Of a stretch of DNA of 64,000 nt, positions 1-64,000 are shown one piece after another. A program made the translations under genes and the position numbers. The DNA lies in contig JAAILG010000172.1 in NCBI GenBank assembly GCA_012026655.1, positions 62,001 through 126,000 on the forward strand, in the 5' to 3' direction. The DNA is from Hydrolagus affinis. Taxonomy: Eukaryota. Each line of letters opens with the position of its first letter. The stretch's first letter is position 1. A model generated the notes under the pieces. It was given only the letters and a program-made list of their open reading frames with translations. It did not search any database and was not told where the DNA came from.

Positions 1-2939
1 GATTTTACAGTAAAGCTCCAAACTTTCCAACTCAAAAAATTAAAAACAAATCACTTTCTCTGCTGGCTTTCATCAATCCCAGTTCAGATATTGTAAGCAA
101 ATTGCCATTGTACATTCAATGCAGTATATATATCCTGCGATAAAACTATTCATCTTACTGGGACCTTGTGAGTGGAGATAGATGAACTCCTGAAATAACA
201 CGTTAGATGGTACCTGATCATTTGGATTTTACTTCACATTACCCTTTTTGGGGTGAAACACATATTTTAGATAGATCTTTAAATGTAATAGAAATGATCA
301 TAACTCTATACAAAGCACACCATTCAAACTTATGTATTCATCCATAGTTATGTAAATGACTACCTCACAAAATGTTACTGTAATTAAATTTGGTTTGAGA
401 ACGCTTCTAAACAAGAAAAATGCTGTTTTCGCTAAATAGAAAATATGTTCGCAGATTATGGGCAAATTATTTCACCTGTTTCTAAATTGTTTCTTCTCCC
501 AAATAATTCTTCAGTCTAAAAATTGAATTTTGCTGGTGATTGAGAGGTTTGAGACCTTGCAGTGAAGTATGTTCGAGTATTTATCAGGTTCAGTCAATTT
601 ATGATGTGGATTTTGACTTCAATTATGTAAATGACATGGCTGGCAGTAAAATACAGTGACCAACAGCCTTGCCTGCTCCAAAAAATGTCACTAATTTAAC
701 TAACTAGTTGTGTCAAAGTACAGTCAGTATAACATAGCAAAAGACACACAATTTTGTATAAATGTAAAGGTCTGTCAGAATGATGAACAAAATCTGCATA
801 GAAAGGCTTGTTTTACAACACTGCAAGCTCTGAAACTTGGGATTGAGTTCACATGCCAAATTTCATTTTCAGCACAGATTCTAGAACCAGCAATCACAGT
901 GAAATGCTATTTTGACAAATATTGCATTGAACAGTTCAATTGGAATAAGTATGAATACTGAACTAACAATGGGCAGAAGGAAGTGACTAACAGTGAAGGG
1001 ATATATACTTCACAACCTCAGCAACCTCAGCAAAACACGTGCCATCTTTTTAAATTGTTCTTAGACCAAATGTGTTCAAAAAATCTTTCAGACATTTCCA
1101 CAGCTCATTGAATGATGTTAGTGAAGGGCTGACATGAAGCTCTTCACTCACATCAAAATACATGGCTGTCCAGTCGTGTGCCCTGCAAAACAGAAATGGA
1201 TCGAGACTCATTCTTGGTGTTTCAGCTCCCCAAAAAACGAAGCTATTAGGAACCAAAACATGTTCTGTAATGATACATTCAATCTATTTTTAAATTTAGG
1301 ATGAATGCTTCAGGAAGTTTAAAACCAACGCATCAGCTTCAATGACAGGAATAGTTTGTTCTCTTCAAATCCAGTCTGCTTTTTAACACTAATACAAGAG
1401 AAGGCTAACCAAAATGGCATCTTAGAAACATAACTGTAACTTAAGGTCATTACAGTACATGGCTACTGCACAAATTGAAACAAGAAGAACTCACAATCTT
1501 CTTGAGTGGCTGAGGCAAACCGGCACTGATTTTAAACCTGGGTCATTAGCAAGGAAATCTTTTCACCTTCACCGGGAAAGAGATTTCCATTGAAATAGGC
1601 TGTTTAGTTGAGCAAAGCTCCCAATTGATAACTTTGAATCACTGTAATAAGTTAATATCCTGCCAAAGGGCAGAACTGGCAATTGCCACATGTAAGGAGT
1701 TGTGTGACACAATTGGGACTTGCTCCCGACGTGAAAGGCGCTATACAAAGGTAATTTTGTTGTTGTTGTATTCACGAAGATCTTACCCAAGAAAACTAAC
1801 CTTAACACTGTCCTCATTTTTTCCCAATTGAAATGTGTTGATTTCTTTCTCGATATATTTGAAGTGTTTGTTCAATCTGGTTATGAGTTAGAAAAGCTTG
1901 CTAGTTCAGAGTTAGTCGGATTAGACTCTGAATTGTGCACAGCAGCTGAGCTCTAAACTAAGAATTTGTTTCTAACATTGTTTCATAGAAGAAAGAGTAG
2001 GTGTTAAAAACACCATAACACTGTTGAATCTACTGTCTGATACATTTGGTTTTGTCAATATTTCAAAACATTTAAAGCTGCAAAAGCAAGATAGGATTTA
2101 AAAATAAAAATAAAGTACTCCCCAAATATTTGGAACCTGAAATGTGAACATTTGTGCTTGCAATTCTACTGCAGTATGAGCACTGCAAGTGCATTGGGAT
2201 CAGAAAATCAACTCAGGCTGTGCTTCAGTCAGCTCTTAACCCTCTTAACTCCTGCCACTCCCACCCCCGCCAACCCATAGGCCAAGTATGTGCGTGCATA
2301 AAATTGCATCACAAGCCGATGAGACCAGATTGAAACACTAATGCTCACATTTAATTATTCTAAGTGAAAAAAAATCTCTACAATAAGGAGAGTTTTAGAT
2401 TTCTTTACCCTCTTAAGAGTTCTCCGGGTTAGTTTGGAGACTGCTTGGGCAGACAGATAAGGTGAAAATGACACATTCGTAGAAGCAGATAAGAAAGAGC
2501 AAATAAGAAATAAACAGCAGCAACATATTCCCTTCTTACAATCTAAGTTAAGGGGAATCTACATCCTGGAGGCGAGAGGCCTGAAGGTGATTAGGATTGT
2601 ATTGTTTTTGAACGGTTAAACCTAGAATCAAGGAGATTAATGGTATAATAAGATTCAGCAAATCTCAGCAACGGTAGTGTTGGTTCCTCCGCTGAAGCTA
2701 AAACTGCTGATCCATACTGTTGGGCCCATATATTGCGCAACACCATTCATATTGATTTTGGAGAGGAATATATAAAATTGTTGGAGAATTTAAGTTACAT
2801 GGGATTTTAAGAGCACTCTTAAGACATGCCCAATCAATTATTTAATCAAATACTTTAAACCTCTGCAATATTAGTATTTGTAGCCTGTTGAATTTGATGC
2901 TTGGTGTTCACTAAGCTTCCCATTTTGTTATAAACTTGT

Positions 2940-3155
2940 TCAAATCAGTCTCTCCATTGGAGGAGGCTGCACCATGTTCCACATCTCCACACGTGACCCC
3001 TCCTTCTCCTGTCGGCTGGGGCTGTAGGTCCCCTGTGTTGCTCTCTTATTCAAGGCCACAATGAAGGCTGCGAGAACTAGAAGCAGAATCAGCAACAGAG
3101 TCACGGTCACCAACCCAATGTACAGAAGAACTTCTGAGGTCCAAACGTCCAGGTC
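2940..3155 (-). CDS. CRB1: CRB1 canonical last exon (exon 12): TM helix plus cytoplasmic tail
   Basis: Not in the ORF track. Acceptor ctgtacaacag|, phase 0. Translates [71 protein letters not shown], the CRB1-type tail with FERM-binding GTY and PDZ-binding ERLI motifs. Confidence 0.97.
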
Positions 3156-3389
3156 CTGTTGTACAGAGTCAAAACAGTTAAAGAAAAGTTTAACCCACAG
3201 AGGGTTAGCTTTGAAGCTGCCATGCTACGAAAAACACATTCAATTCTGAAGCCTCACAATAATTGCAATTCCTCCTAGGTTGTTTGATAATACAGTACAA
3301 TACAGGGAATACCTGGGACTTGCCGGATTTTTTAAAATATTCTTCCCAACATAAACACAACTCTTACACAGCACAGGTGCCTGAATGTA

Positions 3390-3611
3390 TCAGATCAGCC
3401 GCTCCTCTGGTGGCAATTTGAGAGTACTGTTCATTTCCATCCGCGATCCAGTGTGTTCCTGATTGCTCGGGCTGTACGTTCCTTCAGTCTGACGCTTGTC
3501 ACGCAGTTTTAAAATCAGAACAAACAGAATGATAGCCAGGACTATCACTCCTGCAATGACGCACGGGACCACAATAGCTGCTATGTTTACTTTATAAGGT
3601 GCTGGATTTGT
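3390..3611 (-). CDS. Second Crumbs TM/tail exon, CRB3-like (coding exon 3 of the nested CRB3-like gene)
   Basis: Acceptor attattttcacag|, phase 0. Translates [73 protein letters not shown]. [12 protein letters not shown] and [10 protein letters not shown] are CRB3-type signatures. Confidence 0.92.
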
Positions 3612-4749
3612 CTGTGAAAATAATTTTAGATTTTTATTAGAAATTCTCACAAAAATGGGACCAGGATCAATCTAGGCAGTCCCATCCTCACCATATTTTT
3701 TGTTAAGAATTGGAATGGCTCTGAGCTCTACATCATCCCCATTATGAGCAAACTGCACTTACACTATTTTTTGAAGCTTTATTAAAACATAAGTAGAACT
3801 TCTCTAAAGGAAAATAGAATTTATGTCCTTGTTTTGTTTCACCTTTGTGATGTAACTTGGCTCTCGAGTTGTCAATGTTGATTCCTGATCTGAAGTCAAG
3901 TGATCCTAGGCAGAATGGAAGTAGGGGCATAATTGCCCACATAACCCCCTGGTTAGGAAGCATTACGACTTCTGATTGCTACTTGTTGAGATGCCCATTA
4001 CACAGGGCAAGCGCAGAGATGTTGGCTGAGCTCAGGGTCGGGCAATGGATAGTTTCCAGTGGCTGTGGAAGCTTACCCAGTACCCAAAGGAGAGGGTGAA
4101 ATAAATGAAAAGATCCAGTGTAATAATTCTTTACTTTAAGATGGCTGAAGGTGAGATAGCTAAAGTCCAATGAGAATTGAGGCTGTAATTTAAAGTTAGG
4201 TCCCCAGCAAGGGAATCCACAATCACTGAATAGAATTAATGGATAACTCTAAGTTTGTCCTTGTATCCTACCAATTCGACTACCTTATTTATGCACAAGT
4301 TACTTGACCTTGCAGATTTATGAAGTGTTCGATTGCAAAAAAAAGTTCTAGAATAAAGCTATATTTTAAGCATGAAGTTCATTATTATTTAATATATTTT
4401 TAATTCAAAACATGTTTTTTAAAATCATGGCCTTCCTTCATGGGAAACATTTACTCAACAAAAGCACAAAAGATAGAAAGGTATTTTAAATGCAGTCAGT
4501 TTCTTGCAAGGTTACTTGTAGCCAGATGCATTCCTGGGACTAATTTCTCAATAGCTGTAGCACTGATCACTGTATCAATCTAACACTGTCCAATTAATGG
4601 CATTTGAAAGATTAAATGAAGTTTCAAAGGTAAGCCTACCTAGACATAGAGAACCAGTTTTATTGACCCCTTCATGTATTACAGCATGAAAGCTGAGTCC
4701 AATTCAAAACATAGATTAGAATGCTGTCAAGTTAAATCTATCAACTTAC

Positions 4750-4802
4750 AGATGTGGTATTATCAGCAATTGTTGATTGTGAAGGATCTGTTACATTCGA
4801 CA
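4750..4802 (-). CDS. Short ectodomain exon (coding exon 2) of the nested CRB3-like gene
   Basis: ggttcctttgcag|TG TCG AAT...ACA TCT|gtaagt; 53 nt, phase 1 to phase 0. Encodes (V)SNVTDPSQSTIADNTTS, S/T-rich with two N-glycosylation sequons. Bridges the 7861 donor and the 3611 acceptor in frame. Confidence 0.82.
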
Positions 4803-6754
4803 CTGCAAAGGAACCAACACTATCATAAAGATGTTACTGAATTGATGCAAATTTGTAATTTCAAAGTCAAGTCACAACTTTACCAGATAATCAACAAAAA
4901 TTGCAAACACCTGTCTCTTGTTATGAAGGAAGCTGTTAGTGTCCGCTGAGCACTTTTTAAAATATATCCTTTTTAAGGGCAGTTAAGGATTACATGACAG
5001 CAGGTAAGTGCTTTTAAGTCAGGGGAGAATTGCCAGGCCATCTTCATGTGATTCCAGAGCCTCAAGTACAGGAAAATAGCTCTGATCTGTGCCACAAAGT
5101 GACTTTGGGATATCAAGCCTCCTTTTTATGCAAAATGATGAATATAGACGTTTAAGAATGTTAAAAATTCTTAAACCTTAAAAAGGTTAAAACTGAAACC
5201 TTAGAAACTGAAAATGTGCATTTAAATTATGCATCACTTGCATGCAATATAGCTGGAAAAAATATGGCTATTCACAAAAGGTTTCTTAACTAGACAATGC
5301 TCTTTCAAACTAGATATTGCTCCTTTGACAAGTTACAAGCTATCCATTCTCTAGACTGCCTGCTCTCATTATTCAACAACAGGTACTACATGTTGAGCAC
5401 TGTTCTTCTAATGTGGTTCAGACAATAAAGATTAAGAACTATTGTTAGTGGTATTGTTTAGAGGGATTCAACAGATTGTGGCAAGGGCAAGTTGTGTTTT
5501 CAGATATACTTTAAAGAAATTTAAAGAAAGCCCAGACCTCTCTCTTTGGAGGCCCTAGTAGGGATCTAAGCCAGACTCAAGAGCTGTGACTGCACATTCC
5601 CACCAATTCACTGGTTGACCCAGTTTCTCTGGTATGGATTGATGCAACAGGCTGATTACCATGACATTCCCTGAATCCGAGTAAATGTGGAGCCTGGCAG
5701 ACTGCCCATTACAGGGTGTGCTGCCATTATACTTAAAGCTGAAACTAAAATTATACCTGTAAATCTCACTGGCTGAAAATGTTGTGTCTGTTACATATAT
5801 TTACACTTTGCAGTATATTCTGGGAAGCACTTTGAGATGTCTCAATGATGTGATAAGTCGCTATATCATATGCAAGGATGATTATTGTTATCAAACGTTG
5901 TATGGTTTAACATGTTATAATATATTAACATGGTATAATATTTTATACATGGTATAGCACAAATTTTCTAATGTAACTAATTTTCTAAGGCAGCCATTTT
6001 TAACTGATGTCTAAGATAAAAGAAAATTGACAATTACAGACATTAATATTCTTTTGACTGAAAAAATCTCTCTGAGCTCCTTCTTCATTGTTTTCGCTTT
6101 ATAATACTTACAGTTAACCTACCATCTTGGCCTGGCTGTTTATTGCACTATAGTTTTCTTTGAACATTATTTCCCCATTCTTTATATTTAATGTAGCTTG
6201 AAACTGTGAGGCTCAGACTAGGAATGTCTTCTTCCCCATTTACAAGGTTAAATGAGAGCTTGCTGCATGTGATTTGGTGGCAAAATTTTATCAAATTTTA
6301 TGGTCTTTTATGAATTCGAAAAAAGCTTCTGGGACTTGTCACACGACTCACCTTCATTTTGCAAAAGATTAATTAAGTGTTCAGACAGGCTGGTGTTATA
6401 TAGTGGAGATAATGATGCTTTACTCACCATTTGTGCCTACATTACTATATCTCTAAAATCCCATGATGTTGTTTCTCAAATAGAGTCTTTTAATTTATTC
6501 TCACTCTTTGCTTTTTCCTTTCTCAAAAGGTTTGAGGAAATGCTTATATTTTAAACTATAGTTTAATACCCTTTGTTTCAATGCTGCATTGGAGGGTACA
6601 CTTTAAGTTTAGATGAGAAGTTATGTATCTGTCTGATTGACGCCTGTTGTTGATGTACTATATTCAGTCACAATATCTTTATCATGTGGCAAACGGTTCA
6701 AACAAAATTCTGCTGATCTATCTTGGTACGGATACAATCACAATTCTAGGTGTC

Positions 6755-6990
6755 AGCCTGGCTCAGTTGGTAGGACACTCCCCTCTGTGGAGTCAGAAAG
6801 CTGTGTTTCAAATCCAATCAAATGCAAGGATTATTATATTGGGGAATTGAAATCACAGCTGACACTTAAGTGCAGCGATGGGGAACACCACATTGACTTC
6901 AGATACAACGTGATACCAAGGTCCACTCTGTCTGTTCAGGTGGACATGAAAGATCCCATTGCACTATTCAAAAGCGAAAGCGAGTTTTTC
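6755..6990 (+). mobile_element. Old Deu-domain SINE fragment (SacSINE1/AmnSINE-like)
   Basis: tRNA-like head gcctggctcagttggtag followed by ccaaggtcc...tctgttcaggtggacatgaaagatcccattgcactattc, which resembles the Deu core. A similar copy lies at 34010-34295. Confidence 0.65.
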
Positions 6991-7860
6991 TCAAAATGTT
7001 TCTGATGTTTGCGAATAGGATTTTTTAAAGGAAACACTACTTGTAATTCTCACGGTGGTTGCTTTAATTTCTTGTTATTTCTAGATTAAGACACTGCGAG
7101 AAATTTCAGCACATCTCCTGATCAACATTATTATTTGTTTTTCAAAAATGAATAGTTTGAGATGCCTGGTGCCTCAGTTATAACCCAATAACCAACTGTC
7201 CTTTCACAAATTACTATCATCTGATTGTCCTGAGCTTCTGAAAACGGTAAGCAATTTACATTATTATAGCACATTTCAAATTGGGTGGATGTCACAAAGC
7301 ATTTCACACAACTTGCTGGTTATTGAAATCTTTGGTGGACGCTTGGGGGTTGGAGGGGGGGTGGGGGGTTGGGAGTCGATAATGGCTATGACTGAAGAGA
7401 GAGGTCTTATTGTGTCTTTTGTGGGCAGGGAGAGAGGGTGAGGCAGAGGGATTCCAGGATGAAGTTCCAGGAAGTAGGGAAGAGAGAAAGTTCCAGTGAC
7501 TGTTTCCTACCTATTAATAGAAATACTAATCTTTTCGATCAATCATTTGGGTTCACATGGTCCTTCACCCAGAACGTATTTAACTATTTAACATTAGAAG
7601 CAGGTATCACCTTGATCCCAACTTCACACAGCATTTTGCTCACACAATTTGTTGCTAATCACAATGTTGCAACAATGAACTATTAGAAATTTAGTGTCAT
7701 TACCCATTCTCTGTGTAAAACATGGCTTTTCTGTTGCTGTAAAAATAGTGCTAATTTGTTTAAAAAATTAACAAAGTCGCTAAGTTTAAACAAAATCTTA
7801 ATGTGTGTACTCTACTTTTACCTTTGTGACATTCTTTATCGTATTCAAAATAAGGTTTAC

Positions 7861-7939
7861 CTGTAGAGATTGAAGAGTCTGCCTTTAACAAAAATATTAA
7901 AAGCGGAAGCCAAACGAGGTTTAAAAGCATTCTTTCCAT
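7861..7939 (-). CDS. Signal-peptide exon (coding exon 1) of the nested CRB3-like gene
   Basis: aatATGG Kozak context; MERMLLNLVWLPLLIFLLKADSSIST + G|gtaaac, phase 1. In-frame upstream ATG at 7954. Candidate exon acceptor cccttttacag at 8072-8073. Confidence 0.8.
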
Positions 7940-8984
7940 ATTAAGCACAACCATTTGAAATACAGTCCCAGGATTTTGGTGATAGTACAGAAGAATTCAG
8001 TCATTGGAAAGACCTTCCACCACCAACAAGCTCGCAATGTAGCACAATGAATGTATCTGTACTTCAGGCTGCTGTAAAAGGGTGATTCATCTTTGTAGTT
8101 CCTACTATACTCGACCTCTTTTCTTTTTCTGCTCGATGAACCTTAGTGCCTTTACTTTGCCATCACTATTCCAGTGAAAAATGTTGAAATTGATCTAAAG
8201 ATGTGCAGTCAGATTCGTTTTAGCATTCACCGGTAACCTCTCTCTGTACATTTTAACGCTAGCAATTTCTGTCGGCCGCCCTTCACATACCTGGCTCTAG
8301 TTTCAGGTTACAGCCACACCTGAACCCTGCAGATAAAATATCCAAGCCTACAGTACAACCTATTGTTAGGTCCCCATTGCTGCCTTCAGCTGGCCTTGGA
8401 AAAATGGACCAAAAAAATCTTCAAAATAAAAAGCTTCTTGAACTCTTTCATAGTACAATACTGACATTAATTTGCGTTTTAAAAAAACACAGCTTTGTAT
8501 GCTGCAATTGAGCTACATATCAAGATTAATCTGCACTGACCTTGACTAAAACACAAACTCACTTTACTCTCCCTTACTGGTTTTGCCCCCTATTTATTTA
8601 TGAAGCAAGAGGTTATATTAAGATGTCTTTGTATTGATCTTGTGGATTCTTTGAATCTCTAGCTTTTCTGTATTCATAAGTACATTTGAACATCTCAAAA
8701 GTATGAGCCTAAAAATATCAGGGCTGGTTATCGATTAATTTAAAGTAAATTGAATGGTTTTGAATCTATGGTTGAGTCAAATTTGGAATGAGGCTTAGGA
8801 GGACTTGTAGAAGGTCATGGGATTCCAGATATCTAATCAATTGAATTCCACTATTCGCTCCCAGTACTTCAGTGAATTGAATTTAAGATCATCATGGACT
8901 GTGTTTCATTGCATGGTGTTGGCCCACTCTACATATGCAATCTCCTCTTGTACTAAATTCCAGCCCATATTATTTGCTCTTTCA

Positions 8985-9110
8985 ATACAGAAACAGATGT
9001 AGGCCATTCAGCATCTCGAGCCTGTTCTGTCATTCTATAAGATCATGGCTGATCTGTACTTCAAGTCCAACTACCTGCACTTGTCCTGTATTCCTTAATA
9101 CCCTGACCTA
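8985..9110 (-). mobile_element. CR1-like LINE 3' end fragment
   Basis: aggccattcagcatctcgagcctgttctgtcattctataagatcatggctgatctg resembles the antisense 3' end of fish CR1 elements. Confidence 0.55.
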
Positions 9111-9815
9111 ACAATTAGCCATCTACTCTGATTTATTGCACATTTTGCTGTCTCTGACACTTCACCAAAGTAGAAACTTCACCCTGGTTACCTCTCTCCG
9201 TACCTTCAAAAAAAAACATATCTCTTAAACTGCCTTTGGTCAACACCTTTGAATCTCTTATTTCCCTGCTTGGTGTCCACCTCTATATTTTTTCATGTCA
9301 AAACTGCTGTATAAATGAATTGTGTTGCTGTTTTTGAGGCTGCCTGCTGCAAGACCCGCCACCTGGTGGTGCCTTATATCAATTTGTAGCAAGAGGCAAT
9401 GAGGTGGACAATGCAAAACATCAGGCTTAATGACAGAAGGCACTCTTTCTGTGCGTACAGATTCCTATCATTCAAGAGACACAGGTGGAATTCCATTTGC
9501 AATATATTTGCATTAAACCATTCTAATCTGGTTCTTTGATTCCAAAATAATACCACAATTCTCAGAGAATTATGGCCATATAATTTTATATTAAAAAAAT
9601 TCTTGGGCAAATCAAACTGTTATGAAATGTAGCAGTTGGAAACTATTTTAAAATTTTAATTTTATTTTTAATTTTAAAACTACAATGGTGAGATACTCAT
9701 CTCTTCATATTGCCATGTGTTATATCCTGTAAGTTCTAGTGTATAAGTTCTACATTTGTATGTCTTTAAGTTCTAACAACTTGGTTCCTACTTGCTGCTA
9801 GGCAAACAGAGGTGG

Positions 9816-9911
9816 GTGGAGTAAGGAAACTTATCCAAAGTTTCGCCCTGCCCGGAAATCAAACCTTTTGCTTGTAAGGCACATGCTCTAACCACTAAGC
9901 GACAGGACTCC
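9816..9911 (-). mobile_element. tRNA-derived SINE, 5' head only
   Basis: Reverse complement ggagtcctgtcgcttagtggttagagca...gggcgaaactttggataagtttccttactccac matches the dominant SINE in this window. Confidence 0.8.
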
Positions 9912-12900
9912 ACTTTAAACAGGTGAGGACTTGTTAGTAATTGTCTTCTATATAAAGATTAGGCTTCTTCAAGTCTTCTAAAATGGTCTTATCAAAGCAA
10001 ATAACTCCGACTCAAAGGCTTACGTAAAGCCAATTGACTCACTGATGTTGGTAACAATATACAATGCTAACCACAATTGCTTCTGAAATAAATAGCACAA
10101 CCTCCTCAAAAGCCTGACAACACATATAAGGAAGTGGATACTAGGAGCACAGTTGGATGTTTCTTTCCTTCACCTTCCAGCCCACAATGAATGAATCATT
10201 GGATTCTCATTTTAATCTTTAGAGAACCAAGTCAATAATAAATAGCTTGGCATTTAAAAACTTTGTTTAAACCACAAAAGTACCCATCGCACCATCTTGC
10301 GTAAAACGTGTAAAGACATTTTAATGTAGACGCTTCATGTGTCATAACTGAAACATGGAAACTGCAAGAAGGAACCTGCATCCTACCACACCAATGCAAT
10401 GTGCCACCGAGGGCTAAACTGTGTGGAATTGGTTTCATTCATAAAATTACACTGTGCCTAATGCAAAGATACCTCGAGAACTTTATTATTTGTTTAGAAA
10501 GTAAACTTAAACATTACGAGAGAAATGTTTCAAAAGCCTTAATGCGTGAAATACATCGTCTGTCGATCCGACATCAATCTCATTCCCAGACTCATAATCC
10601 AGGAATGAATCTGTATTAAGAAGTCCTCAAGCCAATCTGCAAAAGGGTCAGTATATCTTGGACTCAAGGTATTTAGGCTAAACACTTACAGAACTTGCAT
10701 TACTGACTTCTTAAACTGTAAATGGTTTGTGTGGTGGAGAATGGGGTATCTTTGTTCATTTCTTTTTAAATCGGAAATGTAAATATTCGATTTACATCAG
10801 ATGTTTGAGAGGCTGTCATGTAACAACATGCCATAATTACTATCTTAAGCATTCCAGTATCAAAGTGCGAATTAAACTGAAAGCTAACACAGTGCTATGA
10901 GACATAGCGAAAAGAAGAATGCCTTACCAGTCCAGTTCAAACTCTTTTCACAAAAGCAAACTAGAAATTTGATGAGTGTCCAAAAGGAAACTAGCTATAA
11001 ACAACACAGTAAAGATTTTGAGCTGTCTTAATCCTTGCAAATTATAGAAAGGATAGATGTCAGCAGGCTGTGATATTTCACCGGAGTTAAATCAACTCCC
11101 ATCATATTTTGCCTGTAAAATACAGTCAATCTAATTTATTGTGTATCCTTTGAAGTGCCTTGAGACATCAACAATGTGATAAGGCTCTACATTAAATGCA
11201 AGTGTTATTATTGTAATTATTTTTTAACAAAATTGACTGTCTAAGATTACATTTGAGGAATACCCAACATGAGCTAAGCATCTGGTACCTCAAAAAGGAG
11301 CACAAGTAAAGTCACTGGCAACCTGATGATCCAAAGTTAACTTCTTTTAAACACAGGAGCCGGGCGAGTGCACAGGAAGCAAGCCAGTCTGCTGTTTGGA
11401 ATTTTTAGTGAATAAACAACCTGTGGTATAACAAGCACGTGTTAGATAATGGAGTTCGATTTGGACTGAAACAGTACGGCTCATTGCAAAACCTCTTGCG
11501 GTTAAAAGCGGGTTAACAACTCTCAATGACACAACTCCCACTTCTTCAAAGTTTTTGCCAGGAAGGTTGAGTAGTAGAGAACAGGACACTGGACTAGTCT
11601 TTTTTTTTTAAAAAAAGCAGCTTGGTCCTGTGATAGGAAGGCAAGTATTTTGGAGGGGGGATGAGATCAGATGTGCCAGTGGATCGTCTTCATCCAAACC
11701 AATCTTGTGATCAATCTGGTGATTAAATGTTTTTCAGCGATTGCCACATGTGCAGAGGGTCTGTCTGTTTTCCTTGCTCTGAGCCAAGAAGAGCAACACA
11801 GAGCTAGCAGTTTAATAGTAAACCACAACGTTGTTTAAAATCGCTCACTGAAAAGGGACACCTTTTTGCTTGGTGTCAGGAGTAGAACTGTGGCATGATT
11901 TACTAATAAGGCAAACCAAGATCTGTCTTTTTTGTAAGTATACATTTAAGTTAGTTTTTAATGAAAGAAAAGAATAAGGAAGGAAGACAAAGATACAATG
12001 ATGGATGTGTTTAATAACTCATTTGATAGCGCTAGACATATGCACATTCAATATGGAGTCACGTATAGATATTTTCACACACAGAAACACACACATACAC
12101 ATGCACACAAAGGCAGAACAACATTAAGAACATTATACAGAATGGTTCCACATGACAACAAGTGACATGAGAGAGAAATAGAGTGAAGAGACGTAGAATA
12201 TTAGAAATGCTGGTGAAAGCGGATGATTAACGAGGCGATACATGAACAAGTACAAAAGAGAAATCGTGACAACCTAATCCTCCTGCTTCCTAAATTTGCC
12301 TTCATGGCATTTATGTCTTCTATGATGATATCTAAATGATATCTTAGAAACGTTGTTGTGAATATGTTGGAAGTTTGGTGTCCACATTTTGTGACATGGA
12401 TAAAAGCTATTCCAATAACCCAGGTATTCCCATTTCCATTATCAAATAAACCAGTCATCGCATTTTCGGTGCATTTCTTACTTACTCTTGGTCTATTTTT
12501 TTTTCTTTGAGCAGGACAACTCTATCTGATATAATTATGTCCTGCCAAATACTATTACTGCATAACTCAAAATAGAGCTAGTAAACCAGGAAAAAGTAAA
12601 CATTTGTTGTAGCATATCTCTAAATACACCAAGGTTAGAAAAACTGAGAACCTTAAATGTAAACTACATATTTACAGAGATAGAGAATAAAATATTTACA
12701 GCATATTTCTTTTTTAAACTATTGATAGAAACTTATTCAAAAACAAAGTCACAGTAGTAGGAACTAATATTTAATTCATGAGAAATTCAAACCATTTAAT
12801 GATGGATCCTATCATTAAAGGCATAATACTGAAATGGAAAGCAATATTTTTTGGTCTATTATTGATTTACTAAGAATTTACTTAGCATGGGATCGGAATA

Positions 12901-13004
12901 TTGCATATAGCGTTGGAAGGACTTTAATTTCATAAAACATTTCAGCTTTTCTGAGACTTGTCTGTATTTTCACTATATACAGTGAAAATAAATGTATGTC
13001 ATTT

Positions 13005-13420
13005 TTCACTTTCAAGGCCATTCAGAGTCTTGCCCCTTCCTATCTCTCTGACTTGCTGTCTCCATATGAACCTCCCCGCCACTTCTGTTCAATGGGCTCC
13101 AGCCTGCACCATGTCCCCCACCCAACGTGCCCTATGGTGGATGGTCTTTCAGCCTCTCTGCCCCCACACTCTGGACTCCATCCTACAGTCCTTTTGCCTC
13201 GCTTCCTCCCTTGCCTCATTCAAGGCTGGTCTCAAGACCCTCCTCTTCGATCCTTCCTTCTGCTATCCTCCCAACTCTCTCCCTCCCTTCCTAACTCTCT
13301 CCCTGCCCTTTCCGCCTACCTGCCCCTCCCCGTGCTTGGGTCCTGACCTGACTGTTCAGCGCCTTGGGACGTCCTCCCGACATGAAAGGCATTCCAACAA
13401 TGTAATTTTGTTCTGGTTGT
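13005..13420 (+). mobile_element. L2-like LINE 3' fragment
   Basis: Remnant peptide TFKAIQSLAPSYLSDLLSPYEPPR is typical of the L2 ORF2 C-terminus. C-rich 3' region and ...gcgccttgggacgtcctcccgacatgaaaggc tail. Confidence 0.75.
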
Positions 13421-14813
13421 TGTATATGGCACCTCAATATTAAGCACTAGAAGCGCTAGATAATATCTTAGAAAAACTTTTTCCTTTTGGTATTTTTGTT
13501 TTAGGGGCCTGAACTCCATCATTTTACGTTATTTTTCCACGAATAGATTGCTCTTTGCCACAAATCTACAAACCTCCCTAAAAACATGATGTAGTTTCTC
13601 TGCTTTCCGGCTGCTGGAAGTGCAGCTCTGAAACAGGCTTGTGAGTTGTGCATCAAAAGTACTGGTGCCTCCCAGAGCAATGTGCCAGAGTGTCAGAAAA
13701 ACAGCAGTCTGAGGATACAAAGAATGTGAACCCCTGCATCATCTCTCCATGACACTTTGGGTTTTCCGAATGTACGGTACTCTAATTTCCTTCCCTCATT
13801 GCCTTTTTTCCTTTGTTTAATATTTAAAGGTTTCTTTTGGATTAAATGAGTAAACATTCTTAATGTAACTATTCAGATATTTAGTATCAGTGAAATAGAA
13901 ATGAAACATTAGTCTTTTTTTCCCCCTAACTTTTGCTAAGTATTGTACAGACATCAAGGGTCTGTTATCCAGGGCACTTTATTTGAAAAAATCAATGCTC
14001 ACTCTTTGAAAATAAATTAGACTGTATATTAAAAGTCATCAGGAATATTCTAGAAACAAACTGAGCTATTCAGCTGTACTCGTGTATGTTTAAATGTGCA
14101 GTAATATGTTATTGTAACAAGATCCTTAAAATTTTAACCACATTTATAAGTTGAAAGAAATTCTAGGGAATTATTATCCACTTTGGCAGTAAATTAACTT
14201 GTTGGCGTTAGTTTATCCAGGCATTGTAAACTTACAGCACAAAATTCCCAGTGGATGCCCTAGAGCATGTCTTAGAAAAGCTTCTGCCTTTTGGTATTTT
14301 CCATAAATTCCATAAATTTACCAATGAGCAGAAAACAGGCCCAGAGTAACTAAAGCTGCTAAGGAACCAGGGAAACTCATGTTAAAATCATTGATCTCCC
14401 AATTGCTTGAGCACATTGTTCTGGGAAAATGAAACACTGCAAAGTGGTACATTTTATTTTATGCAGATCATAGCCTTTAACCCTTTGAAGACAGCAGGCA
14501 GAAGCCAAACAATTGCTGCCTTGGTTCATTCTTAAAATACCATGGGACAAGTATCATTCTAGCTCCCTGTCAACTCTTTGAATTGAACTGTACCTTGTAA
14601 TATTTAGTTTTAAACATTTACAGAGAAACTAATTTCCCTCAGCTATTCCATGTTTAAAGAGCTGTACATAAAAGTCACTAGTGCTTCCAGAGTTAAACAT
14701 GTTGTACTTGGATGAGTGAATACCCATGAACTAGAAAGGCATAGTGATAGTTGTTCTATAGTTGATAGACAAACTGATTTGTACATTTTTATTGAAATGA
14801 TTATGCCAAAAGT

Positions 14814-14921
14814 TCAGGCCCACTCAACACCTGGCTCATCCATTCGAAGTATGAGAAAGGAGAGAAGCTGAAAAAGATTTTGCCAAAGTAGCAACAAGAT
14901 GAAAAAGGAGAGATCGCTTAC
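14814..14921 (-). CDS. CRB1: Exon 11 read-through (11b): alternative hydrophobic C-terminus of a CRB1-B-type isoform
   Basis: The frame stays open past the donor: VSDLSFFILLLLWQNLFQLLSFLILRMDEPGVEWA*, closely resembling the mammalian CRB1 exon-11b tail (VSSLSFYVSLLFWQNLFQLLSYLILRMNDEPVVEW..., recalled). AATAAA at 14788-14793 (minus). Confidence 0.9.
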   Translation of the reverse strand, partial: VSDLSFFILLLLWQNLFQLLSFLILRMDEPGVEWA

Positions 14922-15048
14922 ATCCATTTCGCATCGGTCACCAACAAAGCTCATGTCGCAGATGCACCGGAACCTGCCGGGCAGGTTCTGACACAGGCCC
15001 CCATTCAGACAAGGGTCCGATTCACATTCATTAGCGTCCATTTCACAC
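14922..15048 (-). CDS. CRB1: CRB1 exon 11 (EGF-like)
   Basis: cccggcag|G TGT GAA...ATG GAT|gtaagc; 127 nt; CEMDANECESDPCLNGGLCQNLPGRFRCICDMSFVGDRCEMD. Confidence 0.96.
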
Positions 15049-15874
15049 CTGCCGGGAGAACAGTCACAGACTGATTTGAAACCAAAATGCTTCAGTGGTA
15101 AACTTTACTGATATACAATTCTTATTTCAATGAAGGAATGTATCATTTGCCACAGCGATAGAGTTTTTACCAAATTGTCATCATCATCATAGCAGCTAAA
15201 GTTAAAGTAAACCCCAAAGCACCTCAGTAGCAATGCAGGAGCCTTTAAATGTGAATTGAATTTCCCCCAAATCTGCTAAATGAATTCCTAAAACATAAAA
15301 TTAGTTAAAATGATTATACTGATAAATATCTGTATCAGCCTGACTCAGTTAGCAGCCTCTCAGTCAAAAGGTTGTAGATTCTAGCCTCAACTTGGGACAT
15401 CCTCCTGACGTGAAAGGCGCTATACACGTAATTTTGTTGCTGTCGTTGTTGTTGTTATTGGATTAGCTCAAATTCTAAACTGATGCTCCAGTGGAACTCT
15501 GTCAGAGTTGCCTTTCTTGGAATGAAAATTAATTACTAAGGTGCTATCTGCCTGTTCAGCCGACATTAAAGATGCCGTGGCACCATTCAAAAAGAGAAAG
15601 GCATTTCTCCTGATGCCCTGGCTAACAATCTCCCATGTAAAATTAATCATTCACTTCATGACATCCAGTTTTGGGGGCACTGCTGTGCTCAAATTGGCTT
15701 CCACTTTACCTACAAAGCACACAGTCACTGCACTTTACAGTAAGTCCTGCAAACCTTTTGCAATGTCCTGACATTGAAAGGCACCTGTATATCAAATGCA
15801 AGATTATTATTGTATTGTACTGTCGCTTCATTTATTTGGCAGAAACATTATCTTGCCTTACATAGGTTAATAAA

Positions 15875-16077
15875 TTACTAATCCCTGCATTTGATATTGT
15901 GCTTTTCACATCTTCTAGACATCTCAAAACATTTCACAGAATATACTGTAAGGTGAATTGACTGTATATTTGTGGGTGAAACACGGCAGCCAATTGAACA
16001 CAGCAGTGTCACACGAACAATCATGGATTGAAATGACCAATTTATTATTGTATATTTTTCAAGGGATTATTATCAGT
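15875..16077 (-). mobile_element. SINE body and tail (5'-truncated)
   Basis: Matches the 3' two-thirds of the dominant SINE (atccctgcatttgatattgtgcttttcacatcttctagacatctcaaa...). Confidence 0.8.
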
Positions 16078-17337
16078 CTCTATATTTTGGAAGTGCAGGC
16101 TGTTTTCTAAAAAAAAAACAATTCAATAAAAAAAATGAATCAGTCTGGAGCTCTGCTCTTTATACCCACTGGAAGAGGAGGCTTTAAGGCCAGTATGGTT
16201 CACACCCACCGCACTATAAAATGGCTGGAGTGACTCGCACTCCTCTATAATCTGTTGAAACCTCTGGGAGCTTTGAACAGACTTTTTTCTTAATATTATT
16301 AAAGCGCTGATGGTGGAAATTACATTTTAAAAATATTATTTAAGATTACTTTTTATTTTAAAGTCAGATGTTGGGCATTTATATTTCGATCTTGATGGTG
16401 AGTGGAATAAGTATAAAGTATGTTTCATTGATTGCAAATAGGCACAAGCAGGGTAACAGCTAGTAACACAATCTTCGGTTTCAAATAACATATAGAAACC
16501 ACTCCAGCTATACTCCCACTGTTTCTGACAACATCTGATTGAGTTACTGTTTTGCAAATGCAATCCATTACCCTTCCCATACTGGAAAGGTCATACGATA
16601 GTGTGTGGTTGACTTCAGTTGTGCCTTTTCAGAAAATCCTAAGACTACATTAGTGCTGTAACCAGACATTGTTAAACAATGAAGGCATATAAAGTATTTT
16701 CAGCACAGCAAATACTGCTTTATACATTATGTGCAATGACGTGGCTTTAGAAGTACAGCACTATTCTGTATCTGAAATAGAGATGAGACAAATCCAGTGT
16801 AATACAAACAAAATTGTTGGAAGAAAGGCAACAAAGCATGTATGCATAACTGTTTGTTTGATTTTTATTTTACTCTTAAGTTAAAGAAGCTTAACAGTAG
16901 CCCAAATCTGTGTCCAGGCTGCCTTCAATTTTAGAGCACTGGAGAAATTCCTCCTCTCCTCGTCGCTCTGGGATAATTCTATTCATTGCGTATACTGATA
17001 GCCCAACAAGGGCTGATAACTAGTATGAATAAGTTTCATTTCCCATCACTGGATCATATATTGACATGAAGCAGGAGTAATATTCAGGACCCATGCCAGC
17101 CTAGCTCAGTTGGTAGCAGTTTTGTTTCTGAGAATCGTGTGGGCTCAAGTCCTGGGTCGGGACTTGGAACTAACATTCTCGGCTGATGTTCCAATATGGT
17201 ACTGCAGTGTTGTATCCTGTGAAACCTCTAAGACATCCTTGCAATGTGAAAACCTCTACATCAAGTGCAAGGAATTACTATTATTGTTAATATTGTTTAG
17301 GGAGAGCTCATAATATCCCTTTTGGGGTTTCGCTTAC

Positions 17338-17469
17338 CGGTTTCCACTGAATCCCATTGGACAGTTACACCTGACGTTCTTCTCAACTGTACAGTTTCCC
17401 CCATTATAACAGGTCCAGGTCCAGTTTTTCTTTTTATCAATGCAAAGTGTAGCTAAAAGTCTAGGATAC
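17338..17469 (-). CDS. CRB1: CRB1 exon 10 (EGF-like)
   Basis: cattgtag|G TAT CCT...AAC CG|gtaagc; 132 nt, phase 2 to phase 2; YPRLLATLCIDKKKNWTWTCYNGGNCTVEKNVRCNCPMGFSGNR. Confidence 0.93.
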
Positions 17470-17760
17470 CTACAATGATGAATATGAAATGGATTAGTGT
17501 CATGAACTGTACTTGTAAACATGTGTACACCAATCAAATGTGTAAATTCATATACATGTTACTGTAGTTAAGTTTTTAATCTTCCTTCTATCTGTGGCAA
17601 CATGCTCACAAAAGATGAGAAGTGACTGAACTGGAGAATGCAACATATTTTCCCTGATTTTACCCCAGAAACAACAGCTAAGGATAGACCGGTACACACA
17701 ACGCAAAGTGTAACATTGGTGGGATTCAGTGCTTAAAAGTGACGGAATACAGTCTTTTAC

Positions 17761-17792
17761 GCATAATAAGTGGAACTTGCGCTTGTCGTATT
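17761..17792 (-). CDS. CRB1: Candidate 32-nt microexon in intron 9
   Basis: Perfect TACTAAC branch point at 17826-17832, acceptor tgcttcag|, donor GC|gtaaaa. Encodes NTTSASSTYY(A) if preceded by the 19591 microexon. Confidence 0.45.
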
Positions 17793-18869
17793 CTGAAGCA
17801 TGATGGGGTCTAAGATGAGCAACTTGTTAGTAACTAGTATCAACCCCTGTTGTAAGCAGATGTGCTTCACATTCACCAGGATCTCCTTCACACATGATGA
17901 ATACACAATGAACTCTTCTTTGTGAATCCTGCTCACACCCTGCACATTCCCCTTGGAAAGCTGATTGCCTAGTCTGTATTTTTTCTTTTTTGAGGGGAAA
18001 TTCCTTTCTAGCATAGAATTAAATCTAGTTTGGTTTTGCAAAGGTGATAGTATAATCTTCAGATCAAGTTCACACAAAATGCTTGCTGAGTTAGCCTGGA
18101 TTTGCCTGTTCCTGTGCTCTGAGTCACTGCCTAGCATGAATAAATGCACGTTGTTGTTGTCATTGTTTGTTGTGGTTGTCATAGTCAAGATTTTCCACAA
18201 CTAACAATTTTGCATGTGTAGGATTCTACAAACTAATTTATATGGACACTTCAGTAGCTAAGCTTTGTTACTTTTCATTTCGAAAGATCCTACGTATTGA
18301 ATAGGGTTGAAGTTAATTCATATCTCAGCAAAGCTATTAAAAAGGTTTAACCTTGTTGACCTCTTCCATCCACGTGATTTACAGCCATGGCTCGTCTGCT
18401 TTTCACAAATACAGAGCGGCTCAGAGCATTATCACTTAAACACTCTCAAATATCCCGATTTGATAAGCCAGCAGAAAAGCTGCATTTGACAGCCATGAGG
18501 GAGTGCATGAAAGCTGTTACTAGTTGCTCAGAATAGAATCAAGTCACGTTGTTAACCTTAGACATTGGGGACTTCACCTTTACAGAGGAAAGCTTCTGAG
18601 TTATTAACATTTGCAAGCACCTTGTGGTTGAATTCCTGATTTTAATACTGCCTATATGTGAAACGTTTTATATCAACAACAATCAAATTAATATAAAAGT
18701 CTCTTATCCTACTCATTATAGTTTTGATTACCTTCAAAATGTAGGGAGCAATGGCCTGTGTGGCCAGAGAAGATCATAAGAGAGGTTTATCTTTTGATCT
18801 TATAAAATTTGATTATATCAAATTTGTCTTCCCATTATAGCATCAAATTGTTAAATCAACATGAACTTG

Positions 18870-19190
18870 TATTTATATAGCACCCTTCACATGGGGTTGC
18901 CTCTTGGAGCTCTTTAACAATGGAAAACCTTTGGATAACAAGCCTGAAGGAGCAGGGAGATGACCTTCAGACATGATCTGAAAATGGGGAAGGAGAGGGC
19001 AGGGCGAAAGGATTGAGGAACAAAGTTCCAAGGCGTAGTGGCTGAAAACATGCCGACCGATGGTGGAGCAGAGGACGAGGGACAAGCAGGAGGCTAGAAC
19101 CAGTTCAGCTGAGGCAGCAGGTTGTGGAATGAGGAGTAAGCAGCTCAGAGAGAGGGGGAGGTGCTAGGGCATGAAGGGATTTGTAGGCAT
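18870..19190 (-). mobile_element. Degraded L2-like LINE 3' fragment
   Basis: tttatatagcacccttcac tail plus a purine-rich body (gttccaaggcgtagtggctgaaaacatgccgaccgatggtggagc), typical of antisense L2. Confidence 0.55.
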
Positions 19191-19581
19191 GGAAAAAGCA
19201 AACAAAAACTGCTGAGCTTCCTCACTAAATACATTATCTTACTTAAAAATAAATTGGATATTATTCTGAACTCAGGTGAGGGGGTGGGTAGGCAAGTAAC
19301 TAATGTTAATATTATTAATGTGCACTGAGAAGAATTGATTCTCTATTCAATTTGAAATGAAACTATTACAGTTTAATTCAATTTGAAATGAAACTATTGC
19401 TACAGATATGGGTGCACAAACATTACCACAAGACTGAGGTTTTTTTTTCAGACATCATTAAAACTTTTGATTAAAAGATGTACCACAGATTCTAGATCTT
19501 AAATGGGGAAAGCAAAGGATCACAAATGTACTGTTGACTGACGAAAAGGGTAAAGAAAGAATTCAGAACGTACATTCTTAC

Positions 19582-19600
19582 CGTTCTTACCATACGCAGA
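19582..19600 (-). CDS. CRB1: Candidate 10/19-nt microexon with tandem donors in intron 9
   Basis: Long polypyrimidine tract ttttgtgcttgttcatctttttctgtctctatctctgacag| TCTGCGTATG|gtaaga acg|gtaaga, with two identical donors 9 nt apart. Confidence 0.5.
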
Positions 19601-19844
19601 CTGTCAGAGATAGAGACAGAAAAAGATGAACAAGCACAAAATGGACAATTCTGTCCAGTGTATGAAATAGAGGGGAAAGTGATGGGAAGGACAGGCAGGC
19701 AATGAATTAACATCTGAAAGGACTGACACATTACTGAGACAAGATTTTTAGCCAAGTAAGAAATACAATTCAGAGAGTTGATTGAGGTAAAATGTGTAGA
19801 TTTTCTGTTACATTTCATAATCTAACTTACTTTGACTGCCTACT

Positions 19845-20255
19845 GACAAAGGCACTTGTATTCATTACATCCAGGCTCCACTACGCTAATGCCCTACTTG
19901 TCGGCCTTCCCAAATCCTCCCTCCGTGGGCTGCAGATAATCCAGAACTCTGCAGCCCATGTCATCTACCACTCCAAGCTCTGTGACCCCATTCTCGCCCG
20001 ACTCCATTGGTTCCCCATCACCCAGAGGATTCAATCCGAGATCCTGGTTGCTCACCTTCAAAGCCCTCCATAGTCTCGCCCCACCCTACCTCTGTGACCT
20101 CCCAGCCCCTCCATTCAGCAGGTTCCGGACTGCTCCATGTCCCCCGACTGACCCACCCCCACCATTGATGGGCGAGCCTTCAGCCACTCTGCCCCTAAGC
20201 TCTGGAATTCCATCCCACAGTCCCTCCGTTTTACCCCCTCCCTAGCCTCCGTCAG
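19845..20255 (+). mobile_element. L2-like LINE ORF2 C-terminal fragment
   Basis: ALVFITSRLHYANALLVGLPKSSLRGLQIIQNSAAHV...LARLHWFPITQRI and LLTFKALHSLAPPYLCDL are L2 post-RT motifs; the copy is frameshifted. Confidence 0.85.
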
Positions 20256-20669
20256 TCCCAATCAATATAATCTAGTGTTATATCTTAGTAAAACAATATA
20301 ATGAAAAGATAGGTACAGTAGGGTTTTATATATGGATATGGTAAGCTACAAGAAGGTACCTATAACCCATGGGAAAGTACTCAGTGGAAGGACCAACAAA
20401 TTTAACTTCTTAAAGTGAAAGGAGGAGCTTATACTATATTAGCAAAACTTGAACCAAAAATGATATGTTTGGGTGATGTTCAAGAGTAACTTGCAGTGAT
20501 GTTTCATGCACGGAAATGAAATTGGGGCATCAAACTTTTTTGATCTTAACCAGTTAATACTCAACTTTGTCAGCTCCCTTTTAAAAAAAATCGGCTTTAC
20601 CCATTAGCAAACATAAAAGATTTCAATTGAGAAATGCCACTTATAAAGTGAACTTAGTGAGTGAGAAGT

Positions 20670-20960
20670 TCTTCAGATGAGATGTAAACCGAGGTCCTGT
20701 CTGCCTGAAAAGATGAACTTTAAGGATCCCATGCCACTTTTCAAAAAGGGAAGGTAGTTCCTCCCGGTGTCTTTGCAAACAATCCCCCAATAATAAAATT
20801 GGCTATTCATTTCATGGGTGTTTGTGAGACATTGCTGTGTGCAATTGTGCTGTCACATTTGCCTACAAATGCACAATCACTTCATTTCACAGAAGAGCTT
20901 TGAGACGTCCTTCCAACGTGAAAGGGCGCTATACCAAATCTAAGAATCGTTACTATTATT
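20670..20960 (+). mobile_element. Deu-domain SINE fragment
   Basis: cagatgagatgtaaaccgaggtcctgtctgcc...ggatcccatgccact...ctcccggtgtc core, followed by an L2-type tail. Confidence 0.7.
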
Positions 20961-21069
20961 GAATTATCTATTCACTAATTCACACACAAACTAGACAGAA
21001 TATTTCCAATATAAGAGCAAGCTTACCTGATTGCATTTAATTCTAGTTTTGTAAGACATTTCTACTTAC

Positions 21070-21976
21070 TCACAAAATCTTCCAATGAAGTTAGTAGGGC
21101 AATTGCAGGAGTAACCATTTATGCCATCAATGCATCTAGCTCCATTTGCGCACTTGTGGTTGCGACAGTCGTTTCTGTTTGTTTCACACCGAGTGCCTGT
21201 GAAACCAGGTGCACATATACATTTGTACGCTGATACTTTGTCAGTACAGTTACCATGGACGCAGGGATTAGATTGACATTCATTGATATTGACTTCGCAG
21301 TTCAGGCCAGTCCAACCCGAAAGACAGTTACACTGATAGTAGCCAACCATGTCCTCACATCTGCCATTATTTTTGCAGGGATTGGATGCACAAAGATTGA
21401 TCTTTGGGCAACCTATTAGTATGGTGTTGGAGGATATTTTAACAAATTGTTCTTGCTGAGGCTTGTTAATGTGAATATTAGCACTTTCAAAGTAGGGTAA
21501 GGAAATGCCACCAAGTTTTACAGTGTTCAGACATCCTGCTAAACTGCCTTGCATCTCGGGACCTCCACCACCAAGATAAATGTCGGTTCCTTCTGCTAGA
21601 AAGTTCATGTTCCCATTGGTAACTGTGCTGGTGACAGCCTCTTCTTGCCTGTCTATCTCCATCTGCCATCTGGATGAGTGAAGTAAAGGATCTGTCATGT
21701 AAAGAATCACATTGTGCCACAGACCATCACTAACTGCTGTCAGGCTGAGCATATTCAGGGTGTCCAGGCTGTTCCCACTTTGCATCATAAATATTAAATG
21801 GCACTGCTTGATACCAATGGTAACAAAGTCGTGCTCCTTTTTAGCATGGAGTAAAAACGCATTTGAGTCCCTGGTTCGAAGACTAAATGTAATGTTGATG
21901 AGATCTCTCACAATCTTTCCATTCCCTCTGAAAGTCAGCATGCTTTTTTCTCCTTTAAACGTTGCATTAGCCATGC
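21070..21976 (-). CDS. CRB1: CRB1 exon 9 (laminin G-like 3 plus EGF repeats)
   Basis: gtccacacag|GC ATG GCT AAT...TGT GA|gtaagt; 907 nt; LamG (FSLRTR, SDGLWH, IYLGG, GCL) followed by three EGF repeats. Confidence 0.97.
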
Positions 21977-24175
21977 CTGTGTGGACATAATAAGAGGAAA
22001 CCATGGCAGATGATTCATTTGACACATCTCAGCAGTGTTTTAAGACTTTGCCTGAGTTGGACTTTAACCACTAGGGAATATCTTTACATCACAATGTTCA
22101 CTGAATACCGAACAACTGATATGACTTCACACTGCAAAGAGATGGGTCCTCAACTGTTGAAAAAGCCAATTAAGTACAGTGGTTTCAGGAAATGCAATAA
22201 CTGGATAGATCAGCCTTTATTCGAACATTTTACATTTAAACTCAACTAACACCACCATCTATAATCCAGTTTGACTGACTTCACTTGCTAGAAATCCCCT
22301 TATACCACATTTTCCACATGACCTACATTAAACACTAATAGTGCAAATAATTATCTTAAGTTCAGAAGAGACCCATACTTTTCTCTATGTCACTTTGAGT
22401 TCTTTCCTCTCACAAATTAATGCTAATAATTTGGTTACTTCAATTCACGACTGTGCTGCTTGCAATTGGCCTCTGTGTTTCACACCACAACATGTACAGT
22501 CAATTCACTTTACAGTAAATTCTGTGAAACGCTTTGAGACTTCTCAAAGACATGATAAAGTGCTATGTTAAGTACAAAAATTTAGTATTATCCTTTCTTC
22601 CTGGTTTCTTCACTTAGTTCAGTGAGAAGTGTAAATCTTCTTTGTGAAAGGCATCACTACTTCCCGTTCAGACTGACATGGGGACATCTCCAGTTGCAGT
22701 CAGTAACCTAACCCAGTTACGCTGCCTCACAACACTGAGCAACCACAGCATCCCTGCTTGGCTTCCTCCTTTCACTGCAGCGATTGCAAATACTATAGCT
22801 TAACTGGATCCTGAAATCTGCAAGACGTCTGTACCAGTGCATGCAACCATAGCAGTATATGCCAAAAGACCAGTTGTATTAATGCACACTCTTGCAAAAC
22901 CATGCAAGCAAAATGTACTACCACAGATTGAAATATTATTTACATCAACAAGAAGAAACTCAGGGTTGTGATTCTAAAGTACCTCTGTATTCTTTCAACT
23001 CCTAGATGTCATCAAATACACATAAGCCCCCAATTAATATTCAGCTGTGCTGAATATTTCCTCATAGAAATCAGGTTATCCGATGTATAAATATGTGTGC
23101 TTCTTGTATAAAATAATTTGAAACACGATTGAATAGCAATACAAAATGAATCCACGTAATAGAATGAACAGCAACGATTTGAAGAGTTTTGGCTTTGCTA
23201 GTCTTTTTCAAGAGACACTGCATCATTAACATCCTAGTGTAAAACTGAGCAGCTAGTGTGAAAATGTCACTTTACCTTGCAGTACAACAGAAGGCAGAAC
23301 AGTTTGCTGATAATCTGAGGCAAGCATAATCCTGTTAATGCATATTACAAATGTAGGACACAAGAACATTTATGTAAATAGCTCAGCAGCTAAGAGGAAT
23401 GCACTAAGGACTAAAAATGCCTCCTGTCTACGATAGGTGATATTGGGGTCATGCATTTTTAGCAAAACTGATCAAATCAGCTCAAACGCAAAGATAATGT
23501 ATCGCCATTGTTGCTACACATAGAATATGAGGAATATTTTGTTCAAATGTTCTTAACAAATAGTATGCAGTTATTTAGAATTTTGAGACCTCTGTCTTTT
23601 AAGATGTGGACCATATTCTGAACGAGGGCAATAAGATTAAATGTACTAAGGTTGTCAAAAACAAATGTACTGCTTATAAAAATGTTGGATGACGAAACTC
23701 ACACTCAAGTCATGTTTTGAAATGGTTTCCGATAAAACAATATGTTTGAGTAGCTGAATGTCATCTTAATATTATCAGGGTATCTATCCTAGCGTATAAT
23801 CTGTATATAATCCTCGGGTAAAAAGATCTTCCAAAGAGTGTAGATGTATTAATGTATCTGTTACCACAGGTAGTTGCACTGTAGTCAAACATTCCTATAT
23901 AAATGTATTATTTATGAAGAGTTTAATTGCAGTTATTTCAAATGTTTTAATTTTTCATCATTGGTTCAATGGAATGATGATCAGTGTTGAATGTAACAAA
24001 CTTTGACAATGCATAGCAAATGGGACTTTTCAAAGGGGGATTAAATTATCCCCGTCCCCACCCACCCTCACTCTCTCCAACCACCCCCACCCCACCCCCA
24101 CACACACTCACACGACATCAACCTCAAATGTGCATACTTGAAGAAAGGCCTGCAGATGGTGAACCATTCACTTAC

Positions 24176-24341
24176 AGTCAAACCCATCACTGAGTAGGTT
24201 ACATTGAGAGTTTGATGGACATGGGCTGAGCTGGCACCATTTCACTTGGTCGCACGTTTTCCCTGAAGTATTTGGCGGACATGTGCATACGAAGTCATCC
24301 CAGATGGAGGCGCAAATCCCGCCATTCAGACATGGGTTTAA
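24176..24341 (-). CDS. CRB1: CRB1 exon 8 (EGF-like)
   Basis: Not in the ORF track. ctctgctag|TTA AAC...GAC T|gtaagt; 166 nt; [55 protein letters not shown]. Confidence 0.96.
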
Positions 24342-24427
24342 CTAGCAGAGAAAGAAAACAAATTAAGCTTCAGAGATGAGAAATATTCTACCTGATGGAT
24401 TACATTTAAACACTGAGCTTGACAAGT

Positions 24428-24590
24428 CCCCCTCTGGTTTAATTGGTAGCATCTTGAGCAAAACCGAAGCAAGCAGAGTGGAAAGGTCCCAGGTTCAATC
24501 GTCTGCGTGCTTAGATGGCTGATACAAATGCTTGTATTCAGCCTCAGTGCCCTGTGCTATAGAAGGGGGGAAAAAATCAGTCTTGTGTTT
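24428..24590 (+). mobile_element. Old SINE-like fragment (second family)
   Basis: aaggtcccaggttcaatc (B-box-like) and gcctcagtgccctgtgct...ggggaaaaaatcag; related motifs recur at about 60175-60400. Confidence 0.45.
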
Positions 24591-25852
24591 CCATTGTGCA
24601 TTGTGCTTTGAGAAAACTGTATAGTTGCTAGATTTTAGCCAGCTCTGTCATGCTGCAATGATAGAAATACCCCTCAAAAGGCCCAAGTGACACGCAGTGT
24701 TCAAACCACGGTGTTAATTTATTTTGCAATGAATGAAAAAATAATCCTGTATGTCGAATTACAACTTTTAGATCCAGCATAGCATGGATAGCAAATCAGC
24801 AAACTTCTTCCTCCTCATTTTTAAGCTACGTTGCAATATTTTTTAAAAGCAACTGCTCTGTTTGATCATTCCTTATTCCACACTTCTCAAGCAAAACCCA
24901 GCAGAATACAATGAGAATCCAAATATTTTTTTCTGCCAGTGACAGTGTTTATTTTCCATGTTTTTTTAAGCATGAAGGTAAATCACTGGAGACACCTTGC
25001 TGTTGCCTGTGAACTTACCTATTGCTTTGTCAGCATTTCTGAAAGTGTCATTTCATTTAACCCAATCTCTTTTCCAATGCACAAAATGTGTCAGATAACT
25101 AATAAAAAATGCTCCAAGTAGAACAGCCATTGTTCTTTAGTTCTGTTGTGTATGAGGCAAACCGTATACAATCAAACCTAGTGATGGGTTTGCATTTTAC
25201 CACAGGTGCATACTCCACATTGATGTTTTAAAATGAAATAAGATTCTAATCATGTAATTGCATAAAGCAATGAGGAACTCAATTAAATCCTGATTATACA
25301 TAATGCATTTTAACCCTACAACCTCCAGGTCTATGGATAATCTAATCTACATGCTATCAACTTTTACACATGTTCACCTCACGGAATATGACACTGAATA
25401 AAATATTACTTAACAGTAATAAAGCTATTCAACCATCAGGATGGTTTTATTACTTCAATATTAATTTGCTCTGCTGAATAAAATATTACTTGCATTTATT
25501 AATCTCTGTTGGTTCTCCTGACTTTCCTATACACCGCCAATCATCCCAAGCTGCACTTTGGGGTTGTTTGAGGCTAGCACCAACTCTATTTAGTGGCATT
25601 GGCAGACATACAAACTTTTGCTGCTGTGTTTCACCAACTCCGTTTTCTACCATATGGAAATTGAGAGAGCTACCATTTCAACTTCTGTTATGTGTCTTGT
25701 TTCCATTATGGACAATGGTGTAAATCGAAAATGGGTTTAGTTAATGAAGATCTGTTTAACCCACAAAACCCAGTTACTTTTTACGATATCCTGTGAAATA
25801 CTTTCCCCACATGAAAGATCCTATACCAGATATGAGGATTGTTATACTGTAC

Positions 25853-26403
25853 CTTACATGTATTGTCACCAAAGCAGCCACTTGTTACATTTACAAGCGT
25901 TCTGTTACTGTAAGATTCCATTAAAACACCATTGGGATAAAATTCAAGGCTTTTGTTGTTAATTCTAAGGTCCTGGATACATCCTTTGAAGTAGCTTGAA
26001 TTACTGGTAGATTCCAATTGATCAGGGAGGCCTCCAATATATGCCAAATCTCCAGCTTGCACTTTGATTGGATGAATGTGAATATGGCTGACCATTTGTC
26101 CAGACCGGGTAAGCTTCATCATGTTTCCTCCAATGTTCACAGTTATGAAATGGAGGTCACTGTCACTGGTATAGTGATCATCTCTGAGGGCTTTGGACAA
26201 ATGAGATTCAATGATAATTTTGCCACTGTCCAACCTTATCTGAAGATACTGGGCACTGCTGTTCTTCAGGGCAAATAATAAGCCATTACGTTTGCGTGTG
26301 CGAATGAACATAGAGATGTTCACCTCTTCGCCTAGATTATCATCAATGATAAATAAAGCATATCCCTTTGAGTCTCCATGGCCGAATCTGCCAGGAATTA
26401 ATT
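25853..26403 (-). CDS. CRB1: CRB1 exon 7 (laminin G-like 2)
   Basis: ttttcaatag|AA TTA...TGT AAG|gtacag; 551 nt; ISMFIRTRKRNGLL, YIGG, YFKGCIQDLRIN. Confidence 0.97.
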
Positions 26404-27713
26404 CTATTGAAAACAAAGAAGAGATTAGCTCAGAAACTACAGTGATTTATACACAGATAAAACAGCATCAAAACATCCAGAAATGTCAAAGGAATGTTCA
26501 GTTTGTGTAAATTAATTTTGAATTAATTTAGCTGTTGTGTCTTTAAACACACTGTGAAATTAATGTCCACATTCTTGAAAAGTGTTCAATGCACACTGGT
26601 GTCAAATCTTTAGAGAAAGTATCATATGACATAGCTCAACCATCTCTAGATGACTTCTACATCTGTGATCGAGTTAATAAACAATGTTTTTTTTTAGAAA
26701 TTCAATCTCTTCATTTAAGTGGTTCACATTTAAAATCTCGACCTGTAATAAAAAACAAAAAAACTGCACATTTGCATTTCATACCTTCGTATCAATCATG
26801 TGAACATTTTTGCATTCAATATAGCGCCTTATCACATCTTCAAGACATCTGAAAGCACTTCATAGAATATACTGTAAAATGAATTGATTGTATATTTTGT
26901 GGCTAAAATATACAGTCAATTCACGTTACTCAATTGCATGAAGGAAATCACCTTAATGGAGTGGGGCCTTGGAATTAAAATATCTGCCCAAATCTAATAA
27001 ACTAGTGGAACAGGTTTAATTGGCCTGAAAGGTTCCTCGTGCTCCTGTTTTTCTATATTCCTAAGTTGCTGTGTTAAAAAGGCAGCATACCATTAATATG
27101 TTTTCACACAGCCTCCAAAATATTTTTCTTTAAGAATGAACCAATAATGCTTTGCTCAGTATGGTCATTATTGGAATGGAAGTTGGGGATTGATGTATTC
27201 ACCAAAATTAAAACAAAATAAAATAAAGGATGAGTTCAGGACTTGTAAAAATAAAGAAAGCTGTGCAAAATTCTGAAACTGAGTTAGAATTATAAATCCA
27301 AAGGAATCCTAACAAAGCTGCAATGAGATGCCTTTGGTAGATAAAGAAATGTACCCACAGTGACTGAGATGACAAGTTGCAAAGATTGACTTCTGAACCT
27401 AGTGCCATATCAGACATTAAAAATGTTATGAGCTGCATCTTTTTCCAATGTTTAATGAGGGATTAAATATAGAAGGCCTATGTCAGAGATAGAGGACCTA
27501 GAATAACACTGCAACAGTAGGGAAGAATTTTTTGAGTAAATTATTTCAGTGAAGTTTGAAGGTATCAGAATAATTGAATCTGTTCCATGACACTCAAAAT
27601 GGCAATGGCAAATTTATGTCATCGTCAGTAAGATCAGATCACCATGTATATCACATCACTACTGATGTGATATTCCGTGTTGCTTGTAGAATTGAGATAT
27701 ATAAAAACAAATA

Positions 27714-28451
27714 TAGTAGAAGCCCATTTATCCATGACTCGATGCACCGGCACTTCTGTATAACCGGCACGCCCCCAAAAAATCCACATTCGATAAACTG
27801 GAACTTATCCAGAACAATAGCAGTAGAGCATTTGTAAATGCATAAATAATAACATAATAACAGAATATTGTATTGGCACTCACCGTCAAAACCACTCTCC
27901 CGTGCTCCCATCCCCGCTGCTAGTTGCTGCACTTGAAGCCATGATGCTGCAGTTGAGATTTACAGTCCAGCGACTCTCCCCAAAATGGAGCACGCCAAGC
28001 GGGTGAAAAAAATGGAGCTTGTATGTCTTCAAAGTCATACTAGCGGCAAGCTGATAATGCTAGCCGATAACTCACATTGTCGCACAGGTGTAGTATTTTG
28101 GTTTGCCGCTAGTAGAGTCTAGGGCTTCGGCTTGCAGCCAGTAAAGTCGCGCGACTTTAAAATCGCGCTGCCGCCTCACCCGCCTGGCATCCCCCATTCA
28201 AAAAAGAATCTCTGGACTGCAAACCCCAACCAGTAAAGGTGAGAAGCACAAGAGAGCAGCCCCAACAACAAGCACCAACACAATACTCCGCCACTATCTG
28301 TTATTACTTAATCTGATGTGTATGGTGTGTGTTGAAAGAACTTAAATTTTTTTGTAGTGGGTTTTTGGCCGTGGGCCGCCCGAATATCCGGCAGGCACAT
28401 GAACTGGCATTGGCCAGGTCCCATGGTTGCTGGATAAACGGGCTTCTACTT
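27714..28451. mobile_element. Non-autonomous pogo/Tigger-like DNA transposon (MITE)
   Basis: About 21-bp terminal inverted repeats (TIRs): tagtagaagcccatttatcca ... tggataaacgggcttctactt, each flanked by TA; interior richer in GC and CpG than the flanks. Confidence 0.8.
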
Positions 28452-28834
28452 TATTTGCATTGCAACTGTAACAGTGGTTAAAAACTGGAAAAAAGGGAGG
28501 ATTTATAATTCAAAACAACGCATTTACTTTAAATTATTCTGATATTATTATTTCATTGTAAATTTGAATTTCAGTTTGGGCTTGTTACTTTTAAATTTAC
28601 TGATCACTGAGCAAGCCTCAGTCTACATAATAATACAAATCAAATGAACGTATCTGTAACACTAAATCTTACACTTGGTTCCTAAGTGGGCATTGTCAAC
28701 TGTTTATTTCCTAATTACTCAACATAAGATAAAACAAATAGCTACTAAAATTAAATGAAAGCCAGCTTGTTTGCTGTAAAATGGTGTAAAATGCATCAAA
28801 ATATTCAACGACAAGTAGTCATAGAGATAATTAC

Positions 28835-29794
28835 CCTTTGAGCAGTTAGATCCCATGTATGGTCTGAAACATTCACATTTGTAGTTCAGCCACAAATCAA
28901 GACATTTGCCCCTGTTCTGGCATGGATTATTCTGGCACCAGTCCTTCTGCCTGCACCCTGGCTTCATATTCAGTGTTGAATCTGATGAAAGCTTTTCAGG
29001 GACAATTATTTGGGAATCGACTTCCACATCCTGGAAGCAACCAACAAAATAAGGCTGAGATTGGATACTGTCAGTGGCTCCCGAAAAGTGCCTGGTGCCA
29101 TTCCCGATGCCCCCAAAGAGCGTGCTTTCAAACGCAGATGTGAGTTGATCACTTTCTAGCTGAACAAACTTTTGGATGGTGCAATCTACTGAACATGGAT
29201 CATCCAGAAGTTTCAAAACAAAGGCTCTTTCTATTGTCATTTCCACACTGTGCCAGTTAGTGTCACTGACATTCTTAGAAATCCGAAGATCTGTAACCAG
29301 CTGATCGTCCATTTGCAGAGTTGCATATAAATGCCCATTGAGTATATCCAGTCTCATAAATGTATCTTTATTTCCCCTATGAAATACAATTGTGTTAAGC
29401 AATACAGTTCTGAACCTTAGGGACACACTGAAAAGACTTTCCATTGGCTCTACGATATTTCTGGAAGCTGGTACTTTAACATGAAGATATCCATTGATGT
29501 CAAACGAAAAGGTTGTCTGTGTTTGACAGTTCAAGCCTGTATATCCATGGGCACAAATGCAATGGTACACATGCTGTGTGCCTTTTAATGAAGGAATACA
29601 CTTGGCTCTGTTCTGGCACTTGTGGTTCTCACAGCCAATCAGAAGGTCTGTGCAGTTCTCGCCTCCATAAAAATCTCCTCGTTGGTGTGTGGTTGGACAG
29701 TGACAGATGTAACTCCCAGCAGTATTCTGACAGGTTCCACCATTTTTACAAGGACTTTGGTCACACTCATTAACATCCATTTCACAGAATGAAC
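28835..29794 (-). CDS. CRB1: CRB1 exon 6 (EGF repeats, laminin G-like 1, EGF)
   Basis: tttcctag|GT TCA TTC TGT...AAG G|gtaatt; 960 nt; SVSLRFRTV, SDTNWHSV, FVGCFQD. Confidence 0.97.
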
Positions 29795-31157
29795 CTAGGA
29801 AAGAAAGTCACATCAGTCTCAATATTTACCTATGATGGCTCAATTAATATTAACAAAATAAATGCTCTATTGTTTGAAGCCTGAAATCTGTGATCTTTAC
29901 TTAAGAGCAGAATTTTGTTGTTGATTTTTTCATGCGCACCCGATTCTTACTTTTCCGAATGCTAACCTGCTCAATGCTGACATATATAACTAGTAAACTT
30001 TACGCTGCACCATTCTGGCATGTTTTGAACAATTTCATAGGTTGTTTCTTCTTAGCTTTGGTTGTAGGTATGAAACAGGATTTTTCAATGTTTCATTGAA
30101 ATTGTGAAGTGCATAGTGGGGAAATTGTGCAGCATTATCATATACCACATATCTCCCTCTACTCCACCTTCCCCACACACGCAACATCATATTATCTTAT
30201 ATGGGTAACAAAACAATTACAGACAGAAATTTGTTTCAAATTGTAAAACATAGACAGTCATAAAGAAATACAATCATGATTCTATTTCAGCAAACACTGG
30301 CCTGCTTCATGTTTCTTTCCTGATCCACCCCAACGCGTTGGTGAATGAACTATCGGTCTATGCTCTCTGGGACTCGATTTGTGAGTCCCTCCTCTATTTC
30401 CCACCTACAAAATCCATCTTTAAACCATGTTTTTGGCCACCTTCTCCCCCTGATGTGAAAGCTGCTGTTTAAATGCAAGTTGGTGTATTTATAGTAACAA
30501 AAAACTGACTATCGTAATGAACCAGATTGATATTTGTGGATAATTCAGAATATAAGGGATTTATCATTCCATTTGGCAGTAAATAGCAGATAACTGGATT
30601 ACAGAGATTAGTCTATATCTGTTACCGCATTTGGAACATAAATACCTGTCAAAATGTTTCTGTCTCAGTTAAATAACAACTCAGTCTCAGCTGTAAGATT
30701 TATGAAACTAATGGAATAAACTTGCCCAGCATTTCAAATTTAAACTATGCTGCTTCCTGAATCTACTTGCTTCCAGGATCATAAATAACATTTAGTTTAA
30801 AAGAAGACTTATCACAAGGACACTTTAAGCAGAGCAATGGACATCTTCCTCATTTCTTTATCTTGTGAAATATATTAAATTTAAGTGCATAGTAAAGCAT
30901 TTACAATACAGTGAAATTACTTCTAAAGATCAGTTTTTACGTGCATTGCCTTTAAACGTGCAACTAATGTGGTAGTAAGTTTCAAAGCAGAAATTGCTGT
31001 GCAGACAATTTATACAGTACTGATTTCTCAGCATGAAGACTTGATCTGAAATCAGTTATATTTCCCTGAACATTAAAGCTTAAAGCATTGCCACTAGCTT
31101 TTACATGTCCTATTAACTGTAGGAGAATATCCTTTAGATTACACCAAGAAAATTTAC

Positions 31158-31209
31158 CTGTGAGGACAATGATGAAAATGAGGGAGGACTGAAGCACGGA
31201 TGGGATCAT
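31158..31209 (-). CDS. CRB1: Alternative internal first coding exon (5c-like signal peptide) of a CRB1-B-type isoform
   Basis: gcaATG; MIPSVLQSSLIFIIVLT + G|gtaaat; 52 nt, phase 1, in frame with exon 6. Position and size match the mammalian exon 5c peptide as recalled (17 aa). Confidence 0.75.
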
Positions 31210-31383
31210 TGCGGACAGTGCCAAAAATAGAAGTACTACATCCACACTCGACGAAAACAATATACATGAACTTCAATCATCTGCAGACTTAATTGAGTAT
31301 GTCCTGTGTCCGGCACCTTTCTCATTGCTAACATGCATCCTAACTGCTATACAACGTGATTTGCTCCTTTGTCTCACCATATC

Positions 31384-31401
31384 TGCTGACTTAGCTCAGC
31401 A
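31384..31401. promoter_or_regulatory. Candidate Maf/NRL (MARE-like) palindrome upstream of the internal first exon
   Basis: TGCTGA-cttagc-TCAGCA: inverted Maf half-sites about 175 bp upstream of the ATG at 31209. TAATCC (OTX/CRX core) at 31782-31787. Confidence 0.4.
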
Positions 31402-32009
31402 TGAAACATTCTCAAAGCCAGATCAGTAAGACTTAACTTAAGAACCATTAAATTCCTGCCATACACAAGAGGTCCATGTAATTATTTTACTCGGCCCACT
31501 TTGACTGCTCTCCTTAACTACATGCAAATCTAGCAGCAGAAACAAATACTATAGAACTTTACGGGCAATATTATACCATCTTAATACACTTTTACACCAA
31601 ACAAGCATTCTTGTCCTCTCATTCCGTTTATTACTGCACTGGAAAATTATTATGCAAACAGATCAAGAAACCTGAATGAAAGAGTCTATTGTCTGTGATA
31701 AAAAGCTTATTTCAACAAGAAAAACTTCACTCGACTTGTTTACTTGTAATGATTTGCCTTTAACCGTTTGTTTTTGGTGGATAATCCTGCACGCACCAGG
31801 ATAGTTCTACAGACTTTTGTATTATCCCAGCCAAACCGTTACACTTTTTCAGAATTTGATCAACTGTTGTTACTAACTATTGAGAGAATTTGAGTTACTT
31901 TGGAGTAAAAAAGCAAAAACACAGTTTAACATACAAATCGGTTATTATGGGAATGGTGGAGAGATGGAGAGATGATTGCAGTTTTTTTTCCAGGTTTGAG
32001 TAATACTAA

Positions 32010-32138
32010 CCCTGACAAAGGGTTGTAGACCAGAAACATTGATTCTTTTTCCTTTCTCCATGGATGCTGTTTGACCTGCTGAGTTTCCCCAGCAACCTTT
32101 GTTTTTGTTTCAGATTCCCAGCATCTGTAGTATTTTGT
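32010..32138. mobile_element. Penelope-like terminal repeat fragment
   Basis: gaaacattgattc...gatgctgtttgacctgctgagtttccccagca...ttcagattcccagcatctgtagtattttg resembles a repeat end common in cartilaginous fishes (family assignment from recall). Confidence 0.55.
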
Positions 32139-32173
32139 GGGGGGTTTTTGAGTAATAGTAATCCTGTTTTGAG

Positions 32174-32456
32174 TAATAATAATCCTTGCATTTGATATAG
32201 CGCTTTTCACGCCTTCTAGACATCTTCACAGAATATACTGTAAATTGACTGTATATTTTGTGGGAAAACACTGCAGCCAGTTGCACACAGCAGTATCACA
32301 CAAACAGTCTTGGATTGAAGTGACCAATTTTTTTTTGACGGATTATTATCAAGCGTGTGGAGTAAGGATACTTGCCCAAGGTTTTGCCCTGCCTGGAATC
32401 GAACCCAGGTCTCTCGCTTGCAAGGCGAGTGCTCGAACCGCAGAATTACAGGACTC
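32174..32456 (-). mobile_element. Full-length tRNA-derived SINE
   Basis: tRNA-like head with A/B boxes, body, and L2-type tail ending in (ATT)n. Confidence 0.9.
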
Positions 32457-32459
32457 ATG

Positions 32460-32730
32460 GGTAAATGTAAGAGATCTTGAGGAGATCTTGAGGAGAGGCC
32501 GTGGAGGAGGATTAAATGGTTCGTGGTGTTGAAGGCAGCAGAGAGGTCGAGGAGCTTGACGTGGTGGAGGGAGCTTGATCACAGATGGAAAGGATGTCAT
32601 TTGTAACCTTTGTGACCAATGCATAAATAATTGCGGAAGTGAAGGAAGGCAGAGCGGGTCATAGCTTGGATGTGGGTGAAGAAAGTTACTTGAGGATCGA
32701 ACAAAACACCTAGGTTCCTGACTAGCTTGA
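32460..32730 (-). mobile_element. L2-like LINE fragment
   Basis: Remnant peptide VRNLGVLFDPQVTFFTHIQAMTRSAFLHFRN from the L2 RT C-terminal region. Confidence 0.7.
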
Positions 32731-34009
32731 TGATATAAACACACACAAGCCAGGTTGCTGAAAATGGAATCCCTGAGATCAAAAATGCATAAATAATTAT
32801 CTTTGTCTGCTTACAAATACACAGCCACTTGACAGCAATTTCCTGTGAAGCGCTTTGAGCCATTTTCACTTTATTAACAATAATCCTTTGATACAGCACC
32901 ATTCACTCCTGTGAAGGAGTCTCAAAGCACTTCACAGGATTTATTGTAAGGTGCAGTGAAAGTATTTTTTTACACAAATTTTATAGGAACTGCAAAGCAG
33001 AGATTATTTACTGTCACTAAACCTTTCCCCAAATTTAATTTTTAAAAGTAAAGAATTTTCACAAAGCAATCTTCATTGGTGTATTTACTGTGATAGAAGC
33101 TTGAGGTGAAACTAAAAATTCTAGTTTTTTGGATGGAATTCTGTGATTGGAAAAGTAAATTCTCAATATTCAAATAATGTTTTTCCACTTTTCAGTGTCA
33201 GAAAATATCTACCCTGGTATGTATTTGTGAAGTTTCAAACGATTGTTACTGAATAACATCTGAGTAAAAAGAACAAAAACATTTAAAATCACTGAAAATT
33301 CAATCCTGTCATTAAATATTTGAGAAACATTCAAGACAAACAACAGGAGAACCCTGAATATAGCACTCACAGGCAATTTAAATTCAAGATGTATAAGTAG
33401 TTTATTGGATTGCCACACTCAGAGTTTGTCTCAAGCCTTATCCAAAGCCGAGATAATGAGGTTCTGTGTCTCAGGTTCTTTACCTGTGTACACAGGTGAT
33501 CAAAATAGTCAACCTCATTACATGCCCTTTGCAAACAAATCTAATGAAAATGTCGAGTACTGTGACTTTCCCATACTTTATAAATATCAGCTCTTGCTTG
33601 AGCAATTTATATTCTGCAGTACTCCATTTGAATTCCTCTGCAACATATAGCCAACATACTGAAATAACCTTAGTTTAGTGTATTTTGCTTTGGTGAAGAG
33701 TACATTTGTGAAAAGAAACAGATGAACTTCACTTTGACAATTCTCCACAACTTGTTCTTCTTTGGTCAAATTGAGTTTTTTTTTTAAAATGTCTGAAAGT
33801 TATCCAACCATATAGTAATTAGTGTACTATTGTATTCCAGTTCTTTCGCAGAGGCAGCATAGACATAACAGGCTAAAATATCTGTGGTTCTATGCCAGTG
33901 ATAAAGTCAACAAATTAATTTCACAGAGCTGTTGTACATACTCCACAGAAACTTTACTTGAGTCTGAATTTTGTAGATGAATGTAGCAGCAAAGTTGCAC
34001 ACAGTAATG

Positions 34010-34295
34010 TCCCACAAACAGCAAAGAATCGAATAATCGATAAAGGTGGTTGATGGCCAAGGCACTGGCCATCTCTTTTTGAATAATGCCATGGGATCTT
34101 TCGTGTTCCCCTGAACAGGCAGACAGGACCTTGGTTTAATGATTCATTCAAGAGACAGCAACTCAAACAATGCAGCACTCCCCAAGGCACTGGAGTATTA
34201 GCGTAGATAGACTATGAGTTCAAAGCCTTGATGTGGGCCTGATAGTCACAAACTTCTGACTTAGAGGAGAGTGTGCTACCAACTGAGTCAGGCTG
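34010..34295 (-). mobile_element. Deu-domain SINE
   Basis: Reverse complement has head cagcctgactcagttggtagcacactc, gggagtgctgcattg, and taaaccaaggtcctgtctgcctgttcagg...aagatcccatggcattattc core. Confidence 0.75.
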
Positions 34296-35005
34296 GCAAA
34301 GATCCATTCTCTGCAGCCTCTGATAGATGTATGGAGGGTGTGTGCTAAAATGCAGAGTGTGAGTGGGGAGCCATGGAGGCATTGAAAGAGAATAGCAAAC
34401 CATTACATTAGGCGGGCAAGGTAACAAAACACGGAACTTGTCCAGTGGGCAAATACCTCAAATATTTCAGGTACCCACAAAACCCCTTGACAATTTATCA
34501 AACAGGAAATATCTGTAATTTGCGGTATTGCCCTAATTTGGTAATTGAGAACATAAATTCATTCCATCATCACTGGAAAATAAATGTCATGTACATGTAT
34601 GTTGCAAATTAGGATTGTAGTTAGTGTCTATTTTAAACCAAGTTGTTAATGATTCTGACAACTGTATAATTCAATGGATTTTTGCCAGAGTTATTGAATA
34701 ATCTGAGCTGTGGCATTGAGCTGGAAAATTTCATCAACAAAATGCTATTCATTAAAATGAGGTGAGCAGATTAGTTGCTGTCTGGCATCCCTGTGTAAAA
34801 TAGGTCAAGTAATTCCTTTCAGATAATGTTGGCCTCGTTTTGCCTCTACACTCACTGGGGACTTCTGTGTTCCGAGAAATGATCATATTTGTGCTATTTT
34901 GCCTGCTTCACTTCTTCACATTACAGCTGGATTTAGAAAAGCTGTAAGTCAACATTTAATGTTGAGGCTCAGACATGAAGAAAAATCCCCTGGGCATGAT
35001 ACGAC

Positions 35006-35287
35006 TAATAATAATACTGTAGTAATAATCCTTGCATTTGATACGGCGCTTTGCATGCCTTCTAGACATCTCAAAGCACTTCACAGATTATACTGTAAAG
35101 TGAATTGACTATATTTGCGGGTGAAACGCGGCAGGCAATCGCTCACAGCATTTTCTCACAAATAGCCGAAAGATTATTATCAGGCATGTGAAGTAAGGAA
35201 ACTTGCCCAAGCTTTCGCCCCGCCTGGAATTGAACCCAGGTCTCTCGCTTGCAAGGCAAGTCTCTAACCACTGAGCTACAAGATTCC
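35006..35287 (-). mobile_element. Full-length tRNA-derived SINE
   Basis: Same family as 32174-32456. Confidence 0.9.
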
Positions 35288-35516
35288 ATATTGAAGGGTG
35301 CTTGACACCTGTGGAGCTCTATTTCAGCTACTTGAGTCATTGACTTCCAGAGAGAGCACAACACTGGAAGAGGGAACAGTAAATAGATTTTAAATATTTA
35401 AAAACTAAAGATGGAAGGTACAATATCTTTATTTTTAAATACAATACTAATATTGACTAACCGATTTTAAGATGAATTTTTTTTAAAGTGCATATTTTAA
35501 CGCAATGTAAGCTTAC

Positions 35517-35699
35517 CTGTGAACCCGTGCTGACATCTACAAATGTACCCAGGAGCGTTATCATAGCTGAATTCTGCAGGCATTTTTGAGCTATTTCCAT
35601 ACATGTTCTGCCAGGAGAGTTCAAGACACTCGCCACCATGTACACAAGGATTGCTGTGGCATTCATTAATATCAATTTCACACTGCGTCCCTGTGAAAC
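35517..35699 (-). CDS. CRB1: CRB1 exon 5 (EGF-like with insertion)
   Basis: ttcatgcag|GT TTC ACA...ACA G|gtaagc; 183 nt; FTGTQCEIDINECHSNPCVHGGECLELSWQNMYGNSSKMPAEFSYDNAPGYICRCQHGFT. Confidence 0.96.
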
Positions 35700-36719
35700 C
35701 TGCATGAATTAGAAAACACGCGAAGCTTTAGAAAAATATAAGGTGTTGGTGGACCAGGCTGTACTGACAAGGCTGCAGAAATGTTCTGTTTCCCCAAGGC
35801 CTGGAATAAAATTTAGCCTTGGGGAAGGAAATAATCAAATTAACACATTAATAGCTATTTTTAAGATCCAGTTATCGAGATTACCACAGTGAAAAAGGAG
35901 AAACTGTGCTATTATTAGAATAACATCAACAACAATAATTTATTGCTATTGTTATAATTATTTTTTCGCTTCTTTCTCTCACAGCACTTCACTCTTTTGC
36001 TTCTCTTTCAATCAATTTTCGTTTCTGCAACTTTCTTCTAAATTCTATCATACACTCTTTTTTATTTTGTCTCTTTCTTTCCTGTTCGCACCCTTCCTAC
36101 TCATTCTCTTTCAGTTACACCTTGCTTCCCTATTATGTAACCTTTATCTTTCTGCGTCTTTGCTCGCCCCTTCATTCTGCTTGCAGATATATCAACGCGA
36201 TTTCACAATCTGATAGGATTAAGTTAAATTAGCAGCCACTGTTGATTTTTATTATGTGGTTAGTTCTTGTTTTATGTATCGGTAGCTGATGAATGACTTT
36301 GGGGCATTTTGTAGGAGAATACATTTCACACTTAAGTTGTGCTACTGGGTTCAGTGTTAAAGCCATTCTACTTTATTCCTTTCAGAGAGAGCTCACAAGA
36401 ATAATAATGATTATTCCAAATTCTCAGCCCAGTTGTTTCATGCTACTTTCCCAGCAGGCGAAAACACAACAGGAATTCTGCTCCCTGAGAGTTGCATTTT
36501 GGACCCAAATGTTTACTTACTGCTCGTTTATATAAGTAGCACATAAGTAGCTTTTGATTTGCACAGTGGAACTCACAGTACAACTCACCCACTGTCACTG
36601 TGAAATATTGATGAAGGTACATTTGAAAATCTGCCTACAGTGCTAACTGTTTCTTAATGGTGGTATAGCCATCATGTAAAATTCATATAAAGTGATAGCT
36701 TAGTAACTTTTACCTGTTT

Positions 36720-37010
36720 GTGAAGTCTTACCCCTCTCTTACCCCATAGCCCTGCAAATGTTTCCTTTTCAAATACCTCTCCCAATTTCCTTTTGAAAGC
36801 TATTCTTAATTCTGCTTCCACCACCATTCCAGATCTTAACAACTCTCTGAGAAAAACAAATTCTCCTTGTCTCCCCACTGGCCCTTTTGTCAATTATCTT
36901 AAATCTGTGTCTTCTGGTTACCAACTCTCCAGCAGAAAAAAGCGTTTCTCCCTATTTACTCTATCAAAACCCCTCGTAATTTTGAATACCTCTATTAAAT
37001 TGAGCTTCAA
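36720..37010 (-). mobile_element. CR1-like LINE 3' fragment
   Basis: tctgcttccaccaccattccagatcttaacaactctctg...ccctatttactctatcaaaacccctcgtaattttgaatacctctattaaat is typical antisense CR1 ORF2 3' sequence. Confidence 0.7.
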
Positions 37011-37762
37011 AAGAATCACAATAATGTCACACAATGTTTAAAAAACAAGTGTAGCAGAAGATTAAAAGCATTACTTCAAACGTGTGTTCCAATAACTAGC
37101 AACTCTGACTCATTTTAAAAGTTTATGGCATCATTTGAACTTCTCAATAGAATTCCTGCCTTGCATTCCACTGCATTTTAAGGTAGCTGATGCAGACTTT
37201 TAAAGTAGATCTGATTGACACAATTCTTCAAAAGAAATTAGCACTTTCTAGGATGATAGGTTATTTTGGATAGTAAGTGACAGAGTTCTACGTTATTCGG
37301 GCTGGTAGTATTATACACACTGCACACACCGAGGATGCTTGATTCCCCGATGCCTGGAGCAGTGCTATACATGCATGGAAGTGCTGCACAAACGCAAGCA
37401 TTTCACTACTCTTCACATACTTGCGAGGCAACACAGCTGAATCAGTCTGTGCCACCAAAAGTGCTATTGCCACAAAAATCATTTTATAATGAAGGCATAT
37501 GTGGTCATTTACAGCTATGTGTCTCCTGAGGATTTATATGTAAATTTAAATTTTTTTTAGAAACAAAACCCATCACTGCCAGCATCTTGCAGTGAATGGA
37601 CAGTTTGTAAAAATAAATATCATTGTTCATTTCAAACATAGAAGAAATGTAACGTTACTCTTTTCCTGTAACTCAGTTCGCTCTAACTGTTCTGCGAGTA
37701 AAAGCTATTGTGTATTTTCAATAAGCAACACTCCTTAGACATTTCATTCTTAGAAAACAAAC

Positions 37763-37902
37763 CTGGCCAGCAATGGCAAGTGTAGTATCCAACAGTGTCC
37801 TGGCAGGTGGCATTGTTGAGGCAGGGTTGCGAAAGACAGGCTGGAACGTAGACCTCACAGTGCAGTCCTGTGAACTGACTGTCAGCACAGTCACAGCTGT
37901 AT
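37763..37902 (-). CDS. CRB1: CRB1 exon 4 (EGF-like)
   Basis: gcttgttacag|A TAC AGC...CCA G|gtttgt; 140 nt; [46 protein letters not shown]. Confidence 0.96.
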
Positions 37903-38351
37903 CTGTAACAAGCAAGTAAAAGTCAACTGCTTGAGAATATGCAGCATCACTAGTAGATTAACAATTATTTTCATTTTGGCTTCCTTAATAAATGCAAATT
38001 AAATTCAGACCAAAAAATAGTTGAGGTTGAATAATAGCCATTTGCCCCATGAAAGTTTATCCCTTTAGTACATTAACTCCCTCTTCATCTGAATGTATTA
38101 TGGACAAATTAGTGTTCTTTTCTTGCCAAAATTTTTTTTTTATTAAGGCATGGCTCCCTTCAAAGTACAAATAAAATACCCAAACCCTTGGTATATCACA
38201 GTGGCATCCAAACTTTGAATAGCGGCGCCCCCCCACCCCCCTAAATCAGCAACATTTTTGTTGTGCCCCCTCCTTCATACTCGGCTCCACATACTCGGGT
38301 CCTCGGCTCTGCCTTGGCTCCACCCGTGACTGCTGGATCGCCCGAACGACC

Positions 38352-38530
38352 GTAGTGACTGTGTGTTTGGGGGGAGGGTACAGTGTAGTGACTGTGCGTT
38401 TGGGGTAAAGTGTAGTTGCTGTGTGTTTGGGGGAGGGTAAAGTGTAGTGACTGTGTGTTAACGGGAGTGTAAATTGTAGCGACTGTGTGTTTGGAGGGAG
38501 GGTAAAGTGTAGTGACTGTGTGTTTGGGGT
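38352..38530. repeat. Minisatellite, about 30-33-bp unit, 5-6 copies
   Basis: Repeated unit gtagtgactgtgtgtttggg(g)gagggtaaagt. Confidence 0.9.
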
Positions 38531-38576
38531 ACGCCACAACCTGTCCTTTTAACATTGGCTTTCTTCTATAACGTAC

Positions 38577-38772
38577 CGGTTCACCTCGTCTATGCATTGT
38601 CCTCCGTTTTGACATGGCTGACTCTCGCACTCATCAAGGTTGATTTCACAATTGGAGCCATTAAAACCAAGAGCACACGTGCAAGAATAGGTGGCCAGGT
38701 TGTCGTGGCAAGTTGCAGCATTCAGACATGGCTGTGACAAGCACTCATTGATTTCCAACTCACAATTTGTGC
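38577..38772 (-). CDS. CRB1: CRB1 exon 3 (EGF-like)
   Basis: gtgttaatag|GC ACA AAT...AAC CG|gtacgt; 196 nt; calcium-binding EGF repeats. Confidence 0.96.
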
Positions 38773-40000
38773 CTATTAACACAATCCAATAAATTGATTA
38801 CAGTACTGCAATGTAAAAGCGTAAAAAAGTACAGTTTTTAAAAATTATGTATATATGTTTTTTTAAGTAATATCTTCCCAGTGATCTGGTTGGTAGTCAT
38901 AGATTCAACTGGTTTGAGTCTAGATGTTCACTGAAACTCACTCAAGGGCTTCTGGGGAAAGGTAAGGGAGAATTAGGAAGTCTCTAAGATCCTAATGTCA
39001 GTCAAGACATTACAGATAGATGACTATTGGAGGTGGGCCTTCAGCACAATTGGGGCAATAATTGTAACTTATCTTTGTGCTTTCTTATTAAGTGTAACAG
39101 TGTTCCATTCCAAAGTAAGAACATTCCCATAACAAACAGGAATATAAATTGGCCATGGTTTATTCAAATCAACATATCCAGTAAGAACCAGATGTGCATT
39201 TAGATATGTATTCTGATATTTGGTTTGCTTCCGCACCATATTGCCACCTTAAACCCTGTATAAGTAATTATTAACAAGCAATATATTTTAGTCTGGCCAA
39301 CCATTAACAAAACACTAATTGCTTAAGCTACTTGTATAAAATGTGCACAAATTTTGGAGAAATATCCCTGCAGTTAGTAAAAAAATATATATTTCAAAAT
39401 ACTTTTGGTAAAAAAAAGGGAAAATATCCATTGATATTACACATAATGTTGTATTATGCTGTCTACCTCACATAATTTAGTAAGTCTAAATGAGGTGTTG
39501 ATTAGGTTTCTAAAGATCTCTTTATTCATTAATGTTCTTCAAGTGCATCGCATTAAGTTTCCAATTGTGCTTGATCCCTATCTCTGTGTCTACCTTTTTT
39601 GACAGGAACTCATGTCTGTCCCATTCAAAACTCTATTTTGAGGGGGATTATTGGGGGGGATTATTAAACAAACAGACAACAGTTGACTTGTGGAAATTCT
39701 TGACAATTCTGTACTTCAGTATTAAGCTTGACTTTTTTTTACCTATTTCTAAGATTCAATTGAACAAATAAGCAAACAAAGCAGGTCAAACTGGTCCCTG
39801 TCCTAATTGGTAATAGTGAGTTCCATTGTTATATGCCACCTTTTGTAAAAAGAGGAAACTTCTACACTATAAAAGCATGAAAAAAAAAGTTATTTGGGTT
39901 CTGAGTCATGTTCTGGAATGAAAGTTCCTCAATCCTTTGAAAAAAAACTACGCTTTTCTTGGACCCCAATTTCAGGATTTGGGTCTGAAAGTCCCTTTAC

Positions 40001-40585
40001 CTGTAAAGCCAAGTGGGCATTTGCAGATGTATTTGTCGATTTTGTTCATACACATGGCTCCATTCATACAGGGTTCTGATGCACACTCGTCCACTTCGAT
40101 CTCACACTGTTTGCCCTGGAAACCAGGCACACAGAAACATGAAAACCCATCAGCCTTATCCTTGCATAGGGCTCCATTTACACATGGGCTTGATGCACAT
40201 TTTGTCACGGCTGTTTCACAGTTTCTGCCAGTGTACCCTGGTGTACACAAGCAGATGTGTCCAGCATGGCCATCGAAACAGGTGGCTTGGTTCCTGCATG
40301 GGCTGTGGGCACATTTATTGATGTGAATTTCACATTTGGTGCCAGTGTAACCAGGAAGGCAGTTACAAGAGAAGTCTGTTGTTCCGAGTGTGCTTTTACA
40401 GGTAGCGTTGTGCAAACAGGGGTCGGATGAGCAACCATCATATGGTTCTTCACAGTTCTTCCCTGTAAAGGCTACAGGTGTCACCGGACAATGGCAAACA
40501 TAATCGTCAGTGTGATCCTCACAGGTAGCATTGTTTTTACAGGGGCTGAGGGGGCACTTGGTGAGATTTGCAGCACAACACACAC
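40001..40585 (-). CDS. CRB1: CRB1 exon 2 (about 5 EGF-like repeats)
   Basis: gtgttttgtag|GT GTG TGT...ACA G|gtaaag; 585 nt, phase 1 to phase 1. Confidence 0.97.
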
Positions 40586-42053
40586 CTACAAAACACAAGG
40601 AAAGGAAAACAAGTTACAAATATTACAATTTAGAGAAAGAAACTAACTGAATGAAGCATCGGCTGAGAGTTTTTTTTAAACTATTATGGATATTATGAAA
40701 TTCATTTGATACAATCAATGACACTGAATATTTTTTAAATAAGAAAGCAACGTACAGTACTATAATTAAGGTAATTGTCACGTAAGATTCAGAAACCATA
40801 TGAGAAAAAGGTGACACTGTTCTTATCAAGGCAGACAGAGTGTACAGCACAGGATTGTTGTATGTTTCTTTCAGATTACTGAATAGGTTAATAAGATGTG
40901 ATGTTGCTTTAACGAGAAACACAAATTTTATAAATCCCATTTTTAAGGTTTTATTTAAAACTTAATTTGCAGCAGCATTTTAATCACCTTACTAAAAAAA
41001 ATCTTTTTCAGGAGAACCCCAGGAAGCTGACATTCCTCTGGACACTAATCCTAGCAAAAATGTACAAGAGAGTAAATGGGGGGTGGAGACTGGGTTAAGC
41101 TGCAGGAGGTTGAGAGATTGCACCAAATTAATGGATATTTAGCACTACTCTGTACTTTCCTAATTCTCAGAAACTTGAGTAAAATTGTTTAGAAATGTCC
41201 AGTGGAGCTTGTTAAAGTCCGTTAATGAATAACTTTTCCAGCATTTGGCAGCTGAGTGGTCAAACTGAATGTGAGCTTTAAGCCTTAGTTTAGACATGAA
41301 TGCTGTCAACTCTACTTATGTTCATCACAAATCTTACTGATCTGAAGCCATCTATCCCAATTGCTTATGGTCATTCTCCAAGCTGTCGCTATCTCCTCCA
41401 CCACCGGTTCATGTCAAGTCAAATTCTTCTACCAACGCCTCCTATAATATCTAGGCTTCAATCCCATTTTTTTCTTTCTTTACTTAATAATTGTTTTCCA
41501 GTTGTAGGAAGCAGCCTCCCCTGTTTGAATACATTGCCAATTACCTTTAGTCATCAGATTACTGTCATGTTGGATTATCAAAAAAGGTATTATGACACCA
41601 GCTACACAGAAATAAGACTAATACTTTCATTTAGTTTTAATAGAGATAGATTTTTAAACTAGAAGCTAGCCAAACATTTTCTGTAGGCAATGTCTATTCT
41701 GGAAAAACCAAAGAAGTAAATGTAAACCCTATTATTGCCATGCAATATCAGCCGAGATAAAATCGCAACCCAGTGGCAAAATGCTGCTGCTAGCTGTGTT
41801 TCCACATCAATATCTCCTGTTGGTCAGTTGAAAAGCCTAATTTTGAAACTCAGTTTTCCTGTGATCATGAAATAGTCAACTTAAATTGGTGGTTGATGTT
41901 GTACCTTTGGCGCTCTGTGCAATAAACAGAAGCTTGAGTACTTCCCTTCAAAACCAAAGATATCAAGGTGGGCTGGTAACAGAACACAGCCAGGCCAGGA
42001 TAATACTGCTATGCTCCTTTACACTCGGGGGATCTTCAGCATTCATTCAGGAT

Positions 42054-42370
42054 GAGTCCTATAGCTCAGTGGTTAGAGCATTTGCCTTACAAGCGTGAGA
42101 CCTGTGTTTTGAATCCAGGCAAGTCAGGGCGAAACCTTGGGCAAGTTTCCTTACTCCACATGCCTGATAATAATCTGAGCAAAACAAACTATAATAAATT
42201 GGTCATTTCAATCCACGACTGTTTGTGGGACACTACTGTGTACAATTGGCTGCTGCGTTTCGCCCACAAATATACAGTCAATTCACTTTACAGTACATTC
42301 TGTGTAGCACTTTGAGGTATCTAGAAGATGTGAAAAGCGTTATATCAAATGCAAGCATTATTATTATTAT
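42054..42370 (+). mobile_element. Full-length tRNA-derived SINE
   Basis: gagtcctatagctcagtggttagagc head ... gcaagcattattattatt tail. Confidence 0.9.
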
Positions 42371-43075
42371 ATTCAGTATGTGCACACCACACTGTCTGTG
42401 CATATGTTCTCTCGCCTTTAACACTACCCACAGCGCCTGACTGTTTACTGGTTGTAAAATCTCATGTATCTTTGCAAGAGTTTTATTTGCAGGACTGTGT
42501 TGAAGTTTGCTGTATTTGTTGCTCCAAATTTAATTAATCCTCTAATTGCATTATCTCACACACAAAAAATCCTGCTTGCATGCGTCACTTCACATTTTTT
42601 TTCATACGGATCATTTTTTCTGGAATCAAAGCAGCTTAGTCTGATGTGTCAAATAATCCTCAAAAACAATGAAGAAGGTGGATTTGGGGTTTTGGCAAAT
42701 CATCCTAGGCAAAAATACAGCATGGGTTAATCATTAGTTGACTGCATGTGGATGCTGACATCATTCCAAAGTGACATTTCCCCATGAAAACAATAGGTTG
42801 CTTTACTTCAAAGCAAGGACAATGGCGTATACCATTAGATCACATATTTGGAGAATAATCCCATTGATTAGTTAACCAGCTATTGCCACCCTAAACATTT
42901 CTGATCATTTAATAAATTTGCAAATAATATGACAGCAAGAGTATGGCATCTCCGAAACCAGATGTTTCTCTGCACCTTTATGAAATTTGGATTGAAGTCT
43001 TAAATGTTATAATTAATTATCTCAATTTCACAACATTTCATTCATTTGTGTGAGGCGTGGACTGCTAAACAGTAT

Positions 43076-43384
43076 TAATAATAATAACAACTCTTGCATT
43101 TGATATATCGCTTTTCACATCTCCTAGAATTCTCAAATCACTTCACAGATTATACTGTAAAGTGAATTGACTGTATATGTGGGCAAACCGAGGCAGCCAC
43201 TTGCACACAACAGTGTCCCACAAACAGTCATGGGTTGAAATGACCAATTTATTATTACTGATCCAAGGATTATTATCACCCGTGTGAAAAAAGGAAACTT
43301 ACCCAAGGTTTCACGCCGCTAGGAATCAAGCCCAGATCTCTCGCCTGCAAGGCGAGTGCTCTAACCACTGAGCTACAAGACTCC
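43076..43384 (-). mobile_element. Full-length tRNA-derived SINE
   Basis: Inverted copy of the same family. Confidence 0.9.
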
Positions 43385-45024
43385 ACAATATATAATATAT
43401 TCTATTATCCTTCAGTACACTCACTTAATAGTGTATGGAAAGTGAAAGAAGTGAGTTTTACTCGATTGTAGGAAGCCAACTGCAGTTATTGACATTTATG
43501 TAACTTAATTGAACTGTATTTCATACACACCCCTTTTGAAAACAATCACAAAAAATAAGGGAAGAAAAGCACTGATGCATACTTTACATTAAACTAAAAT
43601 GATGAAATGTGTCTGTATGCATTCGAAGGAATGGATCAGAAAATTCTGCAGCCTCCTCTGATTATGATCAGTTACAAAGCAAAAGCAAAAAAAGGCTAAT
43701 TTGATTTGTAAAATTGTTCTGACCTTTTGTATCTGAGACAAAAAATAATACTAATAATAACTGCAACATTGTCTTGTGCTAGTCCAGTCAAAGGAACTGT
43801 AATCCTGAGCGCATGTGTGTACAGACAGGTTAAAGTAGCCAGTGCCACAGATTTGCAATCATAACACCTCCTAATCTATAACACCTCCTCCTTCTAACCT
43901 GGTTCTTCGGGATTCTCATAGTTCCACCAGTAAAGAGAACAAAAGGGAAACCTGATGTTTTACCCACAAAACAGTCAATTCACTTTACAGTATATTCTGT
44001 GAAGCGATTTGAGACTCTCGAAAATATGATAAAACACTATACCAAATGCAAAGATTATTATTATTATTATCATCTTTCACTGATCAATTGTAATATAAAT
44101 TTCACATTTACAAATAAAACAACAAGAAAAAGTACAGTCATGGATGGTTTTATGTTTTAGTCCCTATTCCTGCTCTATTCATTATTGTTGACCATCTTAT
44201 GTAGATTTTTATTTCCTTTTTATTTATTTTGCAATTGTCACCGTTCATTAAAATGTGCACCCTTTTCTTTCCATATGTTTCATCTTATCTCCCAGTATAA
44301 ACACAGCAGAATAGTCCAAGGGAGGGGGAACAAGGGGATCAAAACATAAATTACTCTAATCTCCAGGGGGAGGGGTGTTGGAGAAGAAGAGAACGGATTG
44401 GTGTGTAGCGATAATTGTGATAACTCATTAAAATTGCAAGTGCCACAGAGGTTACATGAAGATAAGGAAAACAAAAGGAATAAATCGAAGTTGCCAACCA
44501 AGCATTGAAAGGACTACAATAAACTAAAGCTGCAGCAGCCGAGATAACAAGTCATGGGCAGTATTCTCCTCTAAAATAACAAAATAATATGTGAACAATT
44601 GAAATCAATCTCAATAGCATGAATGTTGTGTAAATTGTAAAGTGCCACCAGTACAACAAAGAATGTTCTTTGTTCTTTTGTTCTTGAAAGTCTTACGGGC
44701 AAAATTGATTGGGGGAGTTTGGAAATCGTAAAGGTTATTAAACTGTTACTGTCAGAGTGAACTTTCTACTGCTTAAACCCTCTGCCAAAAGGTGAATCAA
44801 TTATGCTCCATAGAGCTGTATTTTCCTGTATTTCCTTCCACTGATCTATTGATGGGGACTGGACTTTATCTGAAGTTTCCTACACTAAAATGTCAACATT
44901 ATTTGCAGGTGGGATGATTCGTCAGTTAATAATACAACTGTTTCCTGTTGTAATTAAAGATGATCAACATTTTAAGGCAGATCCTAATAATACGAAGAAA
45001 AGGTATTTTAAAGTGGATTATTAT

Positions 45025-45244
45025 ATAATAATGATCCTTACGTTTGATATAGTGCTTTTCACATCTTCTAGATATCTAAGTGCTTCACAGCTAAAATGAC
45101 CGATTTATTATTGGGTTTTTTTGAGGGATTATTATCAGGTATGTGGAGTAAGGAAACTTGCCCAAGATTTCGCTCTGCTCGGGAATCAAATCCAGGTCTC
45201 TTGCTTGCGAGGCAAGCGCACTAACCACTGAGCTACAGGACTCC
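45025..45244 (-). mobile_element. tRNA-derived SINE with internal deletion
   Basis: Head and tail present; central segment missing. Confidence 0.85.
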
Positions 45245-45995
45245 ACTAATTATTATATATTAAAGGGGCTACGTTGACAATTATATAGAGGAATGCAATA
45301 GTCACATGTATGAGTTCATTTAGAAAATAGCTTTTAGTAGAATGCAGAATTGAATTTGTTAATTGCAGGGATTCTATCTCCAGTTCACTTTTGTAGCACA
45401 CAAACTCAAATAAAATTAACCAGTAGATTATTTCATAGTATTGTACTATCATATAAGATACATTAGATATCATGAGTTGATTGCCCGGCTTTACATAGTT
45501 AGATGCAATTATTATTTGCGTGATAATTAGAATTAATTTATAATAAACTGTGATCAGTAATCCCCTTTAAAGGACAGTTTTTGTTCTTGAACTTGTTCTC
45601 CTGTATTATCAATGGTTGATGATACATTCATAGCTGTTTATGGGACATCACCCTGGGCAAATTGGCTGCTGTATTCGCCTGCAAAATACAGAATCTCTAC
45701 ACGTTACAGTAAATCCTGCAAAATGCTTTGAGAAATGCTCCTGATGTGAGAGGTACTATATCAAATTATTGTTAGTATTCTTGTTTCACTTCCAAATATA
45801 GCTTGTGTGGTTCCTTGAAATCCATGATATTTTTCCATTGATTTTCCATTCACTTTTATCAAAACTGAATGCTTATACTGTATATGGTACAGTACCGAGA
45901 ACAAATGATTTTCTGCAACATATTTACACTACAAGCTGCATACTGTGAATTTTAACCTCTATGGTTAATATTCCGTGAGATGTTTGGAGCTGTTT

Positions 45996-46258
45996 GGAGC
46001 CCTGTAGCTCAATGGTTAGAGCACTCGCTTCACAAGCGAGAGACCTGGGTTTGATTCCCGGCAGGGTGAAACGTTGAGCAACTTATTCCACACGCCTGAT
46101 CCACGACTGTTTGTGGGACACTACTGTGTGCAATTGGCTGCCACCTTTCGCCTACAAAATTATTCTGTAAATTCACTTTACAGTATATTCTGTGAAGCGC
46201 TTTGAGACATCTAAAAGACGTGAAAAGCGCTCTAACAAATGCAAGGGTTATTATTATT
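45996..46258 (+). mobile_element. tRNA-derived SINE
   Basis: ggagccctgtagctcaatggttagagcactcgc head and (TTA)n tail. Confidence 0.9.
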
Positions 46259-49088
46259 AGATGTATACTGTTGCCAGTTCACAGTCAACCCTGTCTCGTT
46301 GTACCCATTCATCCTGCTTAAATAGACACAGAGGACAACATTACAATTGTTATCCTCCATCACATGTACTGATACGTGGTGCAGGTGTAGAGGAGATTAT
46401 AGTTAATAACGGTTACCTATAAACAGTGTTTTGATGTCATTTATGCTGTTTGCAGCCCAAAGAAGCACTGGTAAAAATACAGAAAAAAATATCACTTGTT
46501 CAGTTTTCCTGCTCTACTGAAACAATCCTGGAAATAAATTGTGCAAACATCCTAACTCAGTGTCACTTTTATTTATGTAACATACATCCAACACTACAGC
46601 CTGATCTGCTAAGGATCAGTGCTTAATGCGGCTAAATAATAACTAGGTGATGGTGAGCCTTTGTGATGGAGGCACATTTCACACAACAATGCAATCTGAT
46701 CCCATCGCGCAATCAGCTCAATCAGCTTCCACGGCCAAAGTTGTCTCACTAATTTATCACTCTAGCAACACCATCATTTCTTATACAAGAAATAATAATA
46801 CACTGTAATCAATTTCTTAAAGAAAGAACGCACTGAATCGCTTCAGTTAATTGCTGTACACGTATTTGCATTGCACAATACATTCTGCAACATTCACTAA
46901 ATTATTTCATTACAAGCATCACCAAGATGACAAATGACAGGACACGTTAGCACAGAAAATCCTGAATTCGCTCAGCACGAACTGCAGACCTAGCAAACTG
47001 CATGGTTTTACTACACTCTACAGACAAAAGATTTTCAGCATTTACACGTTCATTTATTGCAGTATTTTGTTGTAATGTTGCTTAAGAATATTGCAAAAAT
47101 AAACAATGATTCTATATCCATTTCTAGATTGTAATATTGTTGAATTTGTATGTTTTTTTTCCAGATTTCTTAAGAGAACGAGAGAATTTCTCTTGATTAA
47201 ACAGTCTGAATCTTCAGTTAAAAAATTAACTTTTAATGTAACTATGTATGGTGTGTGCTTTGATTAACCTATTCTTCTGAATGACCATTAAAGTCAATTC
47301 AGATAATCAACATCAAAGAGCTGCAACAGCGGGACATTCTGCTGAATTCCTACTGTTCTAACATCACCAAAGAAGCAGAACAAATTGGAACAGATTAATA
47401 GAAATTAAGCATGTAATGTCTGGTATGAGGCATGACAGTGAAATCAGAGTTCATTGTCCCAATCGTGCCTCCAAGTTCCCAGGCCGCCTCAGGGATTTTC
47501 AGGACTAGTCTTCGAAACGTCAGTTTGACAAACAAATTTCCCCGATGCTTAAGCCATATTCTAAATATGCTTCACAAACTATTTTTCGAAGACATTTTGG
47601 CTTTATTCACCTGGCGAATCCTTTCTGTAGATGTGCTTACTCTCACAACCCTCTCAAAATAACAAGGAAAGTGTCAGTTAGTTATGTGGAATCATCCCAG
47701 GAACGCCTCTAATGTTTAAAGTACTGAAAGGGTTACGTATGACAGCAGAATCTGTCTTTTGTAAATTATTGTTTGTCATTTTGAAAAATTGTGGAGTCTA
47801 ACCAGCAGCAAAATGTAATTGTACTGTGGCAGGATACTGGGTCTGTCACACTATACTCCCCATAAAGTGACTCTGATCTCATCTGCCTGGGACTGTTGCC
47901 AAATTGAGTGGAGGTGCTATACCAGGGAAAAGTAAAAGTAGAGAGTAAATTGATCTTTGCTGCTCTGGTGCAGAGCATTTCTCAGGACTGTAGTTGACTC
48001 AAGAGGAACATTAAAGCAAAACAATCTTTCACATTTCAGAAGGTTTTATGAAAATACACATTTACACACTGATTGTGATATTTAAATAGAAGTGCAAGAT
48101 GAACAAAGCTACACACTTCTATTATAAAATACCTCCCCCACACCACACCCTGCCGCACACATAGACCAATGGATATGTGGAATAAACACCCACCAAAGTC
48201 AAGGTGATGGGTCTCATTTAGATGAGCAATAACACAAAGTGCAGCAGAATATTCCAAAACTAAAGCAGTTTAATTTAATAGTTTGTAAAATTGTTCCTTC
48301 TCAGAGCAGGTTATATATTCCTCTGGAGTTTCACGGTTAATGCAGTTTGTATACAGTGTTGTTTTGGGACATCTCAGTCAAGCATCACAAGAACATTACT
48401 GATCTATGAATACTCTTAATGACTCAGTTTACTTTGAAATGATGCTGTGCATTGATAAGACAATGCTTTCTGTATAAACAGGAGTCAAAACTGTAGCTTG
48501 TTATCCAGTTTTTCTTAATTAATTGTAAAAGCATACTATGCCAGAAAATTAGGTTGTAGCTTCTGTGAGAGCTGGACAAGTGGGAGCTTGGTTATAATGA
48601 GCTGGACAAGTGCCAGTCCACAGTGATATCTGTCTCTGTGTTACCATATTTTATGTTACTTTCTGTCCCAATCTCACTTTATTTCTCTAACATCATTATT
48701 CACCCCATCTTTGGCTTGTTATGAGGCAGAAGTTTAACTCATAAAGTTGTCTTTAGAAATTAATAACTACATTTACGATCAATTGTGTAATAATAAAATA
48801 TGTTTCTACAATTAATTGGAAAGGTATCTTCAATTATGAATATTTCAGACAATTTGAATAATCTATATTTGTATACCGTAGTGCCTTTCACTTCAGGAGG
48901 ATGTCTCAAAGCGCTTCAAAAATCTTGACTTTGTAATTTATATCAATATAATGTACTTAGTTATCCTTCCAAAAGTTTCATTGAAATTCATTGAAATCTA
49001 AGATAGCAATGGAGCAGTTTTTAAAACTATAGATTGACAGATAAACACCTTGCAAAAACTAATAAAGAGTATTTAAAAGGTGATTTCT

Positions 49089-49421
49089 GGAGTCCTGTAG
49101 CTCAGTGGTTAGAGCACTTGTCTTGCAAGCAAGAGACCTGGGTTCGATTCCAGACAAGGTGAAACTTTGGGCAAGTTTCATTACTCCACATGCCTGATAA
49201 TAATTCCTCAAAAAAACAATAATACAACAGTCATTTCAATCCACGACTGTTTGTAGGACACTGCTATGTGCAATTGGTTGCCGCGATTCGCCTACAAAGT
49301 CAATTCAGTTTGCTGTATATATATATATATATATATATACTCACTCTGTGAAGTGCTTTGATATATCCAGAAGATATGAAAAGCGCTATATCAAATGCAA
49401 CTATTATTATTACTATTATTA
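49089..49421 (+). mobile_element. tRNA-derived SINE containing an internal (TA)n microsatellite
   Basis: ggagtcctgtagctcagtggttagagc...gggttcgattcc head; about (TA)12 at 49316-49339. Confidence 0.9.
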
Positions 49422-50554
49422 TTCTACTCCCACCAACAATCTTCCAGATAAAATTGCTTATTCTCTTCATGACTGTTTGTGGGACATTGTTTGTGCGCAT
49501 ATTTGCTGACATGTTTCCTTACAAATATAGTCACTTAAATATAGTTCCTTAACAGTAACTCATGTGAAAGAATTTCAGATATTTTGATGACGTGATATGG
49601 CCCTATAGCAAATACAAAGTTTATTATTACATCAATGTATTAATATATTTGCTGCTTGTTGCTGTGATGGGGGAGGCAGATCACAGATGCATTAAATTAC
49701 ATGACATTTTAAATCTTAAGCATAATTATAGTCCAATAATATGATCAATGTCACATATGAACTAATAGATACACAATAGTTATTGATCAGGAAAAATACA
49801 GTGTTGAAATGAGGAATTGAGGTAATTCAGGGTTATTTGTATTTCTCACCTTTTTAGGTCAAGATTTCAATTTCAGTTAAACTTATTAATAAACATATGT
49901 TCTTTGTTCGAATATTTAAATGTATTGATCCATTCTTGGAAAGACAATTAAAGCAAAGTCGATTTAAATTGAGAATGTGAAAATTTGAAAATCCATATGA
50001 AAGCTTTGTCCAGAAACAGATTACAGCTATAAGCTTAACCCCACAGTACATGGCATCGACCAAATTGATTAAATTGAAGTAGGTGCTACGTGACTTCAAC
50101 TAATCTATAAATTGCACAGTCAAGATTCAGGGAGCTCATCTATACAGACGGTATCCTATTTATTCCCGAAAGGATTTCTGACTTTACTATTGACCTTTGC
50201 GCTGAAGTCTGACAAAGAATTGTTGTGCTGCTAATGAAATCCTGAAACAAAACTCAGCTAGCATTGTCATTTTCTTTTAAGTAGCGGTATATTTTTCTTT
50301 GCAAAGGGTTCAACTTCCACTCTTTTAATGTGAAAAAAAATCAGCACTAGAACAAGAAATTTAAAAATAAGGATTAAAAAATTGACATTTTACCATGAGC
50401 TAACTGTTTCAAAAAAATTAACACAGAATATAATAATGCTCGCATTTGATATGTAAACATATAACAAAATTCAATATTTCAAAGCATTCTAGTTAATGCT
50501 ATTGCAAGTACTGTAATTACTTTGTAATTGTTTAGAGTAGATAAAGTATTGTTC

Positions 50555-50800
50555 GAATCATAGAAATTTACAGCACCAAAGGAGGTCATTCGGCCCATTA
50601 AGTCTGTGCCGGCTCTTTGAAAAGAGCTATTCAAAGTCAATCCCACTCCCAGGCTCTCTCCCCATAACCCCACAAACTGTCCTCCCCAAATAACCATCCA
50701 CCTCTCTTTTAAAAGTTGTTATCCAATCGGCCTCCACCACCCTTTCAGGCAGTGAATTCCTGAATCGATCAACTCATGTGAAAAAATTACTCCTCATCAC
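50555..50800 (-). mobile_element. CR1-like LINE 3' end
   Basis: atcatagaaatttacagcaccaaaggaggtcattcggccc...cctccaccaccctttcaggcagtgaattcc. Confidence 0.7.
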
Positions 50801-51699
50801 CTCCCCTCTGTTTCTTTTAGAAGGTTGGTTGGCATTTACATGTACAATTTGGAAAACATCTCTGTTCACAAAAAAAATGACCTGGATAACTACCTGAATA
50901 TTTTAGTATTTTATTGCACTGGGTTAAATAATAATTCAGTGTGAAAGCTGGTGCAGTATATGTGCTTGGCCCTTTTAGGAGGTTTAGCAGTTTGGTTCAG
51001 CAGCAATTGCTTCCAATTGAAACAAGGATGTAAAGTTCAATTATTGTCAACTTAGATTACTGGAATGCAAAATTCAGTTTTTATTAGATTTTTAATCCTG
51101 AGAAAAACTTGCTGGCTTTTATTTTTGGTGCTTTTCCTTGAAGCATTGTAGAAAGTTCAGAACCCAGGGTGTTTTTGCATATTGGGGCTGTAAATTATGT
51201 GGACATGTGGATTTCTATAGACAAGCTCACAGAAATGAATCTGCTTTTGCCAGAGGAAAGAGGATCGAAGGGGAATAGTGGTGACTTTGAACTATTGGGA
51301 AGTTTAGTTGATATAGATGTAAGAAAGCTGTTTGACCATGGAGTGTAAGCACCAAACTGAGGACACTAATTCAAAATTGATCACTCTCAACTCTCAGGAA
51401 AGTGGATGCATGGAACAGAAAAAACAATGGATACAGTCTCAACCAACTCCTTCAAATAGTGAATCAAAATTATGGCATTGATTTGGCAACATGCTTTTAT
51501 GTACAGTAGCTAGAAAAACTGATTTTGCTGTATTCAGGCTGAAACTTTCTAAAAGGGGTAGGAGTGAGCGACTCCAAATAGATTATTCACACCACCCATT
51601 CAAGACTTATTCTGGCCACTGTACACCCTTGCTGACAATACATGCTTCTCATAAATTAGAGACAACAAAGTCTAAAGAGATCACAGTCCAAAAAGTCAT

Positions 51700-52056
51700 G
51701 GAGTCCTGCAGGGTGTTGGTTTGAGCAGCTCACCTCACAAGTGAGAGGACCCAGGTTCAATTCCCAGGTAGGGTGAAACCGTAGGCAAGTTTCCTCCCCT
51801 TGTTTATCCAACTGTAAGTAGGAACCGGTTATTAGTCGATTGGTGGATTGCTTTCTTGTGATAATAATCACTTAATTTTTTTAAAATAATAAAAATTTGG
51901 TCACTCTATCCTGTTGTTGGATATTGCTATGTGTAATTGGCTGCTGCGTTTCGCCCACAAAATATAACGTCAATTCAATTTATAGTATATTCTGTGAAGC
52001 TCTTTGAGATGTCTCATTGACATTATAAGATGCTGTATCAAATGCAATTGATTAAT
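51700..52056 (+). mobile_element. Diverged tRNA-derived SINE (longer subfamily)
   Basis: ggagtcctgcag...ccaggttcaattcc head with an extra segment, plus the shared tail. Confidence 0.75.
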
Positions 52057-52059
52057 ATT

Positions 52060-52405
52060 TCACGTTTCAAGTTGGGAGGATGTTCTAAAGGACAGTCAGG
52101 GGTGTGCATCCAAGCTGCTGGCTGGAATCAAGAGAGGTGGAGAACACGAGAGGGTGGGGTGGGAAGAAAACTGAAGGCACGGTTGAAGAGGAAAGTCTTG
52201 AGATGGGCCTTGAAGGAAGCATAGGAGGTGGGAAGGTGGAGGGGCTCCGGGTTGGAGTTCCAGAGAGTGGGAGCAGAAAGACTAAAAGGCCTGACAGCCA
52301 TTGGCAAGACAGGCAAGATGGCGGACTGGAGCAGACCAGTCCCCTACCATATGGAAGGAGCACAAAGCTTGGTGTTAATAGGTCGCGGAGGTACGCAGGA
52401 GTCAT
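52060..52405 (-). mobile_element. L2-like LINE 3' fragment
   Basis: Remnant peptides PAYLRDLLTP and FSLSAPTLWNSNP...SFKAHLKTFLFNRAF. Confidence 0.8.
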
Positions 52406-53794
52406 TATACTTTTACAGTATATCCTGCAAAGTAATTTGAGACATCCTTCTGACATAAAAGGCGTAGACCAGAAGCAAGGTGTCCATGTTTTGTTTCACA
52501 ATAAATGTGAATTCACATTTTGCCCACAAATATACAGTCAATTCACTTTACGGTATATTCTGTGTGGTGCTTTGAGATGTCTAGACGATATGAAAAGCGG
52601 TATATCAAAAGCAAGGATTATTATTACATTATTATAACAACAAAAATGTGAATGCGTCGTTTATAGTATTGCATCAGGTAAGAAGCTTAGAGAGGACCTG
52701 GCAGCAAATGCACCCAAATAAATCCTATTATAAATCATGCAAATGATTCGAACCATCCATTGAGCCCCTCCTGTTACAATCAGTTGCTATTCTTTCTTCA
52801 AAAGCTGTGATTGTCTTAAAACAATCTGCGCAAAAGTCATCCCAGCAGTTACAAAACTCCTGGTGGGTTCAGGCTTAAAAACAAAAACCTATTTCATCTG
52901 TACAGCAACATAAGGTGACCCAAATCGAACTAATAAAGAACACTACACAGCCTGACGTTAAATCCTGCTGTTTAATAAAAGCAGATGGTCTCCAAGATAT
53001 GTCTCATTGATATTCAGATTAACCTGGTTCCACTCAACCCCCGCCCCCTTGAGCTGAGCACTGCCTCAATTGTCTCAATTTATTTTCTCTCTCTGTGTGT
53101 GTGTGTGTGTGGGGGGGGGGGGGAGAGGGTGAAACTGTGAACGAAGTCCTCCGACTTCGCAATTTGATCAGCTGGGATCGCAGGGAACTCTTAAGTTAAA
53201 CGCCTTCCTCAAATCAAAATCTTCCCCAAAAAGGGAAGTCTCTTTCCCCCCCCCACCCCGCTCCTCCTTAATCTTTCTGTCGCCTCTGCTGTCCATCCAG
53301 CACCGTCTCTGTACATCAACAACAACAACAACCAAACAAACAACAGGCAGCTGGTTGGGGTACATGGTACATTTGCTCAAATCAAAGCAAAACAAACCAA
53401 AAATCTGAAATCGCACAACAGACACTCAAGACTAACCTCGAACTTCAGGGAATCTATATCAACAGCACAGACACCTATTCCGTTTAATCGGGTGAACGAA
53501 CGAATGAGTGAATCAATGAATTAATGAACGAATCAATGAATGGTGCGGGTGATGTGATGGGAATTGAATGGGAGTTCGAAAACAAAAAACAACCCCCACC
53601 CCCCCAAAAAAAAAAACCCGCCTTTGAAAGGCTGTGTCCTTGTTTGTCGGAAGCACTGATTTCACCGACAACCCGAGGAATGGCTCGGACGTGTTAAAGC
53701 TTTCGAACTCCTGCCTCCAAACAAACCGACACACGATGGGATCTACCACCAACAAGGGAAACGGTGTAAAATATTGGTGGGGAGGGAAACTTAC

Positions 53795-53876
53795 TGTGGC
53801 CAATGATGAACAGCAGCAAAAGCAGCAGACAGACGGGGTTTGAAATCACTCGTGAAGAAGTGTTACAGAAAGCCAT
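53795..53876 (-). CDS. CRB1: CRB1 exon 1 coding part (signal peptide)
   Basis: atcATGG Kozak context; MAFCNTSSRVISNPVCLLLLLLFIIGH + A|gtaagt; 82 nt, phase 1, joins exon 2 in frame. Confidence 0.88.
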
Positions 53877-54302
53877 GATTTTGAAAGGAAATCATCCTGC
53901 AGCTTGGTGGATGTACAAGGTAGTGTGTTTTTGTCTGTACTGCTCCCACTTCTTTTCCACACCTCAGGCGTTATGATGCATCGAAGGCACAGGAATTGTT
54001 TGTTGCCACCATCTGCACGCAAATTCTCAGCTCCTCCATCGAGGAAGCTCTGCAGTTCGAACTCGAGTGGTGGCGGTATCTGCTGGGGTTTTACTAGAGG
54101 AGGTTGTTTTTTTTTTGGTGGTGGTGGGGGGGGGGGGGGTTGGGGGGAATTTTTCAACCACGGCACAGACTTTGATGTCCCTGGACTGGATGTCACTGAG
54201 CTTCGGGATGATTTGGTGTCTGCCAGAAGAACCCTTTCTGATGATGGGTATTCTTCCAATGGGTACACAGCCGGCCAAAATGCTTGGCTTCTCGCTCCAA
54301 GT

Positions 54303-54590
54303 GGAGCTCCTGTGGCTCAGTGGTTTTTAGAGCACTCACGATTCCTGACAGGGCGAAACCTTGGGCAAGTTTCCTTACTCCACATGCCTAATAATAATAA
54401 TAATAATCCCTCAATTTTTTAAAAATAATTTGGTCATTTCAATTCACGTCTGTTTGTGGGACGCCGCTGTGCGCAATTGGCTGCCACGTTTCACCCATGT
54501 GTACAGTCGATTCACTTTACAGTATATTCTGCGAAGTGCTTTGAGATACCGAGATGTGAAAAGTGCTATAACAAATGCAAGGGGTATTAT
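54303..54590 (+). mobile_element. tRNA-derived SINE just upstream of CRB1 exon 1
   Basis: Partly deleted head plus body and tail; followed by an inverted head fragment at about 54625-54730. Confidence 0.85.
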
Positions 54591-56350
54591 GACTGTATTC
54601 ACTGGGTTCGTCCTGGCTGCTGGGTAAACGGAACCATATAAAGAAAGGAAACTTGCTTACGGTTTTGCCACACCCGGGAACTGAACCCGGCCCCTCTCGC
54701 TTGCGAGGCGAGTGCTCTGACACACTACAGAACCAGCGATATTTGAAATACTTGCTCTTGTTACACTTTTCTTAGGATTGACGATATTGATTCATTTTGT
54801 GAGGTATGAAATATTCGATATAAAACGGATATTTTGTAGTTTTATTTGATTATTTGCCTTAGGCTTATCTTAGGTTGTGCACCAAATTTGCATCTGCAAT
54901 TTCCCATGAATTCTGCAGTGTTCACACATGAATCCCCCAATGTCTGTTTTGTGATGGCTTAACTGGAACCCAGCCTACTGAGAGAAGTGGAGCACAGCAC
55001 AAAGGAACTCCTGCTATTACCATTGATGGCATGTGTAACATCTCTATTCATGACAACTCGCGCATTGCTAATGATGCACTGGCGTGCTAACCTAAATATC
55101 CATTCTGAAAAATTGTTTTGCGAAAGGAGAGACCCTCATCGAATTTTACTTCCTTCGGGAAAATGAGTAGATGAAGAGAGCAGGTCTACTTTTGCGAGCA
55201 CTTCGTCAGATTGATGCTCACAAGAGAAAATGAATAGTTTGCATACTTTTACACCATGCGGGGAATGGGGTTTGCACTTCAAAGCATGAAGCGGAAGACA
55301 TTCTTGGAGTTATCCCAGGAGGAGTTGGGGTGAGGTGCCCCCTCATGTGGACTTGGGCCAATTCTGACTGCGAGTGTGAAGATGGTGTGAAAAAAATCAA
55401 CTTTTTTGTGAAAATAGCAACAAACTCCAGCACAATTTTCATAGATTCGAACCTTTTCCAGTTGCTACAATGGTGAGAAACACAAACTGACGATGCAGTA
55501 GCGTAATCATAACTGGGTTGAGCAGCGCTGAATTTTATGGAAGCAGCCATGCAGTGAAAGTGGGAATCATTAGTACAAAGCAATGAGGTGGAAAAGGGTC
55601 AAATGGTTGCTTCTATAGCAGTTCCATATTGATGACCTACTTGTGCAATAAACTCAATCATCATTCATAGATTACTCTTATTATTGTTAATATCACTAAT
55701 TATTGTCAGAGATTTCTGACCGTTTTATAGATGTTTCAAAAAACCTAACATATCTTGATATCTAACATGTATTCCATAATTTCTAATCTTTCAAGTAATT
55801 TTAATGAATAAAAGACTATATTTAAGAGTCAATTTGAACTAATGTCCCATTATCACATATAGCAGTGCCATTGTGGATGAACTGAAAAACAATTTATTTA
55901 TCACAGCTAATATAGGTCACTTGCTTTCACACTGGAGACTGACAGATATCTACTACATCTTTTTTCTGGCACGAGAACTGAGAAATGGTGGTCAAAGCTC
56001 CTTAATCTCAATGGTTCTAGAAGGGGAGGTAAAATACCGAGGAATATTTTCTTTAGTATTAACCGGAACAAATAAGTAACGTTCAACTAAATACAATATT
56101 GTGAAAACTGAAATGATCATTCATTACAAATAATCAAATCTCTATGAGCTTGTGGGTAGTCTTGGGCTTTGTCACCTTATATCCCAGATAGAAAGATAAA
56201 TATGGTATACTCTTGTATTAAGTAGCCTGCTCGGTATCGAAAATCAGTTATCTGGTCTCAAGTACTCTATTTGCATGATTACACCAACCGTCCCTGTCTA
56301 TTACTTTGGATTTCCATTTTTCATTTGGACCCAAAAAGCACCACTATCCC

Positions 56351-56720
56351 ATAATAATAATAATATCCTTGAATTTGATACAGTGTCTTATCACGTCCTT
56401 TAGACGTCTTCCAACGCTTCACAGAATTTACTGTGAAGTGAATTGACTATATATGTTGTGGGTGAAAGGTGGCAATGAGCAGTATCCCACAAACATTCGT
56501 GGATTGAGTGACCTAATTATTAATATCATTTTTTTAAAACTTGAAAGGTTTATTACCCCTGGAAAAAACATCCTCCAGTTGACTAACAACCAGGTACCTA
56601 CATAGTGCTAGAGGTGTGTGGAGTAAGAACACTTGCCCAACATTTTACGCTGTCCAGGAATCGAACTCAGGTCCTCTCACTCGCGAGGTGAATGCTCTGG
56701 TCACTAAGCTGCAGGACCCC
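56351..56720 (-). mobile_element. tRNA-derived SINE (longer subfamily)
   Basis: (TAA)n tail at 56351; head ggaatcgaactcagg...ctgcaggacccc at about 56655-56720. Confidence 0.8.
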
Positions 56721-56962
56721 ATAGTGGCACGTCTCAAAATATTGTTTTATCTGGAATTTTATTGGTATCACAAAGTTGTAATATTGTACAAGTTATATAT
56801 TTTTAGTGCCCAATACAACTCTAAATCAAATAACGTTATTCAATCAACTCTGAAGGTCACAAATATTAATTGAAGTTCCAGATCTATTCAATGCCATTTA
56901 TACAGTGGGAGGTGCTGTTGGTAATGAATCAGGGAAAAGACTGGCTTCTAAATACTTTTTGT

Positions 56963-57868
56963 CTCCCCTGACAATGGATGCCAGGCTGTTCCATCCCTCC
57001 TACCCCAGTGGTTTGCAATTAGGAAAACTGGATATTTGCCAGTAATCCATTTATACAGTTATTTCCACCAGAAATGTTTGCCAAGCAGCCATGTACTGAG
57101 AATTAATTATGCTTCCGAAAATAATAACATAATGGTTTTTTTGTTCTAATATAATAAATGATGTAAAGAGTTATTAACCTTCGTGAGAACCAACCTATGA
57201 TTTTTTTTCTTTCTTTCATTACTGTCTTTCCTAAAATGGTGTCATGTTGATGTGACATTCTATAGGCATCTGCAGCCCCTTCTTACATGACCCAAATGAC
57301 CATTTTCATTGGTTTCTAAGTCTTGGTTAGTTTGTCAACCATGGGGAACATCCCAGATGAGCCTGCTTCACTCTGCGTTTGTGCACATGCAATTCTTGTA
57401 CGAGTTCAAATGAAGAGCTGGAACCTGCTGTTTTTCCTCACCCTAGTCTGAATCCAATTGTAGCATCCCACTCCACATATCAATAATCTCTTCTTATTGA
57501 ATAAACTCCAATCTTACATTCAAGCAAACTGAGCCTCTTTCCTGTGGGGAGGCACTATATAAGTGCAAGTTGTAATCTGGCCTTCAAGGAAGATATAGTT
57601 TAGTTCCATATCATACAGCAAAGTTATCAACTGAACGTTAGCAGGTGGGGTGGGGTGGGGGGTGGGGGGAACATGACTGAGGGATAATATATCCTTCAGA
57701 CATAAAGTACTGATGATAATTTGTATAATATTATTCTTCTCTTCTCTGCATAATATTATTATCTTCTCTACATTACCACTCGGTTTATTGTATAAAAAGA
57801 TATCCAGTTTTCCTAATTGCAAACCACTGGTATAAGAGCATAGGCGATGGCATCGATTGTTAGGGGAG
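56963..57868. repeat. Long inverted repeat (about 70-bp arms, 31-bp perfect core)
   Basis: 57005-57035 ccagtggtttgcaattaggaaaactggatat is the exact reverse complement of 57800-57830. Outer segments ctcccctgacaatggatgcca and tggcatcgattgttaggggag also pair. Confidence 0.85.
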
Positions 57869-58489
57869 TTACCATCCTGTAACTCTTCTTTACATTTCCA
57901 CACAGTTTATTACATACAATCATGTTGATATGAGCAGCACACAGAGTTTAATTACTTGGCAGAATCATCATATATGTAGCCATTAGCCTATTTTGGTATA
58001 ATTGATAATAAAATGGTAATTGCCACTCAACCATTAGAACACCATTTCCCAATTTGTCACATGTTAATTTACTGCTTGCAATTAATAATGCAAATTAAAA
58101 TTAAGCGAATAGAACTTAGACTCTTGGACCTTGTTTTAAATTAATATGATTTATTTTCTGCAAAAATCAAAATGAATTACCAATCATATTAAGACATCAA
58201 CTATGTTTCGCAAAGCATAAGCTTCTTATTTTAGAGAATGATTAATTGCAATGAGAGAGCAAATTATACGATTATAGAGTAATTTACATGTAGAAAGTAG
58301 CATCACAATGAATTAGCAAAATGGCCAAAATAGCAACAGCTTAAAAAAGAGTTTTCTCAGCAAAAAAAGGTAAAAGAAAACGACAAAAGAGAGGCCGTTT
58401 TCTGTCTCCTGAATGAGTAGACTCTAACAGAATGGTTTTGACATGAGCCATTGTGTTTAAAAAATGACATGAAAACAAGAGGAACAGGA

Positions 58490-58825
58490 TTCAGTTCCAT
58501 GGTAGGGTGAAATCTTTGGGAAATTTCCTTACTCCATACACCTCTATTTACCTATCTGTAAGTGGGACCCTGGTGGTTAGTTGATTGGTGGATTGTTCTA
58601 TGGTGGTATTAATCCCTTTTATTTCTTTTTAAAAAGTACGAATATGAAGTTGGCCACTCAATCCACGACTGTTTGTGAAACACTGCTGTACGCAATTGGC
58701 TGCCGCATTCCGCCCACAAACATATACAGTCAATCCATTTTACAATATATTCTGGGAAGCACATTGAGACTTCTCAATGACATGACAAGGCATTATGTCA
58801 CCTGCAAGGATTATTATTCTTATTA
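58490..58825 (+). mobile_element. Diverged tRNA-derived SINE
   Basis: Body and tail match the family (atccacgactgtttgtg...gcaaggattattatt). Confidence 0.75.
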
Positions 58826-61800
58826 TGTAATACATAAGACAATTGCATTCATTTAAATAATTCTGACCTGAGTGCCAGCAACATTAAGCAATAATACGTA
58901 TAGAATAATATTCTTCACCTTTATCACTTTATCTGTGTTCCATGGTATTTTGTAAGCAAAAGAACTCAAAGTTTTATAAAGCAGCATTTTTTAAATCTTC
59001 ATATGATTAATGCAGTGTTCGGAGTTTTATGCTCATACGTCACACTGTTGTATTTTCACAGAAGGTTCACACTGTGGCTGATTCTAAGAAGCAATGAGGA
59101 AGAAGAAATGGAGAAAGAGAGAGGGCAGTACATCACGTGTTGTCATTCAACATGTAAAGGGCATAACACAGCCAAAATAAGTACAAATCTGTAGGATGAT
59201 ACCAATCATGCAAGATTGGCTGCAGGAACATCTTGCAAAGACATGATGCTGTGCTTGCTGACACCCAGAAAGCATTAAGAGACCAATCAAGCTCAAGGAT
59301 GAAAAACTGCCTCTTTGCATCATTCATCTCACACCTTGAGCATACAGGAGACAGGGCATTGAAAATCATTTGAATCTCATACATATTAACATCTCTTGCA
59401 CAATTAGATCCTCACACACACTCTGCAAGTTGGCTGGGAACAGTTGGACAAGTAAGTTGGTTCTCTCATCACTCTGCTAACTAGATTGGTTTATCACTTG
59501 GCACCTTCCTTTGAGCAACTCAAGGATGTCGCCGTTAACACCTTCTGGAGCCCTCTGATGGCAGTCTGGCAGCATAGTTGGATAGTTTTGAGTTCTCCTT
59601 TGGCTGAGATGTCTTTTCACTTTGAGACTGATCCTTATAATAATGATTATAATGATGTATGCTGCAAAGACCCACTTAGAGATCTGTGCATAGTTTTTCT
59701 ACAGATATAATTGATGCGATGATAACCACAAAATGCAGTATTTTAATTTTGCGAAAATATTTTTTTTAATATCTAAGATTTGTTAAATAATTAGATATCC
59801 TTCATTACAACGGGCAGAGACGTGTCCAAGCATTTTGTCTTAACAATACCTGCAGTCATGTAGCAAATGTAATACATGTTTTATCTCCTGATCTAACTGT
59901 ATAAATGGACATTGAGCTGTTCCAGATATGAACTGGAGGAGATTGTTAAAAGGGGAAATGCAATTTCCAATTATCCATTCTGAAATTGTGCATTATGAAT
60001 GCATGAAGTTGAATTGCACAGTTGCTCACTCCCCAATGGTCCTTTGGATGCTCTTGGCTGTCAATGAGACAGACACTGAAGAACTTTCAACCTATCTTTT
60101 TAAACACAATTGATGAATCAGTGACAGTATCCCCACTGGATTAGTGAGGAAAAAGCAGCAAGTTGTTACTTTGAATGCTGAGTTAGCTGATCCTAGCTGC
60201 ATTAGCCATTCAAATGCTCCAATTGACCTCAGTGCTCCTGAGTCCCCTGCTGCAAGGCACATGTATATGGATCAAATTCACCTGTGGCTTACCTGTTCTA
60301 ATATCCTGCCATTGTGAATGCTCAGACATGAATAATGGCAAGGTACTGGAGGGAAATCAGCGTGTGAACTACACCAGATGTAAGGAGAATAGGGGCATCC
60401 ACACCAAGTATAAGGAGTCATACTCGTTCAGTAGAGAAAAGGGGAGAATTTTTTTTATTCAGTGATGAATTCTTTGATAATATAAAAAGAAACACCTAAT
60501 TGTAGTGCTCTGGACTAAGTGGCAAAATTGTGTGGGTGTTTTTAAGGCTCTGATTTCATACATATGTGAAGTATCAAGTCCTCTGGCTTCCCATATGACA
60601 TGGAGCAAGGCATTGATAAATATGTAATGCTAAAATATCATTTTGAATATTCTACAATACTGTATATTATCAAGAATGCATTAAATATCTTTTATAAAAG
60701 AGCAGATACCGCAATATGGATTTATTTCAGATTTGATATTTGGAAATGCATGCCAGAGTGTTGATTAGACTGGAAAGGCGTTGCATTGAAAATTGTTGGG
60801 AACCTCATGGCACATAGTCTTGACTGTGCATGTTGCACATTCAATTAAATAATTTTAAATTAAAATAATTACTTGATGTGCCTACTGACAGCAATATTTA
60901 TTCTGTGGGAACAGTTGCTGATTTACCAGCCAATGATAATTTACTGTAGTGAAATTAAAATATTTTCTTTTACACCTATTTTCTCTCGAGTGCAAATTCT
61001 GTATTATCGCATCTCCATAAACACTAGTTCACACTTAGAGCTTCATGTAAACAAGATGATAATGAAAGCTGGTTCTGTCTGCTGGCTTACGGGAGTGTAC
61101 ATTCATTGGCTTTTATTCTTGGGTTGATGTTGCTGAAAACCGTATTAAAACAAGCATTTATTGCTACTTAGAATTTACCTGTATAATAAACACAATACCG
61201 TGGAATTTTTTCAAATGGATACACTTTAGTTTTATAGTTTTTCCTGGAAAACATGCAACAGTGAGCAGCAAAATATTCACCAGTGAATCTTACTGATTGA
61301 TTAAAACTGTTCTGAATCAGGATTTGATCTTAGAATTTATTTTGACACTCTACCATAATGCTGGAAAAGTGCTACAGTGCTGTCCTTTGGATAAAAGTAC
61401 GGTAATTGAGAATGACTGCTCTTGGACTCTTGCAATACTAGTTTCTCTTGTGTCTCCACATGTTGTCATCTATGAGGCATGAGGAGAGGCTGGGGAAACA
61501 CACAGTCATTGAACCAAGGCTTAAATCATGTTCAAAATTGAAAACAAAGTTAAATGTAAGTGCTTGATTCGATTCCTATCTGGAATATTGTGTGCAGTTT
61601 TGGGATGTCCTCCTGACATGAAAACTTCAATAAAAATGTATATTTGTGTTGTACCGTATTATATAAAGAATATTGAAGCTGTGAAGAGGTTGTTGTGTGC
61701 AGAGTGTTTGAGGGTATGGATTGCACAGATCTCTGTGGGCATCATTTGGGGTGTCCAATTTACTAAGGAGTTTGTGGAGTGGATTGGCTTCAAAACAGTA

Positions 61801-62622
61801 AGTCACTATTTTAGATTGCTTTCTGTTTATTTCCTCTTGGGACTGTTTATTTCCTTCTGCCTAAAACAGATTGACCCATCAATGCTTTAAGCTGAGCAGT
61901 GCCACCGCTTCATGAACCAGTTGGAAAGATACTTACATCTCGTAAAGTGCATAGACTGACAAGAGAGAAAAACCTTCAATAATGGACAGCAGATAACTCA
62001 TAAAATATTACACGATCAGCCTGAAAAGATGTCCCTTCTTGCCTGTGATAATTGAAAATCATTGCAAGTACCATATTGTTTTATTACCCAGAACATTGGC
62101 AAAGCTGTTGCAAACTGTGAGGGGGGGGAAAAAGTGAGCTCTTATTTGTTTAGATAGGTATTTTAATTGCTTCCTTTTGATCTATTTAACAGCCTCATTA
62201 AATAAAACCAGCAAGTGATTACCAGTAGCTGGTATTACCACCAGCCTTTTTATTCCCAGTGACATATGTTCTGCTAAATGGAAATCATTTCACCAGCAGA
62301 TGTTGCTAGATTCGGAGAGAAACTTTGAATGCCAGTGAAATGCCTTTTCTTCAGAGGTTTCATTTTGATCAGATATTTATTCATATAAAATTGGTCAATT
62401 ATTACATGGCTATTTGTAGGATATTTCTGGGTCCAAATGGCTATTGCATTCGCTTACAAATACAACACAAAATTACATTTGTAATTACATTTTGCAGTAA
62501 AATCGTGTGAAGTCAACAATGTGGTAAGGAGCTACAACAAATGGAAGGATTATTATTATCATTATTATTATTATTATATTGACAGATGATTTTCAACAAT
62601 CTTTGGAGCATCAGCGCATACA

Positions 62623-62735
62623 TGGAGTCCTGTAGTGTATTGGTTAGAGCACTTTGCCTCGCAAGTGAGAGGACATGGGTTCAATTCCTGGGCAGGGCAA
62701 AATGTGAGGCAAGTTTCCTTGCTCCAAACACGTCT
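62623..62735 (+). mobile_element. tRNA-derived SINE head
   Basis: ggagtcctgtagtgtattggttagagcac...gggttcaattcctgggcaggg. Confidence 0.75.
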
Positions 62736-64000
62736 GTTTACCCTGCGGTAAGCAGCAAATCAGTAAGTGGTAAAAAGCAGCTTGATGGTGTGATGGGGCA
62801 CCACAGTGTGCGGGTTCTGGAAGGATAAGATCATATGGACAATAGGAGGATGGTACCAGTTGAATGGAGACTCTGGGTGGTGGTTTGGTGAGTGGAGAGG
62901 TTGGAAAGGTGGGGAGGTGCCAGGGAGTGAGTTGAACGATGGGCACGAATCATGGTCATAAGAATGACTGCCATGAAAAATGGCAATGTTAATCTTATGT
63001 GACATTGTCTGATGTTGAGAACATTCAACGTTGATTCTGTTAAATCAGACCAAAAATGGGGAAATGTTCCATTCAATATTGTAGATATCACTCAATTTGC
63101 TGAACACACATGAATGTATCTGCAGTTGCTTGCTTCAAAAATGTTATTCAACATTTTTCTGTTTGACCGGGTATTTGCCTGATTGAAAATTATTGATTTT
63201 ATTTGTTGACTAGTATCCTTGAAGCAAGCAACAAGAGAGAAAGAGCGTAATCGCTTCTGCTGCAGGGAGCTTTCTGTAATCACTATGGAAACAAAAAGGA
63301 CAGAAAATATTCTTCAACATTGTCAATTTCATGTTGGGTGAAGTGGATTGAAATTACCGTTGCAATCGTTTTGCATATGATCTCAGTGATTAAAGCCCAA
63401 TGTGAAGTATGTTGCCGAAAATGCAACCTAATTATCATTTTAAGTTAATAATCAGAGAAAGACTGAATGATAAATATTTATTTGCTAGATCTCTGCAGGT
63501 GTGTCTTTCAGACAGAGATCATTTGTGGTTTGTAATTCAAGCTAGTGATACCAACATGATGCAGTAAATACATACACAATCCAAATACAATATGCACACA
63601 ATCATATCCCACTTACAACAGTTCAATTTTGAATTTTTTTTTAGAAACTGTGGAATGTGGTCATTTTTAACATGCAGATTCAAACATTCGGATCGAAGCT
63701 TAATCTTAAATGAAATAGCCATACATCTAACCTTTACTCTCTTGTCATCCAGGTTTCTTTTATTCACTTGTTTGAATACCAATACAGACAGTTTTACCAT
63801 CTCGCCCCAGGTATGAATTTCAAAGGTTGATGTTGACCTTTGACCAACAAATGCATGAAGTCAATTTTGCTCAGATACTGTATTGGATAAAAGTATATTT
63901 TTTGTGGGATTAGCCATGAATCTTGAGTAACTTACATATCTAATTTATACCTCCCAAATAGCTAATTGGGACTATTAAATTCTGTAACATGTTTGATGGT

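Follow-up and report, generated by a model that had tools for sequence, protein, structure and literature searches.

The window analysed here, 64,000 nucleotides of the Hydrolagus affinis genome (contig JAAILG010000172.1, positions 62,001 to 126,000), carries on its minus strand the exons of CRB1, whose EGF and Laminin-G domains (Pfam) identify the host as a Crumbs gene. Exon 11 (14922..15048) encodes the last EGF domain (Pfam EGF, E 6.3e-09) and ends in phase 0. The last exon (2940..3155), entered through a phase-0 acceptor, encodes a transmembrane (TM) helix and a CRB1-type tail that ends in ERLI. Between the end of exon 11 (14922) and this last exon (3155-2940) lies, on the same strand, a short Crumbs unit of its own. 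The original prediction had placed a complete CRB3-like unit of three phase-compatible GT-AG exons in the last intron of CRB1, and this holds: its exons (7939-7861, 4802-4750 and 3611-3390) are read directly in the window.

Coding exon 1 (7861..7939, minus strand), supported by sequence and tblastn, opens with an ATG at 7939, encodes a signal-peptide-like hydrophobic stretch and ends at 7861, where it runs into GTAAAC (donor GT at 7860-7859, phase 1). Another in-frame ATG, five codons upstream (7952..7954), is probably not the start used, as the shark models have their first residue at the counterpart of 7939. Coding exon 2 (4750..4802, minus strand; 53 nt), for which RNA reads add to sequence and tblastn, is flanked by a TTTGCAG acceptor and a GTAAGT donor and encodes ectodomain with two N-x-T sequons. 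Since exons 1 and 2 contribute 79 and 53 nt, coding exon 3 (3390..3611, minus strand), preceded by TTTTCACAG, is entered in phase 0; it encodes the end of the ectodomain, the TM helix, the FERM-binding juxtamembrane motif (G-T-Y-x-P-S) and the PDZ-binding ERLI, followed by TGA. A spacer of 234 nt (3156..3389, minus strand) separates the two tail exons. Scanning this spacer for AATAAA and ATTAAA returned neither, so that the short unit and CRB1 probably have a 3′ end in common, with the first ATTAAA 3′ of both stop codons (2841..2846, minus strand) as the candidate shared poly(A) signal; a second ATTAAA starts at 2355.

Judged by its sequence, the unit belongs to the CRB3 (short Crumbs) family, all four hallmarks of which can be recognized. 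Exon 1 has the charged start, 15-aa hydrophobic core (Kyte–Doolittle mean 2.52) and polar end of a signal peptide, and aligns with the N-termini of shark models. About 30 residues, including the two putative glycosylation sites in exon 2, separate the signal peptide from the TM helix, which reaches a 21-aa Kyte–Doolittle mean of 3.36 in exon 3; Pfam detects no EGF or LamG domain on that exon. In an alignment of ten sequences, 14 columns of the tail are invariant, among them G, Y, P, S and E-R-L-I. Homology and domain searches were run separately for each exon, and exon 3 alone, searched against 5.8 billion proteins, matched named CRB3 proteins with E-values from 5.7e-37 to 1.7e-12, which puts the unit far beyond chance. 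Eight of the nine candidates in this search had E ≤ 0.01: five chondrichthyan proteins of 118-121 aa called ‘crumbs homolog 3(-like)’ and three tetrapod CRB3 proteins (Microcaecilia, E 3.1e-20; Salvator, 8.4e-18; Paroedura, 1.7e-12). With the Paroedura protein as the query, 515 of 552 candidates were relatives at E ≤ 0.01, and among the 120 matches listed most of those with a source name are called CRB3. Like tetrapod CRB3/CRB3A and fish crb3a, the unit encodes a protein of about 110-120 aa, in which a signal peptide and a tiny ectodomain lacking EGF and LamG domains precede one TM helix and a tail with K-R-Q-T-E-G-T-Y. Unlike these proteins, which are encoded at a locus of their own, it lies inside CRB1.

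It is no unknown gene, though: under the name ‘crumbs homolog 3(-like)’ it is already listed in RefSeq and UniRef for five chondrichthyans, whose RefSeq predictions are 74-97% identical to exon 3 (BLASTP), and teleost relatives have been modelled as well. As a gene it is nothing out of the ordinary, and public annotation had predicted it before. Each of the three exons has a conserved counterpart in shark and ray models. Aligned to the whole window by tblastn, the shark protein P0003 is collinear with the three exons (aa 3-26 at 7936-7865, aa 30-47 at 4797-4744 and aa 46-118 at 3611-3393), the best alignment of the Carcharodon N-terminus falls on exon 1 (46% over 24 aa, E 0.058), and exon 2 is a target of P0001-P0004. 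The older Callorhinchus milii RefSeq model, P0001, has a different first exon without a signal peptide.

Chondrichthyans also have a second, different CRB3-type protein—‘crumbs homolog 3a’ in Callorhinchus milii (P0131) and P0128 in Mustelus asterias, whose nested-type protein is recorded on another contig—and each of the two is 59% identical to exon 3. This coexistence with a separate crb3a-type gene makes the nested unit an extra CRB3 paralogue, as had been proposed. Nor does it look like a recent copy of the host tail exon. The CRB1 terminal exon, its tandem homologue 234 nt downstream, shares the phase-0 acceptor, the ERLI end and 61% identity over the last 36 aa; in contrast, its TM region cannot be aligned with that of the short unit, and its juxtamembrane motif is K-R-A-T-Q-G rather than K-R-Q-T-E-G. 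The unit is best read as an old paralogue of canonical CRB3/crb3a. We put the probability that it is a real, conserved coding unit of the short Crumbs family, lying on the same strand in the last CRB1 intron and of ancient paralogous origin, at roughly 0.7.

What is new here concerns teleosts, where predicted gene models link a related short unit to a CRB1-type terminal exon. This is the case in 13 named species, and the CRB1-type parts of the models are 65-71% identical to the CRB1 last exon of the window. The nested position was read directly in Hydrolagus affinis only, and the shark, ray and teleost relatives are known from predicted protein or gene models, so that the teleost linkage to CRB1 rests on such predictions. 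The teleost unit encodes a signal peptide, a small N-glycosylated ectodomain, a TM helix with an A-A-x-x-x-P-C pattern and a juxtamembrane start of the form K-L-R-x-[KR]-R-Q-T-E-G; its tail exon begins where exon 3 begins, with a common A-P...V.AA..PC pattern, and in the models it is a same-strand neighbour of the CRB1 terminal exon. It differs from the nested unit in its own tail, which has diverged (G-T-Y to G-G-F or G-S-L, and ERLI to E-R-L-V in the one stand-alone ORF, P0283), and in that the models borrow the CRB1 C-terminus at junctions that vary between species, some of them yielding an implausible two-TM protein. No tetrapod member of the CRB1-linked short unit was seen in this analysis. 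Linkage in the models of 13 teleost species suggests that the arrangement is probably older than the divergence of cartilaginous from bony fishes and most likely dates to the jawed-vertebrate ancestor.

The original prediction had called for a tail-exon tree, which sets the nested units apart from both canonical CRB3 and CRB1 tails. Built from 49 rows and only 72 columns, it joins the nested units of chondrichthyans and the units of teleosts in one clade (90/90), outside a clade of all other short forms that has moderate support (87/83). CRB1 tails form a distant clade of their own (100/100), with the CRB1 terminal exon beside invertebrate long Crumbs and far from every short form; the tails of CRB2 fall outside that clade and cluster with all short forms (98/96). 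Omission of the teleost units lowers the support for the split to 79/84. AU tests reject the alternative topologies weakly (p 0.041 when the teleost units are held with teleost crb3a) or not at all.

One of these topologies, a clade of nested units and bony-vertebrate CRB3 (AU p 0.15), is what would be expected if the nested unit were the orthologue of bony-vertebrate CRB3, which had left the CRB1 locus in that lineage, and the chondrichthyan crb3a-type gene, together with hagfish CRB3, were an extra lineage. Exon 3 is indeed 56-67% identical to amphibian and reptile CRB3, against 59% to the chondrichthyan crb3a-type proteins (BLASTP). Much of the tetrapod similarity, however, falls on positions common to the tails of CRB1, CRB2 and invertebrate Crumbs and may simply be ancestral. 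Moreover, teleosts possess a CRB1-linked unit in addition to crb3a, and the best tree places the former with the nested units and the latter with tetrapod CRB3, which leaves orthology unlikely.

We consider it quite improbable, too, that a CRB3 copy was put into the CRB1 intron by DNA-level duplication in cartilaginous fishes only, with the teleost units being independent or artefacts of gene modelling. The corresponding clade of chondrichthyan nested and crb3a-type units withstands the AU test (p 0.10), and the teleost evidence does consist of predicted models with varying junctions. Yet artefact or coincidence would have to account for a like unit joined to a CRB1-type last exon in all 13 species and for a tail exon with the same start and residue pattern as exon 3, while the tandem position of homologous tail exons 234 nt apart suggests duplication in place. 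Finally, phase 0 at the exon 11 end, at both acceptors (3611 and 3155) and at the end of exon 2, which makes exon 11 phase-compatible with either acceptor, and the CRB1-type C-terminus of the short unit in some teleost models would also fit exon 3 being mainly an alternative CRB1 terminal exon and/or exons 1 and 2 being spliced to the CRB1 last exon, with no separate short protein, but this is hardly credible given that exons 2 and 3 are joined in five RefSeq/UniRef models, that four elasmobranch models have an exon-1-like N-terminus and that no long Crumbs protein with a nested-type tail is found among the 150 representatives listed. Use of exon 3 as a CRB1 terminal exon is in any case compatible with the existence of the short gene.

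Alternative start sites within long Crumbs genes have been described for zebrafish crb2b-sf and mammalian CRB1-B, the former starting in intron 7 and retaining EGF and LamG domains (excerpts of PMC7044448). The unit does not qualify as an isoform of this type, as it includes no host coding exon and has no EGF/LamG match; in contrast to crb2b-sf, it has a signal peptide and a tail exon of its own. Our literature search found no paper describing a short Crumbs unit nested in CRB1.

Three single-cell RNA runs gave a depth of at most 1.7 on the exons of the unit. A few reads fall on exons 2 and 3 and none on exon 1, and the predicted junctions 7861>4802 and 4750>3611 were sought in these reads, with none listed, nor was one leading from CRB1 exon 11 to exon 3; by depth arithmetic, splicing from exon 2 to 3611 is indistinguishable from splicing to 3155. 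Run X2 has a few reads in the interval 3171-3512, and two reads of run X3 cover position 4780 in exon 2. The latter is the one listed DNA/RNA difference within an exon, and it is synonymous by our reading of exon 2. In every read on exon 2, exon 3 or the spacer, the first mate lies on the plus strand, which would fit a transcript of the minus strand, provided that the library is stranded.

We propose that an internal promoter upstream of 7939 would start transcription and that the three coding exons would yield a small type I membrane protein, which would lose its signal peptide by cleavage and have about 30 residues with N-glycan sites outside the cell, a single TM helix and a cytoplasmic tail of 37-39 residues. 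This tail, with its Crumbs FERM-binding motif and C-terminal ERLI, could recruit PALS1/PAR6-type PDZ proteins, so that by homology the protein may help to determine apical polarity and junctions in epithelia. The mRNA probably continues through the CRB1 last exon, which would serve as its 3′ UTR, and has the same end as CRB1.

Among Crumbs proteins, CRB3 is the main one in epithelia, and how a protein of 120 aa arose from a family of 1,400-2,000 aa is rarely addressed. The position and great age of the nested unit hint at an answer: a short unit with its own tail exon 234 nt upstream of that of CRB1, from chimaeras to teleosts, offers a concrete and testable model of origin. An ancestral compound Crumbs locus with reciprocal losses is plausible and fits both the CRB1 linkage of the teleost models and the tree. 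More tentatively, and as a possibility that we would not bet on, this locus may have predated the vertebrate genome duplications, with the CRB1, CRB2 and CRB3 loci as its differential remnants. It would have held two small exons behind an internal promoter and a tail exon duplicated in tandem, one copy of the ancestral K-R-A-T type for the long form and one of the derived K-R-Q-T-E-G type for the short form. The CRB1 locus would have kept both forms, with the window as a living example and teleosts having a diverged one; the CRB2 locus would have kept the long form with the derived tail type, which would account for the grouping of CRB2 tails with the short forms instead of with CRB1 tails; and the CRB3 locus would have kept the short unit alone, as what is left of a whole Crumbs ohnologue. 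The last point fits the presence of a DENND1 paralogue beside each human CRB gene, which we take to be the case.

For work on CRB1 disease, it matters that in some vertebrates a coding unit independent of the host can lie within the last CRB1 intron. A nested unit of such age would also recast fish crb3 paralogues as ancient, instead of as the outcome of the teleost duplication. If the compound locus existed, the teleost unit linked to CRB1, which may be crb3b, would not be the teleost-specific duplicate of crb3a that crb3b is assumed to be in the consulted parts of PMC5676222 and PMC10601974. Ensembl models called ‘Crumbs homolog 3b’ are CRB1-linked units in Periophthalmus and Poecilia latipinna; the label is applied inconsistently, and the ‘3b’ model of Acanthochromis has a CRB2-type tail.

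The minus strand of the Hydrolagus affinis window holds a short CRB3-like gene whose exons we interpreted one by one, each read separately; splice sites, phases and domain anatomy bear out the three-exon structure of the original prediction. Exon 1 opens with an ATG at 7939 and has 79 coding bases to 7861, next to a GTAAAC donor, while exon 2 (4802-4750, 53 bases) lies between TTTGCAG and GTAAGT. Exon 3 begins at 3611 after TTTTCACAG and ends with a TGA at 3392-3390. The first two exons add up to 79 + 53 = 132 bases, which puts the start of exon 3 in phase 0, so that the phases fit. Exon 1 is signal-peptide-like (hydrophobic core with a Kyte-Doolittle mean of 2.52 over 15 aa), exon 2 carries two N-x-T sequons, and exon 3 encodes a 21-aa hydrophobic helix (mean 3.36) followed by a Crumbs cytoplasmic tail with the FERM-binding motif G-T-Y-x-P-S and a C-terminal ERLI. 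Every testable structural hallmark of the CRB3 family is present. Pfam returned only sub-threshold TM-type matches for the two tail exons, i.e. exon 3 and the last exon of CRB1.

Using exon 3 (73 aa) as query, eight proteins among nine candidates matched at E<=0.01, five of them chondrichthyan and three tetrapod CRB3. In BLASTP over all 73 residues, identity was 97% for the Callorhinchus milii 'protein crumbs homolog 3' and 84, 82, 81 and 74% for the 'crumbs homolog 3-like' proteins of Mustelus, Carcharodon, Narcine and Mobula, respectively. The 97% value suggests that the window is that of a holocephalan related closely to Callorhinchus. Four elasmobranch models (118 aa) can be aligned across all three exons, and tblastn of the chondrichthyan proteins against the whole window placed their parts collinearly on these exons. 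P0001, the older RefSeq model of C. milii, has another N-terminus, with residues 1-19 matching 5727-5671 (minus strand) and exon 2 lengthened upstream (4803-4851, minus strand) by a stretch that contains a stop codon in the window. On exon 1, the original prediction is accordingly in line with the elasmobranch models and not with P0001, which uses another first exon. This homology, together with the conservation of all three exons, rules out a chance ORF or a pseudogene, and an Atlas search again gave CRB3-like neighbours. Judged by sequence conservation, the nested gene is real, a member of a known family and already annotated; the original observation is confirmed.

Its host can be recognised from minus-strand exons with EGF and Laminin-G domains that extend from about 40.6 kb to 14.9 kb, from the end of exon 11 at 14922 (phase 0) and from a terminal exon (3155-2940, phase-0 start) that encodes a TM helix and a CRB1-type tail ending in ERLI. 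Compared with the CRB1-type parts of teleost models, this tail shows 65-71% identity, and the same tail type is found in three proteins named crumbs homolog 1 at source (P0223, P0275 and P0281). Taken together, these exons show that, as had been proposed, the unit shares its strand with CRB1 and occupies the last intron of that gene. Past the exon-11 donor, at 14788-14921 of the minus strand, about 34 codons follow in open frame before a TGA near 14817, with an AATAAA near 14792, an arrangement that fits a CRB1-B-like read-through end.

The two tail exons are spaced by 234 nt. Because this spacer contains neither AATAAA nor ATTAAA, and the first ATTAAA (2846) lies past the CRB1 stop, the mRNA of the nested unit would run through the last exon of CRB1 as its 3′ UTR. 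A recent duplication of the host's tail exon is rejected as the origin of the unit: the two have only their last 36 aa in common (61% identity) and stand far apart in the tree described below. The unit is likewise no counterpart of zebrafish crb2b-sf, which, according to the relevant excerpt of PMC7044448, begins in intron 7 and retains EGF as well as LamG domains. Full-text searches of open-access main texts yielded no account of a CRB3-like gene within CRB1 and nothing on the origin of CRB3. The nesting appears to be a new aspect of the unit.

A second new aspect appears to be the presence of another CRB3-type gene alongside the nested one. When 1.84 billion representatives were searched with a profile, 415 proteins reached E<=0.001; the 150 listed include P0131, 'protein crumbs homolog 3a [Callorhinchus milii]' (87 aa), and P0128, 'crumbs homolog 3-like [Mustelus asterias]' (106 aa), each 59% identical to exon 3. 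The contig recorded for P0128 measures 168,903 bp, that of the nested-type Mustelus protein 140.5 Mb. As both proteins are distinct from the nested type, cartilaginous fishes have two CRB3-type genes, which substantiates the suggestion that the nested unit is an extra paralogue. Two further proteins, P0180 (Callorhinchus milii A0A4W3IZN9, 99 aa) and P0143 (a Logan ORF), have a CRB1-like tail unlike the CRB1 tail of the window and may represent a further CRB1-like Crumbs paralogue in cartilaginous fishes.

A related unit is found in teleost gene models, where a predicted signal peptide is followed by a short N-glycosylated stub, a TM helix and the start of a juxtamembrane region. The helix has A-A-x-x-x-P-C as in the nested unit, and the juxtamembrane sequence reads K-L-R-x-[KR]-R-Q-T-E-G. 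Inspection covered 15 of the 29 matches of one search, four of which (P0280, P0281, P0286 and P0289) consist of the CRB1 last exon alone. Models joining the short unit to a CRB1-type terminal exon come from 13 named species, either as run-on products with two TM helices (Megalops, Dissostichus, Ilyodon, Pleuronectes, Crenichthys and Channa), as partial run-ons (Albula and Anguilla) or as short models whose C-terminus is CRB1-type (Periophthalmus, Poecilia latipinna, Sander, Astatotilapia and Poecilia mexicana). P0283 (a Logan ORF of 104 aa), also among the 15, is a stand-alone teleost-type unit with its own tail ending in E-R-L-V, and the fused models appear to splice from the GT of this last Val codon. 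Since the junctions between unit and terminal exon vary between models and a product with two TM helices is topologically implausible, we take the fused products to be predictor artefacts. As gene models, they nonetheless show that the unit lies next to the last exon of CRB1 on the same strand, and because they reach this exon yet skip all EGF/LamG exons, the predictions imply that the teleost unit, too, would sit inside CRB1. The linkage to CRB1 was thus likely kept into teleosts, which also appears to be new.

Zebrafish crb3a and crb3b are regarded as duplication products in the pertinent parts of two papers (PMC5676222, PMC10601974). Ensembl uses the name 'Crumbs homolog 3b' for two of the CRB1-joined teleost models. 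The same name is attached to P0150 of Acanthochromis polyacanthus (83 aa, partial), in which a CRB2-type last exon follows a predicted small N-terminus with N-glycosylation; this would be either a model artefact or a sign that a crb2 locus, too, has a short unit. Zebrafish crb3b may be the teleost unit, though this '3b' model carries a CRB2-type tail.

In an IQ-TREE phylogeny of the TM-plus-tail regions (49 rows, 72 columns, two support values), the chondrichthyan nested units and the teleost units formed one clade (90/90). Its sister clade (87/83) comprised Callorhinchus crb3a, the Mustelus 3a-type protein, hagfish CRB3 and one unnamed relative (94/81) as well as all bony-vertebrate CRB3/crb3a (82/85); without the teleost units, the clade of all other short forms received 79/84. 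The short forms jointly (91/87) were sister to CRB2-type tails (98/96), and CRB1 tails formed a separate clade (100/100), whose long branch lies among the long Crumbs of invertebrates. In AU tests, constraining the teleost units with teleost crb3a gave p 0.041, the chondrichthyan nested units with the chondrichthyan 3a-type p 0.10, and nested plus teleost units with bony-vertebrate CRB3 p 0.15. With so few columns (72), the tree moderately favours two ancient short-Crumbs lineages.

An attractive model is the compound ancestral locus put forward in the original prediction, i.e. a long Crumbs gene with an embedded short one, which rests on the short alignment, the gene models and a presumed DENND1 paralogy of the CRB loci. 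If true, it would also account for the grouping of CRB2 tails with the short forms.

Reads came from X1, a sequencing run not recorded as RNA, and from three single-cell poly(A) RNA runs of another study and a second organism, 27-30% of each being sampled. X1 depth was even and DNA-like (about 50), and its contigs over 3000-5830 and 5839-8100 differed from the window by 20 and 33 letters. Among 40 differences listed (49 more exist), one falls in the exons of the unit: 4780, T>C, the third base of a serine codon in exon 2. Relative to the window, X1 also has 18 bases inserted behind 4536 and lacks 7 bases at 6261, both changes being intronic.

The highest RNA depth on the unit was 1.68 (run X3, bin 3513-3683); run X2 reached 0.4-0.78 across 3171-3512, and all RNA reads on the unit had their first mate on the plus strand. 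The exon-2 bin of X3 (depth 0.54) held two reads with one start, both with C at 4780. Only about 46 letters of each aligned, which suggests that they are spliced, with 3611 and 3155 indistinguishable by depth as the partner acceptor. In the sampled portions (27-30%) of the three RNA runs, no read fell on exon 1 and none of the junctions listed lay at the unit's exon borders; given so few reads, expression and splicing of the nested unit are only hinted at. High-copy repeats occupy 5736-5906, 6591-7103 and 7275-7616 of its first intron, with a summed contig depth of 10^3 to 10^5 in X1, RNA reads on both strands and many repeat-to-repeat joints (e.g. 5837>6817).
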